Source of the DNA: Minisyncoccia bacterium
GTDB lineage: Bacteria; Patescibacteriota; Minisyncoccia; Phycocordibacterales; UBA918
Assembly (NCBI GenBank): GCA_041736805.1
Contig: JBGSSW010000008.1
Location: 2,897 to 66,896, forward strand
Direction of reading: 5' to 3'
Length of the DNA: 64,000 nucleotides
Within the stretch, counting starts at the first letter, position 1. Each line of letters begins with the position of its first letter. A program made the position numbers and the translations under genes. Below are positions 1 through 64,000 of the stretch, piece after piece. Below the pieces are notes generated by a model, which ran no database searches, had not been told where the DNA came from, and was given only the letters and a program-made list of their open reading frames with translations.

Positions 1-145
1 AGAAGTCCTAGTAAATAAAGGACAAAGAAAATTTCTATTCTAAAAGTGGATAAGCGAGTGTACAAGTGGATAAAGGACAAAATCTAAAGGACAAGCACGA
101 TTTTAAAGGCTTATTTTAAGCCGGCGAGTAACTTCCTAGTCTAAA

Positions 146-628
146 TTGTTTCACGTGAAACGTTTTAGACTAAAAACGTTAATTTGGGTAGACTGTGATG
201 ATATAATGTTACACATGGAACAATCTTCTGACAAAAAGAAGAATAATAAGTTAATTGGCCGCTACGGAGAAGAAATTGCCGTTAAATACCTTAAAAATAA
301 AGGTTTTGAGATTTTAGATAGAAATTACCTTAAGAGGTGGGGTGAAATTGACATTGTTGCACGTAGAACGGACAGGATTCACTTTGTGGAGGTTAAAGCT
401 GTTTCCCATGAAACAAAAAATGACCTAAATGTGGCTGTTTCACGTGGTACTTGGCGTCCAGAGGAAAATGTCCATACGTATAAAATTAAAAAACTCTCTA
501 GAGCTATAGAATCATGGTTAATGGAGAAAAAATGGGAGGGAGATTGGCAGATTGATGTTGTGGCAGTTAGAATAGTTCCACGTGAAAAGTTTGCCACGGC
601 TAAATATATTCCCAACATAGTTCTATAG
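146..628 (+). CDS. yraN: YraN/UPF0102 family endonuclease-like protein (alternative ATG starts at 206 or 215)
   Basis: ORF track. Motifs GRYGEEIAVKYL..FEILDRNYL..GEIDIVA..VEVKA are typical of UPF0102. A tgatataat sequence at 199-207 overlaps the internal ATG. Confidence 0.6.
   Translation: MFHVKRFRLKTLIWVDCDDIMLHMEQSSDKKKNNKLIGRYGEEIAVKYLKNKGFEILDRNYLKRWGEIDIVARRTDRIHFVEVKAVSHETKNDLNVAVSRGTWRPEENVHTYKIKKLSRAIESWLMEKKWEGDWQIDVVAVRIVPREKFATAKYIPNIVL
196..207 (+). promoter_or_regulatory. extended -10 element (TGnTATAAT-like) directly before the internal yraN ATG
   Basis: tgatgatataat at 196-207; ATG at 206 and 215. Confidence 0.3.
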
Positions 629-741
629 AAGATTAAATCAAAACTACCTAATTTTGAGTTAATACTAAATTGGTTCTACATGAAACAGCTGAAAATGTAC
701 CACGTGAAACGTTTGATTATATCGCGCATGAGGTATAATAC

Positions 742-984
742 ATGTCTATGTATGAAGGTCATGATCGGCGACAAAAACAAACTTTTGAAAAAGAGACTAA
801 TTCTGTGTGGAGAACCATTGACATGCAATATCTAGATTCAAATGGAGCTAATCCTCACCGAAGCATAATCGAGTGCGACGGAAAGGTGCACAGAAGAACT
901 ATTATCAAACGAGATGGAACCCCTGTGTCTGTTGGAGATATTTTCCCTTGCGATGGGGTGCATAATCCAATTTTTGAAGATTAA
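742..984 (+). CDS. hypothetical protein
   Basis: ORF of 80 aa. tataat at 734-739 lies 2 nt before the ATG, so it is probably leaderless. Confidence 0.3.
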   Translation: MSMYEGHDRRQKQTFEKETNSVWRTIDMQYLDSNGANPHRSIIECDGKVHRRTIIKRDGTPVSVGDIFPCDGVHNPIFED

Positions 985-1031
985 ATCCGATTTTTATTAG
1001 CTTGGGCCACTTAGTTTTGCCGGCCAGCATT

Positions 1032-1059
1032 AAAAAACAACCCAAGTAGGTTGTTTTTT
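1032..1059. terminator. rho-independent terminator hairpin
   Basis: aaaaaacaaccc-aagta-ggttgtttttt. Confidence 0.45.
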
Positions 1060-1145
1060 AATTGAAAGTGGACGAGAGCTGTGCAGCTTCGCAGTCCACG
1101 AATCACTCCTTTCTGTTACGTTAGCCAAGTCTCTTAGACTGTGGC

Positions 1146-1295
1146 GATTCATTCTAGTAGTTTCGTTTTGTCCGAACTGAGTCGGGGAGCCGGGAATCGA
1201 ACCCGGACCACTCGGTCCCAAACCGAGTACACTACCACTATGCTACACCCCGACTCAATTAAGAATTGAAGCGAACGAAACTACTAGAATGAATC
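1146..1295. repeat. perfect 22-bp inverted repeat (gattcattctagtagtttcgtt / aacgaaactactagaatgaatc) flanking tRNA-Pro
   Basis: The arms at 1146-1167 and 1274-1295 are exact reverse complements. tRNA-Pro sits in the 106-nt spacer. Confidence 0.7.
1181..1254 (-). tRNA. tRNA-Pro (anticodon UGG)
   Basis: The reverse complement GTCGGGGTGTAGCATAGTGGTAGTGTACTCGGTTTGGGACCGAGTGGTCCGGGTTCGATTCCCGGCTCCCCGAC folds as a cloverleaf. The anticodon loop is TTTGGGA and the T-loop is GGTTCGATTCC. Confidence 0.85.
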
Positions 1296-1426
1296 CAAAT
1301 CGAGTAGCCTGCAACACAGCTAGACCGCGATTTGTAGCCACGATAATAGCATCCAAAACAAAAAAATGCGAGGCCTGAGTGCTTAATTATGTCTATCTTC
1401 GGAACGTGATATTATGGAAGTTAATC

Positions 1427-1858
1427 ATGAATGAAATTGTCGAGGAACACTTTGCTGGTAAGGTAGCTCAAAAAGCTGTTATTACCAAAGGAAGCTCTAT
1501 CTTGCTCATTCGTGACCCTAGAGAGGGAAGTGAGATTTGGGAATTACCCGGCGGGCGGTTGAATATTGGTGAAATTCCTCAAGACGGTTTAAGAAGAGAA
1601 ATTAAAGAAGAACTTGGGGTAGATGTCGAAGTCCACGAAGTGGTCCACTTACAACAATTTTTGCAGGGTAGTGAAGGAAAGAACGCTTTGATGATTGCTT
1701 ACCGAGTGACCTTAATAAACCCAGACTCAGAATTTATTTTAGATGAAAGAGAAATCGCTGAAGCAAGGTTTGTCCCACTAGAAGAGGCTTTGAATTACAA
1801 ACTTTTTCCCGAGTATAAAAAAACAATTGAGGTTTATTTGAAAATGAAACTCTATTAA
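1427..1858 (+). CDS. NUDIX hydrolase
   Basis: Nudix box GGRLNIGEIPQDGLRREIKEELGV (GX5EX7REUXEEXGU). The ATG at 1427 is preferred over the GTG at 1379. Confidence 0.75.
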   Translation: MNEIVEEHFAGKVAQKAVITKGSSILLIRDPREGSEIWELPGGRLNIGEIPQDGLRREIKEELGVDVEVHEVVHLQQFLQGSEGKNALMIAYRVTLINPDSEFILDEREIAEARFVPLEEALNYKLFPEYKKTIEVYLKMKLY

Positions 1859-1897
1859 AATGGAAATAACAACAAACTGGATTTATTATTGTAAATT

Positions 1898-2782
1898 ATG
1901 AATGAAAAGATAACAAAAGTTGAAAAAGAGAAAACCCAACTTGAGTTAAAAGAGAATAACTTTTGGGAAACTTTAGATGATCTTCCGACTGAATTGGCTA
2001 AAAAATGGGAATCTGCATATACCGAAGCTGAAGACATTGAGACATTCTTTGATGGTTTTGATGAGTTTTGTAAACTGAGGGCAAAAGTGTTTGAAGGTGA
2101 AATTGAATTGTACGGTGAAGTTAGTCCTGAGGTTATGGAAGAAATCAATTTAGTAAAAAAGGTTATTGACGAGACTTACGGAAATCCTGAATTTTTCCTG
2201 GGAAGTGGAAGGACAGCAAGAGTTTACATGTTACCCATAGCACCAAGTATCTGTGTTAAGTATATGTTTTATGAAAGTCCAGTAGATATCAGTATTGATG
2301 CTGAGGCAGATATTCTTTCTCGATTAAGGTCTTTTAAATCATCGTCCGGAATTAGGACTCCTATTCCTTATTTCAAACAAACTAAGTCGAAGGACAGGCA
2401 TTTTTATGGAATGGAGAAAATTAAAGGCAAAGATTTATTTCAAATAGTAAATTTTGCTAAACAAAATGAAAATTTGATTCGTATTGCAAAGACCCTTGAT
2501 AAGGATGTTGTGTTGAAGAAGTTGAAAAATTTTATTGACGAAGTATATGTTTCTTTTGGTATTACTCACGGTGATTTAAAGCAAAGCAATGTCATGATGG
2601 ACGAGGAGGCAAATTTTTATGTAATAGATTTTGGTAAAGGTGCAGTGGAGGAGGTTGGTGAAAATCATGAAGAGAGAGTCATAAATGACAAAACCACCCT
2701 CCAGCATGAGGTCCGGGAATTTTTTAAAGCGATTGACAAATTTGATTTAGATAGTATAAATAGTGTAGCCAATCCTGTTTAA
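1898..2782 (+). CDS. protein-kinase-like fold protein (putative Ser/Thr or small-molecule kinase)
   Basis: A catalytic-loop-like HGDLKQSNV (HxDLKxxN) is followed by a DFG motif (YVIDFGKG), as in ePK/aminoglycoside-phosphotransferase-like kinases. Confidence 0.4.
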   Translation: MNEKITKVEKEKTQLELKENNFWETLDDLPTELAKKWESAYTEAEDIETFFDGFDEFCKLRAKVFEGEIELYGEVSPEVMEEINLVKKVIDETYGNPEFFLGSGRTARVYMLPIAPSICVKYMFYESPVDISIDAEADILSRLRSFKSSSGIRTPIPYFKQTKSKDRHFYGMEKIKGKDLFQIVNFAKQNENLIRIAKTLDKDVVLKKLKNFIDEVYVSFGITHGDLKQSNVMMDEEANFYVIDFGKGAVEEVGENHEERVINDKTTLQHEVREFFKAIDKFDLDSINSVANPV

Positions 2783-2792
2783 GGAGTACAAC

Positions 2793-2978
2793 ATGCAAAT
2801 CGATCAGAAAATAATCGAGGAAGCAAACATTCTCCTTAGTCAAGGAAGTGTCACGCTGCCTCACCAGTTCCTTAGCTCGCCAAGTTTTTGGCTAGCCAAA
2901 GAGGATGACAGCCAAGTCATAGCTTTCTTTCCGTTCGAACACGGAGACCAGAGCTACAAAATTGGTGTCATGAAGTAA
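2793..2978 (+). CDS. small hypothetical protein
   Basis: ORF of 61 aa followed by a terminator. Confidence 0.25.
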   Translation: MQIDQKIIEEANILLSQGSVTLPHQFLSSPSFWLAKEDDSQVIAFFPFEHGDQSYKIGVMK

Positions 2979-2996
2979 CTAGCACGGTTTCCGTGC

Positions 2997-3028
2997 AAAC
3001 CCCTCATCCGTGAGGGGTTTAAACTTTT
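2997..3028. terminator. rho-independent terminator
   Basis: aaacccctca-tccg-tgaggggttt followed by aaactttt. Confidence 0.5.
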
Positions 3029-3060
3029 AAAATTTTGCATTTGCTGGTGAGTAGGGCACA

Positions 3061-3993
3061 ATGGGGGCGATGATCACTTACTACTACAGAGACTTAAAAG
3101 ATGAAAATTTAGTTGAGATAAGTTCTCCTGCAGCTGGAGTTTGGGTTAATGCTATTAATCCAACAGATGACGAGGTCAAAGAATTAATTAAAGACTTTTC
3201 TCTTGACGAAGATATTCTAGAGGACGCCAAGGACTTTTATGAGGTGCCCCGTTTAGAAAGGTCTGGTGGAGCAACTTATTTTTTCACTCGTTACCCTCAA
3301 TACGACCAGTACCAAGACAACACCACCGCTCCTTTGTTGATAATAGTGGGGGAGAGCTTCATCGTTACTTTTGCAGTCCGGGAAAATAATCTCTTTAAGA
3401 AAATCATCCAAGGCGATGAAATAGTAGAAACCACTCAAAAAGCTAAGTTTTTTGGTCAAATCATGGATATTATTACCGATTCGTTTGATAAAGAACTATT
3501 GCGACTTAGAAAGGCCGTGCACAAGGATAGGGTTCGTTTGCAGAGTATTGGTACTCGCGAGATTGAACGCTTGGTGAGCTATGAAACAACTTTAAACAGT
3601 ATGATTGACGCCCTCATTCCAACTAATACTTGGCTGCAACAAGTGACCACCGGCAATTACATGCAACTGTTCAATGAAGATTTAGAAAATATGCAAGACT
3701 TAGTAATTGCTAATAGTCAGGTGGTAAATTCGGCAAGATCAGTGCTTAAGACTATCCAAAATATTCGTGGAGCCATTGAAGCTATTATGACTAGTCGACT
3801 TAATAACGCGCTTAGAATCCTAACGGTTTTGACTATTTTACTAACCGTTCCTTTAGTCATCGCTTCACTATACGGGATGAATGTTAAGCTACCTTTCCAA
3901 GAGGGAAGCCACACCTTCTACTTTATTTTATTGCTCAATGTAGTGATTTTAGGGGCCTTAATTGTTGTCTTTAGAAAGAATCAGTGGTTTTAG
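3061..3993 (+). CDS. corA: CorA family magnesium/cobalt transporter
   Basis: A YGMNV (GMN) motif precedes two C-terminal TM helices. Overall length and organisation match CorA. Confidence 0.8.
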   Translation: MGAMITYYYRDLKDENLVEISSPAAGVWVNAINPTDDEVKELIKDFSLDEDILEDAKDFYEVPRLERSGGATYFFTRYPQYDQYQDNTTAPLLIIVGESFIVTFAVRENNLFKKIIQGDEIVETTQKAKFFGQIMDIITDSFDKELLRLRKAVHKDRVRLQSIGTREIERLVSYETTLNSMIDALIPTNTWLQQVTTGNYMQLFNEDLENMQDLVIANSQVVNSARSVLKTIQNIRGAIEAIMTSRLNNALRILTVLTILLTVPLVIASLYGMNVKLPFQEGSHTFYFILLLNVVILGALIVVFRKNQWF

Positions 3994-4020
3994 GTTTTTG
4001 ATTTGGGTTTAAGAAGAGGT

Positions 4021-4059
4021 AACAAAACAGCCGCGAGCTTAGCTCGCGGCTGTTTTGTT
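4021..4059. terminator. bidirectional rho-independent terminator between corA and the trmB-like gene
   Basis: aacaaaacagccgcgagc-tt-agctcgcggctgttttgtt. Confidence 0.65.
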
Positions 4060-4075
4060 AATAGAGATCATTTTC

Positions 4076-4879
4076 CTACTTTTTTAGTTTAAGCTTTTTA
4101 GGTTCATCAAATTCACCCTTGGTCTTCTCCCAGAGTAAATCATGTATTTCGCGCAGGGCCTTGGCTAATTCGTAGCTTTCAATGATTAGTACTTGCTTTG
4201 ATTTCATGATGCAGATACGTACACCCCATTCAAATGACTCAATGGAACAATCGGCACTATAGAGCGTTTCAGGCAGAAACTTGGCTCGTATCAAACCCTT
4301 TCCGTAGTCGTCGGTGCCGGTGAGGAAACGCGAATAGTCCTTCGTAAGTTTGTCGTCGTCGACGGTATAGCCACGAACACTAATATCGTATTTCACTTTA
4401 TTTTCATTCCAAGGAATAAACACTTCGTCAGTGTATACCTGGTCAATTTCGTCGGCTCGTGCAAAAAAGCCAACGATTTCTTTCCCTTTAAAATCTTTAA
4501 TTTTGTATTCGTACGCCTGCTTCATGCCCTCAATACCTTCAAAATACAACACATTAGGTTTCTCACTTTGTTTACGTTGGAGGGCATTTAGCTCGGGGAT
4601 TACTTTTCGCGCTTCGCGGACTCTCGCCTCGACATCTTCAATGTAGCTTTCGGGGGAACGAGCAATATATTGTCGCTTCTTCTCACCAGTCATTTGCACA
4701 ATTAGTCCTTTCTCGACTAGTTCTTCAGCAATTACATACGCCGTCGGACGCTTGAGGCGCGAACGCTTAGCAATTTTGTATGGGGTAGAAGGGCCGAGTT
4801 CAAGCAAGGCTAAATACACCCGAGCTTCCTTTTCAGTCAGGTTAAGTTTACGTAGCTCTTTAATAAGTTTTTCTGACAT
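4076..4879 (-). CDS. TrmB family transcriptional regulator
   Basis: N-terminal winged HTH, LTEKEARVYLALLELGPSTPYKIAKRSRLKRPTAYVIAEELVEKGLI, typical of TrmB. Confidence 0.7.
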   Translation of the reverse strand: MSEKLIKELRKLNLTEKEARVYLALLELGPSTPYKIAKRSRLKRPTAYVIAEELVEKGLIVQMTGEKKRQYIARSPESYIEDVEARVREARKVIPELNALQRKQSEKPNVLYFEGIEGMKQAYEYKIKDFKGKEIVGFFARADEIDQVYTDEVFIPWNENKVKYDISVRGYTVDDDKLTKDYSRFLTGTDDYGKGLIRAKFLPETLYSADCSIESFEWGVRICIMKSKQVLIIESYELAKALREIHDLLWEKTKGEFDEPKKLKLKK

Positions 4880-5015
4880 AATAGCTATTTTATACTTATT
4901 TTAAATTTAGTCAATAATTCTGACAAATATAAGCAGTAAATAATAAGTATGGCTTAAATAAAGGCTCCTTAGCCTAAATAAGGGTAATAATAAAGGATGT
5001 ATATAGACAGCATTA

Positions 5016-5044
5016 TTGACAATAAGTAAAGTGTGGTGTATTAT
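5016..5044 (+). promoter_or_regulatory. sigma70-like promoter (TTGACA-17-TATTAT) for the 5101 gene
   Basis: ttgaca at 5016-5021, a 17-nt spacer and tattat at 5039-5044. An aagga RBS lies before the ATG at 5101. Confidence 0.45.
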
Positions 5045-5100
5045 ATTCCGCAGAAGATAAGCAATACCGCTTACTACGACTGAACCTTGAAGGAACGATT

Positions 5101-5502
5101 ATGTGCACGAATTGCATCCGCATCCTTATGATGAATGGTAAAGATTGGATGAGTGACCGCGCTCTTTGCATCGCTGAGTCGCTCCGCAAAAAGGAGCAGC
5201 GAAGTCTCGAGTCACTTTCGGGGATCACTGCGGGGGAAACTATCGGACTGTATATTGGGCAATCAGATTGGGGTGATATATATCGACACGAGGAGCTCTT
5301 GCGTGAGATCGCAACTGAAATCATCAAGCGCGGCGCCACTCCAGTATGGGTAACGTGCCACGAGGGTTGCTTCACAAAAAGTGAGGAAAAAGTTGAGCTT
5401 GCCGACAAACTTAACCTCATGGTTGTGGTGCGCGACTCCGATCCGAGAAAAGTGAAGAGTATTGAAAGCTGGAAAGTGATTCGCAATCAAATGCTCTTCT
5501 GA
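5101..5502 (+). CDS. hypothetical protein (GC-rich ORF)
   Basis: ORF of 133 aa with promoter and RBS. Local GC is about 52% against 40% background. Confidence 0.45.
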   Translation: MCTNCIRILMMNGKDWMSDRALCIAESLRKKEQRSLESLSGITAGETIGLYIGQSDWGDIYRHEELLREIATEIIKRGATPVWVTCHEGCFTKSEEKVELADKLNLMVVVRDSDPRKVKSIESWKVIRNQMLF

Positions 5503-5526
5503 CGAACTTTGGATAAGTGTGCTCAC

Positions 5527-5578
5527 ACACTTTTCCACTTTATAAAGATTTTGAAAACAATTCGAAATCTTTTAGAGA
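5527..5578. repeat. conserved 3' module, copy 1: hairpin aagattttgaa-aacaa-ttcgaaatctt plus U-rich tail (terminator-like)
   Basis: About 50 nt are near-identical to 6346-6398, with an imperfect 11-bp stem. Confidence 0.6.
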
Positions 5579-5623
5579 TTTTGTTCCTTTCATTCCAATC
5601 ATTTTTCAACCAAGGAGAAAGTT

Positions 5624-6313
5624 ATGACCAAGACCACTCATCATATTGCCTTCCGTGCTAACGGTCTCTATGAAGAAATTGTTACGCAGGCGATGCAGGG
5701 CCTCGATATAGAGGTGACGGTTTTCCCACAAGGCGAAGAAGTCATCCGTAATCAGCTCAAGCACTTGAATGAGGTCTGTATAGAAAACCTTTGGATTGAC
5801 GGTACCGTAGCCAGGGCTTGCGGTTCAGATTACGGTAGTCTGGATCAGATTATCGCTTCTGCATACTGCGAATCGCTCGGTGTTGCGACAAGTGTCGAAC
5901 TTACGGCGAGGCTTCTCGGAATGGTGGCAAAGAAATTCTCTCCTTCCAAAGTCTGGCTGGTTTCGCGAAATATCGACGACCATCCAGTTGGTGAAAAGAA
6001 GGATGATCGAGGTATCACCTGCTGGGAAACTAACGGGTCAGACTTCTACGCCAAACTCATCGAGCAGGTGACAGGGCTGGCTCCGGTAGCTAACAGTTGC
6101 TTCGATAGCTTCATTAAAGCTACAGAGTCCGAGTGGGTCATCGTCGATCGGCATGCCTTTGGGTGGGTAGATATCCAAGGTGGTCTCACTCTCGTGGTTC
6201 CGCCTGAGAACCTGGCTCGAAGCGTTGCTTTGCTTGGCCTCATTGGTCAAGATGAAAGCGATGCCTGGAAGCAGGCCGCAGTTGAGAAGCTGCGCAAGAA
6301 GTTGATTGGCTGA
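5624..6313 (+). CDS. hypothetical protein (GC-rich ORF)
   Basis: ORF of 229 aa with RBS aaggaga. GC about 52%. Confidence 0.45.
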   Translation: MTKTTHHIAFRANGLYEEIVTQAMQGLDIEVTVFPQGEEVIRNQLKHLNEVCIENLWIDGTVARACGSDYGSLDQIIASAYCESLGVATSVELTARLLGMVAKKFSPSKVWLVSRNIDDHPVGEKKDDRGITCWETNGSDFYAKLIEQVTGLAPVANSCFDSFIKATESEWVIVDRHAFGWVDIQGGLTLVVPPENLARSVALLGLIGQDESDAWKQAAVEKLRKKLIG

Positions 6314-6345
6314 CCAATCGTCAGTTTGGAGAAAGAATACAACAA

Positions 6346-6398
6346 CAAACTTTCTCCACTTTATAAAGGTTTTGAAGCAATTCGAAATCTTTTAGAGA
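6346..6398. repeat. conserved 3' module, copy 2 (terminator-like hairpin aaggttttgaa-gcaa-ttcgaaatctt)
   Basis: Near-identical to 5527-5578, including the flanking ccactttataaag. Confidence 0.6.
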
Positions 6399-6865
6399 AA
6401 AGTTCTTTGAAACGAAAAGTGCAGTGTTTTTCCAACTAAGTTTTAGGATCGAGTGAGTAATGCATACCTCGCTCTATCTTAAAACTTAGGCTCCCCACGT
6501 GAACGGCCCACTTTGGGTACGACGTCGGGGTGAGGAGACATCATGTTCTATATTATCCTCTCTTACCACCACGAGGAATTGTTCGATCCCGATCATAATG
6601 GGCGTCGACGCTACTGTAGCGTGGACGGTAAATATTTGCACATTGCTCCTACAAAGGAGGAACTGTGCTCACGGCCCAACTGGGTTGGGACAGCCTGCTC
6701 ATGTGTTGCAGCAAGTTCAAGAATTCCCTGAAAAGGGATTCTTGAGCATTGTGCGCAACGAAGACTCATATTGAGTCTTCAGCCATGCTTTGGCGAGTTG
6801 GGTGTTTACTCCCTCGCCATCTTTATCAAGTTTCTGAAGTGATTTGGGAGTTTGTAGAGATAAAT

Positions 6866-7129
6866 TTACGAATACAGTTCACTATGTGAGCCGATGTGGG
6901 TAAAGATAACTGTGTCACTATCTATTTGTCGATATAGTACACGAATATCTGGTGAGACACTAAAGCTTTTGTAGCCTTGATATTTTCCTTGTAATGAATG
7001 AATCCTTAATACCGGGTCGGTATCATTGGCAAGAAAAACATCGCGACGTTTTTGAAAAGCTTGTTGAGTAATTGCTGGGAGTTTTCTTATTTGCTTAACA
7101 AATCGTTTGTGTACGATGATTTGTTTCAT
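6866..7129 (-). CDS. RelE/ParE family type II toxin
   Basis: An 87-aa protein overlapping the upstream antitoxin gene by 4 nt. The C-terminus HSLQGKYQGYKSFSVSPDIRVLYRQID is RelE/YafQ-like. Confidence 0.55.
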   Translation of the reverse strand: MKQIIVHKRFVKQIRKLPAITQQAFQKRRDVFLANDTDPVLRIHSLQGKYQGYKSFSVSPDIRVLYRQIDSDTVIFTHIGSHSELYS

Positions 7130-7132
7130 GAG

Positions 7133-7417
7133 TTAGTCTTTAAGACCAAAAAGGTATTTGTCCATTTCTTCGGCATTACTAAAAGCTGGAGACAAATTTT
7201 TTCCTTCTTTTATATCTTTCTCAACCTCTTCTAGTACGCCTTCTAAATATGGAGTCATTTGATAGGCGGCGCTAAAGCTTACTGAACGAGTTCTAATGAA
7301 CTGTTTAAGAGAAGCTGTTACCAAGGCGGAAAGAGTAAAACCAAGCTCCTTGGCCAGTTTCTGGGCTTCTTCTTTGACTTTTTTATCAGTTTTAATGTTG
7401 ATCATTGTTGTCTTCAT
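7133..7417 (-). CDS. RelB/DinJ family antitoxin
   Basis: A 94-aa protein with N-terminal RHH-like INIKTDKKVKEEAQKLAKELGFTLSALVTASLKQFI, immediately upstream of the toxin gene. Confidence 0.5.
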   Translation of the reverse strand: MKTTMINIKTDKKVKEEAQKLAKELGFTLSALVTASLKQFIRTRSVSFSAAYQMTPYLEGVLEEVEKDIKEGKNLSPAFSNAEEMDKYLFGLKD

Positions 7418-7482
7418 ATCTAAAGTATATACGTTGGATTGATGACGTCAAGTTCTGTTTTGGATTATGCTACTATGAGTCT

Positions 7483-8094
7483 ATGAAAAAGCAGGTTTTT
7501 TATATTCATGGGGGAGATTCTTTTTCTATGCAGGAGGATTTTTTGCAGTATTTGCAGAAAGTCCCTGTTAGACCACTGCCTGGGGACGAGACCTTTTTTC
7601 GTTGGACACAGACTATGGTTGAGTTGGGCGAGGAGTATGAGGTGTTTATGCCGAGTATGCCCAATAAGCAAAATGCAGATTATGAAGAGTGGAAGATTTG
7701 GTTTGAAAGACATTTTGAATACCTACGAGACGAGGTGATTTTGGTGGGTTGGTCGCTTGGGGGGATGTTCTTGGCTAAGTATTTAAGTGAAAATACCCTG
7801 CCTTTTAAAGTCAGCTCGCTGATGCTTTTGGCTGCACCCTGTGGAACCTTTGCTGACGAGCAAGGTAATGATTGCGGCTCTTTCCAGTTTAATCCCGAAA
7901 TACTGGCAAAATTGCCGGAAAGAGCCAGTAAAATAGCCATTTTCCACTCCGAAGACGACTTTGTCGTGCCTTACCAACACGCTCTTGAGTTTAAAAAACA
8001 CCTACCGGAGGCCGAGTTTATGAGTTTTACCGATAAAAACCACTTTTTAATCCCCGAATTTTCCGAATTATTAACTAAAATAAGGGAAAACTAG
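7483..8094 (+). CDS. alpha/beta hydrolase (RBBP9/YdeN-like serine hydrolase)
   Basis: A GWSLGG nucleophile elbow and FYIHGG near the N-terminus. The ATG at 7483 is preferred over the TTG at 7405. Confidence 0.6.
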   Translation: MKKQVFYIHGGDSFSMQEDFLQYLQKVPVRPLPGDETFFRWTQTMVELGEEYEVFMPSMPNKQNADYEEWKIWFERHFEYLRDEVILVGWSLGGMFLAKYLSENTLPFKVSSLMLLAAPCGTFADEQGNDCGSFQFNPEILAKLPERASKIAIFHSEDDFVVPYQHALEFKKHLPEAEFMSFTDKNHFLIPEFSELLTKIREN

Positions 8095-8153
8095 CTTTTG
8101 CGACTGTAAGAATTCGTTAAACTGTGCGTCTACGTATATAATGGTTTTCACAT

Positions 8154-8738
8154 ATGCCGAGTCCCAAAAAGACAATCGATGCAGCGGAAAGCCAAGAGGA
8201 ACGTTTTTTGAAAGCTTTCGAGGAATATAGCGATGCTCTTTTTCGCCATGCGGCGATCAGGATTAGCAACCGTGAGCGGTCAATTGATGTGGTACATGAT
8301 ACTTTTACTAAAGTATGGTCATACATCAGGTCCGGACACGAAATTGATTCTTATCGGTCATTTTTATACAAAGTCTTAAACAACCTCATCATTGATGAGT
8401 ACCGCAAGCAAAAAGAACAGTCGCTGGATGCCTTACTTGAAGTAGAAGGAGTAGACGAAGGATCCTTCCCAGAACTATCTGAAAATTCTGTTGAGGCTCT
8501 GGCAGCAACTCTCGATGGACGCAAAGCCTTCGAATTATTAAAGGAGCTGCCTGAAGAATATCGGGAAGTCATCATCTTTCGTTTCGTCGATGGTCTCGGT
8601 CCCAAAGAAATTGCTGACTTGATTGAAGAATCAGAAAACGTGGTCTCGGTCAGAATCCACCGAGCCCTCAAATCCCTAAGGATAAAAATTGAGGAGGGAA
8701 ATGAAAGAGCTGAAAGTAAAAGAAACACAAAAAAATAA
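8154..8738 (+). CDS. ECF-type RNA polymerase sigma factor (sigma-70 family)
   Basis: Region 2 (DVVHDTFTKVWSYI) and region 4 (EIADLIEESENVVSVRIHRALKSL). A tatataat sequence lies upstream. Confidence 0.75.
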   Translation: MPSPKKTIDAAESQEERFLKAFEEYSDALFRHAAIRISNRERSIDVVHDTFTKVWSYIRSGHEIDSYRSFLYKVLNNLIIDEYRKQKEQSLDALLEVEGVDEGSFPELSENSVEALAATLDGRKAFELLKELPEEYREVIIFRFVDGLGPKEIADLIEESENVVSVRIHRALKSLRIKIEEGNERAESKRNTKK

Positions 8739-10143
8739 CATGAAACGCTTTAGCGAACAATTTAAGAAAAAGTCAGAAACTCTTCGTTTGAGTGTGTCTG
8801 AAAAACGCGAGCTTCGTGAGCGGGTTGTTTCGTATATGGAGTATCATCCTCTTCCAGTTAAAGATACTAATTTTAATAATGAATCCGCCGGTGACGCTGT
8901 CATTGAGTTTAATTTTGCCCAGTTTAAATCTTGGCCTAGTTGGCGAATTTTGAAGACAGCCGGGGCTTTAGTCGTTGTTTTGGCGGTCGGAGTTTCTTTC
9001 TGGGCAGAAAAAGCTGTCCCGGGAGACACTCTCTATGCAGTGAAGGTTGGTTTTAATGAAGAAATGAGAAGTACTCTAGCTAGAGGCTCTTATGAAAAGG
9101 TAGTTTGGGAAACACAACGATTAAACCGAAGAATTGCCGAGGCCAGACAGCTGGCTGATGAAGGAAGACTGACTGTCGAAGTAGAGGTAGAAGTGGCTGA
9201 CGCAGTGCGTGTGCATAGTGAAAACGCCCGCAAGGAAATTGAAAATTTAAAGTTGACAGACAAAGACGAGGCGACCATGGCCTCGATAGAACTTGAAACT
9301 GCTTTAGATGTCCAAACAACCTCACTGAAAAATCGTGATGATTCTGGTTTGGTAGGGCAGTCTACGGCTTTGATTCAGACCGTCTTGGGCCAATCACAAG
9401 CCATTGGACTTTCTTCGGCTGAAGACGACACCCTTCCAGCTTTAGATAAGCTGGTAGCAAAGGTAGAAAGTGAAACTACTAGAGCATATGAATTACTTGA
9501 GGGAGTTAAAAAGACAGCTACCGCTGAAGAGAGAAGAGACATAAAGCGCCGTCTGGACGATATTGAAAGAAAAATAACAAAGTCTAAAGCTTATTCAGAA
9601 GAAGATAACAGTTTATCTTCTAGACAAAGTTTGGTGGAAGTTCTACAACAGACTCATCGCTTGATTGTCTTCATGACTAATATTGATGTGCGGGAAAGTG
9701 TGACGGTAGAAGAAATTGTCCCGGTCACTTTGACGCTTGAAGAAAGAATTGACATAGTAAAAAAGCAAACAAGTGAGACTACTACTTTAATAGAAATGGT
9801 TGATGAGAAGTTGAATGCCACTAGTTCAGATTTAATTGATAAAGATGTATTAGCTAAAGTTGAGGTTGGTTTTGAACAAAGTAGCAGTTCTCTAGCCAAG
9901 ACACTAGACTTGATAGTTGTTGAACCTTTAGATATAGAGACGGTCGAAGGTTATAGTCTTGATGCTTATAACTTAATTTTTGATACGGCTGCTTTATTAA
10001 ACATACGCAACTCTATTCCTGAAACAGAGCTTGATGATATAGAGGAAGAGTCAGGAACCAGTACTGAAGAAGTTCTTCCAAAAGATGGAGAGGTTAGTAC
10101 TAGCACAAAAGCCACCACTACAGCAGTTGAACTAGATGTTTGA
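8701..10143 (+). CDS. putative anti-sigma factor / membrane protein with a long extracytoplasmic coiled-coil-rich domain
   Basis: Single TM (ALVVVLAVGVSFW) downstream of the ECF sigma. The ATG at 8701 has a GGAGG RBS but overlaps the sigma gene; the alternative ATG at 8740 abuts the sigma stop. Confidence 0.5.
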   Translation: MKELKVKETQKNNMKRFSEQFKKKSETLRLSVSEKRELRERVVSYMEYHPLPVKDTNFNNESAGDAVIEFNFAQFKSWPSWRILKTAGALVVVLAVGVSFWAEKAVPGDTLYAVKVGFNEEMRSTLARGSYEKVVWETQRLNRRIAEARQLADEGRLTVEVEVEVADAVRVHSENARKEIENLKLTDKDEATMASIELETALDVQTTSLKNRDDSGLVGQSTALIQTVLGQSQAIGLSSAEDDTLPALDKLVAKVESETTRAYELLEGVKKTATAEERRDIKRRLDDIERKITKSKAYSEEDNSLSSRQSLVEVLQQTHRLIVFMTNIDVRESVTVEEIVPVTLTLEERIDIVKKQTSETTTLIEMVDEKLNATSSDLIDKDVLAKVEVGFEQSSSSLAKTLDLIVVEPLDIETVEGYSLDAYNLIFDTAALLNIRNSIPETELDDIEEESGTSTEEVLPKDGEVSTSTKATTTAVELDV

Positions 10144-10297
10144 CAGTAAACTAAAATCAGTTATATTTACTAGTATGAAGGAAACAAATATCACCAAAGT
10201 AGCGATAGTAAATAATGATGAAAGGAGAAATTCTTTCTTTATGTTTATTACTTTTAGCTTCCTAGCGTGGTCGGTTTGTTTCTAATTTAGTACTCAC

Positions 10298-10338
10298 AAA
10301 AACAAAACCGGCCTCTCCTAGGGGTCGGTTTTGTTTTT
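10298..10338. terminator. rho-independent terminator
   Basis: aaaacaaaaccggcc-tctccta-ggggtcggttttgttttt. Confidence 0.55.
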
Positions 10339-10352
10339 GTGGGGTCTGTTGT

Positions 10353-10390
10353 TCGCGGGAGAATTTTAAAGCTTTAAAATTCTCCCGCGA
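10353..10390 (+). promoter_or_regulatory. perfect 15-bp hairpin (tcgcgggagaatttt-aaagcttt-aaaattctcccgcga) in the leader of the ATP-grasp gene
   Basis: The inverted repeat is read directly from the sequence. There is no U tail. Confidence 0.5.
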
Positions 10391-10393
10391 ATC

Positions 10394-10468
10394 GCAGGCT
10401 TTCCTTCACGGAGGAAATACTTATTCGCACAAGAGGTGCGGGACCCAGACTAGTCTGGGAAAGCCTGC
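10394..10468 (+). promoter_or_regulatory. candidate structured 5' leader / riboswitch-like element upstream of the ATP-grasp gene
   Basis: A closing helix gcaggcttt(cc)/(gg)aaagcctgc encloses hairpins cgcac-aagag-gtgcg and cccagact-agtctggg. A local alternative pairing tttcc/ggaaa is possible. Confidence 0.35.
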
Positions 10469-10513
10469 GACAGGTTCTTTAACAACGGTCAGACGACCAA
10501 AGAGGTGAAGTAA

Positions 10514-11629
10514 ATGCAAAACCAAGACAATGGCCAAGATTCAAATGTGGTGTTCCACAACGTCATCACTTCGTATCCGCCAAGTGAGTTGAAGGGTCTC
10601 AGGGGAGTGCCTAACTACGCCGCACGGGTGGTGGCGGCTTCGAAACCCGGGGACGTCGTCATTTTGCCTCCAAGCACGATGCCTTACTTGGGTTGGGCAA
10701 GGGGACACTTCGAAGAAGTGGGACTTAGGACAGCCACGGAGTTCCATCCAGGGGACAGCCATACAATGGCGTTTCTGTTGGGGAAACTACCCAACCATGG
10801 ACTCGACGTTTTTTTCTTCGACGAAGCGTGCCACAAGGCTCGTCCGCACCAGAAGTGGCTTCAACAAGCAGAGTATCTCAACTCGAAAAACAACTTCATT
10901 CAGCTCTGCGAAGTCCTTGGGGTGGAAACCCCCGAAACAACTATCTACAACAAGGTGGAGGAGGTGAAGGGTTTTCCGGAGATGCCTGTCTACGTCAAGA
11001 AGGCAGTATCGGCTTCTGGTTTTGGCGTTTGGCGTTGCGAGACTGATGAGCAGTTCCAAAATATCGTCATGCTGCAAGAAGCTCCCTTCCAGGTACAAGA
11101 GGCTTTGCCAATTGGGACACAGTTTCTCAATGTTCAATATCGAGTTGCCTCTTCAGGACAACTTGAGCACGGTCCGGTTACTCTCCAGATTCTGAAGGGT
11201 AACAGTCACGATGGCAATAGCTTCCCGGTATTGTGCGACAAACATGATATCTGGAGAAGCACGGATATCTTGGCACGGCATGCATTCGAGTCTGGAATGA
11301 GTGGTGTCTGGGCCTACGATGTGGCAGTGACAACGACCGGGCAAGTTTTGCCGATTGAGTGCAATCCTCGCTACAACGGTGCCAGCTACTACTCTATCGT
11401 CGCCGAAAAGCTCGGTGTCCAGGAGTGGGAGTCTCGTAACCTTGATTTCCGGGCTCGCACTTATGAAGGCTTCAAGCTGGGAGAGCTCTCCTATAACTCA
11501 AACAACGGCTTGGGGGTCGTTTTTGTCAACTGGGCTTGTGCCGGAGAAGGCATGATCGGCGTTTTCTTGGCTGGGCCACCGGCCACACGAGCAGAGTATT
11601 TGGAAGAGTTGAAAGCGCGGGTCAGCTAG
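10514..11629 (+). CDS. ATP-grasp domain protein (GC-rich)
   Basis: PVYVKKAVSASGFGVW resembles the P-loop/central ATP-grasp domain, and the C-terminal YDVAVTTTGQVLPIECNPRYNGAS resembles EVNxRxxG. GC is about 52-55%. Confidence 0.6.
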   Translation: MQNQDNGQDSNVVFHNVITSYPPSELKGLRGVPNYAARVVAASKPGDVVILPPSTMPYLGWARGHFEEVGLRTATEFHPGDSHTMAFLLGKLPNHGLDVFFFDEACHKARPHQKWLQQAEYLNSKNNFIQLCEVLGVETPETTIYNKVEEVKGFPEMPVYVKKAVSASGFGVWRCETDEQFQNIVMLQEAPFQVQEALPIGTQFLNVQYRVASSGQLEHGPVTLQILKGNSHDGNSFPVLCDKHDIWRSTDILARHAFESGMSGVWAYDVAVTTTGQVLPIECNPRYNGASYYSIVAEKLGVQEWESRNLDFRARTYEGFKLGELSYNSNNGLGVVFVNWACAGEGMIGVFLAGPPATRAEYLEELKARVS

Positions 11630-11659
11630 TTTCCGCATTTGTTCTGAAGGTGTTCTTTG

Positions 11660-11695
11660 GAGGCGGTGAGTGCTTGCACTCACCGCCTCTTTTTA
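11660..11695. terminator. rho-independent terminator
   Basis: gaggcggtgagtg-cttg-cactcaccgcctc followed by ttttt. Confidence 0.65.
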
Positions 11696-11726
11696 TTTAT
11701 GGTAAGTTAGGTAGAATTCAATAATT

Positions 11727-12629
11727 ATGAAAAAATTTGCAATTGTTATCCACGGCGGTTCAGGAGCAATAAGTGATGTTGCTTTATATCAAGAAAGCTT
11801 GGGCCGTGTTATTGAAGAAGTTTCTAAATTAGCTAAAGAAGGCGAAAGTGCTTTGAATTTAGTAACAAAAGCCGTGGTCTTATTAGAGAATGATCCTCTC
11901 TATAACGCTGGTCGTGGTTCTGTATTAAATACAGAAGGATTTGTGGAATGTGACGCTTCTATTATGAACGGTATTAATATTGAAGCTGGTGCAGTCGCTG
12001 GAGTTTCAGGAATTAAGAATCCAGTGCTCTTAGCAAGAAAGGTGATGGAAAAAAGTTCTCATGTCATGTTGATAGGAAAGGGAGCAGAAGGTTTTGCTCT
12101 GGATAATGGAATTGAAACTGAGTCGTTGGAATACTTTGTTACTGAAGCTAGAAAAAAACAATTGGAGCAAGCCAAGGAAAGCGATAACATAACTTTAGAT
12201 CACAATGAAGTAACTGAAAAGAAACTGGGTACCGTAGGAGCGGTCGCTATTGATTCGGATGGTAATATTGCAGCCGCGACATCAACTGGAGGATTAGTTA
12301 ATAAAAAATTTGGTCGAGTGGGAGATTCTCCAATCATTGGGGCGGGTGTCTATGCTGAAAATGAACTTTGTGGTGTTTCAGCAACCGGTTATGGCGAACA
12401 ATTTATTCGTACCACTTTAGCCAAACATATGGCTGAATGGATGCGGTATCATGAAGGTAGTGCTCAAGCCGGAGCAGAAGAGGGAATAAACTTCTTAGTT
12501 AAAAAGGTAAATGGTCTTGGTGGAGTTATATTAGTCGATTCTGATTATAAAATTGGAGTTGCCCACAGCACACCTATGATACTGGCTGCTTCTAAAACGT
12601 GGGATACCGAGATGAAATTGTATTGTTAA
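11727..12629 (+). CDS. iaaA: isoaspartyl peptidase / L-asparaginase (Ntn hydrolase, Asparaginase_2 family)
   Basis: GTVGAVAIDSDGNIAAATSTGG...GRVGDSPIIGAG closely matches the IaaA/plant-type asparaginase autoprocessing region. Confidence 0.85.
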   Translation: MKKFAIVIHGGSGAISDVALYQESLGRVIEEVSKLAKEGESALNLVTKAVVLLENDPLYNAGRGSVLNTEGFVECDASIMNGINIEAGAVAGVSGIKNPVLLARKVMEKSSHVMLIGKGAEGFALDNGIETESLEYFVTEARKKQLEQAKESDNITLDHNEVTEKKLGTVGAVAIDSDGNIAAATSTGGLVNKKFGRVGDSPIIGAGVYAENELCGVSATGYGEQFIRTTLAKHMAEWMRYHEGSAQAGAEEGINFLVKKVNGLGGVILVDSDYKIGVAHSTPMILAASKTWDTEMKLYC

Positions 12630-12670
12630 AAATTAAGAGTCCGTTATATCAATTTAATTGATAGCTAGTT

Positions 12671-13426
12671 ATGACCAAGATTCTTGCTGTCCAATTCCGC
12701 ATCAATCAGTTTGCTTTAGAACAAGAACAGAAATGTTTTAAGCGTGAACTTACCAAAGACTCAATTGTCGAGGTGGATTTTGTTAGCGCCCTAGATAAAT
12801 CAATTGATTGGAATTTCCCAGAAATAATCTTGGAGGGATATAGTGCTGTGGTACTTGGTGGTTCGGGAGATTTAGATTTTGATGGCCAACGAGCGGTTGA
12901 TGATGAGGTAAGAAAAATATCTCTAGAATTAGTAGGGCAACTTAGAGCGTTTTTTCAGTACCTGTTTGATAACGACATTCCTACTTTAGGTATTTGTTAT
13001 GGACACCAAATACTAGGAGCTTTTGCCGGAGCTCAGGTCCACTGCGATGAGGGACAAAAGAAAACTAGGTCACATGAAGTAAAGTTATTGGTTGACAGGA
13101 AGGATTATTTTCTGTTTACTGATCTGCCTGATTCATTTCAAGCCCATTATGGACATAAAGATGTTTTGGATAGAGTGCCAGAAGGAGCGATCTTGCTAAT
13201 GAGTGGGGGTGAGGAGTGTCAGGTTTCGGCTTTGCAGTATAAAAATAATATCTATACAGTCCAGTTTCATCCAGAACTCACTCTGGAGGACATGGTTTTT
13301 AGAATGAAGCATAGTCCAGGATATTTACCAGAAGGCATTATAGCTGAAGAAATCTTTAAAGCTGAATCACATTCAAATATAATTTTGCGAAACTTTGGCA
13401 AGCTGGTGGTGAGTATAAAACCCTAA
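12671..13426 (+). CDS. class I glutamine amidotransferase-like protein (GATase1 / peptidase C26 fold)
   Basis: Cys nucleophile in the GICYGHQ motif and VQFHPE His-Glu. Confidence 0.65.
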   Translation: MTKILAVQFRINQFALEQEQKCFKRELTKDSIVEVDFVSALDKSIDWNFPEIILEGYSAVVLGGSGDLDFDGQRAVDDEVRKISLELVGQLRAFFQYLFDNDIPTLGICYGHQILGAFAGAQVHCDEGQKKTRSHEVKLLVDRKDYFLFTDLPDSFQAHYGHKDVLDRVPEGAILLMSGGEECQVSALQYKNNIYTVQFHPELTLEDMVFRMKHSPGYLPEGIIAEEIFKAESHSNIILRNFGKLVVSIKP

Positions 13427-13440
13427 TTTGAGTTTGTTGG

Positions 13441-13478
13441 CCGAGGAAAAGTCTCGTTAGAGACTTTTCCTCGGTTTG
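13441..13478. terminator. rho-independent terminator
   Basis: ccgaggaaaagtctc-gttag-agacttttcctcgg followed by tttg. Confidence 0.6.
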
Positions 13479-13526
13479 CAAAGACCGAAAGGGGCCGCAG
13501 GTGCGGTATCAGTTCAATTGAAGTAA

Positions 13527-14117
13527 ATGGAGTTGAAAAACATGGCAATGGCCACACAAGCAGTGCAACGGAGACAGGTTTATCCGGCAGAAAAAACAAG
13601 CTTCAAAACGAAAGGAGATACCAAGAAGATCTTGAACGACAAGAACAGCTTCATCAATTGCTGGCTCAACAAGGGTTTGGGAACCACACCCGCCACGGTT
13701 ACGGTTATGCGCGGCGGAAAGCTGCCTGGACTACACATCACTTATCCCGTGGTAGTGAAATCCGCCAAAGGTTCGCTGTTTGTGGTTTGCGAAAAAGAAA
13801 AGCAAATTGCGTCGGCAATCAAGAAGTTGCGAGGGGCTCCTTTCCAGGTCCAACAGTACTTGACGGGATTTACCTTTCTTCGACTTAATCTCGATTTCAA
13901 CCCGGGTAGGAAAATGGTCGAGGTCTTTGAAGAGAGGTCTGTCGGTGGGAAAGTTTGCTACGTCCCGCTGGAGAGTGTCAATCAACAGTACTTGATTGCA
14001 AGAGGTGCCATCAGGAGACTTGTCGAGACCATTCATCGTTTCGGAGTCAATCAGTTTTCTCTGACAGTGGCCGTTCGCCAACAAACCGGGTACATCATCA
14101 GCTGTCGTACCAACTGA
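13527..14117 (+). CDS. RimK-like ATP-grasp fragment/short protein (GC-rich)
   Basis: YPVVVKSAKGSLFVV...QQYL resembles the RimK central domain (YPVVVKP..GS.G.GV, QEYI). The N-terminal domain appears missing. Confidence 0.4.
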   Translation: MELKNMAMATQAVQRRQVYPAEKTSFKTKGDTKKILNDKNSFINCWLNKGLGTTPATVTVMRGGKLPGLHITYPVVVKSAKGSLFVVCEKEKQIASAIKKLRGAPFQVQQYLTGFTFLRLNLDFNPGRKMVEVFEERSVGGKVCYVPLESVNQQYLIARGAIRRLVETIHRFGVNQFSLTVAVRQQTGYIISCRTN

Positions 14118-14180
14118 CCGACATTACGACCTTGGTCAATTAGATCATGCAAAGCCTTCCGGTAACGGGAGGCTTTATCT

Positions 14181-15275
14181 TTAGTTACTTAGTTCTTGTG
14201 AAAGAAGACTGATTAAAAAAGGGGCTAGGGTTTTGGTAAAGACACTTGAACGGAAAGCTAGGTTACCAGTGATGTTTTTATCTAATGAGAAACCGGTTTC
14301 TTCAAGAATAGTTCTATGGATATGAGACATGGTGATGGCCCGTAAACTTCCCTGCCCGTCGACACTATCATCACCTCTAGTTACAATCATACCAATCACT
14401 TTTCCTTCTTTATTTACAATTGGACCACCAGACGAGCCCTCAGCTCCTACTTTGCTGCCATGAATTGAAAAGACATCAGCGTAATTTGAATTAAAAGTGT
14501 AAAGTTCAGAAATTGTTGTGGTAGCAGATACAGATAGCAGGGGGGTGTTGGGGCCGTTCCTTATTAAGTCTGAAGCGGGGTATCCGGTAGCACTGACCTC
14601 TTTTCCTTTGATAGTGCGGGGCAATAATTCAGAATCAATTGCCAAGGCCGGAAGTACTGCTGGCAGGGGGCTACCATCTAGGGTTTCGCTGACATAAAGA
14701 AGAGCGTAATCTCGCTCCCCAGTACCAGTTGGGGCAACATCATCAATCATGGCAGCATTTTGTTGCACCCAAGTAGGTGGAATGTAGAGTAATTCAGCCC
14801 TGAACTTCGCTGTGGCTGGGGTGCCTTGTCTAATAATACATTCCGATTTACCTAAGGCTTCAGTAGCTCCAATAAGTAGAAATTGAGCTACATGGGCATT
14901 AGTAATAATGACACCGTCACTATGAACAAAAAATCCGGTGCCGGTGGTAGTTCTAATTGTGGTCGGAGTAGTAAAAGTACAAAATAAATTAACTAAAGCT
15001 TCGGTGGGGTTGGTTGTTACATAGTTGTTAGACGTAGCTTCAATAGCCGCTGCCTTTTGGTATTCAGCACTACGCAACAAAATATCAGGAAAGGCATTTG
15101 AATTAAAGATGGAAGGAAGATAAGACAGTGAATTATCATCTTTTTTTTCATCGGCCACCTGAATAATTTCCGCTTCAGACCCAGGAATTAGACTAAGGAT
15201 TTTGTCAGCTATTTGGTTGGTAAAAGCCAAGTAAACTGTAAATAGAGAGATGGTGACATCAATAAAGAATTGCAT
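14181..15275 (-). CDS. trypsin-like serine protease (S1 family, DegP/HtrA-like catalytic domain, no obvious PDZ)
   Basis: GTGFFVHSDGVIITNAHV (His), GSSGGPIVNKEGKVIGM (Ser), and an N-terminal TM. Confidence 0.7.
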   Translation of the reverse strand: MQFFIDVTISLFTVYLAFTNQIADKILSLIPGSEAEIIQVADEKKDDNSLSYLPSIFNSNAFPDILLRSAEYQKAAAIEATSNNYVTTNPTEALVNLFCTFTTPTTIRTTTGTGFFVHSDGVIITNAHVAQFLLIGATEALGKSECIIRQGTPATAKFRAELLYIPPTWVQQNAAMIDDVAPTGTGERDYALLYVSETLDGSPLPAVLPALAIDSELLPRTIKGKEVSATGYPASDLIRNGPNTPLLSVSATTTISELYTFNSNYADVFSIHGSKVGAEGSSGGPIVNKEGKVIGMIVTRGDDSVDGQGSLRAITMSHIHRTILEETGFSLDKNITGNLAFRSSVFTKTLAPFLISLLSQELSN

Positions 15276-15457
15276 ACTCTAGCAGTATAGCAAGAGTTGG
15301 TGGAATTTTTACCCCAATGGTGGTAGAATCTTGCGTACTAGATTTGGAGGTTAGATGTCTAGTAAACAGTTAATTCAGCAATGCGGTTGTAAGCAAAGCT
15401 TGCACCCGCTGCGTTCGGAGCTAATATGAAAGCGAGCTTTCATATTATTCCTCACTT

Positions 15458-15520
15458 GCGGGTGTGGTTTAGTGGTATTGAGAAAGTGTGGGACACTTTC
15501 GAAAAACTGCCTTCCAAGCA
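15458..15520 (+). pseudogene. partial tRNA-Gly-like duplicate (5' acceptor/D-arm 20-mer and anticodon arm only)
   Basis: gcgggtgtggtttagtggta at 15458-15477 is identical to the tRNA-Gly 5' end. actgccttccaagca at 15506-15520 is identical to its anticodon arm. There is no T-arm or 3' acceptor. Confidence 0.5.
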
Positions 15521-15586
15521 ATAATTAGATGAGGCAGTCCTTGGAACCTCTCATTTAATTATAAAAAGTTCAATCAAATACAAAAT

Positions 15587-15657
15587 GCGGGTGTGGTTTA
15601 GTGGTAAAACGACTGCCTTCCAAGCAGTAGTCGGGAGTTCGATTCTTCTCACCCGCA
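15587..15657 (+). tRNA. tRNA-Gly (anticodon UCC)
   Basis: GCGGGTG-TG-GTTT-AGTGGTA-AAAC-G-ACTGC-CTTCCAA-GCAGT-AGTC-GGGAG-TTCGATT-CTTCT-CACCCGC-A folds as a cloverleaf. Confidence 0.85.
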
Positions 15658-15695
15658 CAGCCAACATGAAAATCATTCCTGGGAATGTTTTTATA

Positions 15696-16310
15696 TTACT
15701 CAAGTAGTCGCACAAATTCTGCTGTATCTGTTGTTTCCGTTGCTCGAGAATCAACTTCGTAATTTGCGATCTCTATAGTTACTATACCTTCTTTTAGAAT
15801 TGCAGATTTTGGAACGTCGTTTCTAAAACAAAACCATGGACTTCTCATATCTTCACCAACTCTAGGTATTTTCCAAGCATCCGTCGGTGTTACATGAAAA
15901 CATGTTAGACCTGCCAAGACACCGTCCATTATATTTAAGTTTCCACTAACGGTTGTAGTACCCTTAGTAATTATTGAATCTAAGGAACTCGATTCTACTG
16001 TAAAAGCACCGACAGTTTCACCAGGAGGTATAGGGATAATTATATTTTCGGAATCTGTCTCAGAAATGTAATCAACAATACTTTTGTCTAGTGTGTTTTG
16101 CTGTTCATTTTTTATATTCTGTGCACTTTTAGACACCAAGGTGTGAACCTCGACAATCTTCACTGGAGCATACACATAACCAATATATCCTCCTAAGAAG
16201 GGAAGAATTATAAATAATAGTAGAGCAAGGTATTTTGATAAAGGAGTAACCTTATGCAAAGAAGAGAAGGTAGACTCCACTTTAGAAGACTCTAATGTGT
16301 TATTTTCCAT
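15696..16310 (-). CDS. hypothetical membrane-anchored protein
   Basis: N-terminal TM (LALLLFIILPFLGGYIGYVYA), 204 aa. Confidence 0.4.
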   Translation of the reverse strand: MENNTLESSKVESTFSSLHKVTPLSKYLALLLFIILPFLGGYIGYVYAPVKIVEVHTLVSKSAQNIKNEQQNTLDKSIVDYISETDSENIIIPIPPGETVGAFTVESSSLDSIITKGTTTVSGNLNIMDGVLAGLTCFHVTPTDAWKIPRVGEDMRSPWFCFRNDVPKSAILKEGIVTIEIANYEVDSRATETTDTAEFVRLLE

Positions 16311-16452
16311 ATAAATTAATCATAACATGTAGGGCCCAAAACCGTTCTAACATCGTCCCACAAGGTGCACAGCCAACATGATTAAAGTAAAACTTGCGAT
16401 TTTTTTCTTTTCTAGTAGTTTATTATCGTAACGTTCACTTTTGGAGTTAACG

Positions 16453-16815
16453 ATGTATAAGGTTCTTTATCAGCCGGAATTAAGGGAGAGATTACCAAAA
16501 TCTCCACCAAAGGCATACATTTGTCTTGTCTTCGAGGGTTCAAACGATCGTTTGCGAGACTTACTTTACTCAGAGGCGACAGGACATGAAGCTCAACAGG
16601 AGCATGCTGAGAAGTTCAAATTGGCGGCGCTCATGCTTAATAGTCCAACGCCACTTTCTGTACAGAAGTGGCGTCTACGTTCCATTGTTGCTGTCTGGAG
16701 AAAGTCCGAGGCAGCGAGGCAACAGCAAATGAGAACATTGAATAGACACACTAATTTTGGAGCAGACTTCGGCCGAATGGACATCGGTGGAAATCCAGGT
16801 TGGGGAAGAGATTGA
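16453..16815 (+). CDS. hypothetical protein (GC-rich ORF)
   Basis: ATG at 16453 with a ggag RBS 7 nt upstream. GC about 52%. Confidence 0.35.
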   Translation: MYKVLYQPELRERLPKSPPKAYICLVFEGSNDRLRDLLYSEATGHEAQQEHAEKFKLAALMLNSPTPLSVQKWRLRSIVAVWRKSEAARQQQMRTLNRHTNFGADFGRMDIGGNPGWGRD

Positions 16816-16953
16816 AAACTACACAAACGCCGTCAACCAGGGAAAAGCCACCTGTGAGGCGGCTTTTTCTATTTTTGAATTATCTAACAAAACCACGTAA
16901 CTAATAATTGAAGGTTTTACAGCTCGAATAAATACATGCTATATTTTTAAGGT

Positions 16954-17382
16954 ATGCTAAATCCAGAAATACCAAAAGTCTCACAAGATAATGAAGAAGC
17001 CGGAGGAACATTTGCTGAAAATCCTGGAATGGAAATTGGAGCAGAACATAGTATGTGGGCGGAACCACGATTGATGTGGTACATGATACCGGAGGAACTT
17101 AAAAGTTTGATAGTAAAAAGTGATGGTGAGCACCCAGCTAATGAAGATGAGATTTTTCTTGCGTGGAATGAATACTTCTCTAGCTTGTTTAGAGATTTCT
17201 GGAATATTGATCCAGTAAAAAAAGAAAACCGGGAGCGATTGCAAAGAGTAATGTTAGAAACTGAAGCAGAAAGATATTTAACTGAAGAGGATTATCAAGC
17301 GATAGTAGACTTTTTCCCCGAAGACAAAAAAATAGCTTTTATTGAAAAAGTTCAAGAAATTTTACAACCGGAGTTAGGTTAA
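16954..17382 (+). CDS. hypothetical protein
   Basis: ORF of 142 aa, acidic. Confidence 0.35.
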   Translation: MLNPEIPKVSQDNEEAGGTFAENPGMEIGAEHSMWAEPRLMWYMIPEELKSLIVKSDGEHPANEDEIFLAWNEYFSSLFRDFWNIDPVKKENRERLQRVMLETEAERYLTEEDYQAIVDFFPEDKKIAFIEKVQEILQPELG

Positions 17383-17407
17383 ATGAACCAGAATTTTAAA
17401 TTTTAAC

Positions 17408-17448
17408 AACACAAAAGGCCGGCAGCGAAGCTGTCGGCCTTTTGTGTT
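17408..17448. terminator. bidirectional rho-independent terminator
   Basis: aacacaaaaggccggcag-cgaag-ctgtcggccttttgtgtt. Confidence 0.6.
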
Positions 17449-17469
17449 ACGTAGAAAGCTGCTTGGAAT

Positions 17470-18321
17470 TTAATCAGTGGCTTTCCTAAAATAAGATTGG
17501 TCACTAAAAACATCATCACCAATTTTTACATTGTGAGTGTTAGCGAAGCTGTGTCTCTGGGACATGAGTTCAATGAAACGAGTGTCACTAATGCCTGAAC
17601 TACCATGAACCAAGCCAACTTCTCCGTCAGGTAAATTACGCAATTGTTCAAAGTATGACAAACCACCAAAGTGCGTTTGAGTAAAACTATCTAGATTGAT
17701 ATCTTCAGTCAGTAGGGTGGTTTTACAATTACCGAAATTATCAATATGCCAAATCGCTTTGGGTAAGTCTGGAATATTATCTAGGCTGTAATCTGTACTG
17801 GGTAGAGTGTTTCCTAAGGCCATAAAGACACTTGCCCTGGGAATAAAATCAAAACTACGGAATTGAGTAGTGGGTATTTGCTTGGCGGCGACTTCATCTA
17901 TAAAACCGGCTGCTAGCATTGTCTCGGCTGAGGTGTGAGTATCGAGAAGAGAGAAGTTTTTTAAGATACCAAGCTTTTTTACAGCCGATAAAACATAGCC
18001 GTCCACACTCGCTACGACCAAGGTTTCTCCGTATTTAAAATAGCCAAAAGGGGTACCATTCTCCCATTTAATGGTGTGGCCACCACGAGGAGCTACATTT
18101 ACCAGTACTAGCCCTGTACGGCCTTCGGTGGCGTCTAGAACGTCGACTAGCTGCATACTAGCCTCTAAGTCACTTTCGACACCGATAAAAGAAAGACCAG
18201 TTTCTAAGAGGGAAGCAATACGGCTTTCTTGTCGCCCACGAGCGTTGTCATCTTTGCAATCGTTGATAATAGTAGTAAACATATAATTTTTTTTAATATT
18301 TAGATTTTTGCATGTTAGCAA
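17470..18321 (-). CDS. SAM hydroxide adenosyltransferase / SAM-dependent halogenase family protein (DUF62-like)
   Basis: IDNFGNCKTTL matches the D-x-FGN-x-x-TN motif of SalL/FlA/DUF62. N-terminal IINDCKDDNA aligns with the ..SDxGxxD.. SAM-binding start. Confidence 0.5.
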   Translation of the reverse strand: MLTCKNLNIKKNYMFTTIINDCKDDNARGRQESRIASLLETGLSFIGVESDLEASMQLVDVLDATEGRTGLVLVNVAPRGGHTIKWENGTPFGYFKYGETLVVASVDGYVLSAVKKLGILKNFSLLDTHTSAETMLAAGFIDEVAAKQIPTTQFRSFDFIPRASVFMALGNTLPSTDYSLDNIPDLPKAIWHIDNFGNCKTTLLTEDINLDSFTQTHFGGLSYFEQLRNLPDGEVGLVHGSSGISDTRFIELMSQRHSFANTHNVKIGDDVFSDQSYFRKATD

Positions 18322-18547
18322 TTAGGGAGGGGAAAAGCAAACAAAGTAAAAGCCCCATGGCTGTAGGAGCTTTTACCAATTGTGATGGGAAATAGCGAGG
18401 AACGCCTTGTATTTCCACATAGCGTTTATTACCTCCGCTACTTAAATATAATAACACAAGAATTATTACCTTGCTTGTGGATAGGTGTAAATATTTCGGT
18501 AAGTTGTACAGGAATGTATTATGGTAAATGAATATTGATGGGTAAAT

Positions 18548-18582
18548 AAAAATGCCGCCTCCTGAAAGGAGGCGGCATTTTT
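18548..18582. terminator. rho-independent terminator downstream of hup
   Basis: aaaaatgccgcctcc-tgaa-aggaggcggcattttt. Confidence 0.65.
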
Positions 18583-18591
18583 ATTTAGAAA

Positions 18592-18864
18592 TTATTTTAC
18601 GGCGTCCTTAAGTGCCTTAGCAGCTCGGAACTTCGGTACTCTCATCGCTGGAACAACAACAGTTTCTCCAGTACGAGGATTTCGAGCATCTCGCTTTGCC
18701 CGCATCTTTGCTTCGAAAATTCCAAAGCCAGCAATTGAGACTGCGTCTCCATCCTTCATTGTAGCTTCAATACTTCCAAACACTGCGTCAACTGCTCGTT
18801 CAGCATCTGCTTTAGTTGAACCTAGTACTTCGTGCACCTTACTGATGATATCTGCTTTATTCAT
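18592..18864 (-). CDS. hup: HU family DNA-binding protein
   Basis: A 90-aa protein with the arm motif RNPRTGETVVVPAMRVPKFRAAKALK. Confidence 0.85.
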   Translation of the reverse strand: MNKADIISKVHEVLGSTKADAERAVDAVFGSIEATMKDGDAVSIAGFGIFEAKMRAKRDARNPRTGETVVVPAMRVPKFRAAKALKDAVK

Positions 18865-19031
18865 AGATTTAGAAACTTATGGTCTAAGAGTGATAATGTG
18901 TGGTGAGTGATATTTCAGACACCTTGCCGTTAAAAATGGCTTACGCACATTATATATCAACGTATCAGAGCTGCAACGACTTCCATTTCATTTATTTTAT
19001 GTTGTAATGTTATTAGCTCTTTTTCAATAAC

Positions 19032-19064
19032 AAAAAATGCTAGACAATTTGTCTAGCATTTTTT
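19032..19064. terminator. rho-independent terminator downstream of rny
   Basis: aaaaaatgctagac-aattt-gtctagcatttttt. Confidence 0.65.
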
Positions 19065-19065
19065 G

Positions 19066-20589
19066 TTATCTGGCGTAACTGACAACACGAGTTTCCCTAA
19101 TCACGTGGACTTTAATTTCCCCAGGATAGCGCAGTTTAGCTTCAATTGTAGTAGCAATAGTTCTAGCTAAAGTGTGGCTTTCTAGGTCCGTTAAAGTTTC
19201 TGGATTTACCAAAACTCGAATTTCTCTACCAGCTGCAATAGCGAAAGCTTTATCTACACCATCAAGAGTCGTAGCGATGGCTTCAAGATCAGTTAAACGT
19301 TTAATGTAGTTTTCGATTGAATCACGTCTAGCCCCCGGTCTTCCTCCTGAAATGGCATCAACCACTTGAACAATGATTGATTCTGGCGTTTCATAAGGAT
19401 ATTCTTCATGGTGAGCACGCATGGCTAAAATTACCTTTTGATCTACACCGTATTTTTCTAAGATTCGAATACCAATCTCCACGTGAGTCCCGGCTACCTC
19501 ATGGCTAACTGTTTTTCCAATATCGTGAAGTAAGGCTCCGGCTCTAGCGACAGCGACATCAGCGCCTACTTCTTCAGCAATGATGGCAGCCATGTGAGCC
19601 ATTTCTACAGAGTGCCAGAGAACATTTTGACCATAACTAGTTCGGAAATGTAGACGGCCCAGAATCATGATTAAGTCTGGATGAAGATTTGGTACATTAG
19701 CATCATAGGCCGCTTTCTCGCCCATTTTACGGACGGTCCCGGCTACTTCTTTACGGGCCAAATCAACCGCCTCTTCAATCTTGGCTGGTTGGATACGGCC
19801 ATCTTTGAGTAGAGCTTCAAGTGCCACTTTAGCAATTTCACGACGAATAGGGTCGAAAGAAGAAAGAACAATATAACCTGGTGTTTCATCAATCAAGACG
19901 TCTACACCAGTCGCTCTTTCAAAAGCTCTAACGTTTCTTCCTTCTTTTCCGATGACCTTACCCTTGAGGTCGTCGCTCGGTATTTCGACATGAGCTGTCA
20001 TGACATTAGAGGGGACATTGTTGCCTACACGGTGGATAGCGGCTAGTAAAATATTTTGCGCTTTTTCTTCGTAGGCTTCTGAACTAGTTCTGTCTAATTT
20101 TTCTAAACGAGCTCTTAGGTCGTCTGAGTATTCAACTTCAACTTTTGCTACCAACTGTTCCAGAGCTTGTTCTTTTGATAGTCCAGCTACTTCAGCTACC
20201 TTTTTTTCTATATCATTTTTTCTTTCATCAAGTTGAGACTTGATTGATTTAACTTCATTGATTTTATCCTGAACCAGTTCTTTTTGAGAATCTAGGTCTA
20301 TCTGTCTGCCATCAAGAAGCTCCTCTCTTTTTAGGAGGTGGGTTTCTTTTTGTGATAGCTTTTCTTCCAAACTTTTTCTTTCTGTCTTTGCTTCATGCAA
20401 GGTAGCAGCAGCTTTTTCTTCAGCTTTTTCAAGTATATCTATAATTTTCTTTTCGGCCGCGACCTCTCTTTCTTTAATATCAAGTTCTAGAGAGCGTTTC
20501 TTTGAGAGGGCGTGTAGATATCTAAAATAGTATCCAATAGCTGCACCAAGCACGAGCATTGCCAGAGCAATAACTAGTGATGGGGGCAT
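19066..20589 (-). CDS. rny: ribonuclease Y
   Basis: N-terminal TM, coiled coil, KH domain (GKEGRNVRAFERATGVDV) and HD domain (LLHDIGK). Confidence 0.9.
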   Translation of the reverse strand: MPPSLVIALAMLVLGAAIGYYFRYLHALSKKRSLELDIKEREVAAEKKIIDILEKAEEKAAATLHEAKTERKSLEEKLSQKETHLLKREELLDGRQIDLDSQKELVQDKINEVKSIKSQLDERKNDIEKKVAEVAGLSKEQALEQLVAKVEVEYSDDLRARLEKLDRTSSEAYEEKAQNILLAAIHRVGNNVPSNVMTAHVEIPSDDLKGKVIGKEGRNVRAFERATGVDVLIDETPGYIVLSSFDPIRREIAKVALEALLKDGRIQPAKIEEAVDLARKEVAGTVRKMGEKAAYDANVPNLHPDLIMILGRLHFRTSYGQNVLWHSVEMAHMAAIIAEEVGADVAVARAGALLHDIGKTVSHEVAGTHVEIGIRILEKYGVDQKVILAMRAHHEEYPYETPESIIVQVVDAISGGRPGARRDSIENYIKRLTDLEAIATTLDGVDKAFAIAAGREIRVLVNPETLTDLESHTLARTIATTIEAKLRYPGEIKVHVIRETRVVSYAR

Positions 20590-20689
20590 AATTCTTCAAT
20601 CTAACAATTACTAAATGGTTCATCGTGATTAGTTCAGTCATAACAGTATCAATCATCTTCGCGTACCATACCAGAAGTATAGCAGGAAG

Positions 20690-20726
20690 TAAAACAGCCG
20701 GCACGCATAGCGTGCCGGCTGTTTTA
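20690..20726. terminator. rho-independent terminator downstream of clpP
   Basis: taaaacagccggcacgc-atag-cgtgccggctgtttta. Confidence 0.65.
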
Positions 20727-20739
20727 CTTCACCCAAATC

Positions 20740-21345
20740 CTATTTATAAATCTTGTCGACAATCCCGTAAGTTACAGCTTCTTCGGCATCCATAAAGAAA
20801 TCACGGTCAACGTCTTGCTCAATCTTGGCTAGCTTTTGCCCGGTCGCTTTGGCGAGCATTTTATTTAACTTATCGCGAGTCTTGATGATGTGCTTGGCAG
20901 TAATATCGATATCGGAAGCTTGCCCGTACGCTCCACCAGAGGGTTGGTGAATCATTACTTCAGCGTTTGGCAGCATAAATCTTTTACCTTTAGCTCCTTG
21001 AGAAAGAATCAGGGAACCCATTGATGCCGCCATCCCAACACACACAGTCGCTACATCAGGCTTGATGTGATACATGGTATCGATAATAGACAAACCAGCC
21101 GTAACACTTCCCCCGGGAGAATTAACATAAATATAGATATCTTTCTTCGGGTCTTCTGATTCGAGGAAAAGTAACTGGGCTACTACTAAGTTGGCCATGT
21201 GGTCTTCAATACCACCAGTAATAAAGATGATGCGTTCCTTAAGCAGGCGAGAGAAGATGTCGTAAGCCCGTTCACCACCGAGGGTCTTTTCAATTACCAT
21301 GGGCACCATATAGTTGCTGATTTGTTCAGATTCTTTATTTGACAT
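20740..21345 (-). CDS. clpP: ATP-dependent Clp protease proteolytic subunit
   Basis: Catalytic triad context GMAASMGS (Ser) and MIHQP (His), 201 aa. Confidence 0.9.
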
Positions 21346-21485
21346 ATGCGACAGATAATAGCAGAAAATGTTTCATCTAGCTAGATTAAATAAAACTGCA
21401 CAGAAAGGCTTGAAAATAATGATTTTTAGGTTCATAGTTACTTTTGTGTCCAAACTTTGGGCATTGTTCTTAAATAACCAGGAGA

Positions 21486-21689
21486 ATGTATATGACTGAA
21501 GAAAGGAAACCATTGGCTTTCATCGGGGAACAGCCAAGAAAGGCGCAGTCGTCTGAACCTTTTGCCAGGCGTACTTATCAAGGTGGCCCTTGTCCCAAGT
21601 GTGAAGGAAGGTTGAGCTTGGTGTCTCTTTCTGGTCCTAGACTTCAGTGCCCGGGTGGACAACACAAATGGGACCCAGAGGTCACTTAG
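21486..21689 (+). CDS. small zinc-ribbon-like protein (GC-rich, antisense-oriented between tig and clpP)
   Basis: aggag RBS 8 nt upstream. CPKCEG..17..CPGG resembles a Cys4 ribbon. Confidence 0.3.
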   Translation: MYMTEERKPLAFIGEQPRKAQSSEPFARRTYQGGPCPKCEGRLSLVSLSGPRLQCPGGQHKWDPEVT

Positions 21690-21706
21690 GTCTAATTCGA
21701 TAGCCA

Positions 21707-21747
21707 AAGCCCCGTTGCACGAAGTGCAACGGGGCTTAAAACTTTTT
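21707..21747. terminator. bidirectional terminator hairpin
   Basis: aagccccgttgcac-gaa-gtgcaacggggctt followed by aaaactttttt. Confidence 0.55.
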
Positions 21748-21756
21748 TATAGATCC

Positions 21757-22905
21757 TTACTTCACCTCCTCGAGCATTTTCATCACGGCTTCGTTGGTGA
21801 GTACAGAAGCCACGTAAGTATGGACCCGCATTTCATCAGCGTCTTTATAGTGATTGAGTAACTCCTTTACTTGTTCTTCAACGGCCTTCTCATCGGCTAC
21901 TATTTTTTCAAGCTTGGAAATCTCATTAAGGATCAGTTGTAGCTTGGCACGTTTTTCAGCACTTGGTGACCAGTCAGCCTTTAGGTCATCTTTAGTTTTC
22001 TTAATGTGCTTGAGATAATCTTCCATCTTTAGGTTTGCCCGCTGCAAATCTTCTTCCATTTGAGCAAACATTTGATTAAGCTCTGAATCAATCAAAACCT
22101 GTGGCAGTTCAATCGTACTACCGTCAATAATGGCGTCAGTGATTTTGGCTCGGTGATTAGCAATAACATCACGCTTCTTTTCAATTTCTAGGTGTTCCCG
22201 CAGCATGGTCTTAAACTGGTCGACAGTTTCAAATTGCCCTGGTTGACCAAGTCCTTTTACCACTTCATCAGTTAGTTCTGGAATTTCAATCTTTTCTTCT
22301 TTTTCAACTTCCTTGTCTATTGTCTCTGGCTTTGAGTCACCATCAATTTCTACTGGAGCAGTAGCTTTCTTTTGTAGTTTTTCGTAGGCGATTTTCTGTC
22401 TTAAGATGTCATTAATTTTTTCAGTCAGTTCTTCTTCTGTCACTTCCTCGGAAGGTTTGTCTTTGTTTATTTTTTTAGCTACTTCTTTGTATTCAGCTAG
22501 TGTGACAGGAGGAATGACAGCCACGGTAGCGGTAAAAGCGAGGGGATTATTGGGAGCGATTTTAGTCAGCTCAATTTTAGGGTAACCGATAGCGTCTATC
22601 GCGTGAGCTTCTAATATATGTGGGTACATGTGAGCAATTGAACGTTCCGCCATTTCAGCCAAAATAGCCATTTCACCGATGTGTTTTTCTAGTACTGATT
22701 CAGGAATATGACCTTTACGGAAACCGTCTAGTTCGACATTAGCTCCCAGAGCTTTAATGGCAGAGGCTCTTTCGTGCAAGAGTTCGGCATAAGGAATTTC
22801 GCCAGTAATTTTTACTTGTGATTTTTCTTCTTTAGTAACAGTAAAAGCCTTTTTAAAATCAATATCATGGGCATGATGATTGTGGTTGTGTGAATGTTTA
22901 GACAT
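21757..22905 (-). CDS. tig: trigger factor (short form, N-terminal ribosome-binding domain plus C-terminal arm; no clear PPIase domain)
   Basis: GFRKGHIPESVLEKHIG matches the GFRKGKVP trigger-factor signature. Gene order is tig then clpP. Confidence 0.7.
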   Translation of the reverse strand: MSKHSHNHNHHAHDIDFKKAFTVTKEEKSQVKITGEIPYAELLHERASAIKALGANVELDGFRKGHIPESVLEKHIGEMAILAEMAERSIAHMYPHILEAHAIDAIGYPKIELTKIAPNNPLAFTATVAVIPPVTLAEYKEVAKKINKDKPSEEVTEEELTEKINDILRQKIAYEKLQKKATAPVEIDGDSKPETIDKEVEKEEKIEIPELTDEVVKGLGQPGQFETVDQFKTMLREHLEIEKKRDVIANHRAKITDAIIDGSTIELPQVLIDSELNQMFAQMEEDLQRANLKMEDYLKHIKKTKDDLKADWSPSAEKRAKLQLILNEISKLEKIVADEKAVEEQVKELLNHYKDADEMRVHTYVASVLTNEAVMKMLEEVK

Positions 22906-23069
22906 AGTACGGGCTAGTGTACGTAAATATAAAAGATTTGCAACCAGATTGTAAAAATTAGGTTGTGTTGCAAAACGATAAGTTTTTGTTAATCTAGATT
23001 TTAGAAGTCAGAGTCCTTGCCGTGGTGGTAAGTGCTAGATGGCTTGTCCTTGTGTATTGGAGAATTGCT

Positions 23070-23507
23070 ATGGTATCCCCGAAAGTGAAGTTCCATCTCT
23101 ACGACTTTTCTGGCCTAGCCATGTTGGATGAAAGGCTGAGGGCTGTCACGGCAGAGCAAATTGCTGCTCTTGAACCCCTAGGCTCAAACTTGCCAAGCAA
23201 TGCCATTGTGTTGGGTTACGTTCCTGAACCGCTCAAGGCTTTGATGGTGTTGAACGATGAGTTCGGGGATATGTACTATCCCATTCTCGAATTCGAACTC
23301 AGGCGTACTTTTCCAAACCTGAAGCAGGTTTCGACGGTCAGTTTCGGGCCGAACTTCGAAGTTTTCTACCTTCCCAAACAATCAACTGCCGAGAAGTTGG
23401 ACATCGATTTGGGTGAAGCGTACCCACGGGAGATTAGGCCGCTAGCCTTCGATGAGGCACATGCGGTCGGGCATGGTGACCTTGTCTTCTTAAGTCGGCG
23501 GAAGTAG
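23070..23507 (+). CDS. hypothetical protein (GC-rich ORF)
   Basis: ATG at 23070 with a ggag RBS. GC about 52%. Confidence 0.35.
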   Translation: MVSPKVKFHLYDFSGLAMLDERLRAVTAEQIAALEPLGSNLPSNAIVLGYVPEPLKALMVLNDEFGDMYYPILEFELRRTFPNLKQVSTVSFGPNFEVFYLPKQSTAEKLDIDLGEAYPREIRPLAFDEAHAVGHGDLVFLSRRK

Positions 23508-23620
23508 GATAATTGCAACAAGATGAAAAAAGCCGACGCCTGCGCCGGCTTTTGCTTTGGTGTTGAAGTAATAAAAGGCTGGGCAGACCGAAGGTCTGCC
23601 CAGCCTTTTAGATTATGTAC

Positions 23621-24013
23621 TTACTGAGTTGAAGCTTCTAATTCGGCATCAATTTGATTTAATTCTGTTTCTAAGTTGTTCAAGTCAGTACTTTCCAAAT
23701 CTGCTTCAATGGCTTCAATTTCATCAGATGTGCTAATGACAGTGAAACTTTCAGTTTGAGCAGTGGCCGTAGTGGTCTCAGGTTCTTTATTTACTTCAAG
23801 CGTCGGGCGGGTCGTTGTCTCTATTGGTTGAGGGATAACGGAAGCTATTTTGTACCAGTAGTAGAGCCCGGCCATGATTAGGATTAAAATAATAAAAAGA
23901 ATTATAACCACTGTTCCATTTACCTCTTTTCGAGGTTGGGAATCTTTAATAGGATTATTTGTCTGAGTCGGCAACTTCATTTCTTCACCTTCAAAATTTG
24001 GTTCGTTAGTCAT
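23621..24013 (-). CDS. hypothetical membrane protein
   Basis: Single TM (VVIILFIILILIMAGLYYWY), acidic T/E-rich tail. Confidence 0.4.
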   Translation of the reverse strand: MTNEPNFEGEEMKLPTQTNNPIKDSQPRKEVNGTVVIILFIILILIMAGLYYWYKIASVIPQPIETTTRPTLEVNKEPETTTATAQTESFTVISTSDEIEAIEADLESTDLNNLETELNQIDAELEASTQ

Positions 24014-24038
24014 GATAAATAGATTTATTTTTTAATTT

Positions 24039-24854
24039 TTATTCATTAGTACGAAGGGAATTTTCTTCGGTGGTAGTTGCGCTGGAGTCGGCTCGTACTC
24101 TGGATTCAACCAAGGCCGTTTTTAAAAGTGACAAGGTTTCTCTAAGCGCTTGGTGACAAGAGCGGATTAATTTTCCAGTTTCTTGGTATGTTGCTCTCAC
24201 CTTTTCCCATCTAGAGATTGGCTCTGTAGAGGTCGTCGCGTCACTAACTTGTTTATCTATATTTACTAAACTAGCTCTAGCGGTAGACAGAAATTGGGCC
24301 GCTTCGCGCAATTTTGATTCAGCCGCTTCGGTATCGATACCGTTTTTCTTTAGTTTAATAATACGTTCTTCTAGCCTGCTGATGATATTAAATAATCTTT
24401 CAATAGCCGCTTCCATGCGATTGCTAATGTTGGCGGATAGATTCAGAACTCGTTGCTGTCTTAATTTATCTAATTCAACTTGTCTGTCGACTCGGAGAGT
24501 TGTTCTGGCTTCAGTACTAGAAGCTCTAGCCTCTTGTCTTTCTTCTATTACTTCAGCACGATTTTCCTGACGTTGTCCGGTGCTTGAAGCTCTGTCTTCT
24601 TGTCTCTCTTCTAAATTATTTCGTCTCTCTTCAAGTACTCTCTCCATTTCCCCACGCCCATCTCTTGGAGTTGAACTTGAAGCATTTTTAACTGGTGTGA
24701 TTGAGGAACCACTTTCTGCATTAGCTTCTTGTAAGTGCTTTGCATTATGTTCTTCCGTATCATCGTGTGCCTTTGCCACAAGAATAGACAAAGAAAAAAC
24801 AACTACTAATAATCCAGCCGTGATAATAATTTTTTTAGAAAGGGTTATATCCAT
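24039..24854 (-). CDS. hypothetical secreted/membrane-anchored coiled-coil protein with internal EERQE-x-RASST repeats
   Basis: N-terminal signal/TM. Tandem nucleotide repeats gaagctct..tcttgtct.tcttcta at about 24520 and 24583. Confidence 0.4.
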   Translation of the reverse strand: MDITLSKKIIITAGLLVVVFSLSILVAKAHDDTEEHNAKHLQEANAESGSSITPVKNASSSTPRDGRGEMERVLEERRNNLEERQEDRASSTGQRQENRAEVIEERQEARASSTEARTTLRVDRQVELDKLRQQRVLNLSANISNRMEAAIERLFNIISRLEERIIKLKKNGIDTEAAESKLREAAQFLSTARASLVNIDKQVSDATTSTEPISRWEKVRATYQETGKLIRSCHQALRETLSLLKTALVESRVRADSSATTTEENSLRTNE

Positions 24855-24941
24855 GATCTTAATAAATTACTTCTTAATGTACATAGTATAACCCCCACAC
24901 CGAGAATCGGTAAGTGGGGGTTATAAAATTAGTTCTGAGAT

Positions 24942-25472
24942 TTATTTATTTTTGTCGGCTAGGTATACTTCACAGCTTTTGGTAAAAGCCTCTTTGGCTT
25001 CTTTCGCTCCATGCCATTTTCCAATTGTAACTTCTTTGTTTTGAACTTTTTTATAAGTTTCAAAGAAGTGAGACATTTCTTTTTGGAAGTGTGAATTTAA
25101 ATCGCCGATATCTTTGATATCGTCCATCCGAGGATCATCTACTGGGACAGCAATAACCTTGTCGTCTCTATCTCCACCATCAATCATTTCCATAATAGCT
25201 ACCGGACGAGCTTTGACTAAGATTCCTGGGGCAAGCGGATAGGTTGTGATCAAAACTACGTCCAAAGCATCCCCATCATCAAAAAGGGTTTGCGGCACAA
25301 ATCCGTAATCAAATGGGTAGTCTTGTGCCGAATGCATCACTCGGTCTAGCGCAATTATCCCGGTTTCTTTATCAATTTCGTATTTATTCTTTGAAAATTT
25401 TGGAATTTCGACAATCACATTCATTTCTTCAGGTGTCCCGGGGGCGATATCGTGTAGTAGATTCATAGTCAA
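24942..25472 (-). CDS. ppa: inorganic pyrophosphatase (family I)
   Basis: DGDALDVVLIT, EIPKFSKNKYEIDKE. Confidence 0.85.
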   Translation of the reverse strand: MTMNLLHDIAPGTPEEMNVIVEIPKFSKNKYEIDKETGIIALDRVMHSAQDYPFDYGFVPQTLFDDGDALDVVLITTYPLAPGILVKARPVAIMEMIDGGDRDDKVIAVPVDDPRMDDIKDIGDLNSHFQKEMSHFFETYKKVQNKEVTIGKWHGAKEAKEAFTKSCEVYLADKNK

Positions 25473-25501
25473 ATATTATTATTTTATAATAGATAAACCA
25501 A

Positions 25502-26905
25502 TTAACTTTTCTTTTCTTCCACTTCTTCCTCCTCAGCTTCAGCTACCAAGGCCTCTGCTTCTTCTGGAGTATCAATTTCATTTTCTTCTTCATTGTCAGG
25601 GTTTGTATTCCGGTCGTTAGTGGACTCATCTTCGGTTACTAGTTCTGGTTTGGTCGTAGTAGCATCTTCATTTTCTAGTACATCATTGTCACTTCCAACT
25701 GGAGTATCTACGTTAGCTTCAATATCAACGTTTCCATTTTCATCAGCCTCAGCCAAAGGTTCTTTATTTTCAGCAGAAACGATATCAATTTTCCAGCCAG
25801 TTAGTTTGGCGGCGAGGCGAACGTTTTGTCCTCCACGTCCAATGGCTAGAGATTGTTGGTCGGGAGCCACCTCAGCAATAGCATGGCCACGCTCACCAGT
25901 TACTTCATTTGGTTCGGAAACAATCTTTATACCCATGACTTGGGCCGGAGATAGAGAATCCTCAATGAACTCGGCGCTGTTTGGTGACCATTCAATAATA
26001 TCGATTTTTTCACCACCTAGTTCGCTCATTACTGTCGAAACCCTAACCCCTCTTTGTCCAACCAGTGAACCGACAGGATCAATGTGTTGATCATGAGCGT
26101 AAGCAGCAATCTTAGAGCGTGCTCCAGCTTCACGAGCGATAGCCTTTACTTCGACAGTACCACTCTGAAGTTCTGGAGCTTCAATCGCAAAGAGACCAGA
26201 TAGGAAATTAGCATGAGAACGTGATAACTTGAGAAAGATTCCTCGAGGAGTTTCTTCTACAGCAAGTAGAATAGCGCGTATTCTTTCACCTGGTTTATAT
26301 CTTTCACCCGGGATTTGCTCATCATAAGGCATGATAGCTGTTACTCGACCAAGGTCGACATAGAGATTCCCTCGTTCAAAACGCTGGACATGTCCAATGA
26401 CAATATCACCTTCTTTTTGACCAAATTCAGCGAGGGCCGCGTCTTTCTCAGCTTCGCGGATTTTCTGGACAATTACTTGCTTGGCTGTCTGCGCGGCAAT
26501 CCGACCGAAGTCATCTTTGGGTTCAAGTGGGAAGATTAATTCTTCGCCAGCCTGAGCATCCTTTTTAATCATGCGAGCAGTAGTGAGCATGATGTGCTTT
26601 TCCTCATCGAAGCGAACTTTTTTCTCGCCCTCCACTTCTGCTTCTTCGTCTTCTTCAATTTCTTCACCTTCGACGGATTCAGCCTTTAGCATACTTTCAT
26701 CAACCACGATTTTAATTTGGTTGAAATTGGTTGTTCCAGCTGCTAAATCAAATTTGGCGGTGACAATTTGTCCTCGTTTACCAAACTCTTTTTTGTAGGC
26801 AGTCGCTAGCGATTGCTCAATCGCTTCAATCATTTTTTCACGAGGAATACCGCGTTCCTCCTCCATTTCCTGTAGGACTGCATTAATAACTTTTAGGTCA
26901 AACAT
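25502..26905 (-). CDS. nusA: transcription termination/antitermination factor NusA (with acidic insertion and acidic C-terminal tail)
   Basis: S1 and two KH domains (IAAQTAKQVIVQKIREAE, RIDPVGSLVGQRGVRV, AIGRGGQNVRLAAKLTGWKIDI). Confidence 0.9.
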   Translation of the reverse strand: MFDLKVINAVLQEMEEERGIPREKMIEAIEQSLATAYKKEFGKRGQIVTAKFDLAAGTTNFNQIKIVVDESMLKAESVEGEEIEEDEEAEVEGEKKVRFDEEKHIMLTTARMIKKDAQAGEELIFPLEPKDDFGRIAAQTAKQVIVQKIREAEKDAALAEFGQKEGDIVIGHVQRFERGNLYVDLGRVTAIMPYDEQIPGERYKPGERIRAILLAVEETPRGIFLKLSRSHANFLSGLFAIEAPELQSGTVEVKAIAREAGARSKIAAYAHDQHIDPVGSLVGQRGVRVSTVMSELGGEKIDIIEWSPNSAEFIEDSLSPAQVMGIKIVSEPNEVTGERGHAIAEVAPDQQSLAIGRGGQNVRLAAKLTGWKIDIVSAENKEPLAEADENGNVDIEANVDTPVGSDNDVLENEDATTTKPELVTEDESTNDRNTNPDNEEENEIDTPEEAEALVAEAEEEEVEEKKS

Positions 26906-27062
26906 AATAATAATTTAATCTTTTTTAATAAAGTAATTTTTCTCAAATTATCACTGTTATAAAGAAAGCCCGGCACAAGCCGAGCATTCAAACAGTCCCA
27001 ATACTATATATAGAAGAAAAGGAAATGTAAAGTCTTTATCTAATAGTTAGCGCTTATTGTTT

Positions 27063-27092
27063 TTGACAATAGTTTATTTGTAAGGCTATATT
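27063..27092 (+). promoter_or_regulatory. sigma70-like promoter (TTGACA-18-TATATT) for the 27157 gene
   Basis: ttgaca at 27063-27068, tatatt at 27087-27092, and an aggaggg RBS before the ATG. Confidence 0.4.
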
Positions 27093-27156
27093 AAATATAA
27101 ACTCACGTTGAGTTTAGTTCTTATTAACGTTCAGCAACTTTTCTAGGAGGGAAACG

Positions 27157-27588
27157 ATGAGCTCTAATGTTTTCCAGGTTAACTTTTACAGTAAACCAGC
27201 CGAAGCTACTGAAAATCTCAATCAAAAACACATTGATTTGATTGAAATGGTGCTTAGTCTTTTAAAACAGGGCTTTAAGAGGGTTGATATAGGTCAAAAA
27301 ATTGGTTTGACGCATTGGCAGGTGGGAAATTACATCAGGCTGGGCAAGCTTGATCCAAAGGTAATGAAAATGCTCCAAACCGAAATCGGCGGCCGGCGCA
27401 GTAAAAAAGATAGGGAATTCAAGCGAAAAACCCTTATCTCATTCAGAATGGCTATAGAAATTGCCAGACTGAGAGCCGAGGAGCAGTTTCCTTTTGCTCA
27501 GATGTTAGTGGAAAAAAGACTAGGAAATGTATCCGCTCGCGTCTTAGTGAATGAAAAGTTAAACACAATAAAGAACCTAGCAATCTGA
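27157..27588 (+). CDS. hypothetical protein (possible HTH, upstream of pilus cluster)
   Basis: ORF of 143 aa with a strong RBS. Confidence 0.4.
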   Translation: MSSNVFQVNFYSKPAEATENLNQKHIDLIEMVLSLLKQGFKRVDIGQKIGLTHWQVGNYIRLGKLDPKVMKMLQTEIGGRRSKKDREFKRKTLISFRMAIEIARLRAEEQFPFAQMLVEKRLGNVSARVLVNEKLNTIKNLAI

Positions 27589-27644
27589 ATTGATTGACCC
27601 TCTTGAATTAAGGTTAATTTTGGTTCAGATGGCACAGTGGTAAC

Positions 27645-27700
27645 CCCACAACGTTATTTATGCTTGAGCATGAAAGACGTTGTGGGGATTCTTCGTTTTG
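27645..27700. terminator. terminator hairpin with large loop
   Basis: ccccacaacgt...acgttgtgggg followed by attcttcgttttg. Confidence 0.5.
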
Positions 27701-27731
27701 TAAAAAAATAATTGTGGGAATTAGTTAGGAC

Positions 27732-29546
27732 TTGTTGTTTGCAATGATGATACAATATAAACAAGTAGCTCTTATTAGCTCATTTGGAATTGTTGTGCGA
27801 ATACAAGATGAACAACTCAAGCGTTTCGTTCTTGATGCTGGCTTAATCAAAAAGTCAGATATTGCGGCTGTGGAAAAAATAGCCAAAGATGAACGACGTA
27901 CTTTAGCTGAGGCTTTAATTGCCCAAGGTCATATGACTGAGGATGATATGCGCCGAGTTGAATCATATGTACTCGGGGTTCCATTTGTCTCGCTTAAAGA
28001 CACCAAGATTGATTTTGAGGTTTTAACCATGATTCCGGAGCCGGTGGCCCGGACGCATAATATTATTGCTTTTCGAAAGACTGAAAAGGAACTAGAGGTG
28101 GCCATGCTTGATACAGCAGACTTACCAGCGATAGATTTCGTCAAGAAAAAAGTTGGTCTAAGAATCCTCCCTCGTCTGACTGACACTGAATCAATGCGGG
28201 GGGCTTTGCGTCAGTACCAGAAAACCCTCAAGGATGAATTTGGCGAGATTATCATGAAAGACGCATCAGCCCTAAAAGTTATTGCTGATCAGAGTGGAGA
28301 AGAACTTTCCGAAAAAGACCTTAAGAAAATGGCCGAAGATTTACCAGTGGTGCGCATTGTCGATACTTTGCTTCGACATGCCATTATTCAGGGTGCATCG
28401 GATATTCATATTGAACCAATGGAAGAAGAAGTCGTAGTTCGCTATCGTATTGATGGTATTTTGAGTGATGCTATGAAGTTACCTAAGCACGCCGCTGGGA
28501 CATTGGTCGCTCGTATTAAAGTCCTTTCAAATCTTAAGTTGGACCAAAAAAGACTACCGCAAGACGGTCGTTTCAAGATGGAAATGGACGGACAGAAAGT
28601 GGCTTTCCGGGTCTCGATGTTACCGGTTTTCTTTGGTGAAAAAATCGTTATGCGTTTGCTAAGGGAAAGTCGAAGTGGATTTTCTTTAGAAGGAATTGGT
28701 TTTCATGGGACTACTTTGGAAAGGATTCACAAAGCCACCAGAGCTACAACAGGAATTATTTTAGTAACCGGTCCGACTGGCTCAGGTAAGTCTACTACAC
28801 TTTATACTATACTAGATTTACTAAATTCACCCGAGGTAAATATCTCTACGATTGAAGATCCGATTGAATACCAAATGCCGCGCGTGAACCAAAGTCAGGT
28901 TAAGCCAGAAATCGGGTTCACTTTTGCGGCTGGACTCCGTTCTTTAATGCGGCAAGACCCTGACATCATCATGGTGGGGGAAGTTCGTGATGAAGAGACG
29001 GCGAGCCTAGCAATAAACGCAGCTTTAACTGGACACTTGGTGTTAGCTACTGTGCATACCAATTCAGCTTCGGGGACGGTAGCTCGGTTGGTAGATATGG
29101 GAGTAGAGACTTTCTTGTTAGTTTCAACATTACGGGTAGCAATTGGCCAGAGACTCGTGCGCAAGTTAGCAGATGATAAGTTGCCCTATACTCTGACTAA
29201 GGCTGAGCGGGATGAACTTTCTTCTCATGTAGACCTTAATTCAGTTTTAAATACTCTGAAGGAAGAAAAAATTGTTAAGGATAGCGCAACATGGAATGAT
29301 ATTCCTTTTTATCGGCCAAAAGAAAAAGGTCAAACCGAAGATGGTTACAAAGGCCGAATGGGAATTCATGAAGTATTAGAGGTGACTTCAACAATTAAAG
29401 ATATGGTCATGTCGGGTAAGACTGGCGATGAGATAGAAATACAAGCTAGAAAAGAAGGAATGCTTACTATGCTTGAGGATGGTATTTATAAAGCCGCTAA
29501 GGGACTTACTAGTATTGAAGAAGTTCTACGAGTAATTAATGAGTAA
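27732..29546 (+). CDS. pilB: type IV pilus assembly ATPase PilB (GspE family)
   Basis: Walker A (GPTGSGKST), Asp box and His box (TVHTNSA), N-terminal GSPII_E_N-like region. The start is possibly 27744. Confidence 0.9.
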   Translation: MLFAMMIQYKQVALISSFGIVVRIQDEQLKRFVLDAGLIKKSDIAAVEKIAKDERRTLAEALIAQGHMTEDDMRRVESYVLGVPFVSLKDTKIDFEVLTMIPEPVARTHNIIAFRKTEKELEVAMLDTADLPAIDFVKKKVGLRILPRLTDTESMRGALRQYQKTLKDEFGEIIMKDASALKVIADQSGEELSEKDLKKMAEDLPVVRIVDTLLRHAIIQGASDIHIEPMEEEVVVRYRIDGILSDAMKLPKHAAGTLVARIKVLSNLKLDQKRLPQDGRFKMEMDGQKVAFRVSMLPVFFGEKIVMRLLRESRSGFSLEGIGFHGTTLERIHKATRATTGIILVTGPTGSGKSTTLYTILDLLNSPEVNISTIEDPIEYQMPRVNQSQVKPEIGFTFAAGLRSLMRQDPDIIMVGEVRDEETASLAINAALTGHLVLATVHTNSASGTVARLVDMGVETFLLVSTLRVAIGQRLVRKLADDKLPYTLTKAERDELSSHVDLNSVLNTLKEEKIVKDSATWNDIPFYRPKEKGQTEDGYKGRMGIHEVLEVTSTIKDMVMSGKTGDEIEIQARKEGMLTMLEDGIYKAAKGLTSIEEVLRVINE

Positions 29547-29551
29547 AATAT

Positions 29552-30781
29552 ATGCCTATATTTACTTATGTTGGTGAGGATCAGGAGGGTAAGAAAGTAA
29601 CCCAAAATGTAACTGCCGATGATAGGTATGCGGTTTACGATATCGCCAGAAGCAGTGGACATCGAATTTCAAGCATCGAAGAAAAATCTACTTCAAGCGT
29701 GAAGAATTTTTTGAATATTGAGAAGTTAAATTTGATGCTTAGTCGCGTCAAGACTGATGAACTGGTTATGTTAACCAGAAATCTTGGCTCAATGATTACC
29801 GCTGGACTTACTGTGACGCGGGCACTGTCAGTTATTGAGCGTCAAAGTGAGAACCTAAAAACCAAAAATGTGACCAAAAGGTTGGTGGAGAGAATAAATA
29901 ACGGCGAGCAATTTTTTGAAGCTCTCAAGGAATTTCCAGAAGTCTTCAGTGACTTGTATGTTGCCATGATAAAGTCTGGTGAAGAGAGCGGTAATTTGGC
30001 TGAATCACTTAAGACTTTGTCGGTTCAAATGGAAAGAGCAAGTAGTTTAACGAAAAAGATTAAGGGGGCGATGATTTATCCCACTATCGTCTTATCCATC
30101 ATGGTCATTATTGGTATTTTGATGATGGCTTTCGTAATGCCAAAGATAACGGGCGTTTTTAAAGGTATGGACATGGAATTACCAGCCACGACAAAGTTTT
30201 TGATTGCCACCAGTGATTTCTTTGCTGCAAATACAATTATTACGCTACTAGGTTTGGTTGGATTTGTAGTCGCTGTTATATATTTCTTTCGTTCTAAGAC
30301 AGGAAAGATTGTTTCTTCATGGTTGGTGGTGAAGTTGCCTATAGTCGGAGTTATGGCCAAGGAAACAAACTCAGCGCGTACTGCCAGAACTCTTTCGTCG
30401 CTGCTTAACTCTGGCGTAGACGTTATTCAGGCAATCGAAATTACTGGAGAGGTTGTCCAAAATGTATTTTATAAAAAAGTTTTAGCCGAAGCGGCTTTAC
30501 GAGTAGAAAAAGGTACTCCCTTGTCAGAAATCTTTATTGAGAGAACAGATTTATACCCAATTCTAGTTGGAGAAATGATTTTAGTAGGTGAAGAAACTGG
30601 ACAAATTTCTGGAATGCTTGGGGAGTTAGCTATTTTTTATGAAACTGAAGTAGAAAGAAAGACTAAAGATCTTTCAACAATTATCGAGCCTTTATTAATG
30701 GTGGTTATTGGAGGGGGGGTTGGATTCTTTGCTTTGGCCATGATTGCACCGATCTATTCTATTTCTGATGGCCTAAAATAA
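29552..30781 (+). CDS. pilC: type IV pilus inner-membrane platform protein PilC (GspF family)
   Basis: Two GspF repeats and three TM segments, immediately downstream of pilB. Confidence 0.85.
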   Translation: MPIFTYVGEDQEGKKVTQNVTADDRYAVYDIARSSGHRISSIEEKSTSSVKNFLNIEKLNLMLSRVKTDELVMLTRNLGSMITAGLTVTRALSVIERQSENLKTKNVTKRLVERINNGEQFFEALKEFPEVFSDLYVAMIKSGEESGNLAESLKTLSVQMERASSLTKKIKGAMIYPTIVLSIMVIIGILMMAFVMPKITGVFKGMDMELPATTKFLIATSDFFAANTIITLLGLVGFVVAVIYFFRSKTGKIVSSWLVVKLPIVGVMAKETNSARTARTLSSLLNSGVDVIQAIEITGEVVQNVFYKKVLAEAALRVEKGTPLSEIFIERTDLYPILVGEMILVGEETGQISGMLGELAIFYETEVERKTKDLSTIIEPLLMVVIGGGVGFFALAMIAPIYSISDGLK

Positions 30782-30783
30782 AT

Positions 30784-32529
30784 ATGATTCCTGACAATGT
30801 TAAAAAACATTCTAAAGGATTCTCGCTCGTTGAAGTTTTGGTAGTTATTGGCATCACAGTAATTATTTTTGGAGCCCTGTTTGTGGCTTTTGAATACTCA
30901 CTGAAACTAATTGCTCAGTCTCGAGCAAAACTGACTGCCCTGTCTCTGTCGACAGATAGGGCAGAGTACATAAGGTCTTTACCTTATAGTAGTGTCGGTA
31001 CAGTCGCCGGTATTCCTAATGGAAGTATTCCACAGAATAGAACTGTTACTTTAAATGGAATTAATTTTGCCGAGCGAGTTTTGATTGAATATGTCGATGA
31101 CCCGGCTGATGGTCTTGGGGTCTTAGATAGCAATTCAATTTTGGCTGATTACAAAAAAGTTAAGATTGAATACACTTGGCTAGTTGGTGGAGTAGCTCAG
31201 TCCTTTAGTTTAATAACGAATGTTGTGCCTAAGAGTATTGAAACAACTGCCGGTGGCGGGACCATTAGGGTAAATGTTTTTGACGCCAATGTCTTACCTC
31301 TGCAAGGAATTGATGTTCGCTTGATAAATAACACAACCACATCAACCGTGGATGTTACGAGAAAGACAGACGCTACAGGCACTGCTTTTTTTACTGGCGC
31401 TCCTGCCGCTGCTGGCTATCAGATATTTGTATCTGCTCCTGGTTATTCTTCTGACCAAACTAGAGTGGCAACTACTTCGTTACCCTACCCATTGACCTTG
31501 CCAGTAGCTGTACTTGAAAGTGATGTCTCAACCATGAATTTTCAGATTGATAAGCTCAGTAGCCTAACAATTAAGGTCTTCAATAGTGAGGTAATTAATT
31601 CCAGTGTTGAAAATTTTGATGACTTACTAAGTATGTCCGATGTTAGTAACACTAACATTGTGAGTAGTACATTGGCTTTGACTGAAGTTGGTGGTGTTTA
31701 TGACTTAAATGGTTCTGTCACTTCAAATTTATTAGCGCCAGCCACAATCGAAAGTTGGGGCGTAGCTGAAATAGAAGCAGTCACACCAGGCTCGACTGAT
31801 GTTAGGGTCAGATTTTATTCTAGTACCAGTTCGGCTACTTTAATTCCAGAAACTGACCTGCCCGGCAACCTGGTAGGTTTTTCAACCAATTTTATAAACT
31901 TGAGCGGCTTATCCGTGTCAAGCTACCCAAGCCTAGTGGTCGGGGTATTTTTAAGCACGACTGATACAAGTGTTACTCCAACAGTAGATAAATTAACGAT
32001 TCACTATGTTGAATCTAGAAATGTGGTTTCAGGTGATAATTTAACTATAACCGGCAATAAAGTAATTGGTTCTGATGACTTATTTTCTCCAGTTTATAAA
32101 CTCAGCACTTCAACTGTAACTGATTCAAATGGAGAAGTTCGTCTTGAAAACATTGAATGGGATTCTTATTCAGTGACTCCAGGTGCCGGGTTAGTTATTA
32201 AGGAAGCTTGTTCAGAAAATCCTTTCTCGCTTAATCCTGATACAGATGAATCTCTAAGTTTACTTGTTGGAGCGTCTTCAGCAGACAACTTACGCGTTGT
32301 TGTAAATAACGCTACTGGGGAACGGGTAATAGGTGCAGCCGTAAAACTTAGCCGAGGAGCCTCAGTTTGGAACGCTGATACAAGCTGGTGTGGACAGACA
32401 TATTTTGGCGGTTTAGTAAACGCAGCAGATTACGATTTAGAAGTTTCAGCTGCGGGTTACACAACGCAGTTAATGAGTTCTATAAATGTTTCGGGAGATA
32501 CCGTCCAGACAGTGGTATTGAATCCATAG
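30784..32529 (+). CDS. large prepilin-like protein (class III signal peptide; carboxypeptidase-regulatory-like beta domains)
   Basis: N-terminal KGFSLVEVLVVIGI prepilin motif, 581 aa. Confidence 0.7.
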   Translation: MIPDNVKKHSKGFSLVEVLVVIGITVIIFGALFVAFEYSLKLIAQSRAKLTALSLSTDRAEYIRSLPYSSVGTVAGIPNGSIPQNRTVTLNGINFAERVLIEYVDDPADGLGVLDSNSILADYKKVKIEYTWLVGGVAQSFSLITNVVPKSIETTAGGGTIRVNVFDANVLPLQGIDVRLINNTTTSTVDVTRKTDATGTAFFTGAPAAAGYQIFVSAPGYSSDQTRVATTSLPYPLTLPVAVLESDVSTMNFQIDKLSSLTIKVFNSEVINSSVENFDDLLSMSDVSNTNIVSSTLALTEVGGVYDLNGSVTSNLLAPATIESWGVAEIEAVTPGSTDVRVRFYSSTSSATLIPETDLPGNLVGFSTNFINLSGLSVSSYPSLVVGVFLSTTDTSVTPTVDKLTIHYVESRNVVSGDNLTITGNKVIGSDDLFSPVYKLSTSTVTDSNGEVRLENIEWDSYSVTPGAGLVIKEACSENPFSLNPDTDESLSLLVGASSADNLRVVVNNATGERVIGAAVKLSRGASVWNADTSWCGQTYFGGLVNAADYDLEVSAAGYTTQLMSSINVSGDTVQTVVLNP

Positions 32530-32535
32530 CATATT

Positions 32536-33147
32536 ATGTTTAAGTACTCACAACAAACAGGTTTTACTTTAGTAGAAACTATTATCGTAGTGACTATTTA
32601 TACTATTTTACTACTCGTTATATTTAATAGTATTGATAATTTATACCAAGCAAACAATTACACGATTGCTGAATCAAATGAGATTGATAACGCCAGAAGA
32701 GGACTTCAGTCTTGGTTGAGTGACGTCAGAGAAATGACTTACGCTGATGACGGCACTTTTCCGATGGCAATAATTGAGCCAAACAGAATAGGTTTCTATA
32801 GTGATGTAGATACAGATACTTCTGTCGAATATGTCGAATATGTGCTGTCTTCAACCACACTTTATAAGAATACCTACAAAGCATCTGGCTCGCCACCAGT
32901 ATATAATTTAGTTACACCCAGTAGTGTTGAAAAGTTATCTGAATTTGTACAAAATATTAGCCAAGGAGTACCCACCTTCACATATTCAGATACAAACGGT
33001 GTCTTTTTGAACAGCACCTCATCTCTCTTGACTGACGTTAGATATCTAGAGGTAAGTGTGATTGTAAATATTGATCCACTAAAAAACCCGGGGGAGTTTT
33101 TATTACGCAGCGGAGTTGCGCCCAGGAACCTAAAGGATAATCTATAG
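32536..33147 (+). CDS. prepilin-type N-terminal cleavage/methylation domain protein (minor pilin)
   Basis: N-terminal QQTGFTLVETIIVVTIY. Confidence 0.7.
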   Translation: MFKYSQQTGFTLVETIIVVTIYTILLLVIFNSIDNLYQANNYTIAESNEIDNARRGLQSWLSDVREMTYADDGTFPMAIIEPNRIGFYSDVDTDTSVEYVEYVLSSTTLYKNTYKASGSPPVYNLVTPSSVEKLSEFVQNISQGVPTFTYSDTNGVFLNSTSSLLTDVRYLEVSVIVNIDPLKNPGEFLLRSGVAPRNLKDNL

Positions 33148-33149
33148 CT

Positions 33150-34586
33150 ATGAATATTATTAAAAGTATTAGAGGAAATAAAATTCAGAATTCTGCCCAG
33201 GGTTATTTGTTAGTGTTAGTGTTAGTGTTCGGTTCAATTTTCTTTGTTATCACTACTTCCTTTATTGATTATGTGGTTACTCAGAGCAGGCTGATTGATC
33301 AAAAGGTGGAGCTTCAGAGGTCAATTGATATTGCTGAAGGAGGATTAAATTATTATAAGTGGCACCTAGCTCATTACCCAAACGACACTACTACAAATAC
33401 AGGATCGCACATATATTATGATCCAGAAGGAGCCGCGATTGGAGAATTCTCTTTAACTGTAGCTAGTACTTCTTATTGTGGTGACGTTTCATCTATTAAG
33501 GTTTCTTCGACCGGCTATACCTACACTGATCCTACGGTGGCTCGAACTGTCGAGGCCAGGTACGCCAGACCAAACGTAGCTGAATATTCATATATTATTA
33601 ACTCCAATGTTTGGGCAGGGTCCGATCGTATTATAGTTGGACCCTATCACTCAAATGGGGGTATACGTATGGATGGAAGAAATAATTCAACTGTCACAAG
33701 TGGTCAGGCAAGTTGGACCTGTACAAGTAGTTTTGGTTGTTCGCCAAATAGTACAGAAGATGGAGTTTTCACCACCACAGCCAATCCAAATCCAGCTCTA
33801 TTTTCTTTTCCTTCCGCCCCAATTAATTTTGTCGGCCTAACTATTGATTTAGCTCAAATGCAAGATAAAGCGACAAACTCGGGTGGAATTTATATACCAC
33901 CCTCAGGAGCATACGGTTATCAAATCACTTTTAATAACGGGGGAACGATAACTGTTAGAAGGGTCACTAATACAACTCAGTATTGGGGATATACAACCGA
34001 AGACGCTTGGCAACAAGAAAGACACGTTGTCTCGGCTTTGGGCCCAGCAGTAAACTACAGTGTTTCAAATAACTGCCCGTTAATTTTCGTTCAAGATAAA
34101 GTGTGGTTAGAAGGAGTCGTCGATAAAAAGATTACTATCGCTGCGGCTGACATTGCCTCGGCCGCTATCAGTCCGCAAATAATTTTGAACAACAACATAA
34201 CCTACACTTCAGCTACTTCTTCTGGACTTTTGGCTATTGCTGAAGAAGATGTTTTAGTGGGGCTTAATGTTCCTAATGACATGACCTTAAATGGTATTTT
34301 TGTCGCTCAAAACGGTCGTTTTGGTAGAAATCATTATGTTGCCAATGGAGGCAATGGATTGCCGGCAAGTCTAGACAGTTATGTAATCAGAAATTCACTG
34401 ACCGTTAATGGCACCATTGTTTCAAATGGTCGTGAGGGAACTAAATGGACAAGCGGAGGGATTCACATTTCAGGTTTTGCTAATCGACTTAACAGTTACG
34501 ATAGAAACTTGGTAAGTAGTCCACCACCGTTAGTGCCTAAAACTTCAGATGTATATGTGGTGACAGACTGGAAAGACGTTAGGTAG
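33150..34586 (+). CDS. pilus-associated protein with N-terminal hydrophobic pilin-like helix (PilX-like minor pilin candidate)
   Basis: N-terminal AQGYLLVLVLVFGSIFFV, 478 aa, in the pilus operon. Confidence 0.5.
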   Translation: MNIIKSIRGNKIQNSAQGYLLVLVLVFGSIFFVITTSFIDYVVTQSRLIDQKVELQRSIDIAEGGLNYYKWHLAHYPNDTTTNTGSHIYYDPEGAAIGEFSLTVASTSYCGDVSSIKVSSTGYTYTDPTVARTVEARYARPNVAEYSYIINSNVWAGSDRIIVGPYHSNGGIRMDGRNNSTVTSGQASWTCTSSFGCSPNSTEDGVFTTTANPNPALFSFPSAPINFVGLTIDLAQMQDKATNSGGIYIPPSGAYGYQITFNNGGTITVRRVTNTTQYWGYTTEDAWQQERHVVSALGPAVNYSVSNNCPLIFVQDKVWLEGVVDKKITIAAADIASAAISPQIILNNNITYTSATSSGLLAIAEEDVLVGLNVPNDMTLNGIFVAQNGRFGRNHYVANGGNGLPASLDSYVIRNSLTVNGTIVSNGREGTKWTSGGIHISGFANRLNSYDRNLVSSPPPLVPKTSDVYVVTDWKDVR

Positions 34587-34638
34587 GGTTTGCCTGACTA
34601 TAAAGTAGCCTAAATTAAGTGTGCTACAATTTTCAGAT

Positions 34639-35397
34639 ATGAAAAATGCATCAGCACTAGTAATTGGTAATTGGAAATTGAATCCAGGGACAGCATTGGA
34701 AGCTCAAAATTTGTTTAACAATATCCTAAAAAAATTACCAAAGGATAATCAAACGAAAATAGTTACTGCTCCACCATTTCTTTTTATTCCTGAGCTAGCA
34801 AAAAAACCGACTGATAAAATTTCTTTAGGAGCGCAAGACGTTTTTTATGAAGAGAGGGGAGCTTTGACGGGAGAGATTGGCCCTAGCATGCTGGCAAATT
34901 TTGGGGTCGAATATATCATTGTTGGTCATTCGGAAAGGAGGGCTTTGGGAGAAACAGATGAGCAAGTAAATAAAAAAATCCACGCTATTTTGAAACGACG
35001 GCTTATTCCAGTTGTTTGTATTGGAGAAAGAAACAGAGACCAGCAAGGGCAATTTTTTAATGATGTGGCCACCCAAGTGCGATCTTTGGTACAAGGGCTG
35101 ACTCCTGTACAACTACAAAAGGTAGTTATTGCCTATGAGCCAATTTGGGCCATTGGGACTGGTTTGACGGCTACTGCTGAAGATGTAAAGGAAATGCAGC
35201 TGTTTATAGTCAGCACTTTAACAAAACTTTTTGAAAGAAAATGGGCTGAAAAAGTTCGTTTAATTTATGGCGGCTCAGTCAAAGAAAGTAACGCCAAAGA
35301 CTTATATGAAAACGGAGGAATGGGTGGTTTCTTGGTTGGAGGGGCAAGTTTACAAGCGACGGAGTTCATAGGAATTATTAAAGCCACACAAAAATAA
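34639..35397 (+). CDS. tpiA: triosephosphate isomerase
   Basis: IAYEPIWAIGTG, IVGHSERR, GGASLQ. The ATG at 34639 is preferred over the GTG at 34621. Confidence 0.9.
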   Translation: MKNASALVIGNWKLNPGTALEAQNLFNNILKKLPKDNQTKIVTAPPFLFIPELAKKPTDKISLGAQDVFYEERGALTGEIGPSMLANFGVEYIIVGHSERRALGETDEQVNKKIHAILKRRLIPVVCIGERNRDQQGQFFNDVATQVRSLVQGLTPVQLQKVVIAYEPIWAIGTGLTATAEDVKEMQLFIVSTLTKLFERKWAEKVRLIYGGSVKESNAKDLYENGGMGGFLVGGASLQATEFIGIIKATQK

Positions 35398-35409
35398 TAG
35401 TTTATATTT

Positions 35410-36534
35410 ATGGAATTGAAGTTGATTACTGAGGTAGAAGCGTTGAGGGGTAAAACCGTGATTGTACGTTCGTCCTGTAATGTACCGTTGGTAGATGGAA
35501 AAGTTAGAAATTCTTTTCGTTTAAGGAGAGCGATTCCAACTTTAAAGTATTTGTCGGAGCAAGGAGCTAGGGTCATTGTTATCTCACACATTGGACGAGA
35601 CAAAGAAGAGACACTAAAGCCGGTTTTTGATGAATTATCCCAAACAATACCAATGAAGTGGGGAGGAAATATTTCTGACCCTGGTTTTGCTTCCCTTAAA
35701 AATAAGATGAGAGATGGAGAAATAATTTTTTGTGAAAACCTCCGGCAAAATATTGGTGAAGAAGAAAATAACCAAGACTTAGTTAATTTAATTGCCAGTT
35801 ACGGGGATATCTACGTAAACGACGCTTTTGCTGAGGCTCATCGTGATCATGCCTCTACTCTCGGTCTGGCAGAAGCTCTACCGGCTTATGCGGGGATTAC
35901 CTTGGCAGAGGAAGTAACTGAATTACAAAAAGTCATGCAACCTAAGCACCCGTCACTTTTTCTTTTAGGTGGAGCCAAATTTGAAACCAAGATGCCTCTG
36001 GTAGAAAAATATTTAAAACTCTACGATTTCGTCTTTGTGGGAGGAGCATTGGCTAATGATATGTTGAAGGCTAGAGGATTTGAAGTTGGTGAGTCATTGG
36101 TATCTGATGTTTCATTGGCTGGAGCTAGTTTCCTTTGGGACGAAAAGTTGCTAGTACCAATTGATGTAGTTGTAGAAGGTCCAAATGGAGTTGAGACTAA
36201 GGCGGCTGAGGCAGTTTTACCAAACGAGAAAATATTCGACATGGGTCCAGAAACTGTGACCATGCTTAGTAAGTATATTTTTGAAGCCAAAACCATTTTA
36301 TGGAATGGTCCCTTTGGAAATTACGAAGCTGGTTTTGAAGAGAGTACCGAAGAAGTAGCCAAGCTTATTTCCTCAGCCGAAGCATTTAGTGTACTCGGAG
36401 GGGGAGATACTGTGGCCGCGGTAGAAAAACTAAGTCTCAATGATAAATTTGGTTTTATTTCTATTGGTGGCGGCTCAATGTTGACCTTACTTGAACATGG
36501 TTCAACTCCGGTTTTAGATAGACTAAAGAAATAG
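35410..36534 (+). CDS. pgk: phosphoglycerate kinase
   Basis: SHIGRD-like N-domain, GGGDT and FISIGGGSML C-domain motifs. Confidence 0.9.
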   Translation: MELKLITEVEALRGKTVIVRSSCNVPLVDGKVRNSFRLRRAIPTLKYLSEQGARVIVISHIGRDKEETLKPVFDELSQTIPMKWGGNISDPGFASLKNKMRDGEIIFCENLRQNIGEEENNQDLVNLIASYGDIYVNDAFAEAHRDHASTLGLAEALPAYAGITLAEEVTELQKVMQPKHPSLFLLGGAKFETKMPLVEKYLKLYDFVFVGGALANDMLKARGFEVGESLVSDVSLAGASFLWDEKLLVPIDVVVEGPNGVETKAAEAVLPNEKIFDMGPETVTMLSKYIFEAKTILWNGPFGNYEAGFEESTEEVAKLISSAEAFSVLGGGDTVAAVEKLSLNDKFGFISIGGGSMLTLLEHGSTPVLDRLKK

Positions 36535-36557
36535 AAGATTAGAAAATTAATCTACCT

Positions 36558-36596
36558 AAAAGGGCGGAAGCTTTGCTTCCGCCCTTTTAGGTTTTT
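36558..36596. terminator. bidirectional rho-independent terminator
   Basis: aaaagggcggaagc-tttg-cttccgcccttttag followed by gttttt. Confidence 0.65.
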
Positions 36597-36981
36597 AAAG
36601 CGCAGCTTTAACCTTTTCAGCTAAATCCAGTAAGTCTTTTTCTGCTGCTTCTGTGGTTGGACTGAGTACTAATTTTTCTTGAGTACAAGGATAGAGCTTG
36701 ACGTGGACATGTGGAACTTCAAATCCTTCAACTACCAGACATGTTCTTACTGTACTGAATACTTTATCCAAGGCTCTGGCTACTATTTTGGCGGTAGACA
36801 TTAAAGCGGAGTACTCCTCATCAGTCAGGTCAAAAATATAGGGCACTTGCCTTTTGCTTATTACTACCATTTGGCCAGGAGTAGAAGGAAATTTATCTGG
36901 GATAACAATAACAAAATTATCCTCATAAACTATATTGGCTGGGATTTCTCGATTGATGATTTTGGTGAAAATAGTTTCCAT
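36595..36981 (-). CDS. HIT-like (histidine triad superfamily) protein with variant motif HVHVK
   Basis: IFTKIINREIPANIVYEDN..VIPDKFP.TPGQMVVISKR has HIT-fold N-terminal similarity, but the triad reads H-V-H-V-K instead of HxHxH. Confidence 0.55.
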   Translation of the reverse strand: METIFTKIINREIPANIVYEDNFVIVIPDKFPSTPGQMVVISKRQVPYIFDLTDEEYSALMSTAKIVARALDKVFSTVRTCLVVEGFEVPHVHVKLYPCTQEKLVLSPTTEAAEKDLLDLAEKVKAAL

Positions 36982-37029
36982 AATCAGGTCTAGTATACCG
37001 TAAAGTAGGCCTGTGCTACCATACGCTAC

Positions 37030-38739
37030 ATGTCACTCTATGAAGTAATGCCGATTTTACCGAAAGAGGCTTCGGCTGAATTAGAGGCCTACAATTCTTG
37101 GCTTCGTCCTTTACTATATAATCGAAATATAAAGTCAGCTGATGCAGCCAATGTATTTCTCAATCCTTCCTATGAAGAACATCTCCATAATCCTTTTTTA
37201 CTCCACGATATGGACAAAGCCGTCGAAAGAATATTACTAGCGATCTCTCAAAATAAACGGATTATTATTTTTAGTGATTATGATTGTGACGGTATCCCGG
37301 GAGCGGTAGTACTACATGATTTTTTTAAGGCGGCGGGTTTTGATAATTTTTTTAACTATATTCCTCATCGTCACTATGATGGTTTTGGACTCAGTGAAAA
37401 AGCGGTTTTGAAACTAAGCGACGAGGAACAGAAACCTGACCTTATAATTACTATTGACTGTGGCACTACAGATATTGAGGCTGTTACTCTAGCAAACAAA
37501 ATTGGTATTGATGTAATAATTACTGATCATCACGAGCCTAAGAAGAATTTACCTGCTGCTGTGGCGGTAGTTAATCCAAAAGTAGGAGGTACTTATCCCT
37601 TCACTGGACTTTGTGGAGCGGCCGTAATATTTAAACTTGTACAGGCTTTAATCAAAAAAGGTAATTTTAAAATTTCTCCTGGGCAAGAAAAGTGGTGGCT
37701 TGATATGGTAGGGATTGCAACTATCGCCGATATGGTGCCACTAACAGATGAAAATCGTGTGTTCGCTCACTTTGGACTTAAGGTGCTGCGAAAGTCGCGT
37801 CGGCCGGGTTTGCAGCAATTACTTCGCAAACAAAAAGCCAGTCAAATACATTTAACCGAAGATGATATAGGTTTTACTATCGGCCCACGTATCAATGCGG
37901 CCTCAAGAATGGACACTCCAGAAGATGCTTTTTTCATGTTAGCGACCCAAGATGAAGCTGAGGCAGGAGAGCGAGTTAACCATTTAGAAAAGTTAAATCT
38001 CGAACGAAAGAGCGCGGTAGCCTCGATGACTAGGGAACTGCACAAACGATTAGAACTTATGACTGATAAGCCGCCAATTATTGTGCTAGGTAATCCAGAT
38101 TGGCGTCCGTCACTAGTTGGGTTGGCGGCCAACAAATTAGCTGAAGAATATAATCGTCCAGTCTTTCTGTGGGGTCGTGATGGTAATGGAGTATTAAAAG
38201 GTTCTTGTCGTTCTGGTGGTGGGGTAAGTGTAGTGACAGTCATGAATGAGATCCCCGAAATTTTTACTGAATTTGGTGGACACCATATGTCTGGCGGTTT
38301 TTCAGTTAAGGAAGAAAAGATTCACATTATGCCTCTAGAAATCGTCAAAGCCTACGAAAAATTGGGAGCTAAGGCAAAAATTGTGGAACCGATGTTGGTA
38401 GATTTTGAAATTACTTTAGATGAAATATCTAACTTACTTTTGAGCGCTCAAAGACAATGCGGACCATTTGGTTGTGAAAATCGAAAGCCTTTGTACTTAA
38501 TAAAATCTGTTACTCCACTAAAAGTTGAAGTATTTGGTAAAACTAAAGAACACACCAAGTTACTTTTTGAAACCAAGGGACTTGCCAAAGAAGCAATTGC
38601 TTTTTTTAGGACCCCACAGCAATTCTCAACTTTACCAACTACAGAATCCCCGGTTTCACTTTTGGTCCATTTGGAGGAAAGTTTCTTTATGAACCGGTTG
38701 CAAACACGGCTGCGGATAGTAGAAATTTTGCAAATTTAA
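37030..38739 (+). CDS. recJ: single-stranded-DNA-specific exonuclease RecJ
   Basis: DHH motifs (DYDCDGI, ITDHHEP) and a DHHA1 GGGH region (FGGHHMSGG). Confidence 0.85.
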   Translation: MSLYEVMPILPKEASAELEAYNSWLRPLLYNRNIKSADAANVFLNPSYEEHLHNPFLLHDMDKAVERILLAISQNKRIIIFSDYDCDGIPGAVVLHDFFKAAGFDNFFNYIPHRHYDGFGLSEKAVLKLSDEEQKPDLIITIDCGTTDIEAVTLANKIGIDVIITDHHEPKKNLPAAVAVVNPKVGGTYPFTGLCGAAVIFKLVQALIKKGNFKISPGQEKWWLDMVGIATIADMVPLTDENRVFAHFGLKVLRKSRRPGLQQLLRKQKASQIHLTEDDIGFTIGPRINAASRMDTPEDAFFMLATQDEAEAGERVNHLEKLNLERKSAVASMTRELHKRLELMTDKPPIIVLGNPDWRPSLVGLAANKLAEEYNRPVFLWGRDGNGVLKGSCRSGGGVSVVTVMNEIPEIFTEFGGHHMSGGFSVKEEKIHIMPLEIVKAYEKLGAKAKIVEPMLVDFEITLDEISNLLLSAQRQCGPFGCENRKPLYLIKSVTPLKVEVFGKTKEHTKLLFETKGLAKEAIAFFRTPQQFSTLPTTESPVSLLVHLEESFFMNRLQTRLRIVEILQI

Positions 38740-38747
38740 AAACGCTC

Positions 38748-38785
38748 CAAATCCAGAGGATTTGGAGCGTTTTTAGCCAACTTTA
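38748..38785. terminator. rho-independent terminator
   Basis: aaaaacgctccaaatcc-agag-gatttggagcgttttta. Confidence 0.65.
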
Positions 38786-38791
38786 AACTCT

Positions 38792-39988
38792 TTACTCCTG
38801 CCTTTCGTGTTTTACTCCACAGACTTCACAGTAAGAACATCCACTTACTGTCATGGCGCCGCAAGACTTGCAGTACTGCTTTAGTTTATAGCCGCAGACA
38901 GGGCAATTATTCATCCCGTTGTGTATTTTCATTGAACAATTTGGACAGTGAGCGTTTTTAACTGCTCGCATCATGATAGCCTGCTTGTTGTAGAACTTTT
39001 TTTGAATTAGGTAAATTAGGAAGCCAAAGAAAAGTGGTACCAAGATAAAACCTAGCCAGTAAAGCAAAGCCCAGAGAATTTTTACTTGGGCCAAAAATGT
39101 AAATATCTGTTCAAGGATTTGTCTTGGTAAAATCTCATAAATAAACATCAGCATTATCTGAGCCAGAAGAATCCCGACTGTAGCTACTAGACCACCCCAG
39201 ATGATAGCAAACTCAGAACGTTTTAGTTTAGAAGAGTGATAGCGTCTCCAGACAAAAACAAATAACGGTAAAATTAATACTAGACTAATTAGGAATTGTA
39301 AAAATTTATTTACTATTAATTCATGTTCGTACTCATCTCTGGCTTTATCAATCGCTGATTGGTAGGGAATTAAGTTGTTGGTCAGTTTAGTAATTAATAA
39401 GTCACGGTTGTTTATGGTAGTACTTAGAATTGTTTGAAGTCGACGCAAGTACTCGTCCTGGGTAACAATTCCAGTCTGTAAATTTTCCTGTTGAAATACA
39501 GCTCCTTGAGTTTTGGCTATACTTTCAAGTAGAGACAACTGGTAGTCGGTTGCAATTTGATTTCGATTATACTGTGCCGAATTAACCTCACTTTCAAGTT
39601 GAGAAATATTCTCGTTAGCAGATTTTATTGAAACAAGGTTTACCTCTTCGTTCCTATACGCCTGATCTAAAGATAAGCGAATTTCTCTATCACTAAAAAC
39701 ACAAACTTGGTTTTGGTAGTAATATGAATCATAGCTATAGTCATAGCCATAAGTTTTATTACCTGCGTAGGTGGCCAGGGTTTCCATGCAGGTGGAATTT
39801 CTTTGTGGTTTGTTAATAGAATCTTGAAGTGCTTCCAGAAAGTTATTTCCTTGCCAAACTCCAAAAATAACCATTAAAATTAGAAAAAAGTAACCGAGTT
39901 TGGAAGTCCTCTTAGCATCAATTTCCTCATAGGGAGCAAAGGCTGGATTATTTTGTTCAGCCTTTTTCTTCCAAAAGAATATATCCAT
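38792..39988 (-). CDS. hypothetical polytopic membrane protein with C-terminal double zinc ribbon
   Basis: CPNCSMKIHNGMNNCPVCGYKL..CKSCGAMTVSGCSYCEVCG near the C-terminus, with multiple TM segments. Confidence 0.45.
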   Translation of the reverse strand: MDIFFWKKKAEQNNPAFAPYEEIDAKRTSKLGYFFLILMVIFGVWQGNNFLEALQDSINKPQRNSTCMETLATYAGNKTYGYDYSYDSYYYQNQVCVFSDREIRLSLDQAYRNEEVNLVSIKSANENISQLESEVNSAQYNRNQIATDYQLSLLESIAKTQGAVFQQENLQTGIVTQDEYLRRLQTILSTTINNRDLLITKLTNNLIPYQSAIDKARDEYEHELIVNKFLQFLISLVLILPLFVFVWRRYHSSKLKRSEFAIIWGGLVATVGILLAQIMLMFIYEILPRQILEQIFTFLAQVKILWALLYWLGFILVPLFFGFLIYLIQKKFYNKQAIMMRAVKNAHCPNCSMKIHNGMNNCPVCGYKLKQYCKSCGAMTVSGCSYCEVCGVKHERQE

Positions 39989-40120
39989 AAGTAAAGTCTT
40001 AATATTAACTATTCTTTAATTATACAAAAGATAAATTTGTAGAAATAGGATTTATGCAGTTCAATTAGGGCTAAATTTTTTATTAGGGACTTTATTTTTC
40101 TTAGTGTTATACTGGCTATT

Positions 40121-40540
40121 ATGGAAAAAATTATTGCTTATACCGATGGAGGGTCACGAGGCAACCCTGGGCCAGCTGCTGCTGGGGTTTATATTATTAA
40201 TGAAGCTGATACAGTAGTTAGAGAAGTTAAACAAACTCTAGGAAACGCTACCAATAATTTCGCCGAGTATTATGGCGTCATGCTGGCTCTCCAGACCTTA
40301 AAGCAGCTCTACGGCAGTAAGTCTAAGACAATGCAATTTGAACTTCGTCTTGATAGTGAACTGGTGAAGAAACAACTAAATAATGAATATCAAATCAAGG
40401 AACCAGGATTAGTACCGATGTTTATTGAAATTCACAATATGCGGGTGGCCAGCTTTCCTAATTTAATTTTGACTCACGTTCCGCGTGAACAAAATAAAGA
40501 AGCTGACAGACTAGTCAACGAAGCTCTTGACGGAAAGTAA
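40121..40540 (+). CDS. rnhA: ribonuclease HI
   Basis: IAYTDGGSRGNPGPAAAG, EYYGVMLAL, DRLVNEAL. Confidence 0.85.
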   Translation: MEKIIAYTDGGSRGNPGPAAAGVYIINEADTVVREVKQTLGNATNNFAEYYGVMLALQTLKQLYGSKSKTMQFELRLDSELVKKQLNNEYQIKEPGLVPMFIEIHNMRVASFPNLILTHVPREQNKEADRLVNEALDGK

Positions 40541-40592
40541 TCTTAAGTGAGAATTTTACAGCTGTTATAATTAATTTATAACCGTTGTTAAG

Positions 40593-42206
40593 ATGTCTAT
40601 TTTTTACTTTTATACGGCCACGATAAGTTTTTTTGCTGGCGTATTTATCGCTACGATATTTTCGCTTACCTTACCAGTAATAACCTGGTTAGTTTTTGTT
40701 GGGTTCATCTCAATAATATTATGGCGAAGATTTGAAGAAAAAAAATGGCTATTTCTGGGTTTGCTACTTATTTTTTTCTCGATTGGCGCCTTACGTCTTG
40801 AGGTAATTAATTGGAACTTCGGTAACTCAGTTTTGGAAGAAGAGGTTGGCAAAACAATCACTCTCAAGGGTTTTGTGGCTTCCGAACCAATTAATCGTGA
40901 AAGTACGACTCAGCTTGAAGTTCAAACAGAAAAAGATTTACTTTTAGTCTCAATAGATAAGTACACTGATATTAATTATGGAGACGAGGTAGAAGTGAGA
41001 GGTAAGTTAGCTAGGCCAGAAAGTTTTGAGACTGACTTGGGTCGGACTTTTAATTATCCTGGATATTTAAAAGCCAAAGGCATTGAGTACAAAGTCTCTT
41101 TTGCGGCCATTGAAGTCTTAGAGCGTGGCTCGGGTAACGCGGTCATTTCCACCTTACTAAACTTCAAACATGCGTTCATGCAAAAAATCGAAGCTAGTAT
41201 TTCTGAACCTGCCGCAGGTTTGGGAGAGGGACTCTTGCTCGGAGTCAAACAGGCTTTAGGTGAAGATCTGGAGGCGGCCTTTAGAAAAACTGGCATTATT
41301 CATATCGTGGTACTTTCAGGTTACAACATCATGCTGGTCGTGATTTTTGTGATGTATATTTTGGGTTATTTTCTTGGTCCCAAACTCAAAATGTTTTTTG
41401 GCATTGTAGCCATTACTAGCTTTGCCCTATTAGTTGGTTTATCGGCGACCGTGGTGCGAGCCAGTATTATGGCAGCTTTGCTATTGGTCACTCAGGTATC
41501 CAAACGTAACTACATTGCTTTGCGGGGCTTAATGCTGGCTGGATTAGGGATGCTGCTAATTAATCCTCTGTTGCTAGTTTACGACGTCGGCTTTCAGCTT
41601 TCTTTCATTGCTACTCTAGGTTTGATTTTAATTTCTCCCCATTTAGAAACTCTGTTCTACAAGATCCCGAACTTTCTAAATACTAGGTCGTTTATTGTCG
41701 CCACCATATCGACACAGTTGGCCGTACTGCCAATTTTGCTATATCAAATTGGAGAGTTTTCACTGGTGGCGGTGATTGTGAATGTTCTAGTGTTACCTAT
41801 GGTTCCAGTAGCAATGTTGCTGACTTTTATAACTGGGCTAACTGGATTTATTTCAGCTGAATTAGCAACATTTTTTGCCCTTCCGACGTATTTATCTTTA
41901 ACCTACATCACTGAAGTAGCTTGGTGGTTTTCGCAGTTATCATTTGCTTCATATATCGTCCCCGCTTTTTCGTTTAGCGTGGTAGTAGTGAGTTATCTTT
42001 TACTCGGAGTAGTGCTGTGGCAGCTATCGCTACGGGAAGCTAGGAATAAATTAGTCAGTGTCAGGGCCACAAAAACAATCAATGATATTTCAGAGTGGGT
42101 TATTGAAGAGGAGTTTGATGATGAGTTAGGTGTTCCGCGAAAAAAGGTTGGGGCAGAATCACGAAGTGATTCTGCCCCAACCGACACCCCAATTTTCTTT
42201 CGTTAA
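40593..42206 (+). CDS. comEC: ComEC/Rec2 competence membrane channel protein (DUF4131 plus competence domain, lacking the metallo-beta-lactamase domain)
   Basis: N-terminal OB/DUF4131 region, the polytopic Competence domain, and GIIHIVVLSGYNIM. Confidence 0.75.
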   Translation: MSIFYFYTATISFFAGVFIATIFSLTLPVITWLVFVGFISIILWRRFEEKKWLFLGLLLIFFSIGALRLEVINWNFGNSVLEEEVGKTITLKGFVASEPINRESTTQLEVQTEKDLLLVSIDKYTDINYGDEVEVRGKLARPESFETDLGRTFNYPGYLKAKGIEYKVSFAAIEVLERGSGNAVISTLLNFKHAFMQKIEASISEPAAGLGEGLLLGVKQALGEDLEAAFRKTGIIHIVVLSGYNIMLVVIFVMYILGYFLGPKLKMFFGIVAITSFALLVGLSATVVRASIMAALLLVTQVSKRNYIALRGLMLAGLGMLLINPLLLVYDVGFQLSFIATLGLILISPHLETLFYKIPNFLNTRSFIVATISTQLAVLPILLYQIGEFSLVAVIVNVLVLPMVPVAMLLTFITGLTGFISAELATFFALPTYLSLTYITEVAWWFSQLSFASYIVPAFSFSVVVVSYLLLGVVLWQLSLREARNKLVSVRATKTINDISEWVIEEEFDDELGVPRKKVGAESRSDSAPTDTPIFFR

Positions 42207-42781
42207 GCGACGCGCCCGGCTACTACTTCCCAGTTCAAATTCTTGAAAAAGGCTTCCACATAAGCACCCTTTTTGCTAGCGGGGTAGTCGCGCATATATG
42301 AGTGTTCCCACATATCAAGAGCCAGGACGATATCAAGGTCGGCTAATTGTCCGAGCTGTTGCTCATCTACCCAAGTTTCGACTAGTTGATTGGTTTGTCG
42401 ATCGATGTAGAGCATGGCCCAGCCTACACCACGAGTCATGGCGATTTTATGGAAGCGAGTTGACCAATTATCGACACTACCCCACTGAGTAGTCATCATT
42501 TCTTTGAGCTTTCCTTCTGGCAGCGCCTTCGCTCCACCTTCAAATTGCGTGAAATAGTATTCATGATTACGCATCCCACCAAATTCAAACCCAAATCGTC
42601 GTTGCATCTCGGAGATGGCGTAGCTGTTGTTGTCTGGGTCGCTACTGTAGGCGTCGATTTTCTCTCGAATCAAATTAGCGTGCTTAACATAGCCGTTATA
42701 TAGACCAATATGTTCTTCGATTGTCTCTCTGCTAATCCCCTCCAGTTCCGGAACATCAAAAGTTTTGGCAGTGTAGTGCAT
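42203..42781 (-). CDS. sodA: Fe/Mn superoxide dismutase
   Basis: DMWEHSYM (D-x-WEH-x-YY), N-terminal H..H ligands. Confidence 0.9.
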   Translation of the reverse strand: MHYTAKTFDVPELEGISRETIEEHIGLYNGYVKHANLIREKIDAYSSDPDNNSYAISEMQRRFGFEFGGMRNHEYYFTQFEGGAKALPEGKLKEMMTTQWGSVDNWSTRFHKIAMTRGVGWAMLYIDRQTNQLVETWVDEQQLGQLADLDIVLALDMWEHSYMRDYPASKKGAYVEAFFKNLNWEVVAGRVA

Positions 42782-42874
42782 AGAAATATTTTTTACTTTT
42801 TAACTGCTATTAGTATAACAGAACTGTTTCAATCTGGTAAAAAGTTATATTTCAAAATATAGTAGAATTAAGAG

Positions 42875-43492
42875 ATGAAAAATAATTCTTGGTTCCCAAA
42901 GGTTTTGCTCGTAGCTTACGGTGTGGTTTTTGCATTTTTAGCTATTAATCCCTTCAGTCGAGAGGTTTGGTTTGCTGAAAATTTGCCCATTGTTTTGATT
43001 GTCCTCTATTTAATATTTTTGCATTGGCGAGGAATTCAGTTTTCTAATACTGCTTATGCCCTGATGTCGGTCTTGATTTTTATGCATACAATTGGTGGAC
43101 ACTACACTTTCGAACGAGTGCCTTTTGATTGGTTTAATAATTTCTTTGGCTTTGAGCGAAACATGTATGACCGAGTAGCTCACTTCACAGTTGGATTTTA
43201 TGCTTACCCATTGGCAGAATATTTAAACGCTCGTAAATTAGCTAATACCAAATGGTTGGTTTATCTAACTCCATTTTTCTTTATCATTTCAGTGGCCGCT
43301 ATTTATGAAATGATTGAGTGGTGGTTTGCGGCTACTTACGGGGGTGAAGCCGGAGCGGCTTTCCTTGGTTCACAAGGTGATATTTGGGATGCCCAGAAAG
43401 ATATGTTGATGGATACGTTGGGTGGAGTAACAGCTTTGTGCTTGTTCTATTTGCAAATCATTTGCAAAAAATTTTATTCGCGAGATAAGTAG
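42875..43492 (+). CDS. hypothetical polytopic membrane protein (YjdF/DUF2238-like, tentative)
   Basis: 205 aa with 5-6 TM segments. Confidence 0.35.
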   Translation: MKNNSWFPKVLLVAYGVVFAFLAINPFSREVWFAENLPIVLIVLYLIFLHWRGIQFSNTAYALMSVLIFMHTIGGHYTFERVPFDWFNNFFGFERNMYDRVAHFTVGFYAYPLAEYLNARKLANTKWLVYLTPFFFIISVAAIYEMIEWWFAATYGGEAGAAFLGSQGDIWDAQKDMLMDTLGGVTALCLFYLQIICKKFYSRDK

Positions 43493-43497
43493 CTACT

Positions 43498-44385
43498 GTG
43501 CAAGAGAAGCAGATACTAATAAGAATTTGTGTTTTAGGTTTCGTCTTGGTCTTAACGGTTTTTAGTGTCGGCTCTGATTCTCTTTTTGATAAACAACTAG
43601 CTTCTCTAGGGCAAGCAAAAGAGTCACCGTATCTTAAGGTAGCTTTTTTGGATGTTGGGCAAGGTGATTCAATATTTATTACTACTCCCGACGGTAAGCA
43701 GATGCTGATTGATGGCGGACCAGATAACGGAGTACTTAGAGAGTTGGCTAAACAAATGTCAGTTTTTGATCGGACTATTGATGTAGTGTTGGCTACCCAT
43801 CCTGACAAAGATCATATCGGTGGTTTGGTTGATGTTTTGCAACGATATGAGGTTGAGAATATTGTGAGAACAAATAATAAAAATGAGACCGCAGTGTCTG
43901 AAGCTTTTGATAGGGAGGTTGAGTTTGAAGGGGTAGAAGTACAGATAGCTGAAGCCGGACAGGTCTTTCAGCTTGGTGCTTCGACCACAATTACCGTTCT
44001 TTCACCACACGGTAATCCCGAGAGTTGGGAAAGTAACAGCTCTTCAATTGTAGTTCAAGTTCAATATGGAGAGGTTGGTTTTATGTTGACTGGTGACGCT
44101 ACGGAAAATATTGAAGAGTATTTAGCCAAATCATACAGCCAGTTACTGGAGAGTGAAGTCTTGAAACTCGGTCATCATGGTTCTCGCACTTCTAGTGCTG
44201 ATTTATTCTTGGATACGGTAAAGCCGGAGTACGCTGTTGTTTCGGCTGGCTCGGATAATTCATACGGGCACCCCCATCCTGAAGTGATTGATAAAGTTAA
44301 TTTAAGAAAAATAAAAACCCTAAGTACAGCAGAGGAGGGAACAATTGTATTTTTGAGTGACGGAAAAAAAGTGAGGAGAGAGTAG
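43498..44385 (+). CDS. ComEC-associated metallo-beta-lactamase domain protein (secreted/membrane-anchored)
   Basis: VLATHPDKDHIGG and LKLGHHGS are MBL His motifs as in the ComEC C-terminal domain. N-terminal signal anchor. Confidence 0.7.
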   Translation: MQEKQILIRICVLGFVLVLTVFSVGSDSLFDKQLASLGQAKESPYLKVAFLDVGQGDSIFITTPDGKQMLIDGGPDNGVLRELAKQMSVFDRTIDVVLATHPDKDHIGGLVDVLQRYEVENIVRTNNKNETAVSEAFDREVEFEGVEVQIAEAGQVFQLGASTTITVLSPHGNPESWESNSSSIVVQVQYGEVGFMLTGDATENIEEYLAKSYSQLLESEVLKLGHHGSRTSSADLFLDTVKPEYAVVSAGSDNSYGHPHPEVIDKVNLRKIKTLSTAEEGTIVFLSDGKKVRRE

Positions 44386-44390
44386 AAAAC

Positions 44391-44423
44391 AAAAGAGCCG
44401 GCCCCGCAGGGGCCGGCTCTTTT
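44391..44423. terminator. bidirectional rho-independent terminator
   Basis: aaaagagccggcccc-gca-ggggccggctctttt. Confidence 0.7.
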
Positions 44424-44440
44424 GTTTTGTGTTCTTGGTA

Positions 44441-44683
44441 TTAGACCAACTTAGCTGCTCGTAGAGTTTTGAAAGCTCCATTCTTGGCGATAGTGCGAAG
44501 TCCTTTGGTTGAAACTTTAACCGTGACAGACTTTCCTAGCTCAGCAACATAGATACGCTTTTTTTGCAGATTTGGAGAACGTTTAGTATTTCCAGACGGG
44601 TTAAATTGAGTCGCTCGAGTACGATTACTATATTTACCTCCCATTTGTGGCTTCTTGCCAGTAATATCACATTTATTTGCCAT
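44441..44683 (-). CDS. rpmB: 50S ribosomal protein L28
   Basis: MANKCDITGKKPQMGGKYSNRTRATQ...VSTKGLRTI resembles L28. Confidence 0.8.
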   Translation of the reverse strand: MANKCDITGKKPQMGGKYSNRTRATQFNPSGNTKRSPNLQKKRIYVAELGKSVTVKVSTKGLRTIAKNGAFKTLRAAKLV

Positions 44684-44758
44684 AACGTTATTTTAAGTCC
44701 CGCTATACTAGCACGAGTACTTGATATTGCAAGCTTTCATAAGTAGTATGGAGTTCAT

Positions 44759-45394
44759 ATGGATCCAATGCAAATCGCCATGATTATCGCTTTAGTGCTT
44801 TCTGTCGTATTACACGAGATGGCTCATGGCTACGCTGCTAATTGGCTGGGTGACCCAACTGCTCGTTTGCAAGGTCGTCTGTCAGCCAATCCTTTAGTTC
44901 ACATTGACCCACTGATGTCGGTGATTTTACCAGGCCTACTTATTTTGACCGGCTCACCATTTCTTTTTGGAGCGGCCAAGCCAGTGCCATATAATCCGTA
45001 TAATTTCACTAATCAAAAGTGGGGAGAAGCGATTGTGGCCGCTGCCGGTCCAGCAGCGAATGTCTTCATTGCTTTGGTCTTTGCGGCGTTAATACACTTT
45101 GCTGACTTACTACAATTAACAGAAACTTTTTTGGTTTTAGCTCTGCAAATCATTGTCCTTAATATTTTCTTAGCTTTATTTAATTTAGTCCCGATTCCAC
45201 CACTGGATGGCTCAAAAATATTGCCTAAATTACTCCCTTATTCTTTGGCTTTTAAATATGAAGGTTTTCGGGCCGTTTTGGAAAGAAACATCGCTCTTTC
45301 TTTCGCTATAGTGATTATTGCCTTCATGCTTTTCCTGGGGCCACCACTATACGACCTTACTCGGACCATAACGATGTTTCTAATTGGTGGTTAG
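44759..45394 (+). CDS. peptidase M50 family membrane metalloprotease (site-2 protease-like)
   Basis: HEMAHGYAA (HExxH) in a TM helix, and LNIFLALFNLVPIPPLDGSKIL (LDG motif). Confidence 0.75.
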   Translation: MDPMQIAMIIALVLSVVLHEMAHGYAANWLGDPTARLQGRLSANPLVHIDPLMSVILPGLLILTGSPFLFGAAKPVPYNPYNFTNQKWGEAIVAAAGPAANVFIALVFAALIHFADLLQLTETFLVLALQIIVLNIFLALFNLVPIPPLDGSKILPKLLPYSLAFKYEGFRAVLERNIALSFAIVIIAFMLFLGPPLYDLTRTITMFLIGG

Positions 45395-45447
45395 CTGAAG
45401 TGAAGTAGTTGCAAAAAAAGCTACATATAGTATTGTAGGCAAGCTTT

Positions 45448-45858
45448 ATGGCAACAATACAACAATTAACAAGAAAGAAGCGAGTCGACCCAGTACGAAA
45501 GAGTAAGACTGGTGCGTTGCATTCTGGATTTAACAAAATCGAGAATCATCCAAACTACTATAACTCTCCGTTCAAACGTGGCGTATGTACTCGAGTGACT
45601 ACCAAAACCCCTCGTAAGCCGAACTCAGCGATTCGAAAGATTGCTCGGGTCCGACTTAGTAATGGGCAAGAAATTACAGCTTACATTCCTGGTATCAAGC
45701 ACAGCTTGCAGGAACACTCTGTAGTACTTGTACGTGGTGGTCGCGTGAAGGACATCGGTGTACAGTACACCATTGTTCGAGGAAAATACGACGCGACTGG
45801 TGTGGCCGAAAGAAGAATGGGTAGATCACGCTACGGCGCGAAGAAACCTAAGGCTTAG
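45448..45858 (+). CDS. rpsL: 30S ribosomal protein S12
   Basis: [11 protein letters not shown]...[23 protein letters not shown]. Confidence 0.95.
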
Positions 45859-45886
45859 TTAGCAAATATACCCCACCTGCTTTGTC

Positions 45887-45946
45887 GCTTTTGTTAAATT
45901 CTTCTGAGGCGTACACAGTGTACGTTGAAGAAAAATTTAACAAAGC
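45887..45946 (+). promoter_or_regulatory. structured rpsL-rpsG intercistronic element (nested inverted repeats)
   Basis: Outer IR gcttttgttaaatt / aatttaacaaagc at 45887-45900 and 45934-45946. Inner palindrome cgtacacagtgtacg at 45910-45924. Confidence 0.35.
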
Positions 45947-46144
45947 TCCTCGCATCTGAGGCATCTTGCTCACTAAGTTTAGAAAAATAGACCACATTAC
46001 CAATAGTTTATATTCGCTACAGATAATATGACGCGATTCAAGGGGAAACTCTTCGGAATCAAATTATGCGAAGAATGAGATTGTTACATACTCCTCATTC
46101 TTAATGTCGTAGCAAGACGTTTAAGAACCAATTAATTAAAAAAT

Positions 46145-46615
46145 ATGCGACGACCAATCAAGAAGCGTCCAGTCGTTAATCCTGACGTGGTATACAAGTC
46201 AGTTGACGTTGAACGCCTCATCAACTACATCATGCTTCGTGGTCAAAAAGAGACCGCTCGCAAGATTGTCTACGCTGCTTTTGAAGAAATCAAAAACGAC
46301 AAAGACGCAGCAGACCCACTAGAAGTATTTAATACCGCTGTTCGAAACGCTGGTCCAATGATGGAAGTTCGCTCTCGCCGAGTCGGTGGAGCCAACTATC
46401 AGGTGCCTCGTGAAGTTCGTCCAGAACGCCGGATGGCTTTGGCCCTACGTTGGATTATCAACGGAGCTCGTGGACAAAAAGGTGTCCCAATGCACAAAGC
46501 TCTAGCTCAAGAACTCAAGCTAGCCGCTAAGGAAGAAGGAAATGCTGTCAAGAAGAAGGAAGATACTCACAAGATGGCAGAAGCGAACCGAGCTTTCGCT
46601 CACTTCGCTTGGTAA
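46145..46615 (+). CDS. rpsG: 30S ribosomal protein S7
   Basis: MRRPIKKRPV..DVVYKS...GANYQVPREVRPERRMALALRWII. Confidence 0.95.
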   Translation: MRRPIKKRPVVNPDVVYKSVDVERLINYIMLRGQKETARKIVYAAFEEIKNDKDAADPLEVFNTAVRNAGPMMEVRSRRVGGANYQVPREVRPERRMALALRWIINGARGQKGVPMHKALAQELKLAAKEEGNAVKKKEDTHKMAEANRAFAHFAW

Positions 46616-46745
46616 AATGAGCAAACGAGCGTAGCGACTATTGCGAATTTTCGCCAGTAATTTTTCATTCCTAGAAAAATTATCGGCGCATTACCACCTG
46701 CTCTCAAATAAAAGTCGCTAGATAATTAAGTTTGTCACACTACGT

Positions 46746-46787
46746 AAAAAGCCGCTTGTCGTACTCGAGTACGCCTAGCGGCTTTTT
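46746..46787. terminator. rho-independent terminator downstream of rpsG
   Basis: aaaaagccgcttgtcgtactcgagtacgcctagcggcttttt. Confidence 0.6.
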
Positions 46788-47065
46788 CGTTCCACGACTC
46801 GTACTTGACCTATTTTTTAAGGAGCGGAGCGACTATAAAAATGGAAATACTCCTGTGGTGCTGTCCTCGAGAATCTGATCTAAAGTAAACAGTTTTTCAC
46901 CGTACCCATCAGTACAACTCACAGAATTATGCAGACATTTCAATACATGAGCAAAATTGTCAGCCTACTGTAGCTATTTTAGAAATAATCACAACGTACA
47001 AAGGTTGAGCGTGATATAATAAATATTATTTTGGTAAGCAGCCACACATTTTTAATTTATAAAGT

Positions 47066-47335
47066 ATGGAAAAAATAAATGAACAAGAAAATTCAAAGCC
47101 AGAATTAACAAGTGTTGCCTTGGCGGTTGAAGAATTATTTTCTGGACAACCAAATGAAGCAGAAGCAATTATAGGGGAAATTGAAACTCTCAAAGAAATA
47201 CTTTCTCCATTTCACGGCCAAGAAATTGATGGAAAAACATTTAATTATATCGAAGAAATAGCTGGAAAAATTAAATTGTTGGAATTAAAGTTAACCGTTG
47301 TTGATACCCTAAAACGCCATCCATCTTTTAAATAA
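47066..47335 (+). CDS. hypothetical acidic small protein
   Basis: 89 aa. An extended -10 tgatataat lies at about 47012-47020. Confidence 0.35.
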   Translation: MEKINEQENSKPELTSVALAVEELFSGQPNEAEAIIGEIETLKEILSPFHGQEIDGKTFNYIEEIAGKIKLLELKLTVVDTLKRHPSFK

Positions 47336-47368
47336 AATTTTAATAACCCGTTCTTTTGTTCTTTAAAT

Positions 47369-48424
47369 ATGTCGTCCTTTGATTTTGATTTAGAAATTAA
47401 ACACCATCTCGATGTTGCCCGCTCACTCCAAAAACCGTCCGGAGTTTTTACCGCTTCAGCTCATAATGTCTCGACGGGTTACGACAAAGCTTGGCTGCGG
47501 GATATTTATTTTATGACGCTTGGCTTCTTAGAGAATGGCGAAATTGAAACTGTTCAAAAAGCCGCTAAAGCCTTGCTTTCAGTTTTTGTAAAGCATAAGG
47601 ACAAAATTAACTGGGCGATTGAACACAAGCCACACTATGCTTGGCAGTACATTCACGCCCGTTTCAATCCGGAGACTTTTGAAGAGTATTGGGAAGAATG
47701 GGGCAATAGTCAAAATGATGCAGTGGGGGAGGTTTTAAATATTTTAGTTGAGCTAGAGCTCCGTGGCGCTAGTGTAATTGAAATGGAAGAAGAAAGAGAG
47801 ATGGTGCAAAAGATTGTCGACTATTTGGTGTCACTAGAGTATTGGCAAGACGAAGACAATGGTATTTGGGAAGAAAATATGGAAGTCCACGCTTCTTCAA
47901 TTGGGGCTTGTGTGGCGGCTCTCAAAAAGGCCAAACAACTCCCGTGGCTGAGTGTCTCTGATGATGCGATTCATTTAGGCGAACAAGCCTTGCGTGAACT
48001 TTTACCACGGGAGTCTAAGTCTAAGTTTGCCGACCTAGCTTTGCTTTCACTTATTTATCCTTTTGCAGTGACGACGCAAGAGGAGACCGAACAAATTTTA
48101 CGCAATGTCGAGTATCATCTCACAAAAGATAAGGGAGTGATTCGCTACAAACTTGATCGGTATTACAACCAAAACGTCGATGGTTACAGTGAAGAGGCTG
48201 AGTGGTGTTTTGGTCTGTCCTGGCTAGCGATTATTTATGCAGAGCGAGGTGAAAAAGATAAGGCCTATTATTACTTACGAAAGGCTAAGGCAGCGGTTAC
48301 GCCCGAAGGCTTAGTACCAGAACTATATTATTCTCATACCAGCAAACCAAATGATAATACTCCCCTTGGTTGGTCGGAAAGTATGTATATAGTGGCATTG
48401 AAGAAAGTGAAAGATTTAGGCTAG
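47369..48424 (+). CDS. glycoside hydrolase family 15-like protein (glucoamylase/glucodextranase-like (alpha/alpha)6 barrel)
   Basis: AWLRD (WxRD), NGIWEE (catalytic LWEE-type motif), GWSESM. Confidence 0.55.
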   Translation: MSSFDFDLEIKHHLDVARSLQKPSGVFTASAHNVSTGYDKAWLRDIYFMTLGFLENGEIETVQKAAKALLSVFVKHKDKINWAIEHKPHYAWQYIHARFNPETFEEYWEEWGNSQNDAVGEVLNILVELELRGASVIEMEEEREMVQKIVDYLVSLEYWQDEDNGIWEENMEVHASSIGACVAALKKAKQLPWLSVSDDAIHLGEQALRELLPRESKSKFADLALLSLIYPFAVTTQEETEQILRNVEYHLTKDKGVIRYKLDRYYNQNVDGYSEEAEWCFGLSWLAIIYAERGEKDKAYYYLRKAKAAVTPEGLVPELYYSHTSKPNDNTPLGWSESMYIVALKKVKDLG

Positions 48425-48450
48425 GGCTGCGTATTAATAAGTAGAAGTAC

Positions 48451-48489
48451 AAAAACACGACCCACTTTTGTGGGTCGTGTTTTTGTTTT
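48451..48489. terminator. rho-independent terminator
   Basis: aaaaacacgaccca-cttttg-tgggtcgtgttttt. Confidence 0.65.
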
Positions 48490-49083
48490 ATGAGTTATAA
48501 TAGGAGAATGATAAAAGCAATTTATGTACTAGTAGCCTTGGCGGTAACCTTAGTTCTTTTTGGTGTGCTGTTAAACAAAAGTAATAACGTAAATAACAGA
48601 GGTGAGGTTGCTTGTACAATGGACGCCATGATGTGTCCGGACGGAAGTTATGTGGGACGCTCAGGAGCTAATTGTGAGTTTGTTTGCCCACCACTTCCAG
48701 AAGTACCAGACGATGTGCAGGCGCAGATAGACGCCAAAGTTGATTTGATAAAACTTACTAGTCCAGTACCAAATGGATTGATAGAAAGTCCAATAGCTAT
48801 TTCCGGTCAAGCTAGAGGGCCTTGGTTTTTTGAAGCTAGTTTTCCTATCTTTTTGACTAATTGGGATGGTTTGATTATTGCTGAAGGATACGCTACCGCA
48901 AAAGGGGATTGGATGACCGAGGAATTTGTTCCTTTTGCAGCCGAATTAGAGTTCGCTGATCCTTATCAAGAAGGAAGTCAGGATTTTATGAAAAAAGGAA
49001 CGTTGATTCTAAAAAAAGATAATCCATCCGGGTTGCCCGAGCACGATGACGCCCTCGAAATCCCAGTTCGCTTTGCACCTTAA
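48490..49083 (+). CDS. secreted/membrane-anchored protein with a C-terminal Gmad2-like Ig-fold domain (tentative)
   Basis: N-terminal TM, a Cys-rich stretch (CTMDAMMCPDG..CEFVCPP), then GQARGPWFFEASFPIFL. Confidence 0.35.
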   Translation: MSYNRRMIKAIYVLVALAVTLVLFGVLLNKSNNVNNRGEVACTMDAMMCPDGSYVGRSGANCEFVCPPLPEVPDDVQAQIDAKVDLIKLTSPVPNGLIESPIAISGQARGPWFFEASFPIFLTNWDGLIIAEGYATAKGDWMTEEFVPFAAELEFADPYQEGSQDFMKKGTLILKKDNPSGLPEHDDALEIPVRFAP

Positions 49084-49214
49084 GAGAATTCTTTGCTACA
49101 ATTATTGGTAAGAGAATTAGTAATTTAAGATAAAATATTTATGGCCAAGGGAGAAGATAGACGAAAAGAAAAAAAGAAGCCAAAAAAAGATAAAGGAGAG
49201 TTGAAGTAGAAGAT

Positions 49215-49252
49215 AAAAACGGCAGGCCCTAGGGCCTGCCGTTTTTATTTTG
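49215..49252. terminator. rho-independent terminator
   Basis: aaaaacggcaggccct-agggcctgccgttttt. Confidence 0.65.
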
Positions 49253-49284
49253 CAGCTCTACACAATAGTGTACACTTAAAAGAT

Positions 49285-49593
49285 ATGAGTCTTTATAAAG
49301 AATATATTACATACTTAAAAGATAACCCAAAGGGCTATTGGTTTAAGCGTAAGCTTTACGGTTGGGGTTGGACACCAGCCAGGTGGCAGGGCTGGTTAAC
49401 TCTTGGGATTTTTATTTTTTTGATAGCACTCAATTTTTTTCGCTTAGATTCAGTTTCACATTCAGCTAGCGATACTTTATACAATTTTCTTCCGCAGACA
49501 ATTGTGATGGTTTTGATTCTAATAAGTGTTTGCTATAGAAAAGGTGAGAAGCCTAGTTGGCAGTGGGGACTTAAAGATGGAGGAGATAAGTAG
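49285..49593 (+). CDS. small membrane protein
   Basis: 102 aa with two TM segments. Confidence 0.4.
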   Translation: MSLYKEYITYLKDNPKGYWFKRKLYGWGWTPARWQGWLTLGIFIFLIALNFFRLDSVSHSASDTLYNFLPQTIVMVLILISVCYRKGEKPSWQWGLKDGGDK

Positions 49594-49640
49594 AAACATA
49601 CCCTTACATCATAAGCAAAAATAGTGTATGGTACTCACCT

Positions 49641-51122
49641 ATGTCACGAAGTGATGGAATTATCGTCTTTAAAGACGTCTCATATGAATACGATGCCACT
49701 AGACCTATTTTGCGAGGAGCTAATTTTGTGGTGCGTCGAGGGGCAAAACTAACTCTGATGGGTCAAAATGGAGCTGGTAAAAGTACTATCTTCTCTTTGA
49801 TTACTAGAGACCGACATCCAGATGAAGGTGACATCAATATTGAACCAAAAACCTCCATTGCTGTTTCAAGACAAATTATTCCACGGGCTGAATTAGAACT
49901 AACAGTCAGAGCTTTTTTTGAACAATGTTTCTCAGAAAAGGTTTATGATATTGACCCAAAGATTGACGCTGTCTTGGAGGTGGTGAATTTAACTCCGACT
50001 GACAAGCAAAAAGAAACTTTCAAGGATAGGATCATTGGCAGCTTCTCGGGTGGACAGCAGGCTCGCCTACTATTAGCTCAGGCTTTGATACAAAATCCAG
50101 ACGTTCTACTGCTTGACGAACCAACCAACAACCTTGATGTAGCTGGAATTGAACATCTAACTATCTTCCTAAAAGAATACCCCAAGACAGTTTTGGTAAT
50201 TTCTCACGACGCTGATTTTTTGAATGCTTTCACTCATGGCGTACTTTACCTAAATACCCAAAGACGACAAGTCGAGCAATATAATGGAAACTATCATGCG
50301 GTAGTGAAAGATATCGCAGCCCAAGTCGAGAAAGAACAGCGTGAAAATGCCAGACTCTCGAAGCAAATTCAGGCCGACAAAGACAAGATTAACTATTTTG
50401 CTAATAAGGGAGGAAAGATGCGTCTGGTAGCTAAGCGGATGCGTGATGAAATCGAGGAAGCAGAAGAAAATAAAGTTGATGTTCGCCGTGAGGATAAAAC
50501 CATTCGTCCGTTCACTATCGAACCACATGCCGATATTCCTCTTGAAGTGGTAAAGCTTAGCTCATGCCAAGTGATCCGCAATCACGAACCAAAAGAAGTC
50601 GAGTGTCATGTCCTGCTAAAGCGGGGAATGCATTTACAGATTATTGGACCAAACGGTATAGGCAAGACGACCTTGCTTGAGAAATTGGCTTCTGGACACG
50701 CCAAAGGAGAACACGTTACTCCTGGGGTAAAGATTGGCTACTACCGTCAAGACTTTTCGAACTTGGCTTTCGACAAGACAGTTTTTGAGACGTTGATGGA
50801 TTCAATGGAACGAAAAGTCGAAGAAGAGATGAGAAGTATTGCGGCTGGTTTCTTGCTCTTTGGTGACGTGATGAAGACTAAGGTTGGAAATCTGTCTGAA
50901 GGACAAAAAGGTTTGGTAGCTTTTGCTAAACTAACGATGGAAAAACCAGGACTACTTATTCTTGACGAACCAACTAACCACATTAACTTCCGTCATATTC
51001 CAGTGATCGCTAAGGCTTTGCATGACTATAAGGGAGCTATGATTCTCGTTTCCCACGTGCCAGAGTTTGTGGAACAAATTCACATCGACGAAGTGCTTGA
51101 TTTGGCTAAGCTTAAGAAATAG
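49641..51122 (+). CDS. ABC-F family ATPase (tandem ABC domains, no TM domain; translation factor/ARE-like)
   Basis: Two Walker A sites (GQNGAGKST, GPNGIGKTT), two signature motifs (FSGGQQ, LSEGQKG), and a linker between them. Confidence 0.8.
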   Translation: MSRSDGIIVFKDVSYEYDATRPILRGANFVVRRGAKLTLMGQNGAGKSTIFSLITRDRHPDEGDINIEPKTSIAVSRQIIPRAELELTVRAFFEQCFSEKVYDIDPKIDAVLEVVNLTPTDKQKETFKDRIIGSFSGGQQARLLLAQALIQNPDVLLLDEPTNNLDVAGIEHLTIFLKEYPKTVLVISHDADFLNAFTHGVLYLNTQRRQVEQYNGNYHAVVKDIAAQVEKEQRENARLSKQIQADKDKINYFANKGGKMRLVAKRMRDEIEEAEENKVDVRREDKTIRPFTIEPHADIPLEVVKLSSCQVIRNHEPKEVECHVLLKRGMHLQIIGPNGIGKTTLLEKLASGHAKGEHVTPGVKIGYYRQDFSNLAFDKTVFETLMDSMERKVEEEMRSIAAGFLLFGDVMKTKVGNLSEGQKGLVAFAKLTMEKPGLLILDEPTNHINFRHIPVIAKALHDYKGAMILVSHVPEFVEQIHIDEVLDLAKLKK

Positions 51123-51212
51123 TAAGAATCTGACAGAGGAATAAAAGTGGTGCGGACCTTCGGTCCGTGGGGCAGTTGCTTAAAGTAAGATATTTAGCCC
51201 AACAGGTTAATA

Positions 51213-51236
51213 CCCCAATCGATTGGGGTTTTGTTT
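51213..51236. terminator. rho-independent terminator
   Basis: ccccaatcgattgggg followed by ttttgttt. Confidence 0.55.
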
Positions 51237-51317
51237 AGATTTGATATTGGTCGAATATAAAAAGAAAAAGCCCCAACCATTGCTGGTGGGGTTTCGGAAT
51301 AGGGTGTGGGAAATGGG

Positions 51318-52091
51318 TCAGCTTCCCAGAATCTCGTTTGCTTGTTCCGTCCACAAAGTTTGCCAATTCTTGTGGAAGTACCAGGTTGCCCAAATGACTG
51401 TCAAAGGCAGCAAATGGTACAACTCCACCTCTAGTACTGAAGGGAAATGTTGCCCAAATCCTTTAACCAGTGCCATTAGTCCAAAGCAGCTTAGTAGATT
51501 TAGGACTACCCAGTTTCCAAGTAGGCGACTTATTGTCTTTAACTTAATGGAAGCGTTGTGACCAACTTTCTTTACAGCCCAAGTTAAGGCGAGAGAAGTT
51601 TGGGTAGTCAAAGCTACTGTAAGACCAATTACACAAAGACCCAAGGCAAGTTGGTACCTAGACCAGTCGCTGGTTTGGATAGCTACACCAGCAGCCACGG
51701 GTATGCAGTCAAGACTTACAGATAGAACACTTGCTGATAGCCAGAACATAAACCAGCGACGACCGACGATAGTTTCTATTTTTTCGGTCAGTGACCACCT
51801 AGAAATCTTTCCTTGCCACTTCGCCATTAGTTCGTAAAGGTAGAGGTTCACTACACAAAATCCACCTATACCAATTGGTAGCAGAAGTGAGGCGAAGCTT
51901 TTGTCCAGGAGATAGATTCCTCCTATGATTGTTCCCATAAGCACCACATGCGCGAAAGCGGCTGGAGCCGTCCAGTTAAGAAAACTCAGTTTCTCACTCG
52001 TTGCTTTCGCTAGGGTGTAGAAGAAGATATCAATTGAGATTGAGACTCCAACCCAAAAGGCGAAGCTCAAAACCATGACGTTGTTAAGCAT
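51318..52091 (-). CDS. hypothetical polytopic membrane protein
   Basis: 257 aa with 7-8 TM segments. Confidence 0.45.
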   Translation of the reverse strand: MLNNVMVLSFAFWVGVSISIDIFFYTLAKATSEKLSFLNWTAPAAFAHVVLMGTIIGGIYLLDKSFASLLLPIGIGGFCVVNLYLYELMAKWQGKISRWSLTEKIETIVGRRWFMFWLSASVLSVSLDCIPVAAGVAIQTSDWSRYQLALGLCVIGLTVALTTQTSLALTWAVKKVGHNASIKLKTISRLLGNWVVLNLLSCFGLMALVKGFGQHFPSVLEVELYHLLPLTVIWATWYFHKNWQTLWTEQANEILGS

Positions 52092-52182
52092 TAGCTTCTC
52101 CTTTTCAAGGAACTAGTTTAAAGAACGATTTATTTGAATAAAACGCTATTTCTTTTCATTGGTCAAGTTTATTGTAATTAGT

Positions 52183-52533
52183 TCAAATACTTCTACCGTC
52201 GTATTCATTTACTTTTAGTTCTGTAATATCAAAGTCTTCAAGGCAATTGAGATTAATCATCACCATATAATTCCCGTTTCCGTCATGCCCGCGGGCGAAA
52301 GATTGTACCCCACAAGTTTTACAAAAAACGTGATCGATGTGGTGTTTGTTGAAATGATAAGTCGTTAAATTGTCTTGACCAGAAAGCAGTGTAAAATCAG
52401 TCTCTGGGACAAAGGCTAAAAGAAAGCCTTTGCGCTGACAGTGACTACAATTGCACCTCATACTCTCATTAAAATCACCTTTTGTTTCATACTTCACGGC
52501 TCCACAATGACAACTACCTTTATGTGTTTTCAT
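52183..52533 (-). CDS. GFA family protein (glutathione-dependent formaldehyde-activating enzyme / CENP-V-like Zn-Cys fold)
   Basis: GSCHCGAV..CNCSHC..CKTCG Cys pattern typical of GFA. Confidence 0.6.
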   Translation of the reverse strand: MKTHKGSCHCGAVKYETKGDFNESMRCNCSHCQRKGFLLAFVPETDFTLLSGQDNLTTYHFNKHHIDHVFCKTCGVQSFARGHDGNGNYMVMINLNCLEDFDITELKVNEYDGRSI

Positions 52534-52536
52534 AAA

Positions 52537-52980
52537 TTATTTCAAAGTTACTTGATGTGTTTTTGCTAAATCCTTAAGACCACCGGAAATTAATTTTTTT
52601 AAGATTTCCAAATCAATTCCCTCCAAGCTTTTGAGGTAAAGACAACCTTTACCAAGTTTATGGGTAACAATATTTTTTAGTAAATTTCCATAGTTTTGGT
52701 AGCCAGGCATGATGTAGATGGTTGGTCCGCTCTTCCGGGGTGAGAAGCCAGTAGCAAAATACGAACCTTCATCTCCATTACTACGATAATAAACATACTC
52801 ACCAAAGCCGACCATGGTTCCGCCCCACAGCTTTGGTTTTGCTCCTGTAACTGCTTTGAATAATTTAAGTAAAGTTTGGGAATCACTTTTCAGTGAGTCG
52901 TTTTCAATGTTATTTATAAAGTCAGTCACACTAGCTGTACTTTTACCAGTTTTGAGGATTATTTTTTTAGCCATTACCAC
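52537..52980 (-). CDS. DUF1801-like protein (YdhG/YdeI-type)
   Basis: LWGGTMVGFGEYVYY resembles the DUF1801 core. Confidence 0.4.
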   Translation of the reverse strand: MVMAKKIILKTGKSTASVTDFINNIENDSLKSDSQTLLKLFKAVTGAKPKLWGGTMVGFGEYVYYRSNGDEGSYFATGFSPRKSGPTIYIMPGYQNYGNLLKNIVTHKLGKGCLYLKSLEGIDLEILKKLISGGLKDLAKTHQVTLK

Positions 52981-53011
52981 TATTATAACAAAGTTGTATA
53001 CTTAAAAATAT

Positions 53012-53314
53012 ATGAAGAAAAATTCCTACACCATGACTGAAAAAGTTTATCTTTATCCAGGGGAGACAGCTAATTGGCATTTTGTCCCGATTACAAAAAA
53101 GATTGGCCAAGAAATCAAGGAAACTTGTGGTAAACCAGCTCGTGGCTTTGGAGCAGTGAAAGTCGAAGTGACTATCGGAAAGACAACTTGGTTGACTTCA
53201 ATGTTCCCTGATAAATATTCCGGTAGTTACATTTTGCCACTCAAAGCCCAGATAAGAAAAAAGGAAGACATCTACGCCGAAGACAAGATTAAATTCAGAA
53301 TTACTTTAGTGTAA
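53012..53314 (+). CDS. DUF1905-like protein
   Basis: ANWHFVPI..GFGAVKVEVTIGKTTWLTSMFPD resembles DUF1905. Confidence 0.45.
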   Translation: MKKNSYTMTEKVYLYPGETANWHFVPITKKIGQEIKETCGKPARGFGAVKVEVTIGKTTWLTSMFPDKYSGSYILPLKAQIRKKEDIYAEDKIKFRITLV

Positions 53315-55384
53315 TTTTTTCTTTCGTTTAATATATTCAGCCGCAATATGGGAAGCGATAAAGATGGCTAGGGAAATGAGGATGAAATTTAAGTTGATGG
53401 CGTCGGCAGTGATACCGTTTTTGGCAAATTCTTCGACGCTGATAGAAGCACCGATAGCGACAAAAGTAGTGATACCAAGTAGGGTGCCGAGCATTGTTGC
53501 TAGCAAGAATGGTGTGAAGGGAATTTTTAAAAGACCAGCTCCATAGGCTACTAAATCAAAAGGGAAGAAAGTAAGGCGCATCATTAAAATCGCCATAAAC
53601 GGGTTTTTGTGTAGGTAATCTGTCCAGTTGCTAAGAGATTTTTTGTAACCAGCGATGGCCTGACTAAAATAACTGCCGACAAAGTAAGCTACCGCTGCCG
53701 ATAAACTAGCCCCGACTATGGTGTAGAGAATTCCCCATAGACCAAAGAACACTCCTGATAGAATCGTGAGAGCGGTGCCAGGGAAGAAGGTGATTGGTCT
53801 AATCGTGTAGGCAACTATGTAAAGCAGCGGAGCCCACGGAGTGGAAGTAATGGCCATGAAAATCTTGAGCGAGAGCTCGCTGGGAGTTAGGCCAAAACTC
53901 TGTTGGTAGACATAAAGTGAGACCAAACCATAAATCCAAAGACCAGCTACTATTAATTTTGGAGCCAGTTTTTTGGTAGCGTAAAAAAGGTCGGTTTTTA
54001 AATCGATAAATTGCTGAGCTAGAAAATAATCGCCAGCTTTTTTGATGATAAGAGAATACGTAGGGTAAGCAAAAATAGTGGACCGTAGACGATAGAGGGA
54101 AATATTATTTTCCATGGCTAAGGTAAGGGTACCAATGAGTTCACCAGCACGCGGACCGATAATATGAGCGCCAAGGATTTTGCCGGAGAGACGTTTAGCT
54201 ACTACAACCAACATACCCTCTGTATCGTCATCAGTCCGCGCGCGATCATTATTGGCAAAAGATACTTCAATACGTCGGATTTTTTCTTCTCCCAATTCTT
54301 CTTTAGCTTCATCCCACGATAACCCCATTTGGGCAATTTCAGGTTCGGTATAAGTAACTTTAGGAACAACTTTATCCTTAATTGAAAATAGTCCTTGACT
54401 AATTATGCGAGTAACTACCTGTCTGGCGATATCATCAGCTACGTGGGTGAACTTAAGTCGAGCCGAGACATCCCCAAGAGCATAGACATCCTTATTGTTA
54501 GTTTGCCAATTTTTATTAACCACAATTCCGAAAGGACTACTTTTAATTCTAGCCACTTCGAGGCCTTCAGGGAGATTGGGAACGCGACCAATTGCGACTA
54601 AGACTTTATCAAAGGGGATTTGTTCAAGACGGACAGCTTCGCTGTCCGTCTCCTTTACCTCCACCGTCATTATTCCCTCAACGGCATGTTTCACCGCAGC
54701 ATTAAGGATGATGTTAATCCCTAGGTCAGTAAATTTTTTGTAAATAATAGGTCTAATAGCTTCGTCTTCCAGTCGAGCAAATTCTGGCCCGTTTTCAATA
54801 ATTGTGACGTTACTACCCAACATGGCAAGAGCTTGTCCCATTTCCATACCAATCGGTCCACCGCCAACGATTAGGGTTCTAGTTGGTGTTTCATTTAAGT
54901 TAAATAAGTTTTGATTAGTAAGCACCTTTTCTTCCCCAAGACCTATGATATCTATACTTCTGGGTGAAGAACCAGTGGCGATAATAGATTTTTTAAATTT
55001 GTAGGAATTATCACTTACCTTTATTTCATTAAGTCCGATAAATCTGGCCTCACCAAGCACAACCTCAATGCCTAAGTTTTGAAAGTGTTCTGGGGTTTCA
55101 TCAATTAAAATGGAATCGACAATTTGTCTAACGTATTTAAAAGCTTCCTTGCGGTAGGTATCACTTTGGTAGGTTTTGCCAGCAATTTTAGTGGCTTGAT
55201 AATATTGCTTGGCGTGATGTAAGAGGGCCTTGCTAGGAATACAACCAGAATTAGTGCATTCGCCCCCTAGGTGTTCACGTTCTATAAGCAATACTTTTTT
55301 ACCAACTTTGCTAAGTCCAACAGCTGCCGTCAGTCCACCTGATCCTGCTCCGACCACTACTACATCATAAAGTTTAGAATCCAT
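53306..55384 (-). CDS. fusion protein: class I pyridine nucleotide-disulfide oxidoreductase (dihydrolipoamide dehydrogenase/mercuric reductase-like) N-terminal domain plus DedA/TVP38 (SNARE-associated) membrane domain
   Basis: GAGSGG FAD motif, redox-active CTNSGCIPSK, an NAD Rossmann fold (GGGPIGME) and a dimerisation domain. The C-terminal ~230 aa are polytopic and DedA-like. Confidence 0.7.
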   Translation of the reverse strand: MDSKLYDVVVVGAGSGGLTAAVGLSKVGKKVLLIEREHLGGECTNSGCIPSKALLHHAKQYYQATKIAGKTYQSDTYRKEAFKYVRQIVDSILIDETPEHFQNLGIEVVLGEARFIGLNEIKVSDNSYKFKKSIIATGSSPRSIDIIGLGEEKVLTNQNLFNLNETPTRTLIVGGGPIGMEMGQALAMLGSNVTIIENGPEFARLEDEAIRPIIYKKFTDLGINIILNAAVKHAVEGIMTVEVKETDSEAVRLEQIPFDKVLVAIGRVPNLPEGLEVARIKSSPFGIVVNKNWQTNNKDVYALGDVSARLKFTHVADDIARQVVTRIISQGLFSIKDKVVPKVTYTEPEIAQMGLSWDEAKEELGEEKIRRIEVSFANNDRARTDDDTEGMLVVVAKRLSGKILGAHIIGPRAGELIGTLTLAMENNISLYRLRSTIFAYPTYSLIIKKAGDYFLAQQFIDLKTDLFYATKKLAPKLIVAGLWIYGLVSLYVYQQSFGLTPSELSLKIFMAITSTPWAPLLYIVAYTIRPITFFPGTALTILSGVFFGLWGILYTIVGASLSAAVAYFVGSYFSQAIAGYKKSLSNWTDYLHKNPFMAILMMRLTFFPFDLVAYGAGLLKIPFTPFLLATMLGTLLGITTFVAIGASISVEEFAKNGITADAINLNFILISLAIFIASHIAAEYIKRKKKLH

Positions 55385-55596
55385 ATCATTCTATAGTAGC
55401 AAACTTTATAATGTTAAGTAACCTTTACATGAGTATTTTGTAGGTAGGCGGTTGCTCAATAGGGTTAAATATCGTATAGTATCCGCGTTAAGCCAATTTT
55501 GGCTTTTTCTTTTCTCCATGCCTTATAAATAGGGCCGTCGGTATGAAAGGGAGTATCAAATTATTAATACATATATAAGTAAGTAGTAAAAAATTT

Positions 55597-57774
55597 ATGG
55601 CACGAGAATTTGGAGTAGATAGAATGCGCAATTTTGGTATTGTAGCGCACGTAGATGCTGGTAAAACCACCACATCTGAAAGAGTACTTTTTTATACCGG
55701 CATGAGTCACAAGATCGGTGAAGTGCACGATGGTGCCACTGTCACTGACTGGATGGAACAAGAACGAGAGCGGGGTATTACTATTACCGCCGCTGCTATT
55801 TCATGTAACTGGTCAAAGACAGATGTGGAAGACCGAAAAGACCGAACCCAGATGTACAACTTCAACATCATTGATACTCCAGGACACATCGACTTTACTG
55901 CTGAGGTAAAGCGTTCAATGCGTGTTCTTGACGGTGCTGTAGTTGTATTCGACTCTGTCGCTGGGGTAGAGCCACAATCAGAAACTAACTGGGGCTACGC
56001 TGATGAGGCTGGAGTACCTCGTATCTGTTTCATTAATAAGATGGACCGACTAGGTGCGAGTTTTGAAAAGTCATATGCCAGTATTCTAGATAGACTTTCA
56101 AAGAAGGCTGTTCGTCTCCAGCTTCCATGGGGTGCGGAAGATCAGCTAAAGGGAGTGATTGACCTAATGATAATGAAGGCTTATGTCTTTGAAGGTGAAA
56201 TGGGAATGACAGTTAGACAAGTTGAAATTCCAGAGGAACTCATGGCTGACGCCGAAAAATACCGAGCCGAATTGGTAGAAAAAGTTGTTGAGCATGATGA
56301 TGTTTTAATGGAAGCCTTCTTAGCGGGTGAAGAACCTTCAATTGAAAACCTAAAAAAGACTCTTCGGAAGGCGGTCATCGCTAACCAGATTTTCCCAGTA
56401 TTGACTGGCTCTGCCCTTAAGAACATTGGAGTACAGCTGGTATTAGACGCTGTGGTAGATTATCTACCTGCTCCGACTGACCTACCACCAATTAAGGGTA
56501 TTAATCCAAAAGACGATAGTGACATTACTCGTCTGCCAGATGATAGTCAGCCATTTTGCGCTTTGGCCTTCAAGCTTCAAACTGACCCATTTGTCGGACA
56601 ACTTACTTTCTTCCGAGTTTATTCTGGAGTAGTGAAGGCTGGAAGTTATATTTACAATTCAACAACTGGAGAAAAAGAAAGACTAGGACGTATCGTACGA
56701 CTACAAGCCGACAAGCGAACAGAAATTGAAGAGGTGTACGCAGGAGAAATTGCGGCTGGAGTAGGACTCAAAGAAGTAAAGACCTCACACACTCTTTGTG
56801 ATGAAGCTAACCCAATTATTCTAGAACAAATCGTCTTCCCAGAGCCAGTGGTAGCACTGCGAGTAGAGCCAAAGACAAAGGGTGACCAAGAACGAATGGG
56901 TGTGGCTCTAAAGAAGTTGTCAGACGAAGACCCAACTTTCAAGGTTTCAACTGATGAAGAGACAATGGAAACTATTATTGCTGGTATGGGCGAACTACAC
57001 TTGGAGATTCTGGTTGACCGTATGAAGCGCGAGTTTAACGTAGAAGCAAATGTCGGCGCACCTCAAGTAGCCTATCGAGAAACTATTCAACGCGAAGCCG
57101 AGGCAGAATACAAGTACGTTAAGCAGTCTGGAGGTCGTGGACAATATGGGCACGTTAAGATTCGAATTCGTCCCCTCCAAGAACTTGTGTTGGCGGAAGG
57201 AAAGTCCCTAGCCAAGAACATTACTCGGGAAGACCACTTCGAATTCGTCAACAGCATCAAGGGAGGAGTAATTCCAGGAGAATTTATTCCAGCGGTTATG
57301 AAGGGCTGTAAGGAAGCGATGGCGAGAGGATTTGTGGCCGGATACAAAATGGAAGACGTTTCAGTTGAACTTTTTGACGGAAGTTTCCATGATGTAGACT
57401 CTTCAGAAATCGCTTTCAAATTAGCTGCTATCCATGCTTTCAAAGAAGCGGCTGCTAAAGCCGGAGCGGTACTACTAGAACCAGTAATGAAAGTGGAAGT
57501 ACGTACCCCAGAACAATTCATGGGTGACGTAAACGGAAATATTTCTAGTAAGCGTGGTCAGGTAGAAGGAATGGGTGATATTGGCGACAAGAAAGTTATT
57601 ACTGCCAAAGTACCTCTGTCTGAAATGTTCGGCTATACGAACATGCTGCGTTCTATGACTCAGGGTCGCGCTTCGATGATGATGGAATTCCATCACTACG
57701 ACGTAGTACCACCAAATGTGGCCAATGATATTAAGAAAATGAGGGGTGTAAAAGATATCGAAACAGTAGAATAA
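55597..57774 (+). CDS. fusA: translation elongation factor G
   Basis: AHVDAGKTT, DTPGHIDF, NKMDR G-domain motifs; 725 aa. Confidence 0.95.
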   Translation: MAREFGVDRMRNFGIVAHVDAGKTTTSERVLFYTGMSHKIGEVHDGATVTDWMEQERERGITITAAAISCNWSKTDVEDRKDRTQMYNFNIIDTPGHIDFTAEVKRSMRVLDGAVVVFDSVAGVEPQSETNWGYADEAGVPRICFINKMDRLGASFEKSYASILDRLSKKAVRLQLPWGAEDQLKGVIDLMIMKAYVFEGEMGMTVRQVEIPEELMADAEKYRAELVEKVVEHDDVLMEAFLAGEEPSIENLKKTLRKAVIANQIFPVLTGSALKNIGVQLVLDAVVDYLPAPTDLPPIKGINPKDDSDITRLPDDSQPFCALAFKLQTDPFVGQLTFFRVYSGVVKAGSYIYNSTTGEKERLGRIVRLQADKRTEIEEVYAGEIAAGVGLKEVKTSHTLCDEANPIILEQIVFPEPVVALRVEPKTKGDQERMGVALKKLSDEDPTFKVSTDEETMETIIAGMGELHLEILVDRMKREFNVEANVGAPQVAYRETIQREAEAEYKYVKQSGGRGQYGHVKIRIRPLQELVLAEGKSLAKNITREDHFEFVNSIKGGVIPGEFIPAVMKGCKEAMARGFVAGYKMEDVSVELFDGSFHDVDSSEIAFKLAAIHAFKEAAAKAGAVLLEPVMKVEVRTPEQFMGDVNGNISSKRGQVEGMGDIGDKKVITAKVPLSEMFGYTNMLRSMTQGRASMMMEFHHYDVVPPNVANDIKKMRGVKDIETVE

Positions 57775-57866
57775 TTTTACTTAAGTAAAACAATCTGGGA
57801 GATTATATTACGGACCCTGAAGGATGTGGTTGACGAGGTGTAAAGAAAAACAACCGAAGTAAACCT

Positions 57867-57896
57867 AAAAGCCGCCGGCACTTGCTGGCGGCTTTT
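57867..57896. terminator. rho-independent terminator downstream of fusA
   Basis: aaaagccgccggcac-ttgc-tggcggctttt. Confidence 0.6.
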
Positions 57897-57924
57897 AGGT
57901 TTAGCAAAGACATAAAAAATGAAA

Positions 57925-57967
57925 AGCCCGTTTTGTTTTAGCTTATTAAAAGCTAAAACAAAACGGG
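57925..57967. terminator. long perfect hairpin terminator (18-bp stem)
   Basis: gcccgttttgttttagctt-attaa-aagctaaaacaaaacgggc. Confidence 0.6.
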
Positions 57968-57989
57968 CCGATTCTCCAGAGCGACTTGG

Positions 57990-58400
57990 TCAGACTGCAA
58001 CCGATTCGGTCGTGGGCTGACAAAGTGTGTGAGCGAGCGGATTGTGGGCGACACCAATCAACATGGTGATAGCTCCGGTGTCTTGTTGGTGCCAAGCGGC
58101 GGTCGCTACGGTGTGATAGTTTCCACGAGCCAACCGCGGTGCCGCCTGAGGCAGAACACTGGGTAGGTTGTTCTTGACCCACTCGAAGACCATCTCGATA
58201 GTGATACCTTTACCGTGAAGTTGTTGCTGTGTCAGCTGAGAGCCGTCGTCTGCCAAGATCTCGAAATCTACAGCACTCCATCGGACTGAGTGAGAGTTTG
58301 CAACTGCTGCTGCAGAACCACCTCTTTCTTTTAGGGAAATCCCTTGAAACCCCCAACCATTTCTCCCGGGGATTTTGGTTTGAAAGTAAAATGTCGACAT
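57990..58400 (-). CDS. hypothetical protein (GC-rich ORF between fusA and tuf)
   Basis: 136 aa, GC about 55%. Confidence 0.35.
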   Translation of the reverse strand: MSTFYFQTKIPGRNGWGFQGISLKERGGSAAAVANSHSVRWSAVDFEILADDGSQLTQQQLHGKGITIEMVFEWVKNNLPSVLPQAAPRLARGNYHTVATAAWHQQDTGAITMLIGVAHNPLAHTLCQPTTESVAV

Positions 58401-58606
58401 CTCTGACTCCTAGTGTTGCCTAAAGGCGGGTTGAACTTCCAAACGGGATTAAAACATAGAAGTATAAATAAGTCCACCTATAGGCATTACCAATGTCTGC
58501 AATGAATTATTTATTTAAATTAACTCATTTAACATTTACATATTAAGCATATATGGTATAAAAGTAGCTATCGGTCCGGGTGGATTGATACGGGTAAGGT
58601 CCCCGT

Positions 58607-59110
58607 TTGTACAATGTAGTATTCAGGAGAATTGAATTGGAAACCAGAACAGAAGTTGGAGTTCATGAGAGTCTCATTCCGTTTCAGCAAAAACGACAAC
58701 GGGTCGTCATGGTCGCCCTTATCGTCGACCCGAACAACCGTTTTCTGGTGTTGAATGGACTCTTGCCAGAACAGCCACATGAGTTTGTGGGCAACTGCAC
58801 ACATGAAGGTCTGATGTCCTATGTCACACGCTTGGTTGAATGGAAACTACACTTCTCGATCAAGCGGATTTACCAGATGGCCAAGGTCCACTATCCGAAT
58901 CCTGACCCGACCCCCAATGACCCGATGTACGTGGTCGTACGGGTTGACGTCAAGATTCCTCGGACCATTGCCGGCGGTGAATGGGTTTCGTCGGCCGAAC
59001 GGGCCAAGCAAATCGGCGGTGATGATCCGATGATCCTCAATTGCGCTCAATTGCACATGGGCTCCAACCTGGCTTGGCAGACATCCAAACCTGAAGTTCA
59101 GCTGAGCTAG
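58607..59110 (+). CDS. hypothetical protein (GC-rich ORF between fusA and tuf)
   Basis: 167 aa, GC about 55%, divergent from the 57990 gene. Confidence 0.4.
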   Translation: MYNVVFRRIELETRTEVGVHESLIPFQQKRQRVVMVALIVDPNNRFLVLNGLLPEQPHEFVGNCTHEGLMSYVTRLVEWKLHFSIKRIYQMAKVHYPNPDPTPNDPMYVVVRVDVKIPRTIAGGEWVSSAERAKQIGGDDPMILNCAQLHMGSNLAWQTSKPEVQLS

Positions 59111-59130
59111 CGCGTCGCTCACTCAAGTTC

Positions 59131-59168
59131 ACAGCCGGTCTCTTTCGGGAGCCGGCTGTTTTATTTTT
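59131..59168. terminator. rho-independent terminator
   Basis: cagccggtctc-tttc-gggagccggctg followed by ttttatttt. Confidence 0.55.
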
Positions 59169-59254
59169 AGATTGGAAATATAGGGGTAAATGGTTGTTAA
59201 AGCTGGGCAAGGCGAAGCCTTGCCCAGCTTTAACTGAGGCCTACTTACAACTTC

Positions 59255-59283
59255 TTGCAAAACTCACGCACTCTGGTACTATT
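59255..59283 (+). promoter_or_regulatory. sigma70-like promoter (TTGCAA-17-ACTATT) for the tuf leader
   Basis: ttgcaa at 59255-59260, a 17-nt spacer, and actatt at 59278-59283. Confidence 0.35.
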
Positions 59284-59287
59284 GCCG

Positions 59288-59429
59288 AACCGCACACAGC
59301 ATATGTCTGTGCGTGGAGCGAACATAGTATTGCTCTTTCACACGTTTCGAGTGTTCATTCTAAGCGCGATTGTTCTCGCGCCGCCTAGAATGTACGCTCG
59401 GACATAGCTTTTTGCAGCTGTGTGCGGTT
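59288..59429 (+). promoter_or_regulatory. structured tuf 5' leader (closing 13-bp helix aaccgcacacagc/gctgtgtgcggtt with internal hairpins)
   Basis: 13-bp complementarity between 59288-59300 and 59417-59429. Internal hairpin gcgcga-ttgttc-tcgcgc. Confidence 0.35.
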
Positions 59430-59457
59430 TATAAACTAAAATTAATCTTTCATTAAT

Positions 59458-60651
59458 ATGGCAGATACATTTGATCGTTCAAAGCCACACGTTAACGTAG
59501 GAACTATTGGTCACGTAGACCATGGTAAGACTACTTTGACAGCCGCAATTCTTACAGTACTAAACCAAAAAGGAGGTGGTTATAGTGCAACAACTAAGGG
59601 AGTAGACGAAATTGACAAGGCTCCTGAAGAAAAAGCACGAGGTATTACTATTTCTCTCTCACACTCTGAGTACGAAACTCCAAACCGACACTACGCACAC
59701 ATCGATGCGCCAGGTCACGCGGACTATATCAAAAACATGATTACTGGTGCTGCTCAAATGGACGGAGCTGTACTTGTCGTGGCTGCTACCGACGGAGCGA
59801 TGCCACAAACTCGTGAGCACGTTCTTCTTGCTAAACAAGTAGGTGTACCAAATATTATCGTATTTCTTAATAAGTGCGATATGGTCGACGACGAGGAAAT
59901 GATTATGTTGGTAGAAGAAGAACTACGAGAACTTCTAACTAAGAACGGTTTTGATGGTGCTAACGCTCCAGTTATCAAAGGTTCTGGACTTAAGGCTCTT
60001 GAAAATCCTACTTCAGAGTGGGGAGATAAGATTATCGAACTTGCTAACGCAATGGATACTTTCTTCCCAACTCCAGTTCGAGATCTAGACAAGCCTTTCC
60101 TAATGCCGATTGAGGACATCTTCTCGATTGAAGGACGAGGGACTGTTGTAACTGGTCGTGTCGAACGAGGAGCGGTAAAGGTGGGTGAGGAAGTTGAAAT
60201 TGTTGGTATTAAAAACACAGCTCTGACAACAGTGACTGGAGTGGAAATGTTCAACAAGCAACTAGATCGAGCTCAAGCTGGAGACAACGCTGGTATCTTG
60301 CTTCGCGGGACAAAGAAAGAAGATGTACACCGAGGACAAGTGCTAGCTAAGAAGGGTTCAGTTACTCCACATACAGAATTTGAGGCCGAAGTATACGTAC
60401 TTTCAAAGGAAGAAGGAGGTCGTCACACGCCATTCTTCTCTGGTTACAAGCCACAGTTTTATGTTCGAACCACAGACGTTACAGGAGATGTAACATTAAA
60501 TGAAGGAGTAGAAATGATTATGCCTGGCGATACTGCTACTTTCAAAGTTAAGCTAGTAGCCCCAGTAGCTATGGAAGAACAAACTAACTTCGCTATTCGT
60601 GAAGGGGGTAAGACAGTTGGTGCTGGTGTTGTAACAAAGATTGTTGCTTAA
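59458..60651 (+). CDS. tuf: translation elongation factor Tu
   Basis: [21 protein letters not shown]; 397 aa. Confidence 0.97.
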
Positions 60652-60679
60652 CAATTATTCGATTACTAAATTACACACT

Positions 60680-61075
60680 ATGGCCACTGATACTACAAAA
60701 AAAACTACTAAAGCCAAGGAAGTTAAAGCCAAAGAGCCAAAGGTGAAGGAAGCTAAGAATGCTGCTGAGATTAATAAACTTCGTATTCGAGTTCGTGCCT
60801 ACGAGCACAAAATTCTTGACGCGAGTATCAAGCAAATAATTGACACAGCTCTACGTTTCGACGCTAAGGTGGTTGGCCCAATTCCACTTCCAACTGAGAT
60901 TAAGAAATATACTGTTAATCGTTCTTCATTCGTGTATAAAGATGCGCGAGAACAATTTGAGATGCGAACACACAAGCGAGTAGTAGATATTCTAAATCCC
61001 AGTCCAAAAGTGGTAGAGGCTCTAACTAACCTCTCACTTCCTTCTGGAGTCAATATTGATGTAAAGATGATGTAG
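60680..61075 (+). CDS. rpsJ: 30S ribosomal protein S10 with a Lys/Ala-rich N-terminal extension of about 30 aa
   Basis: KLRIRVRAYEHKILDASIKQIIDTA...KDAREQFEMRTHKRVVDI. The ATG at 60680 is preferred over the in-frame upstream start that overlaps tuf. Confidence 0.85.
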   Translation: MATDTTKKTTKAKEVKAKEPKVKEAKNAAEINKLRIRVRAYEHKILDASIKQIIDTALRFDAKVVGPIPLPTEIKKYTVNRSSFVYKDAREQFEMRTHKRVVDILNPSPKVVEALTNLSLPSGVNIDVKMM

Positions 61076-61090
61076 TATTCATCCGCCATT

Positions 61091-61132
61091 ATAAACAAAA
61101 AGCCACACATAAATGTGTGGCTTTTTGTTTAT
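61091..61132. terminator. rho-independent terminator downstream of rpsJ
   Basis: aaacaaaaagccacacat-aaa-tgtgtggctttttgttt. Confidence 0.65.
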
Positions 61133-61257
61133 AATGGCTAATAAATTAACCAAAATTATCCACAACCTTTTAAAATTCACCTCTTTGTAATATTTTCTCA
61201 AGTTATACTATAGGTACTCAAATAGTACTTAAATGATAAAATCATTTTATAAAATAT

Positions 61258-62394
61258 ATGGAAGCAACAAATTATAGCTATCCTGGCCCTGAACCAGTTG
61301 AACAAGAATCACATAAGTCGTTTAAGATTTACATAATTATTGGGAGCATTGTTCTAGCATTGTTTTTGCTTTGGTCAGCTGGTTATTTGGACAAAAAGGA
61401 GCATCAGCCTATTACTTACGAAGAAGTACTTCAGGTAAGTAACGATAATCTTGACCCGGTTCCTTTGCAAAACTATTTTGTTGAGCAAGTAGCTGCAGGT
61501 GTTAATGATGATAAGACCAGGTCAGCCATCTATTGGATTACACACCGTTACTTCGATAATGGAGGAAATATTTACGAAATATCCGATTTCATAGAAGCTC
61601 ATCCTGAGATTAGTTTTCTTAAGGAGGCTGAGCTGATTTACCCTGAACAATTTCAAAAGATAAGAGAAAAAAAGGTTCCTAAAACATATAGTTTCGATTC
61701 ACTATATGCCATGCTGGCATACTATGAGGTAATTGATAAAAATAATTATGGGGACATTGCTATATGGGGTTTGGCAGCGAATAAGTATGCTGAGTTAACT
61801 CTGTGGAGTATTCCTGAAGATGAAACTAAAATAGATGAAGAATATCTCAAGTCATATCGACAACTACGTTCACGTTCAGAATACTTTATCGAAAGAATTA
61901 ATAACTTCATAAACAAAAATACTCAGGAGACAAATACTCTAGCCGATTTAAACAACCTAAAAACCGTTCCTACCGACGATCTTTTAGTTGGTCTAAATCA
62001 GTATGCAAGTGCATTACTTATCTTAAAAGGAACGGGGAATGAGGCAAGGAGTAACTTTTCACCATTTCAAATTTTTGAATTTAATTCAGAATATGCCAAA
62101 GCTAATGTCCCAAGACTTTATCTTTTTACCAACTATCTTTTTGCTACCTCACTTGCTTATAGTGGGAATACTTCTAAAGCGGAGGTCGCTATACCCCTTG
62201 ATAGGGTAGTAGCTTATGTCCGTGAAAATCAAAACCAAGGCCCGGCTACTATCAACAGAATTTTATCGTCTAAAGTTAATACTGAAAGAGGGGTATTTGA
62301 TTATGATGTAACCCAAATCTTGGCTGCGGCTCATCCAGGCTTTAAAGGATGGTTATTAGATAGCGGCTGGACTGAAGCGGACTTCCAAAAGTAA
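61258..62394 (+). CDS. hypothetical membrane-anchored protein
   Basis: N-terminal TM (IYIIIGSIVLALFLLW), 378 aa. tataaaat lies immediately before the ATG. Confidence 0.4.
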   Translation: MEATNYSYPGPEPVEQESHKSFKIYIIIGSIVLALFLLWSAGYLDKKEHQPITYEEVLQVSNDNLDPVPLQNYFVEQVAAGVNDDKTRSAIYWITHRYFDNGGNIYEISDFIEAHPEISFLKEAELIYPEQFQKIREKKVPKTYSFDSLYAMLAYYEVIDKNNYGDIAIWGLAANKYAELTLWSIPEDETKIDEEYLKSYRQLRSRSEYFIERINNFINKNTQETNTLADLNNLKTVPTDDLLVGLNQYASALLILKGTGNEARSNFSPFQIFEFNSEYAKANVPRLYLFTNYLFATSLAYSGNTSKAEVAIPLDRVVAYVRENQNQGPATINRILSSKVNTERGVFDYDVTQILAAAHPGFKGWLLDSGWTEADFQK

Positions 62395-62499
62395 AATTAA
62401 AATAGCTAAGATTTACTTATGTACACATTAAATTATTACCAAAGCAGTAATTTTGCTAAAATTAAGGTATTCAAGCATAACTTTGATTTATTATAAAAT

Positions 62500-63249
62500 A
62501 TGGTAAAAAAAATTAATAAAAAGATAATCTTTCGTTTTTCGCTAATATTTTCTAGTTTTCTAGCTCTCTTTGTTAGTTCTACAAAAAATAACGACGGATT
62601 AATTAAAGGTTTAGAAGATTCTGTTAAGTCAGTTAGTTCAGTATTGTCTTTGGACAAAGTCTATGCAGAGGACGGTTGTGGTGATTGTTGTGGTAGTGGT
62701 TGTGACGGTTCTTATAACTATACTTTTCCAACCCCTTCTTCGTCTGGAATTGGTTTACGATTTGTTGATGTGAGCCAAGCACCTCCTCCAAGAAGAAGCT
62801 CAGGATGCTTTATTGCTGGCACCAAGGTTACTTTGGCAGCAGGAGATTTAAAAAATATCGAAAGCATTGATATTGGTGAAGATTTATCTGGGGCTAACGA
62901 TTCATCTAATAAGGTAGAAAAATTGCACGTTATACCGTACAGTGGCGACGTCTATGCTTTTAATGGCAGTGGCCATTATTTCTTCACCCCTTCGCATCCG
63001 TTCATGACAACTAATGGCTGGAAGTCTATTGATCCTCAAATGAGTAAAGAAGAAAACCCTAGTTTAGAAGTTTCAGTACTAAATGTTGGAGATATATTAA
63101 TTAAACAAGGCGATAAAAAAGAGGAAGTTGTTTCGCTTGAAAAAATTACCATGGAAACCACTGTTTATAATTTTAAAGTTAGTGGAGATAGCAGCTACCA
63201 CGCCGATGGTTATCTTGTTCATAATGCCCCCACAAAGAGAATACCCTAA
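62500..63249 (+). CDS. secreted Hint-domain protein (Hedgehog/bacterial intein-like architecture: signal peptide, Cys-rich N-domain, then C-terminal Hint domain)
   Basis: Hint block A G|CFIAGTKV at residue 103 (nt 62806), block B FFTPSHPF (TxxH), and terminal block VYNFKVSGDSSYHADGYLVHN. No +1 nucleophile follows: HN-APTKRIP-stop. Confidence 0.6.
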   Translation: MVKKINKKIIFRFSLIFSSFLALFVSSTKNNDGLIKGLEDSVKSVSSVLSLDKVYAEDGCGDCCGSGCDGSYNYTFPTPSSSGIGLRFVDVSQAPPPRRSSGCFIAGTKVTLAAGDLKNIESIDIGEDLSGANDSSNKVEKLHVIPYSGDVYAFNGSGHYFFTPSHPFMTTNGWKSIDPQMSKEENPSLEVSVLNVGDILIKQGDKKEEVVSLEKITMETTVYNFKVSGDSSYHADGYLVHNAPTKRIP

Positions 63250-63344
63250 GAGGCCCAATAAATATTTCTTCATTAGTTAAAATTATCCCCCTAGCCGCTT
63301 GAGTAAATACCCGAAGTTTTTTTAAAGTCATATATAATATAAAA

Positions 63345-64000
63345 ATGAGACAACTCAATAAAATAAATTTTCTGGGCTTTTTTATACTAATCTTTATGAT
63401 GCCGTACTTTGGTCAAGCCTATACTATTAAAGCCGGCCAAGCAGTGGGCCTTAATTTTATAAGTCAAAATGTTCTAACCTGCCAAGCAAAAAATGATTAC
63501 TATTACCCTGCTTGGGGTGGTAATAATCTCTGGACCAATACAGCTAATAGAAATGGCCAAATTACTATTGGATTAGGCCAACTCAGTGTACCGGGCAATT
63601 CCACTTTTTGGTATCAATGTCAGGATGACGATGCTCCGTTTGCTTGGTTAGTAAGTTGGGCTAACTTGACCGTTTTACCAAAAGATACTTTTCTAGGCAC
63701 AAGTAGTTGTAATGCTCCTCAAAATGACCAAGCTACCTTAAATTGGTTCAATGTCCAATATGCTGATTCTTATGCTGTTTTAATTACTCAGCCACCTAGT
63801 GGTTGCCCTGTTGGTTGGTCACCAAACGGTGGAGGGGAGTGTATTATTTACCATCCTGCTGATTTGGGTGTGTCTAGCTCAATTACCTTTCCTACGCAGA
63901 CATTGTTCAATTATTCTTGGCGTGTAGCAGCTCGTACTAGTGGTTTGCAGGGGGATTACTCCACTCCGGGAACGGTTTTTAGTTGTATTGCACCTAATGT
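63345..64000 (+). CDS. secreted hypothetical protein (5' partial, runs off window end)
   Basis: Signal peptide MRQLNKINFLGFFILIFMMPYFGQA. tataat at 63332-63337 lies before the ATG. Confidence 0.4.
   Translation, partial: MRQLNKINFLGFFILIFMMPYFGQAYTIKAGQAVGLNFISQNVLTCQAKNDYYYPAWGGNNLWTNTANRNGQITIGLGQLSVPGNSTFWYQCQDDDAPFAWLVSWANLTVLPKDTFLGTSSCNAPQNDQATLNWFNVQYADSYAVLITQPPSGCPVGWSPNGGGECIIYHPADLGVSSSITFPTQTLFNYSWRVAARTSGLQGDYSTPGTVFSCIAPN

What the first reader, a model, noticed from the sequence alone, without database searches (positions are those of the whole stretch)
10514..14117. Mosaic ATP-grasp / isoaspartyl-peptidase / GATase1 / RimK-like cluster: candidate isopeptide (beta-Asp / gamma-Glu) peptide or polymer metabolism module
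Four co-directional genes run together. A GC-rich ATP-grasp ligase (10514-11629) precedes an unmistakable IaaA-type isoaspartyl peptidase (11727-12629; GTVGAVAIDSDGNIAAATSTGG). Next comes a class-I glutamine amidotransferase or C26 gamma-glutamyl-hydrolase-like protein (12671-13426; GICYGHQ, QFHPE). The last is a GC-rich RimK-like ATP-grasp fragment (13527-14117; YPVVVKSAKGS). From established knowledge, ATP-grasp ligases of the RimK and cyanophycin-synthetase type form beta-Asp and gamma-Glu isopeptide bonds, and IaaA and C26 enzymes hydrolyse exactly those bonds. No Mur-ligase domain is present, so this is not canonical cyanophycin. The combination suggests a compact synthesis and turnover system for an isopeptide-linked peptide or polymer. 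The two ligase genes are about 52-55% GC, while the two hydrolase genes match the roughly 40% background. That points to piecewise acquisition.
Basis: partly seen in the sequence, partly recalled or inferred. Interest (0 to 1): 0.7.

Follow-up and report, generated by a model that had tools for sequence, protein, structure and literature searches.

The report
ATP-grasp ligase paired with isoaspartyl peptidase
An uncharacterised ATP-dependent amino-acid ligase sits beside an isoaspartyl peptidase in many bacterial phyla, which suggests they make and break an aspartyl dipeptide rather than a polymer, and here the ligase has its own elaborate RNA control region.

Summary
All four ORFs and the quoted motifs are real. 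Gene 1 (10514-11629) is an intact ATP-grasp ligase, but Pfam misses it. Its closest relatives are dipeptide and peptide ligases (LdmS, PGM1, BesA), not RimK or cyanophycin synthetase. Every catalytic residue is invariant in 86 homologues. Gene 2 is a canonical IaaA. It lies directly downstream of this ligase in 54 of 86 loci (Patescibacteria, Gammaproteobacteria, SAR324). M20 deacylases fill that slot elsewhere. This is a conserved two-gene ligase-plus-hydrolase module, apparently undescribed.

Gene 3 (GATase) belongs to a large, highly conserved patescibacterial family and adjoins the pair only in this clade. Gene 4 is a truncated paralogue of gene 1 that is under selection but has lost its Mg ligands and catalytic Arg.

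The cluster is not one operon. A conserved terminator and a leaderless promoter separate the ligase from IaaA.

The high GC3 of the ligase genes persists in every syntenic relative, so it is not evidence of recent piecewise acquisition.

Upstream of the ligase I found a Phe/Trp-rich leader-peptide attenuator and a covarying structured RNA that has no Rfam match.

Best reading: synthesis and turnover of an aspartyl dipeptide. The product is inferred, not shown.

The parts
10140..10167 (+). Promoter-like site (TTGACA-16-TATATT, 11 of 12 matches). It overlaps the stop codon of the upstream anti-sigma gene. Its -10 box ends 7 nt before the ATG of the small ORF, which implies a leaderless transcript.
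10175..10285 (+). Small leader ORF of 36 aa (MKETNITKVAIVNNDERRNSFFMFITFSFLAWSVCF). Its C-terminal half has 6 Phe and 1 Trp in 18 residues. It is conserved in relatives. Its last codons (UGG UCG GUU) form the 5' strand of an anti-terminator.
   Evidence: 36-aa genes were called at the same place in L007 and L167
10299..10340 (+). Attenuator terminator: a long perfect hairpin followed by a U-run. Its 5' arm can pair instead with the end of the small ORF (10268-10285).
   Evidence: the anti-terminator helix scores -15 to -26 kcal/mol in 10 of 10 loci, and the two strands covary
10344..10486 (+). Conserved structured leader RNA. It comprises a P1 hairpin and a multi-stem domain closed by GCAGGC/GCCUGC, followed by a conserved GUUCUU element ahead of the ribosome-binding site. 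It has no Rfam family.
10514..11629 (+). ATP-grasp ligase of the L-amino-acid-ligase type, with an intact active site (K125, K162, Q193, Q195, D269, E282, N284, R286). GC3 is .59.
11659..11700 (+). Intrinsic terminator after the ligase gene (14-bp stem, 9 GC pairs, T-run). It is conserved in position in all 11 patescibacterial loci examined.
11712..11717 (+). Conserved TAGAAT -10 box 9 nt upstream of the IaaA ATG, with no Shine-Dalgarno sequence. This suggests a separate, leaderless IaaA-GATase transcript.
11727..12629 (+). IaaA-type isoaspartyl aminopeptidase / class-2 L-asparaginase. It has the nucleophile Thr169 in the GT autocleavage motif and the GRVGDSP aspartate-binding motif.
12671..13426 (+). 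Stand-alone class-I glutamine amidotransferase with the Cys109/His200/Glu202 triad. It belongs to a large, conserved patescibacterial family.
13441..13520 (+). Hairpins upstream of ORF4. They are shared with covarying stems in L006 and partly in L171, and end in CAGUUC like the ORF1 leader.
   Evidence: inspected by eye only
13527..14117 (+). Mini ATP-grasp: a truncated paralogue of gene 1 matching its residues ~118-286. It keeps the ATP-site Lys and the QVQ hinge. It has lost the Mg ligands (D269 to T, E282 to S) and ends before the catalytic Arg. It is under purifying selection. GC3 is .57.
14151..14176 (.). Terminator-like hairpin between ORF4 and the convergent Trypsin_2 protease gene.

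Best explanation
The core of this region is a conserved two-gene module. It consists of an ATP-grasp L-amino-acid ligase of an uncharacterised family (gene 1) and a hydrolase for aspartyl amide bonds (gene 2, IaaA).

Proposed mechanism (inferred): the ligase phosphorylates a carboxylate of an aspartate-like amino acid with ATP. It then joins that carboxylate to the alpha-amino group of a second amino acid, giving a dipeptide. Because the partner is an isoaspartyl aminopeptidase, the product is most likely a beta-aspartyl-X dipeptide or a close analogue. IaaA, or an M20 deacylase in other lineages, cleaves it again. The pair would then control the level of a small aspartyl dipeptide. It does not build a polymer.

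Gene 3 (GATase) is a housekeeping-type patescibacterial enzyme that is co-transcribed with IaaA in this clade only. Gene 4 is a truncated, catalytically dead paralogue of gene 1, probably a nucleotide-binding pseudoenzyme.

In this Saccharibacteria-like lineage the ligase is its own transcription unit. Expression appears to be gated by a Phe/Trp-rich leader-peptide attenuator and then by a second conserved structured RNA. The unit ends at its own terminator.

Shown: fold, catalytic residues, gene-order conservation, RNA structures. Inferred: substrates, type of linkage, regulatory logic.
For: Ligase identity:
- The AF2 model has pLDDT 94.4. The best PDB matches are an ATP-grasp peptide ligase (8ynd), LdmS (7r8q), PGM1 (3wvq) and BesA.
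- A profile of the family against PDB finds LdmS at E=2.5e-10.
- K125, K162, Q193, Q195, N206, D269, E282, N284, R286 and N288 are invariant in 86 homologues from at least four phyla.

Substrate clues:
- R38 aligns with LdmS Arg47, which binds the carboxylate of the incoming amino acid.
- Q225, N235 and N288 align with the LdmS aspartate pocket (Gln244, Asn255, Asn307).
- These correspondences come and PMC9486568.

Module:
- IaaA lies co-directionally within 400 bp downstream in 54 of 86 loci (Saccharibacteria, many Gammaproteobacteria, SAR324). M20 enzymes sit adjacent in six more, and also in L003 after a tandem ligase paralogue.
- The nearest characterised enzyme, LdmS, also sits in a two-gene operon with a peptidase, hmrA.
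- The IaaA keeps the nucleophile Thr and the GRVGD aspartate-binding motif of E. coli EcAIII.
- IaaA enzymes accept many beta-aspartyl dipeptides (PMC10206079).
- DapE-type M20 enzymes are reported to act as aspartyl peptidases (a title cited in PMC3092495).

Regulation.
Against: - No product is known for any member of the family.
- LdmS makes an alpha-linked Asp-Met, which IaaA would not cleave. Two of the six LdmS signature residues differ here (Tyr252 to His, Ser309 to Ala).
- In this clade a strong terminator and a separate promoter lie between the ligase and IaaA, so co-expression is not assured.
- About 22 of 86 loci, mostly cyanobacteria and short contigs, have no adjacent hydrolase.
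- In L099 and L171-173 the same genomic slot carries other cargo without IaaA.
- Making and breaking the same bond is a futile cycle unless the two activities are regulated separately.
- The Phe-rich small ORF could simply encode a small membrane peptide. The L010 version has only one Phe.
Confidence: 0.5

Rival explanations
1. Supply model. The neighbouring hydrolase does not degrade the ligase product. Instead it feeds the ligase: IaaA releases free L-Asp from Asn or from isoaspartyl peptides, and M20 enzymes release an amino acid from N-acyl or dipeptide precursors. The ligase then converts that amino acid into an alpha-linked dipeptide, as proposed for hmrA/ldmS.
For: - The closest characterised system pairs LdmS with a peptidase, HmrA. 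HmrA prefers Met-X dipeptides, not the Asp-Met product of LdmS.
- LdmS activates the alpha-carboxylate of Asp, and the equivalent pocket residues are largely kept here.
- In this clade IaaA is co-transcribed with a second amidohydrolase (the GATase) that would release Glu.
Against: - Three unrelated hydrolase types (Ntn IaaA, M20A ArgE/DapE-like, M20D) fill the same slot next to a ligase whose active site never changes. This is easier to explain if all of them act on the single ligase product.
- Free Asp is an abundant metabolite and hardly needs a dedicated supplier.
Confidence: 0.2
2. No functional module in this organism. The four genes are independent units that happen to occupy a variable slot between the sigma/anti-sigma pair and the protease gene. 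Their adjacency is inherited synteny.
For: - A terminator and a promoter separate the ligase from IaaA.
- The slot holds a 310-aa unrelated ORF behind the same leader in L099. It holds only the mini ATP-grasp in L171-173.
- The GATase family is far more widespread than the ligase family.
Against: - The ligase-IaaA order recurs in phyla that share no other synteny with this window: Gammaproteobacteria, SAR324 and other Saccharibacteria.
- In gammaproteobacterial loci the gap carries no terminator.
- The isoaspartyl dipeptidases IaaA and IadA together occur in only about 43% of complete genomes, so chance adjacency is very improbable (PMC10206079).
Confidence: 0.12
3. The cluster is a compact system that builds and recycles an isopeptide-linked oligomer or polymer (poly-beta-Asp or poly-gamma-Glu, RimK- or cyanophycin-like). 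It would use two ligases and two isopeptidases.
For: - ATP-grasp enzymes include polymer-forming members. This rests on established knowledge and was not tested here.
- IaaA and C26-type GATases do cleave beta-Asp and gamma-Glu bonds. The GATase shows weak similarity to gamma-glutamyl peptidase 1 at E=1e-5.
Against: - No RimK or cyanophycin synthetase similarity appears in Pfam, NCBIfam, PDB sequence or fold searches.
- The second 'ligase' lacks its catalytic residues.
- No cyanophycinase or Mur-ligase-type gene recurs near the 86 loci.
- The GATase is not a conserved partner of the ligase.
Confidence: 0.05
4. Amidoligase model. The ATP-grasp enzyme amidates a carboxylate, for example Asp to Asn, using ammonia released by the neighbouring amidohydrolases (IaaA from Asn, GATase from Gln).
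For: - Two ammonia-releasing enzymes lie directly downstream in this clade.
- ATP-grasp chemistry can capture ammonia, as in carbamoyl-phosphate synthetase. This rests on established knowledge.
Against: - The invariant Arg38 matches the LdmS residue that binds the carboxylate of an incoming amino acid, which points to an amino-acid nucleophile rather than ammonia.
- M20 deacylases replace IaaA in other lineages and do not release ammonia from Asn.
- The GATase is absent from most loci.
Confidence: 0.05

Closest known systems
hmrA/ldmS operon of Staphylococcus aureus (LdmS, an L-aspartate--L-methionine ATP-grasp ligase, with the M20D peptidase HmrA; PDB 7r8p/7r8q; PMC9486568)
   Same: - LdmS is the best sequence hit for the family profile among solved structures (E=2.5e-10) and a top fold match.
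- The Mg ligands, the catalytic Arg and the Arg that binds the incoming amino acid are the same. Three of the five aspartate-pocket residues are also the same.
- Both are two-gene ligase-plus-peptidase arrangements.
- In both cases, expression signals tied to amino-acid starvation sit upstream of a ligase that would consume an amino acid.
   Different: - Identity is only ~15%. The NCBIfam LdmS score is 19.7 bits against a cut-off of 475.
- Tyr252 is His and Ser309 is Ala here.
- The usual partner is an Ntn-type isoaspartyl peptidase rather than an M20D peptidase.
- The family is spread over Patescibacteria, Gammaproteobacteria, SAR324, Bdellovibrionota and cyanobacteria, not Firmicutes.
Other ATP-grasp amino-acid and peptide ligases (PGM1 3wvq, Streptomyces peptide ligase 8ynd, BesA 8yi6, BL00235 3vot)
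   Same: Same three-domain fold, with Foldseek E of 1e-15 to 1e-18 and TM-scores of ~0.7. All join small-molecule carboxylates and amines.
   Different: Those enzymes sit in natural-product gene clusters. This family has a minimal two-gene context and an active site that is invariant across phyla.
EcAIII / IaaA isoaspartyl aminopeptidase of E. coli (PDB 2zak)
   Same: Gene 2 aligns over its full length at E=4e-69. It keeps the autocleavage Gly-Thr, the GRVGDSP motif and the TG motif.
   Different: It scores below the NCBIfam equivalog cut-off (262 against 567 bits). In E. coli the gene is not paired with an ATP-grasp ligase, to my knowledge.
Cyanophycin metabolism (CphA1, cyanophycinase, IaaA/IadA; PMC10206079)
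   Same: It combines an ATP-grasp-containing synthetase with a beta-aspartyl dipeptidase that completes turnover. Clustering with iaaA has been described.
   Different: No Mur-ligase-like or N-domain is present, and no cyanophycinase lies nearby. The ligase has single-domain architecture and resembles dipeptide ligases.
RimK poly-alpha-glutamate ligase
   Same: It belongs to the ATP-grasp superfamily.
   Different: Neither ORF gives a RimK hit in any search.
Leader-peptide transcription attenuators (pheA, pheST, trp, his leaders)
   Same: All have a short ORF enriched in one class of codon. The end of that ORF overlaps an anti-terminator strand that competes with an intrinsic terminator.
   Different: - The peptide is 36 aa, longer than the classical leaders.
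- It appears to be translated from a leaderless transcript.
- It is followed by a second conserved RNA domain.
- It regulates a ligase rather than a biosynthetic operon.
- It occurs in a lineage thought to lack amino-acid biosynthesis.

Membership tests
ATP-grasp superfamily (gene 1) | Three-domain ATP-grasp fold | tested here: met
   The AF2 model has pLDDT 94.4. Foldseek against PDB gives E~1e-18 to LdmS, PGM1 and PurK.
ATP-grasp superfamily (gene 1) | ATP-binding lysines, two acidic Mg ligands plus Asn, and the catalytic Arg (E-x-N-x-R motif) | tested here: met
   K125, K162, D269, E282, N284 and R286 are invariant in 86 of 86 homologues.
ATP-grasp superfamily (gene 1) | A curated HMM hit above threshold | tested here: not met
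   No Pfam family scores below E=0.01. The best NCBIfam hit is PRK06849 at 40 bits against a cut-off of 406.
LdmS (L-Asp--L-Met ligase) | The six signature residues Arg47, Tyr252, Asn255, Arg305, Asn307 and Ser309 (criterion of PMC9486568) | tested here: not met
   Four of six are identical: R38, N235, R286 and N288. Tyr is replaced by H232 and Ser by A290.
LdmS (L-Asp--L-Met ligase) | NCBIfam equivalog score | tested here: not met
   19.7 bits against a cut-off of 475.
RimK / cyanophycin synthetase type polymer ligases | RimK-type ATP-grasp domain, or a CphA N-domain plus a Mur-ligase-like domain | tested here: not met
   No such hits appear for gene 1 or gene 4 in Pfam, NCBIfam, PDB sequence or fold searches.
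IaaA / class-2 (plant-type) asparaginase, Ntn hydrolase (gene 2) | Asparaginase_2 domain with the Gly-Thr autocleavage site and the Arg/Asp pair that binds the aspartyl moiety | tested here: met
   PF01112 at E=7e-93. G168-T169 and G196-RVGDSP are present. It aligns to EcAIII at E=4e-69.
IaaA / class-2 asparaginase (gene 2) | Autoproteolytic maturation and beta-aspartyl dipeptidase activity | not testable with these tools
   This needs purified protein.
Class-I glutamine amidotransferase / peptidase C26 (gene 3) | GATase fold with the Cys-His-Glu triad | tested here: met
   PF00117 at E=4e-22, with Cys109, His200 and Glu202. C26 is only marginal at 20.9 bits against 20.5.
Class-I glutamine amidotransferase (gene 3) as a specific partner of the ligase | Co-occurrence with the ligase across lineages | tested here: not met
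   It adjoins the pair only in WIN, L002, L006, L166, L167 and L168. Its family has over 340 close members against 31 for the ligase.
ATP-grasp superfamily (gene 4) | ATP-grasp fold | tested here: met
   hhalign to the gene 1 family gives 97.3% probability at E=2.7e-11. The AF2 model has pLDDT 84.9, and Foldseek matches Ddl and L-amino-acid ligases at E~1e-7.
ATP-grasp superfamily (gene 4) | Catalytic Mg ligands, catalytic Arg and the substrate-binding N-domain | tested here: not met
   D269 is replaced by T180 and E282 by S192. The protein ends before the Arg, and the N-domain is absent. The same holds in most of the nine family members.
Leader-peptide transcription attenuator | A short ORF enriched in regulatory codons, plus mutually exclusive anti-terminator and terminator helices | tested here: met
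   - The peptide has 6 Phe and 1 Trp in 18 residues. Only 4 of 16,827 proteome windows reach 6 Phe.
- The anti-terminator forms in 10 of 10 loci.
- The two strands covary.
- Function itself was not tested.
Riboswitch / cis-regulatory RNA (10344-10486) | A conserved structure supported by covariation | tested here: met
   In 13 sequences, 95% of cells are paired and 16 pairs show compensatory changes. None of 500 shuffles reached the observed values, and the slid controls scored far lower.
Riboswitch / cis-regulatory RNA (10344-10486) | Membership of a described RNA family, or a known ligand | tested here: not met
   No Rfam match at gathering score. At relaxed threshold only spurious hairpin matches appear. 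Ligand binding cannot be tested with these tools.

The most novel reading that the evidence does not exclude
Free beta-aspartyl (isoaspartyl) dipeptides are usually regarded as waste from protein damage or as cyanophycin breakdown products. On this reading they are made on purpose by a widespread, previously unrecognised ATP-grasp ligase and removed by a dedicated IaaA or M20 partner. The dipeptide would then be a regulated metabolite, serving for storage, signalling or stress protection. In Saccharibacteria-like episymbionts, synthesis would be switched on by aromatic amino-acid starvation through a leader-peptide attenuator, and by a new riboswitch-like RNA that senses a related ligand. The mini ATP-grasp would act as a nucleotide-sensing regulator.
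Probability: 0.25. Interest if true: 0.75.

Novelty: new variant of a known kind. Interest (0 to 1): 0.55.

Why it matters
- **An orphan family gains a testable function.** The finding ties an ATP-grasp family of about 320 species-level members (sulfur-oxidising Gammaproteobacteria, cyanobacteria, SAR324 and the candidate phyla radiation) to a specific hydrolase partner. That gives a concrete hypothesis: an aspartyl dipeptide is made and unmade. A cultured carrier, Thiohalocapsa halophila DSM 6210, is available for experiments.
- **Dipeptide metabolites may be broader than thought.** If confirmed, this would extend the still puzzling LdmS/HmrA paradigm of dipeptide metabolites well beyond staphylococci.
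- **Isoaspartyl dipeptides may be deliberate products.** They may not always be damage products.
- **Regulation in reduced genomes.** The regulatory region shows that ultra-small patescibacterial genomes use classical ribosome-mediated attenuation together with an unclassified structured RNA. This bears on how these reduced symbionts sense amino-acid supply from their hosts.
- **Possible enzyme-synthesis value.** Ligases that take Asp as the acyl donor are also of interest for enzymatic dipeptide synthesis.

Tried and rejected
- **Curated HMMs.** Pfam and NCBIfam give nothing at threshold for genes 1 and 4. Their identity had to come from structure and profile comparison.
- **RimK or cyanophycin-like polymer ligase.** Rejected; there is no similarity in any search.
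- **Graspetide (RiPP) maturase acting on the upstream small ORF.** I considered this because of a weak MvdD hit (E=0.007). I rejected it for three reasons:
  - The fold neighbours are free amino-acid ligases.
  - The peptide's conserved part is hydrophobic, with no acidic core.
  - The ligase active site is invariant in phyla where I did not see the small ORF.
- **Anti-phage defence system.** PADLOC gives no hits for genes 1-4.
- **Recent horizontal acquisition as the cause of the GC contrast.** Rejected. The GC3 excess is present in all nine syntenic relatives, and the identity matrices of the ligase and its neighbours are congruent.
- **Gene 4 as a decaying pseudogene.** Rejected for three reasons:
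  - It belongs to a nine-member family of uniform length.
  - Substitutions follow the order position 3 > 1 > 2.
  - 46 of 77 conserved residues use different codons.
- **A shared origin for the other GC3-rich orphan ORFs in the window.** They show no similarity to genes 1 or 4 or to each other.
- **The 310-aa ORF behind the same leader in L099 as a divergent ATP-grasp.** hhalign probability is 0.2%.
- **The metagenome pattern scan for the leader.** It returned 78 stretches, but only about eight were true instances. The rest were GC-rich coding sequence.
- **Literature searches** for ATP-grasp with IaaA, isoaspartyl or Saccharibacteria found no description of this pairing.
- **Organism names.** None could be obtained for the window or its closest relatives.

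Full report
**Observation.** The four co-directional ORFs are present at exactly the stated coordinates, and the quoted motifs are there. Pfam confirms gene 2 as Asparaginase_2 (E=7e-93). It confirms gene 3 as a class-I glutamine amidotransferase (E=4e-22), with peptidase C26 only marginal. Genes 1 and 4 give no Pfam or NCBIfam hit at threshold. GC content is 52.3%, 39.6%, 39.3% and 48.6% for genes 1 to 4, against 41.0% for the window. The contrast lies in third codon positions: GC3 is .59.27.33 and .57, against a window mean of .376 with sd .083.

**Gene 1 is a functional ATP-grasp ligase of the amino-acid-ligase type.**
- A search of 5.8 billion proteins found only 31 relatives, some named 'ATP-grasp domain-containing protein'. 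A scan of species-representative genomes found 319.
- An AlphaFold model built on 28 homologues has pLDDT 94.4. Its best PDB matches are a Streptomyces ATP-grasp peptide ligase (8ynd), LdmS (7r8p/7r8q), PGM1 and BesA, followed by PurK.
- A family profile hits LdmS at E=2.5e-10.
- In 86 homologues the ATP-site lysines, the hinge glutamines, both Mg ligands, the Asn and the catalytic Arg (K125, K162, Q193, Q195, D269, E282, N284, R286) are invariant.
- The LdmS alignment and the published LdmS active-site analysis (PMC9486568) allow residue mapping. R38 corresponds to Arg47, which holds the carboxylate of the incoming amino acid. Q225, N235 and N288 correspond to three of the five residues of the aspartate pocket. 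Tyr252 and Ser309 are replaced by an invariant His and a near-invariant Ala.
- The enzyme is therefore not an LdmS orthologue. It very probably joins an Asp-like acyl donor to a second amino acid; this is inferred. Nothing links it to RimK or cyanophycin synthetase.

**Gene 2 and the conserved pair.** Gene 2 aligns over its full length with E. coli EcAIII (E=4e-69). It keeps the Gly-Thr autocleavage site and the GRVGDSP motif that binds the aspartyl group.

I compared the neighbourhoods of the ligase in 86 non-redundant loci.
- An IaaA gene lies co-directionally within 400 bp downstream in 54 of them. These loci come from Saccharibacteria, many Gammaproteobacteria (Chromatiales, Thiohalocapsa, Thiodiazotropha, Ectothiorhodospiraceae, Thiotrichales) and SAR324.
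- In Falkowbacteria, a Patescibacteria-group MAG, Bdellovibrionota, one gammaproteobacterium and one unnamed contig with cyanobacterium-like neighbours, an M20 enzyme takes that place (also in Nomurabacteria, after a tandem paralogue). It is of the ArgE/DapE type, glutamate-carboxypeptidase-like, or M20D.
- No other gene family recurs in more than 13 loci.
- The closest characterised enzyme, LdmS, is likewise encoded in a two-gene operon with a peptidase.
- I found no paper that describes an ATP-grasp/IaaA pairing.

I conclude that ligase plus hydrolase is a real functional module. Three points suggest an aspartyl dipeptide, most likely beta-linked:
- IaaA is specific for beta-aspartyl substrates with a free alpha-amino acid head.
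- DapE-type enzymes act on N-succinyl and aspartyl amides (title cited in PMC3092495).
- The ligase active site does not change whichever partner sits beside it.

This step is inference. The alternative, that the hydrolase feeds the ligase, remains open.

**Gene 3 is not a specific partner.** The GATase has an intact Cys109/His200/Glu202 triad. It belongs to a large family of 60-77% identical proteins spread over Patescibacteria, with more than 340 hits. It adjoins the pair only in the window and five close relatives. There it follows IaaA with a gap of 1-93 bp (1-44 bp in five of the six loci). Elsewhere it is absent from the pair.

**Gene 4 is a truncated, degenerate paralogue of gene 1.**
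- It has a 45%-identical counterpart at the same position in L006 (E=6e-41). An exhaustive search of 1.84 billion representative proteins found only nine family members, all 174-198 aa.
- Profile comparison aligns the family to residues 118-286 of gene 1 (97.3% probability). The model (pLDDT 84.9) matches the ATP-grasp core of Ddl, L-amino-acid ligases and PurK.
- The ATP-site Lys and the QVQ hinge remain. D269 is Thr and E282 is Ser. The protein stops before the catalytic Arg, and the substrate-binding N-domain is missing.
- Substitution patterns show purifying selection on the protein.
- In L171-173 a family member stands alone in the slot, with no ligase, IaaA or GATase. It is therefore not an obligate subunit of gene 1.
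- I regard it as a pseudoenzyme, possibly nucleotide-binding. Its role is unknown.

**Transcription units.** In all eleven patescibacterial loci examined, the ligase gene ends with a strong GC-rich hairpin and a U-run (window 11659-11700). Downstream lies a conserved TAGAAT box 6-9 nt before the IaaA start codon, with no Shine-Dalgarno sequence. This implies a separate, leaderless IaaA-GATase transcript. Two gammaproteobacterial loci lack the terminator.

**Upstream control region.** The 370-bp region upstream of gene 1 is densely organised.
- A near-consensus promoter (10140-10167) precedes a 36-codon ORF (10175-10285) that is conserved in relatives.
- The C-terminal half of that ORF carries 5-7 Phe and 1-3 Trp in six of seven versions. 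In the window's own proteome, only 4 of 16,827 windows of 18 residues reach six Phe.
- The last codons of this ORF can pair with the 5' arm of the following terminator (10299-10340). The alternative helix forms in nascent-RNA folds of all ten loci tested (-15 to -26 kcal/mol), and the two strands covary.
- This is the architecture of a ribosome-mediated attenuator, plausibly responsive to Phe-tRNA charging.
- A second element follows at 10344-10486. Its single-sequence fold has z=-6.9. A covariance model finds it in 13 loci. On that alignment 95% of cells pair, 16 pairs carry compensatory changes, and no shuffle or slid control comes close.
- Rfam has no match for it.
- In twelve loci it precedes the ligase gene. 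In L099 it precedes an unrelated 310-aa ORF.

**GC content.** The ligase gene exceeds its neighbours in GC3 in nine syntenic relatives, by about .05-.30 (narrowest in L168 and L169). The mini ATP-grasp does the same. Pairwise identities show that the ligase evolves about twice as fast as IaaA, the GATase and the protease, but with the same branching pattern. Third positions are close to saturation between the window and L006. The GC3 excess is therefore ancestral and actively maintained, not a trace of recent import. I have no explanation for what maintains it.

**Verdict.** The system is best described as a new variant of the amino-acid-ligase-plus-dipeptidase theme, not a polymer module. Two of the four genes are peripheral. 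The most interesting additions are three: the cross-phylum ligase-IaaA pairing, the mini ATP-grasp family, and the two-stage RNA control region.

Noticed in passing
window 10140-10340: A promoter is followed by a leaderless 36-codon ORF rich in Phe and Trp. The 3' end of that ORF competes with an intrinsic terminator, giving the architecture of a classical leader-peptide attenuator. It is conserved in L002, L006, L007, L167, L099, L130, L123, L097 and L010.
   Followed up: yes
window 10344-10486: A conserved structured RNA with strong covariation and no Rfam family. It is found in 13 loci, always in the same genomic slot, and is a riboswitch candidate with unknown ligand. A middle segment (A/G)UUCGC could pair alternatively with the 3' strand of P1. 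The conserved GUUCUU could pair with either the Shine-Dalgarno sequence or an SD-like loop. Both pairings were seen by eye only.
   Followed up: partly
window 10514-11629 and 13527-14117; L002, L006, L007, L008, L010, L166-L169, L171: The ligase gene and its mini paralogue keep a GC3 excess over neighbouring genes (about .2-.3 in most relatives, about .05-.15 in L014, L168 and L169). This holds in every relative despite near-saturated synonymous divergence and vertical descent. It is unexplained.
   Followed up: partly
window 11659-11726: A conserved terminator is followed by a TAGAAT box 6-9 nt before the IaaA ATG, with no ribosome-binding site. This suggests leaderless mRNAs may be common in this lineage, since the small ORF at 10175 also looks leaderless.
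   Followed up: partly
L099 153-1085 (- strand); L171 5508-6095: The slot between the anti-sigma gene and the protease gene carries different cargo in different relatives. In L099 it holds a 310-aa ORF with no similarity to the ligase, sitting behind the same attenuator and leader. In L171-173 it holds only a mini ATP-grasp.
   Followed up: partly
window 13441-13520; L006 8285-8375: Gene 4 has its own upstream hairpins. Their stems covary between the window and L006, and the region ends in CAGUUC, which resembles the end of the gene 1 leader.
   Followed up: no
window 5624-6313, 23022-23507, 58607-59110: These are three further GC3-rich ORFs (.54-.60) with no Pfam domain. They show no similarity to each other or to genes 1 and 4.
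   Followed up: partly
L003 8001-13706 (Candidatus Nomurabacteria, JACKFN010000002.1): Two tandem paralogues of the ligase are followed by an ArgE/DapE-type M20 enzyme, a GNAT acetyltransferase and an AstE/AspA-type (aspartoacylase-like) hydrolase. This hints at an N-acylated aspartyl compound in that lineage.
   Followed up: no
L062 11308-12741 and three other cyanobacterial loci: A BT1-family (folate-biopterin type) transporter gene lies just downstream of the ligase in four cyanobacterial loci (including Brasilonema) that lack an adjacent hydrolase.
   Followed up: no
window 7405-10143 and 14181-15275: Several genes flank the slot in all close relatives: an alpha/beta hydrolase, an ECF-type sigma factor, a DUF5667 anti-sigma-like protein and a convergent Trypsin_2 protease. 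The protease gives weak PADLOC hits to RT-Protease models (E~1e-10), through its protease domain only.
   Followed up: no
L009 9772-9878; L012 9802-9976: Falkowbacteria loci give weak covariance-model hits (E of 2e-6 to 0.01) just upstream of their ligase gene. These are probably only hairpins or terminators.
   Followed up: no

Follow-up and report, generated by a model that had tools for sequence, protein, structure and literature searches.

The gene at 62500-63249 of the window (the whole 64,000-nucleotide stretch of DNA analysed here) encodes a precursor-like peptide fused to a C-terminal Hint domain with the Hint fold and the conserved catalytic residues of a type A bacterial intein-like (BIL) domain. 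The peptide also exists in Hint-less versions and, fused or not, lies in an invariant gene neighbourhood that includes a SagD-like YcaO and a SagB-type dehydrogenase. Our preferred explanation, held with about even confidence, is that the protein is a thiazole/oxazole-type precursor of this Patescibacterial YcaO/SagB cluster carrying an optional, self-removing type A BIL "follower". Each chemical step described below, like the sequence of events, the means of export and the biological function, is what we infer under that explanation.

The reading frame is real and conserved. It ends in a TAA stop, its 249-residue translation is exactly that of the original prediction, including DGCGDCCGSGCDGS at residues 58-71, and 64 homologs were found at E ≤ 1e-3. 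The gene sequence is identical in the NCBI assembly and in an independent Logan assembly, so the concern that a sequencing or frame error had merged it with a downstream domain was set aside. The next gene begins 95 bp downstream of the stop. Scanning for promoters and terminators around the gene gave a result no better than that for shuffled sequences.

Table 1. Features of the precursor-like gene and its neighbours in the window
Feature	Coordinates	Strand	Remarks
"unk380", conserved cluster member	61258..62394	+	N-terminal TM helix 20-46; all-alpha repeat or toroid-like domain
Precursor-like peptide fused to type A BIL/Hint domain	62500..63249	+	Whole gene, 249 aa plus stop
Residues 1-28, signal-peptide-like or membrane-anchor-like leader part	62500..62583	+	Lys-rich n-region MVKKINKK, then ~20 hydrophobic residues
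Residues 47-56, SVLSLDKVYA, end-of-leader motif	62638..62667	+	Family consensus PLxSIEKAYA
Residues 57-71, EDGCGDCCGSGCDGS, Cys/Ser/Gly-rich candidate core for YcaO/SagB heterocyclisation	62668..62712	+	From alignment
Residues 72-102, conserved (Y/F)P.P.SSG(V/I).(I/L).F segment, then variable linker to Gly102	62713..62805	+	Predicted disordered
Residues 103-242, Hint (type A BIL-like) autoprocessing domain	62806..63225	+	AF2, Foldseek, profile, dN/dS
Cys103 (codon tgc), Hint residue 1, predicted thioester-forming nucleophile	62806..62808	+	SSG|CFIAGTKV; scissile bond Gly102-Cys103
T163-H166, TPSH, intein block B (TxxH)	62986..62997	+	H166 invariant
H241-N242, intein block G His-Asn, predicted Asn cyclisation site	63220..63225	+	Invariant; within YLVHN 238-242
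C-terminal tail APTKRIP, +1 Ala, Lys at +4	63226..63246	+	7 residues
Secreted protein of ~228 aa, conserved cluster member	63345..64000	+	Signal peptide; mature N-terminus YTIK...; runs off window end

Residues 103-242 are modelled as a Hint fold, and none of the catalytic residues of a type A BIL domain is missing. The 18 full-length relatives compared (41-51% identity) all keep C103, F104, H166-P-F-M-T, V240, H241 and N242, and nearly all keep T163 (at least 90% of sequences) and D236. Purifying selection on the Hint part is strong (dN/dS of 0.07 for P0005 versus P0010). The AF2 model of residues 103-246 has pLDDT values of 75-96, and Foldseek matched it to 64 PDB entries at E ≤ 1e-3, the best 50 of which are inteins, BILs, Vint or Hedgehog domains. 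The top matches were Tetrahymena BIL2 (E 5e-11, TM 0.78), the gp41-1 and DnaB mini-inteins, and the C. thermocellum BIL 2LWY (E 4e-7). A family profile run against the PDB reached the same two solved BILs (BIL2, E 4.8e-10; 2LWY, E 1e-6). In the profile check suggested with the original prediction, the curated libraries stayed below cutoff: Pfam-A and NCBIfam gave no above-threshold family for this protein or for its two in-window neighbours. The sub-threshold Hint-clan matches, with bits against gathering cutoff, were Hom_end_hint (E 5.9e-5; 23.6/32.1), Vint (E 1.2e-3; 19.1/27), Intein_splicing (E 3.8e-3; 17.5/35.8) and Hint PF01079 (E 0.053; 13.5/29.7); TIGR01443, for the intein C-terminal region, scored 15.2 against a cutoff of 15.6.

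The domain carries the traits by which type A BILs are defined (PMC4031507), namely an N-terminal Cys nucleophile, the block B TxxH, a C-terminal His-Asn and no Cys, Ser or Thr at +1 (Ala here, Val in most relatives). Like the type A BILs described previously (Amitai et al. 2003; Dassa et al. 2004; 2LWY), it is a mini Hint of about 140 residues (140 aa here) that lacks a homing endonuclease and is embedded in a variable, secreted-type protein; rather than interrupting a conserved host protein, it has varying flanks and is present or absent among close relatives. Unlike them, it is placed at the extreme C-terminus and leaves a C-extein of only 7 residues; the N-extein is a peptide that resembles a precursor and is linked genetically to YcaO and SagB; and no curated Pfam or NCBIfam Hint model recognises the domain above threshold. 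The original prediction of a complete Hint domain starting at G102|C103, C-terminal to a Cys-rich module, therefore stands; from its residues the domain is complete and apparently active, and an N-S acyl shift giving a thioester at Cys103 would be the expected reaction. The accompanying statement that Ala at +1 makes splicing impossible was too strong, because type A BILs that lack a +1 nucleophile do undergo some splicing, in low yield, through aminolysis once the Asn has cyclised (PMC4031507).

The best match in both sequence and fold is BIL2 of the Tetrahymena thermophila BUBL protein (PDB 6Y75/6TMM), which shares the Gly-Gly|Cys-Phe junction, lacks a canonical +1 nucleophile and carries a small N-extein as a C-terminal thioester, as is predicted here. 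BIL2 has been shown experimentally to ligate its N-extein to lysine through an isopeptide bond (PMC8616854). It differs in being eukaryotic and in lying between ubiquitin-like domains, whereas the window protein has no acceptor domain. The layout had been called Hedgehog-like. Indeed, the order cargo-Gly|Cys-Phe-Hint, the C-terminal Hint and the predicted release of cargo through a thioester are shared with Hedgehog/Hog (1AT0), but by modelling the domain is nearer to BILs and mini-inteins: Foldseek matches it to 1AT0 much less well (E 1.3e-4, 11% identity). Unlike Hedgehog, the family keeps the terminal His-Asn; only APTKRIP follows the Hint domain, a sterol-recognition region is absent, and a sterol adduct would not be expected. 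A Hedgehog homolog was accordingly rejected. Nor is the layout unusual in a small-genome bacterium, as had been supposed, since the Hint family is frequent in secreted proteins of Patescibacteria, Bdellovibrionota and Alphaproteobacteria (at least 80 loci).

The N-terminal 102 residues belong, as judged by profile comparison, to an uncurated family whose members are usually stand-alone peptides of about 85 aa. Searching 1.84 billion representatives with a profile of residues 1-102 returned 35 proteins. Approximately 29 of these are peptides of 71-138 aa (typically 84-86 aa) with no Hint domain, four bear one, and two are long repeat proteins. Family traits are a signal-like N-terminus, a conserved ...SIEKAYA, a GDCCGSSCD stretch and a short beta-like end. 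The Hint-less peptides share the leader, the GDC-Cys/Ser/Gly stretch and the beta-like end with the window module, and terminate at the (Y/F)P.P.SSG(V/I).(I/L).F segment; the Hint-less P0066 and the N-module of the Hint-bearing P0009 share 80% identity, and complete Hint-less ORFs occupy the same position at L084 and L094/L095. As most members of the family are Hint-less, any contribution of the Hint domain is non-essential. The "cargo" of the original prediction is thus normally a Hint-less, precursor-like peptide clustered with YcaO and SagB, a context that the prediction did not include.

Leader residues N6, K7, K8, F11, S14 and S18 are invariant in the family alignment, residues 8-28 are hydrophobic (mean Kyte-Doolittle value of 1.9) and AF2 models a helix at residues 7-25. 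The hydrophobic N-terminus that had been predicted is therefore present, although about 30 residues, including the conserved motif, separate it from the Cys-rich segment. In all 44 family members, the end-of-leader motif has A or G at -1 and A, V, T or S at -3, which fits a candidate leader cleavage site. However, about 25 residues separate the A-x-A site (VYA56) from the end of the hydrophobic run, an atypical spacing for signal peptidase I and for the Sec-type cleavage proposed to give a mature peptide of about 45 aa. In the 44-sequence alignment, the conserved leader is followed by a Cys/Ser/Thr-rich core, as in precursors of thiazole/oxazole-modified microcins (TOMMs): the 16 residues after the A-x-A motif are 67% Cys, Ser, Thr or Gly, with means of 2.8 Cys, 3.3 Ser/Thr and 4.6 Gly. 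Within the candidate core, Cys63 never varies, and G61, D62 and G65 hardly do. At 249 aa, the window protein exceeds the length of under about 100 aa usual for such precursors because of the Hint fusion. Residues 26-102 are predicted by AF2 to be disordered, so the predicted structure lends the N-module no support.

At every locus long enough to be assessed, the peptide lies in one conserved Patescibacterial cluster, whether Hint-fused (L001, which is the window extended, L002/4, L003, L006, L085 and L087) or Hint-less (L010, L090/91 and L094). The other cluster genes encode the SagD-like YcaO, the SagB-type dehydrogenase, a PRTase plus beta-propeller protein, an AMMECR1 fusion, a membrane-anchored helical protein and a secreted protein. 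At L001, YcaO (window-equivalent 64125-65654) begins about 125 bp past the window end and is followed by SagB (65669-66394). YcaO matches PF02624 with 93.5 bits, its best NCBIfam model being the SagD-type TIGR03604 (117.5 bits, below the cutoff of 219), and among solved proteins it is closest to the cyanobactin heterocyclases MusD, TruD and LynD. The first ~125 residues of YcaO fall outside any assigned domain. SagB scores 126.9 bits with TIGR03605 (cutoff 78.4). YcaO and SagB adjoin the peptide gene at L001 and likewise at 9 independent loci; together with the same five other genes they flank it in an order that is shuffled between loci. The cluster peptides are 37-80% identical, and no other conserved small ORF was found in these clusters. 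By comparison, approximately 70 loci that share only the Hint domain are without the cluster. The two in-window neighbours (61258-62394 and 63345 onward), originally noted as membrane or secreted proteins, are both members of this cluster. The cluster of seven genes, present in >100 Patescibacterial lineages, is undescribed in curated family libraries and in the searchable literature.

According to the preferred explanation, residues 1-56 would act as a leader, comprising the signal-like hydrophobic segment and the ...S-I/L-E/D-K-x-x-A motif, and residues ~57-71 (EDGCGDCCGSGCDGS) as the core. In the cytoplasm, Cys and Ser residues of this core would be converted to azol(in)es by the products of two neighbouring genes, the SagD-like YcaO cyclodehydratase and the SagB-type FMN dehydrogenase. 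The folded Hint domain would then catalyse an N-S acyl shift at Gly102-Cys103, and hydrolysis of the resulting thioester, or its capture by a nucleophile, would free the peptide, so that the Hint domain would serve as a single-turnover, self-removing follower. Succinimide formation at His241-Asn242 could also clip the 7-residue tail. Export would proceed via the N-terminal segment, with probable trimming after the A-x-A-type site VYA56|E57. The product may be an azole peptide that an episymbiont carries on its surface or directs at its host, and that the Hint domain may trim or ligate.

The proposed system resembles TOMM/linear azol(in)e systems (streptolysin S, SagA-SagBCD; microcin B17) in that a SagD-like YcaO and a SagB-type dehydrogenase adjoin a small gene with a conserved leader and a Cys/Ser/Gly-rich stretch (for example GDCCCSSCD, CCGSSGCSGC). 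It differs in its leader, part of which is hydrophobic and signal-like, and in having four unrelated conserved genes (for the PRTase-propeller, the AMMECR1 fusion, the helical protein with a TM segment and the secreted protein); no SagC/E1-like partner, CaaX-type protease or ABC exporter was found in the cluster, and no precedent for the C-terminal Hint fusion was found in the literature. Specifically, literature searches on YcaO/RiPP with Hint or intein, AMMECR1 with YcaO, and Hint in Patescibacteria yielded no description of this arrangement. A signal- or anchor-like N-terminus fits poorly with cytoplasmic, ATP- and FMN-dependent modifying enzymes, and this counts against the scheme, as do the failure to detect an E1-like, Ocin-ThiF or RRE partner in the cluster, the below-cutoff TIGR03604 score of YcaO, the predominance of Hint-less family members, the four other conserved cluster proteins that lie outside it and the fact that the azole chemistry is one that we infer.

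It is also conceivable, if somewhat unlikely, that the protein is an ordinary secreted or membrane-anchored type A BIL protein, in essence the original view, in which the Hint domain autoprocesses a small surface protein while YcaO and SagB act elsewhere or are only co-regulated. The signal-like N-terminus agrees with this, as does the fact that numerous larger secreted proteins of Patescibacteria, with no YcaO gene close by, end in the same Hint-plus-tail module. Those larger proteins share the GDC motif, which could thus be a structural, disulfide or metal-binding motif, and Pfam/NCBIfam models detected no E1-like, Ocin-ThiF or RRE partner ("C protein") in any cluster protein. However, the peptide is the only conserved small ORF beside YcaO and SagB, persists there through shuffled gene orders and considerable divergence, and has the build typical of a precursor; moreover, a variant cluster (L009) has a 73-aa peptide that ends in a pure CCGSSGCSGCGSSSE core. 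Even less probable is a PT-HINT cassette, a canonical intein, or a decaying or mis-assembled gene, which we consider very remote as a group despite faint PF07591 (PT-HINT) matches in some homologs and the near-cutoff TIGR01443 score. PT-HINT is likewise a BIL-type Hint of secreted bacterial proteins, but sits between a trafficking/filament region and a C-terminal toxin, whereas here the stop comes 7 codons after the His-Asn, with no toxin domain, and the next gene encodes a separate secreted protein. A canonical class 1 intein was rejected on the +1 Ala, the 7-residue C-extein and the lack of an interrupted host protein; a decaying domain on the purifying selection in the Hint part; and a frameshift artefact on the agreement of the two assemblies.

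A further reading, which we regard as unlikely, keeps the thioester but gives it another use, with Gly102 ligated to an amine or the peptide cyclised instead of simply being released. Candidate acceptors are the Lys of the protein's own tail (+4, APTK), a component of the cell envelope or a molecule on the surface of the host cell. BIL2, the nearest solved relative, has the same GG|CF junction and transfers its N-extein to a lysine epsilon-amine; within the family the junction reads (G)GGG|CF, and both N- and C-terminal catalytic residues are kept despite the tiny tail. Lysines recur in the C-exteins, many of which end in ...VHNK immediately before the stop, with Lys at +4 in several groups, and type A BILs without a +1 nucleophile can ligate (PMC4031507). 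On the other side, the acceptors are candidates only, Hint-less relatives manage without any thioester, and cleavage products predominate in the type A BILs studied (PMC4031507). The tails of the window protein and of P0002 (5 residues) are degenerate, APTKRIP being a shortened form of the 17-18-residue tails of relatives (V-x-x-x-x-I-E-x-x-E-x-A...K). In a more elaborate form, which we think rather improbable, the built-in intein-like domain would perform "expressed protein ligation" on a YcaO/SagB-modified peptide, passing the Gly thioester to an envelope or host-cell amine or cyclising the peptide. The Hint-less forms would then supply the free peptide, and the IEKAYA-type motif, which recurs at the leader end and in Hint tails, would form a sorting/ligation logic with the C-extein lysines.

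In ribosomally made natural products, leader and follower removal normally depends on separate proteases. If the preferred explanation is true, a precursor with its own single-turnover Hint domain would mature by a new logic and would naturally supply peptide thioesters, reagents that chemists make artificially with inteins. Patescibacteria are ultra-small, have minimal genomes and live attached to other microbes; retention of the cluster in such reduced genomes makes it likely to be important for their surface biology or their dealings with the host. The cluster offers testable candidates in the peptide, YcaO, SagB and four further proteins.

The remaining cluster proteins gave few leads. PADLOC returned no defence-system match for them except weak PRTase matches, and the C-terminal half of the AMMECR1 fusion had only sub-threshold alpha/alpha-toroid matches (TED, SQHop cyclase, prenyltransferase). 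"unk380" has >100 unannotated homologs. A metagenome scan using a degenerate pattern from the N-terminal alignment found at least one locus. Aligning the N-terminal family with the analogous 447-aa protein of L009 using hhalign matched only the last 23 residues. Finally, a neighbour-joining tree of Hint domains suggests that the domain was gained repeatedly, but it was calculated without support values and is given no weight here.

The open reading frame at 62500-63249 (+) was confirmed to encode the expected 249-residue protein, in which all of the features named in the original prediction were located. An NCBI assembly (on a 127-kb contig) and a Logan assembly made independently of it carry the same sequence. 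The Logan contig, L001, comprised the window sequence from 61072 onward plus 5.2 kb past the window end. The GC content was 41% for the window and 37% for the Hint gene.

All matches of the protein to the Pfam and NCBIfam Hint-clan models fell below cutoff. In total, 64 homologs were found, including 18 full-length sequences at 41-51% identity. These showed no variation at C103, F104, H166 with the following PFMT, V240, H241 and N242, and almost none at T163 and D236. Among solved structures, the profile of these 18 best matched bacterial intein-like (BIL) domains, namely BIL2 of Tetrahymena BUBL (E = 4.8e-10) and, from C. thermocellum, 2LWY (1e-6), with inteins ranking after them (~5e-5). The AlphaFold2 model was confident for residues 103-246, and Foldseek matched it to BIL2 (E = 5e-11, TM 0.78), to the gp41-1 and DnaB mini-inteins and 2LWY, and far more weakly to Hedgehog 1AT0 (1.3e-4). 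The homolog conservation, profile match and structural match together settle the Hint identity, and the domain is closer to BIL domains and mini-inteins than to Hedgehog. The hallmarks of type A BILs are Cys1 as the nucleophile, His-Asn at the C-terminus and the absence of a +1 nucleophile (PMC4031507). All three features are present here, and residues 103-242 are a Hint superfamily member with the sequence and fold of a type A BIL; Hedgehog-type, canonical intein and PT-HINT elements do not fit. The domain is under strong purifying selection (dN/dS = 0.07 between homologs P0005 and P0010) and had a lower pN than the N-module in all four pairs compared, so decay can be discounted. Three homologs, P0004, P0021 and P0045, each carry two tandem Hint domains of this family.

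When 1.84 billion representatives were screened in HMMER with a profile covering residues 1-102, 35 proteins were retrieved: about 29 short peptides (71-138 residues, typically 84-86), four with Hint and two long repeat proteins. Common to the short peptides are MIKKINKK with ~20 hydrophobic residues after it, the conserved motif ...P(L/I)xSIEKAYA, a stretch rich in Cys, Ser and Gly that surrounds an invariant Cys (GDCCGSSCD, GGCCCSSCD, GDCSCGCGCD and similar) and a (Y/W)P.P.SSGV.I.F segment, after which they end. The SIEKAYA-type motif ended with A/G at -1 and A/V/T/S at -3 in 44 of 44 sequences, and the next 16 residues were 67% Cys, Ser, Thr or Gly. An NCBIfam search found no curated family for this peptide. 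Judged by sequence, the "cargo" of the original prediction is a member of a precursor-like peptide family that usually lacks Hint.

Five more genes are found on L001 beyond the end of the window: the remainder of the secreted protein starting at 63345, a YcaO, a SagB-family dehydrogenase, a PRTase-propeller protein and an AMMECR1 fusion. This neighbourhood was out of reach of the original prediction, which had recognized two secreted or membrane neighbours. The PRTase-propeller and AMMECR1 fusion genes together occupy window-equivalent positions of about 66405-69249; both have unusual architectures, conserved in the cluster, with no known link to YcaO chemistry. In the window, genes for EF-Tu (59458-60651) and ribosomal protein S10 (60641-61075) directly adjoin the cluster upstream. 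The same seven genes, in shuffled order and orientation, surround every full-length homolog on long-enough contigs (L002/L004 from a Paceibacteria MAG, L003, L006, L085 and L087), with consistent fragments at L007, L088 and L089. Among the loci listed, the cluster was absent from the ~70 that have the Hint domain alone in common. Linkage of the precursor-like peptide to the SagD-like YcaO and the SagB dehydrogenase is invariant, and neither enzyme has a signal or TM segment. Among solved structures, the YcaO is closest to MusD, TruD and LynD, cyanobactin heterocyclases that form azolines. Its C-terminus in L001, ...LPHFFP, is reminiscent of the Pro-rich PxPxP end of YcaOs that form azolines, a resemblance that serves as a lead only. 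The TM helical protein (61258-62394) has >100 unannotated homologs, labelled, where labels are present, Paceibacterota and Moraniibacteriota; its AlphaFold2 model (pLDDT 92) gave only non-specific TPR or toroid matches.

Features of the protein and of the associated clusters
Feature	Location	Size	Description
N-terminus	residues 8-28 hydrophobic		begins MVKKINKK; mean Kyte-Doolittle 1.9
Leader-end motif site	62638-62667 (+)
Cys-rich stretch	residues 57-71		EDGCGDCCGSGCDGS
Hint start junction	Cys103, nt 62806-62808 (+)		SSG-CFIAGTKV
TPSH	residues 163-166
YLVHN	residues 238-242
C-terminal tail			APTKRIP
YcaO	L001	509 aa	PF02624, 93.5 bits; best NCBIfam model TIGR03604 (SagD-type TOMM cyclodehydratase), below cutoff
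SagB-family peptide dehydrogenase	L001	241 aa	TIGR03605, 126.9 bits (cutoff 78.4)
PRTase-like plus PQQ/BamB-type beta-propeller protein	L001:5334-7049	571 aa
AMMECR1 fusion	L001; L002:6781-8670	~630 aa	C-terminal half: faint alpha/alpha-toroid matches only (TED, SQHop cyclase, prenyltransferase)
Peptide ORF, variant cluster	L009:8135-8356 (minus)	73 aa	hydrophobic N-terminus, VEKAFA, pure Cys/Gly/Ser core CCGSSGCSGCGSSSE-stop
Separate Hint protein, variant cluster	L009:9359-10468	369 aa	next gene; tail VDMGFLFEKAYAALK

Hint-less peptides occupy the identical cluster slot: P0067 (L090/L091, full cluster), P0066 (L094/L095), P0069 (L084) and a 93-aa ORF in L010. These clusters contain no other conserved small ORF. 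Since P0066 shares 80% identity with the N-module of the Hint-bearing P0009, Hint has been gained or lost between close relatives with cluster content unchanged. The type A BIL-like Hint is thus intact and fused behind a precursor-like peptide, yet dispensable. A rough neighbor-joining tree of the Hint domains of P0001-P0068, calculated without support values, placed precursor-fused Hints in five groups interspersed with Hints of larger Patescibacterial secreted proteins, which hints at repeated capture of the domain as opposed to one ancestral fusion.

On the basis of chemistry established for these families, we infer a pathway in which cytoplasmic YcaO and SagB would convert Cys/Ser of residues 57-71 to azol(in)es. 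The Hint domain would undergo an N-S acyl shift at Gly102-Cys103, and hydrolysis or capture of the Gly102 thioester would detach it as a self-removing follower, with tail release via Asn242. Export would be directed by the N-terminal segment, with trimming at an A-x-A-type site. We give this composite an even chance. Against it, the cluster yielded no E1-like or RRE partner, the YcaO scores below the TIGR03604 cutoff, a Sec-like leader is topologically at odds with cytoplasmic modification, the A-x-A site lies unusually far (~25 residues) past the hydrophobic run, and the GDC motif also occurs in larger Hint proteins unlinked to YcaO.

These last proteins would suit an ordinary secreted BIL protein with irrelevant YcaO neighbours, a reading that the strict synteny and precursor-like architecture make unlikely. 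Productive ligation through the thioester seems slightly more doubtful still. BIL2 attaches its N-extein to the epsilon-amine of a lysine (PMC8616854); it is the closest solved relative and has the same GG-CF junction (GGGG-CF in this family). A C-extein lysine also recurs: it is the +4 residue of the window protein (APTK) and of several groups, and many distant relatives end ...VHNK-stop, a pattern reminiscent of Lys-directed ligation by BIL2. The Hint ORF ends concerned are those of L013, L018, L021, L023, L025, L038, L041, L054, L056, L057, L059, L063, L064, L067-L069, L071 and L075. Such single-lysine C-exteins occurred in Bdellovibrionota, Chloroflexia and Alphaproteobacteria, and other tails were Cys-rich (KEICNQQYSCGEN...) or Gly/Asp-rich (KGGGDGGG...). 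A PT-HINT toxin, canonical intein or artefact is highly improbable, as the architecture contradicts all three.

With its B and D enzymes and the style of its precursor, the cluster resembles TOMM/linear azole peptide systems. It differs in lacking a C protein, protease and transporter, in its four unrelated conserved genes, in its hydrophobic leader and, in the window lineage, in fusing the precursor to Hint. Our literature search, of incomplete coverage so that prior description is possible, found no YcaO/RiPP precursor combined with a Hint or intein-like domain and no link between Hint domains and Patescibacteria. The combination would come as a surprise to specialists in inteins and in RiPPs and lends itself to direct testing, but every chemical step is inferred.

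The (I/F)-E-(K/R)-(A/V)-x-A motif that closes the leader recurs 6-12 residues past VHN in Patescibacterial Hint protein tails. Counted as [IFLV][EQD][KRTHG][AVTS]xA (IEKAYA-like, from the leader ends of 44 peptides), it was present in 17 of 33 V/A-type tails (P0003-P0036) against 0.2 expected by shuffling, and may be a site for recognition or cleavage that both ends have in common.

A variant YcaO cluster, L009:3859-10468, occurs in a Saccharibacteria-labelled MAG. Its genes include one like SagB and one for a 447-aa TM-plus-helical protein, as well as a YcaO that ends in PTPHPFP. Next to this YcaO lies the 73-aa ORF, whose predicted peptide has the design logic of the precursor-like family. 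At L010:5474-6687, the Hint-less 93-aa precursor copy is directly followed by a transposase-like ORF (minus strand), possibly reflecting IS-mediated truncation. A second Hint protein of 404 aa, without the GDC core, lies just past the AMMECR1 gene of that cluster (L010:8797-10011).
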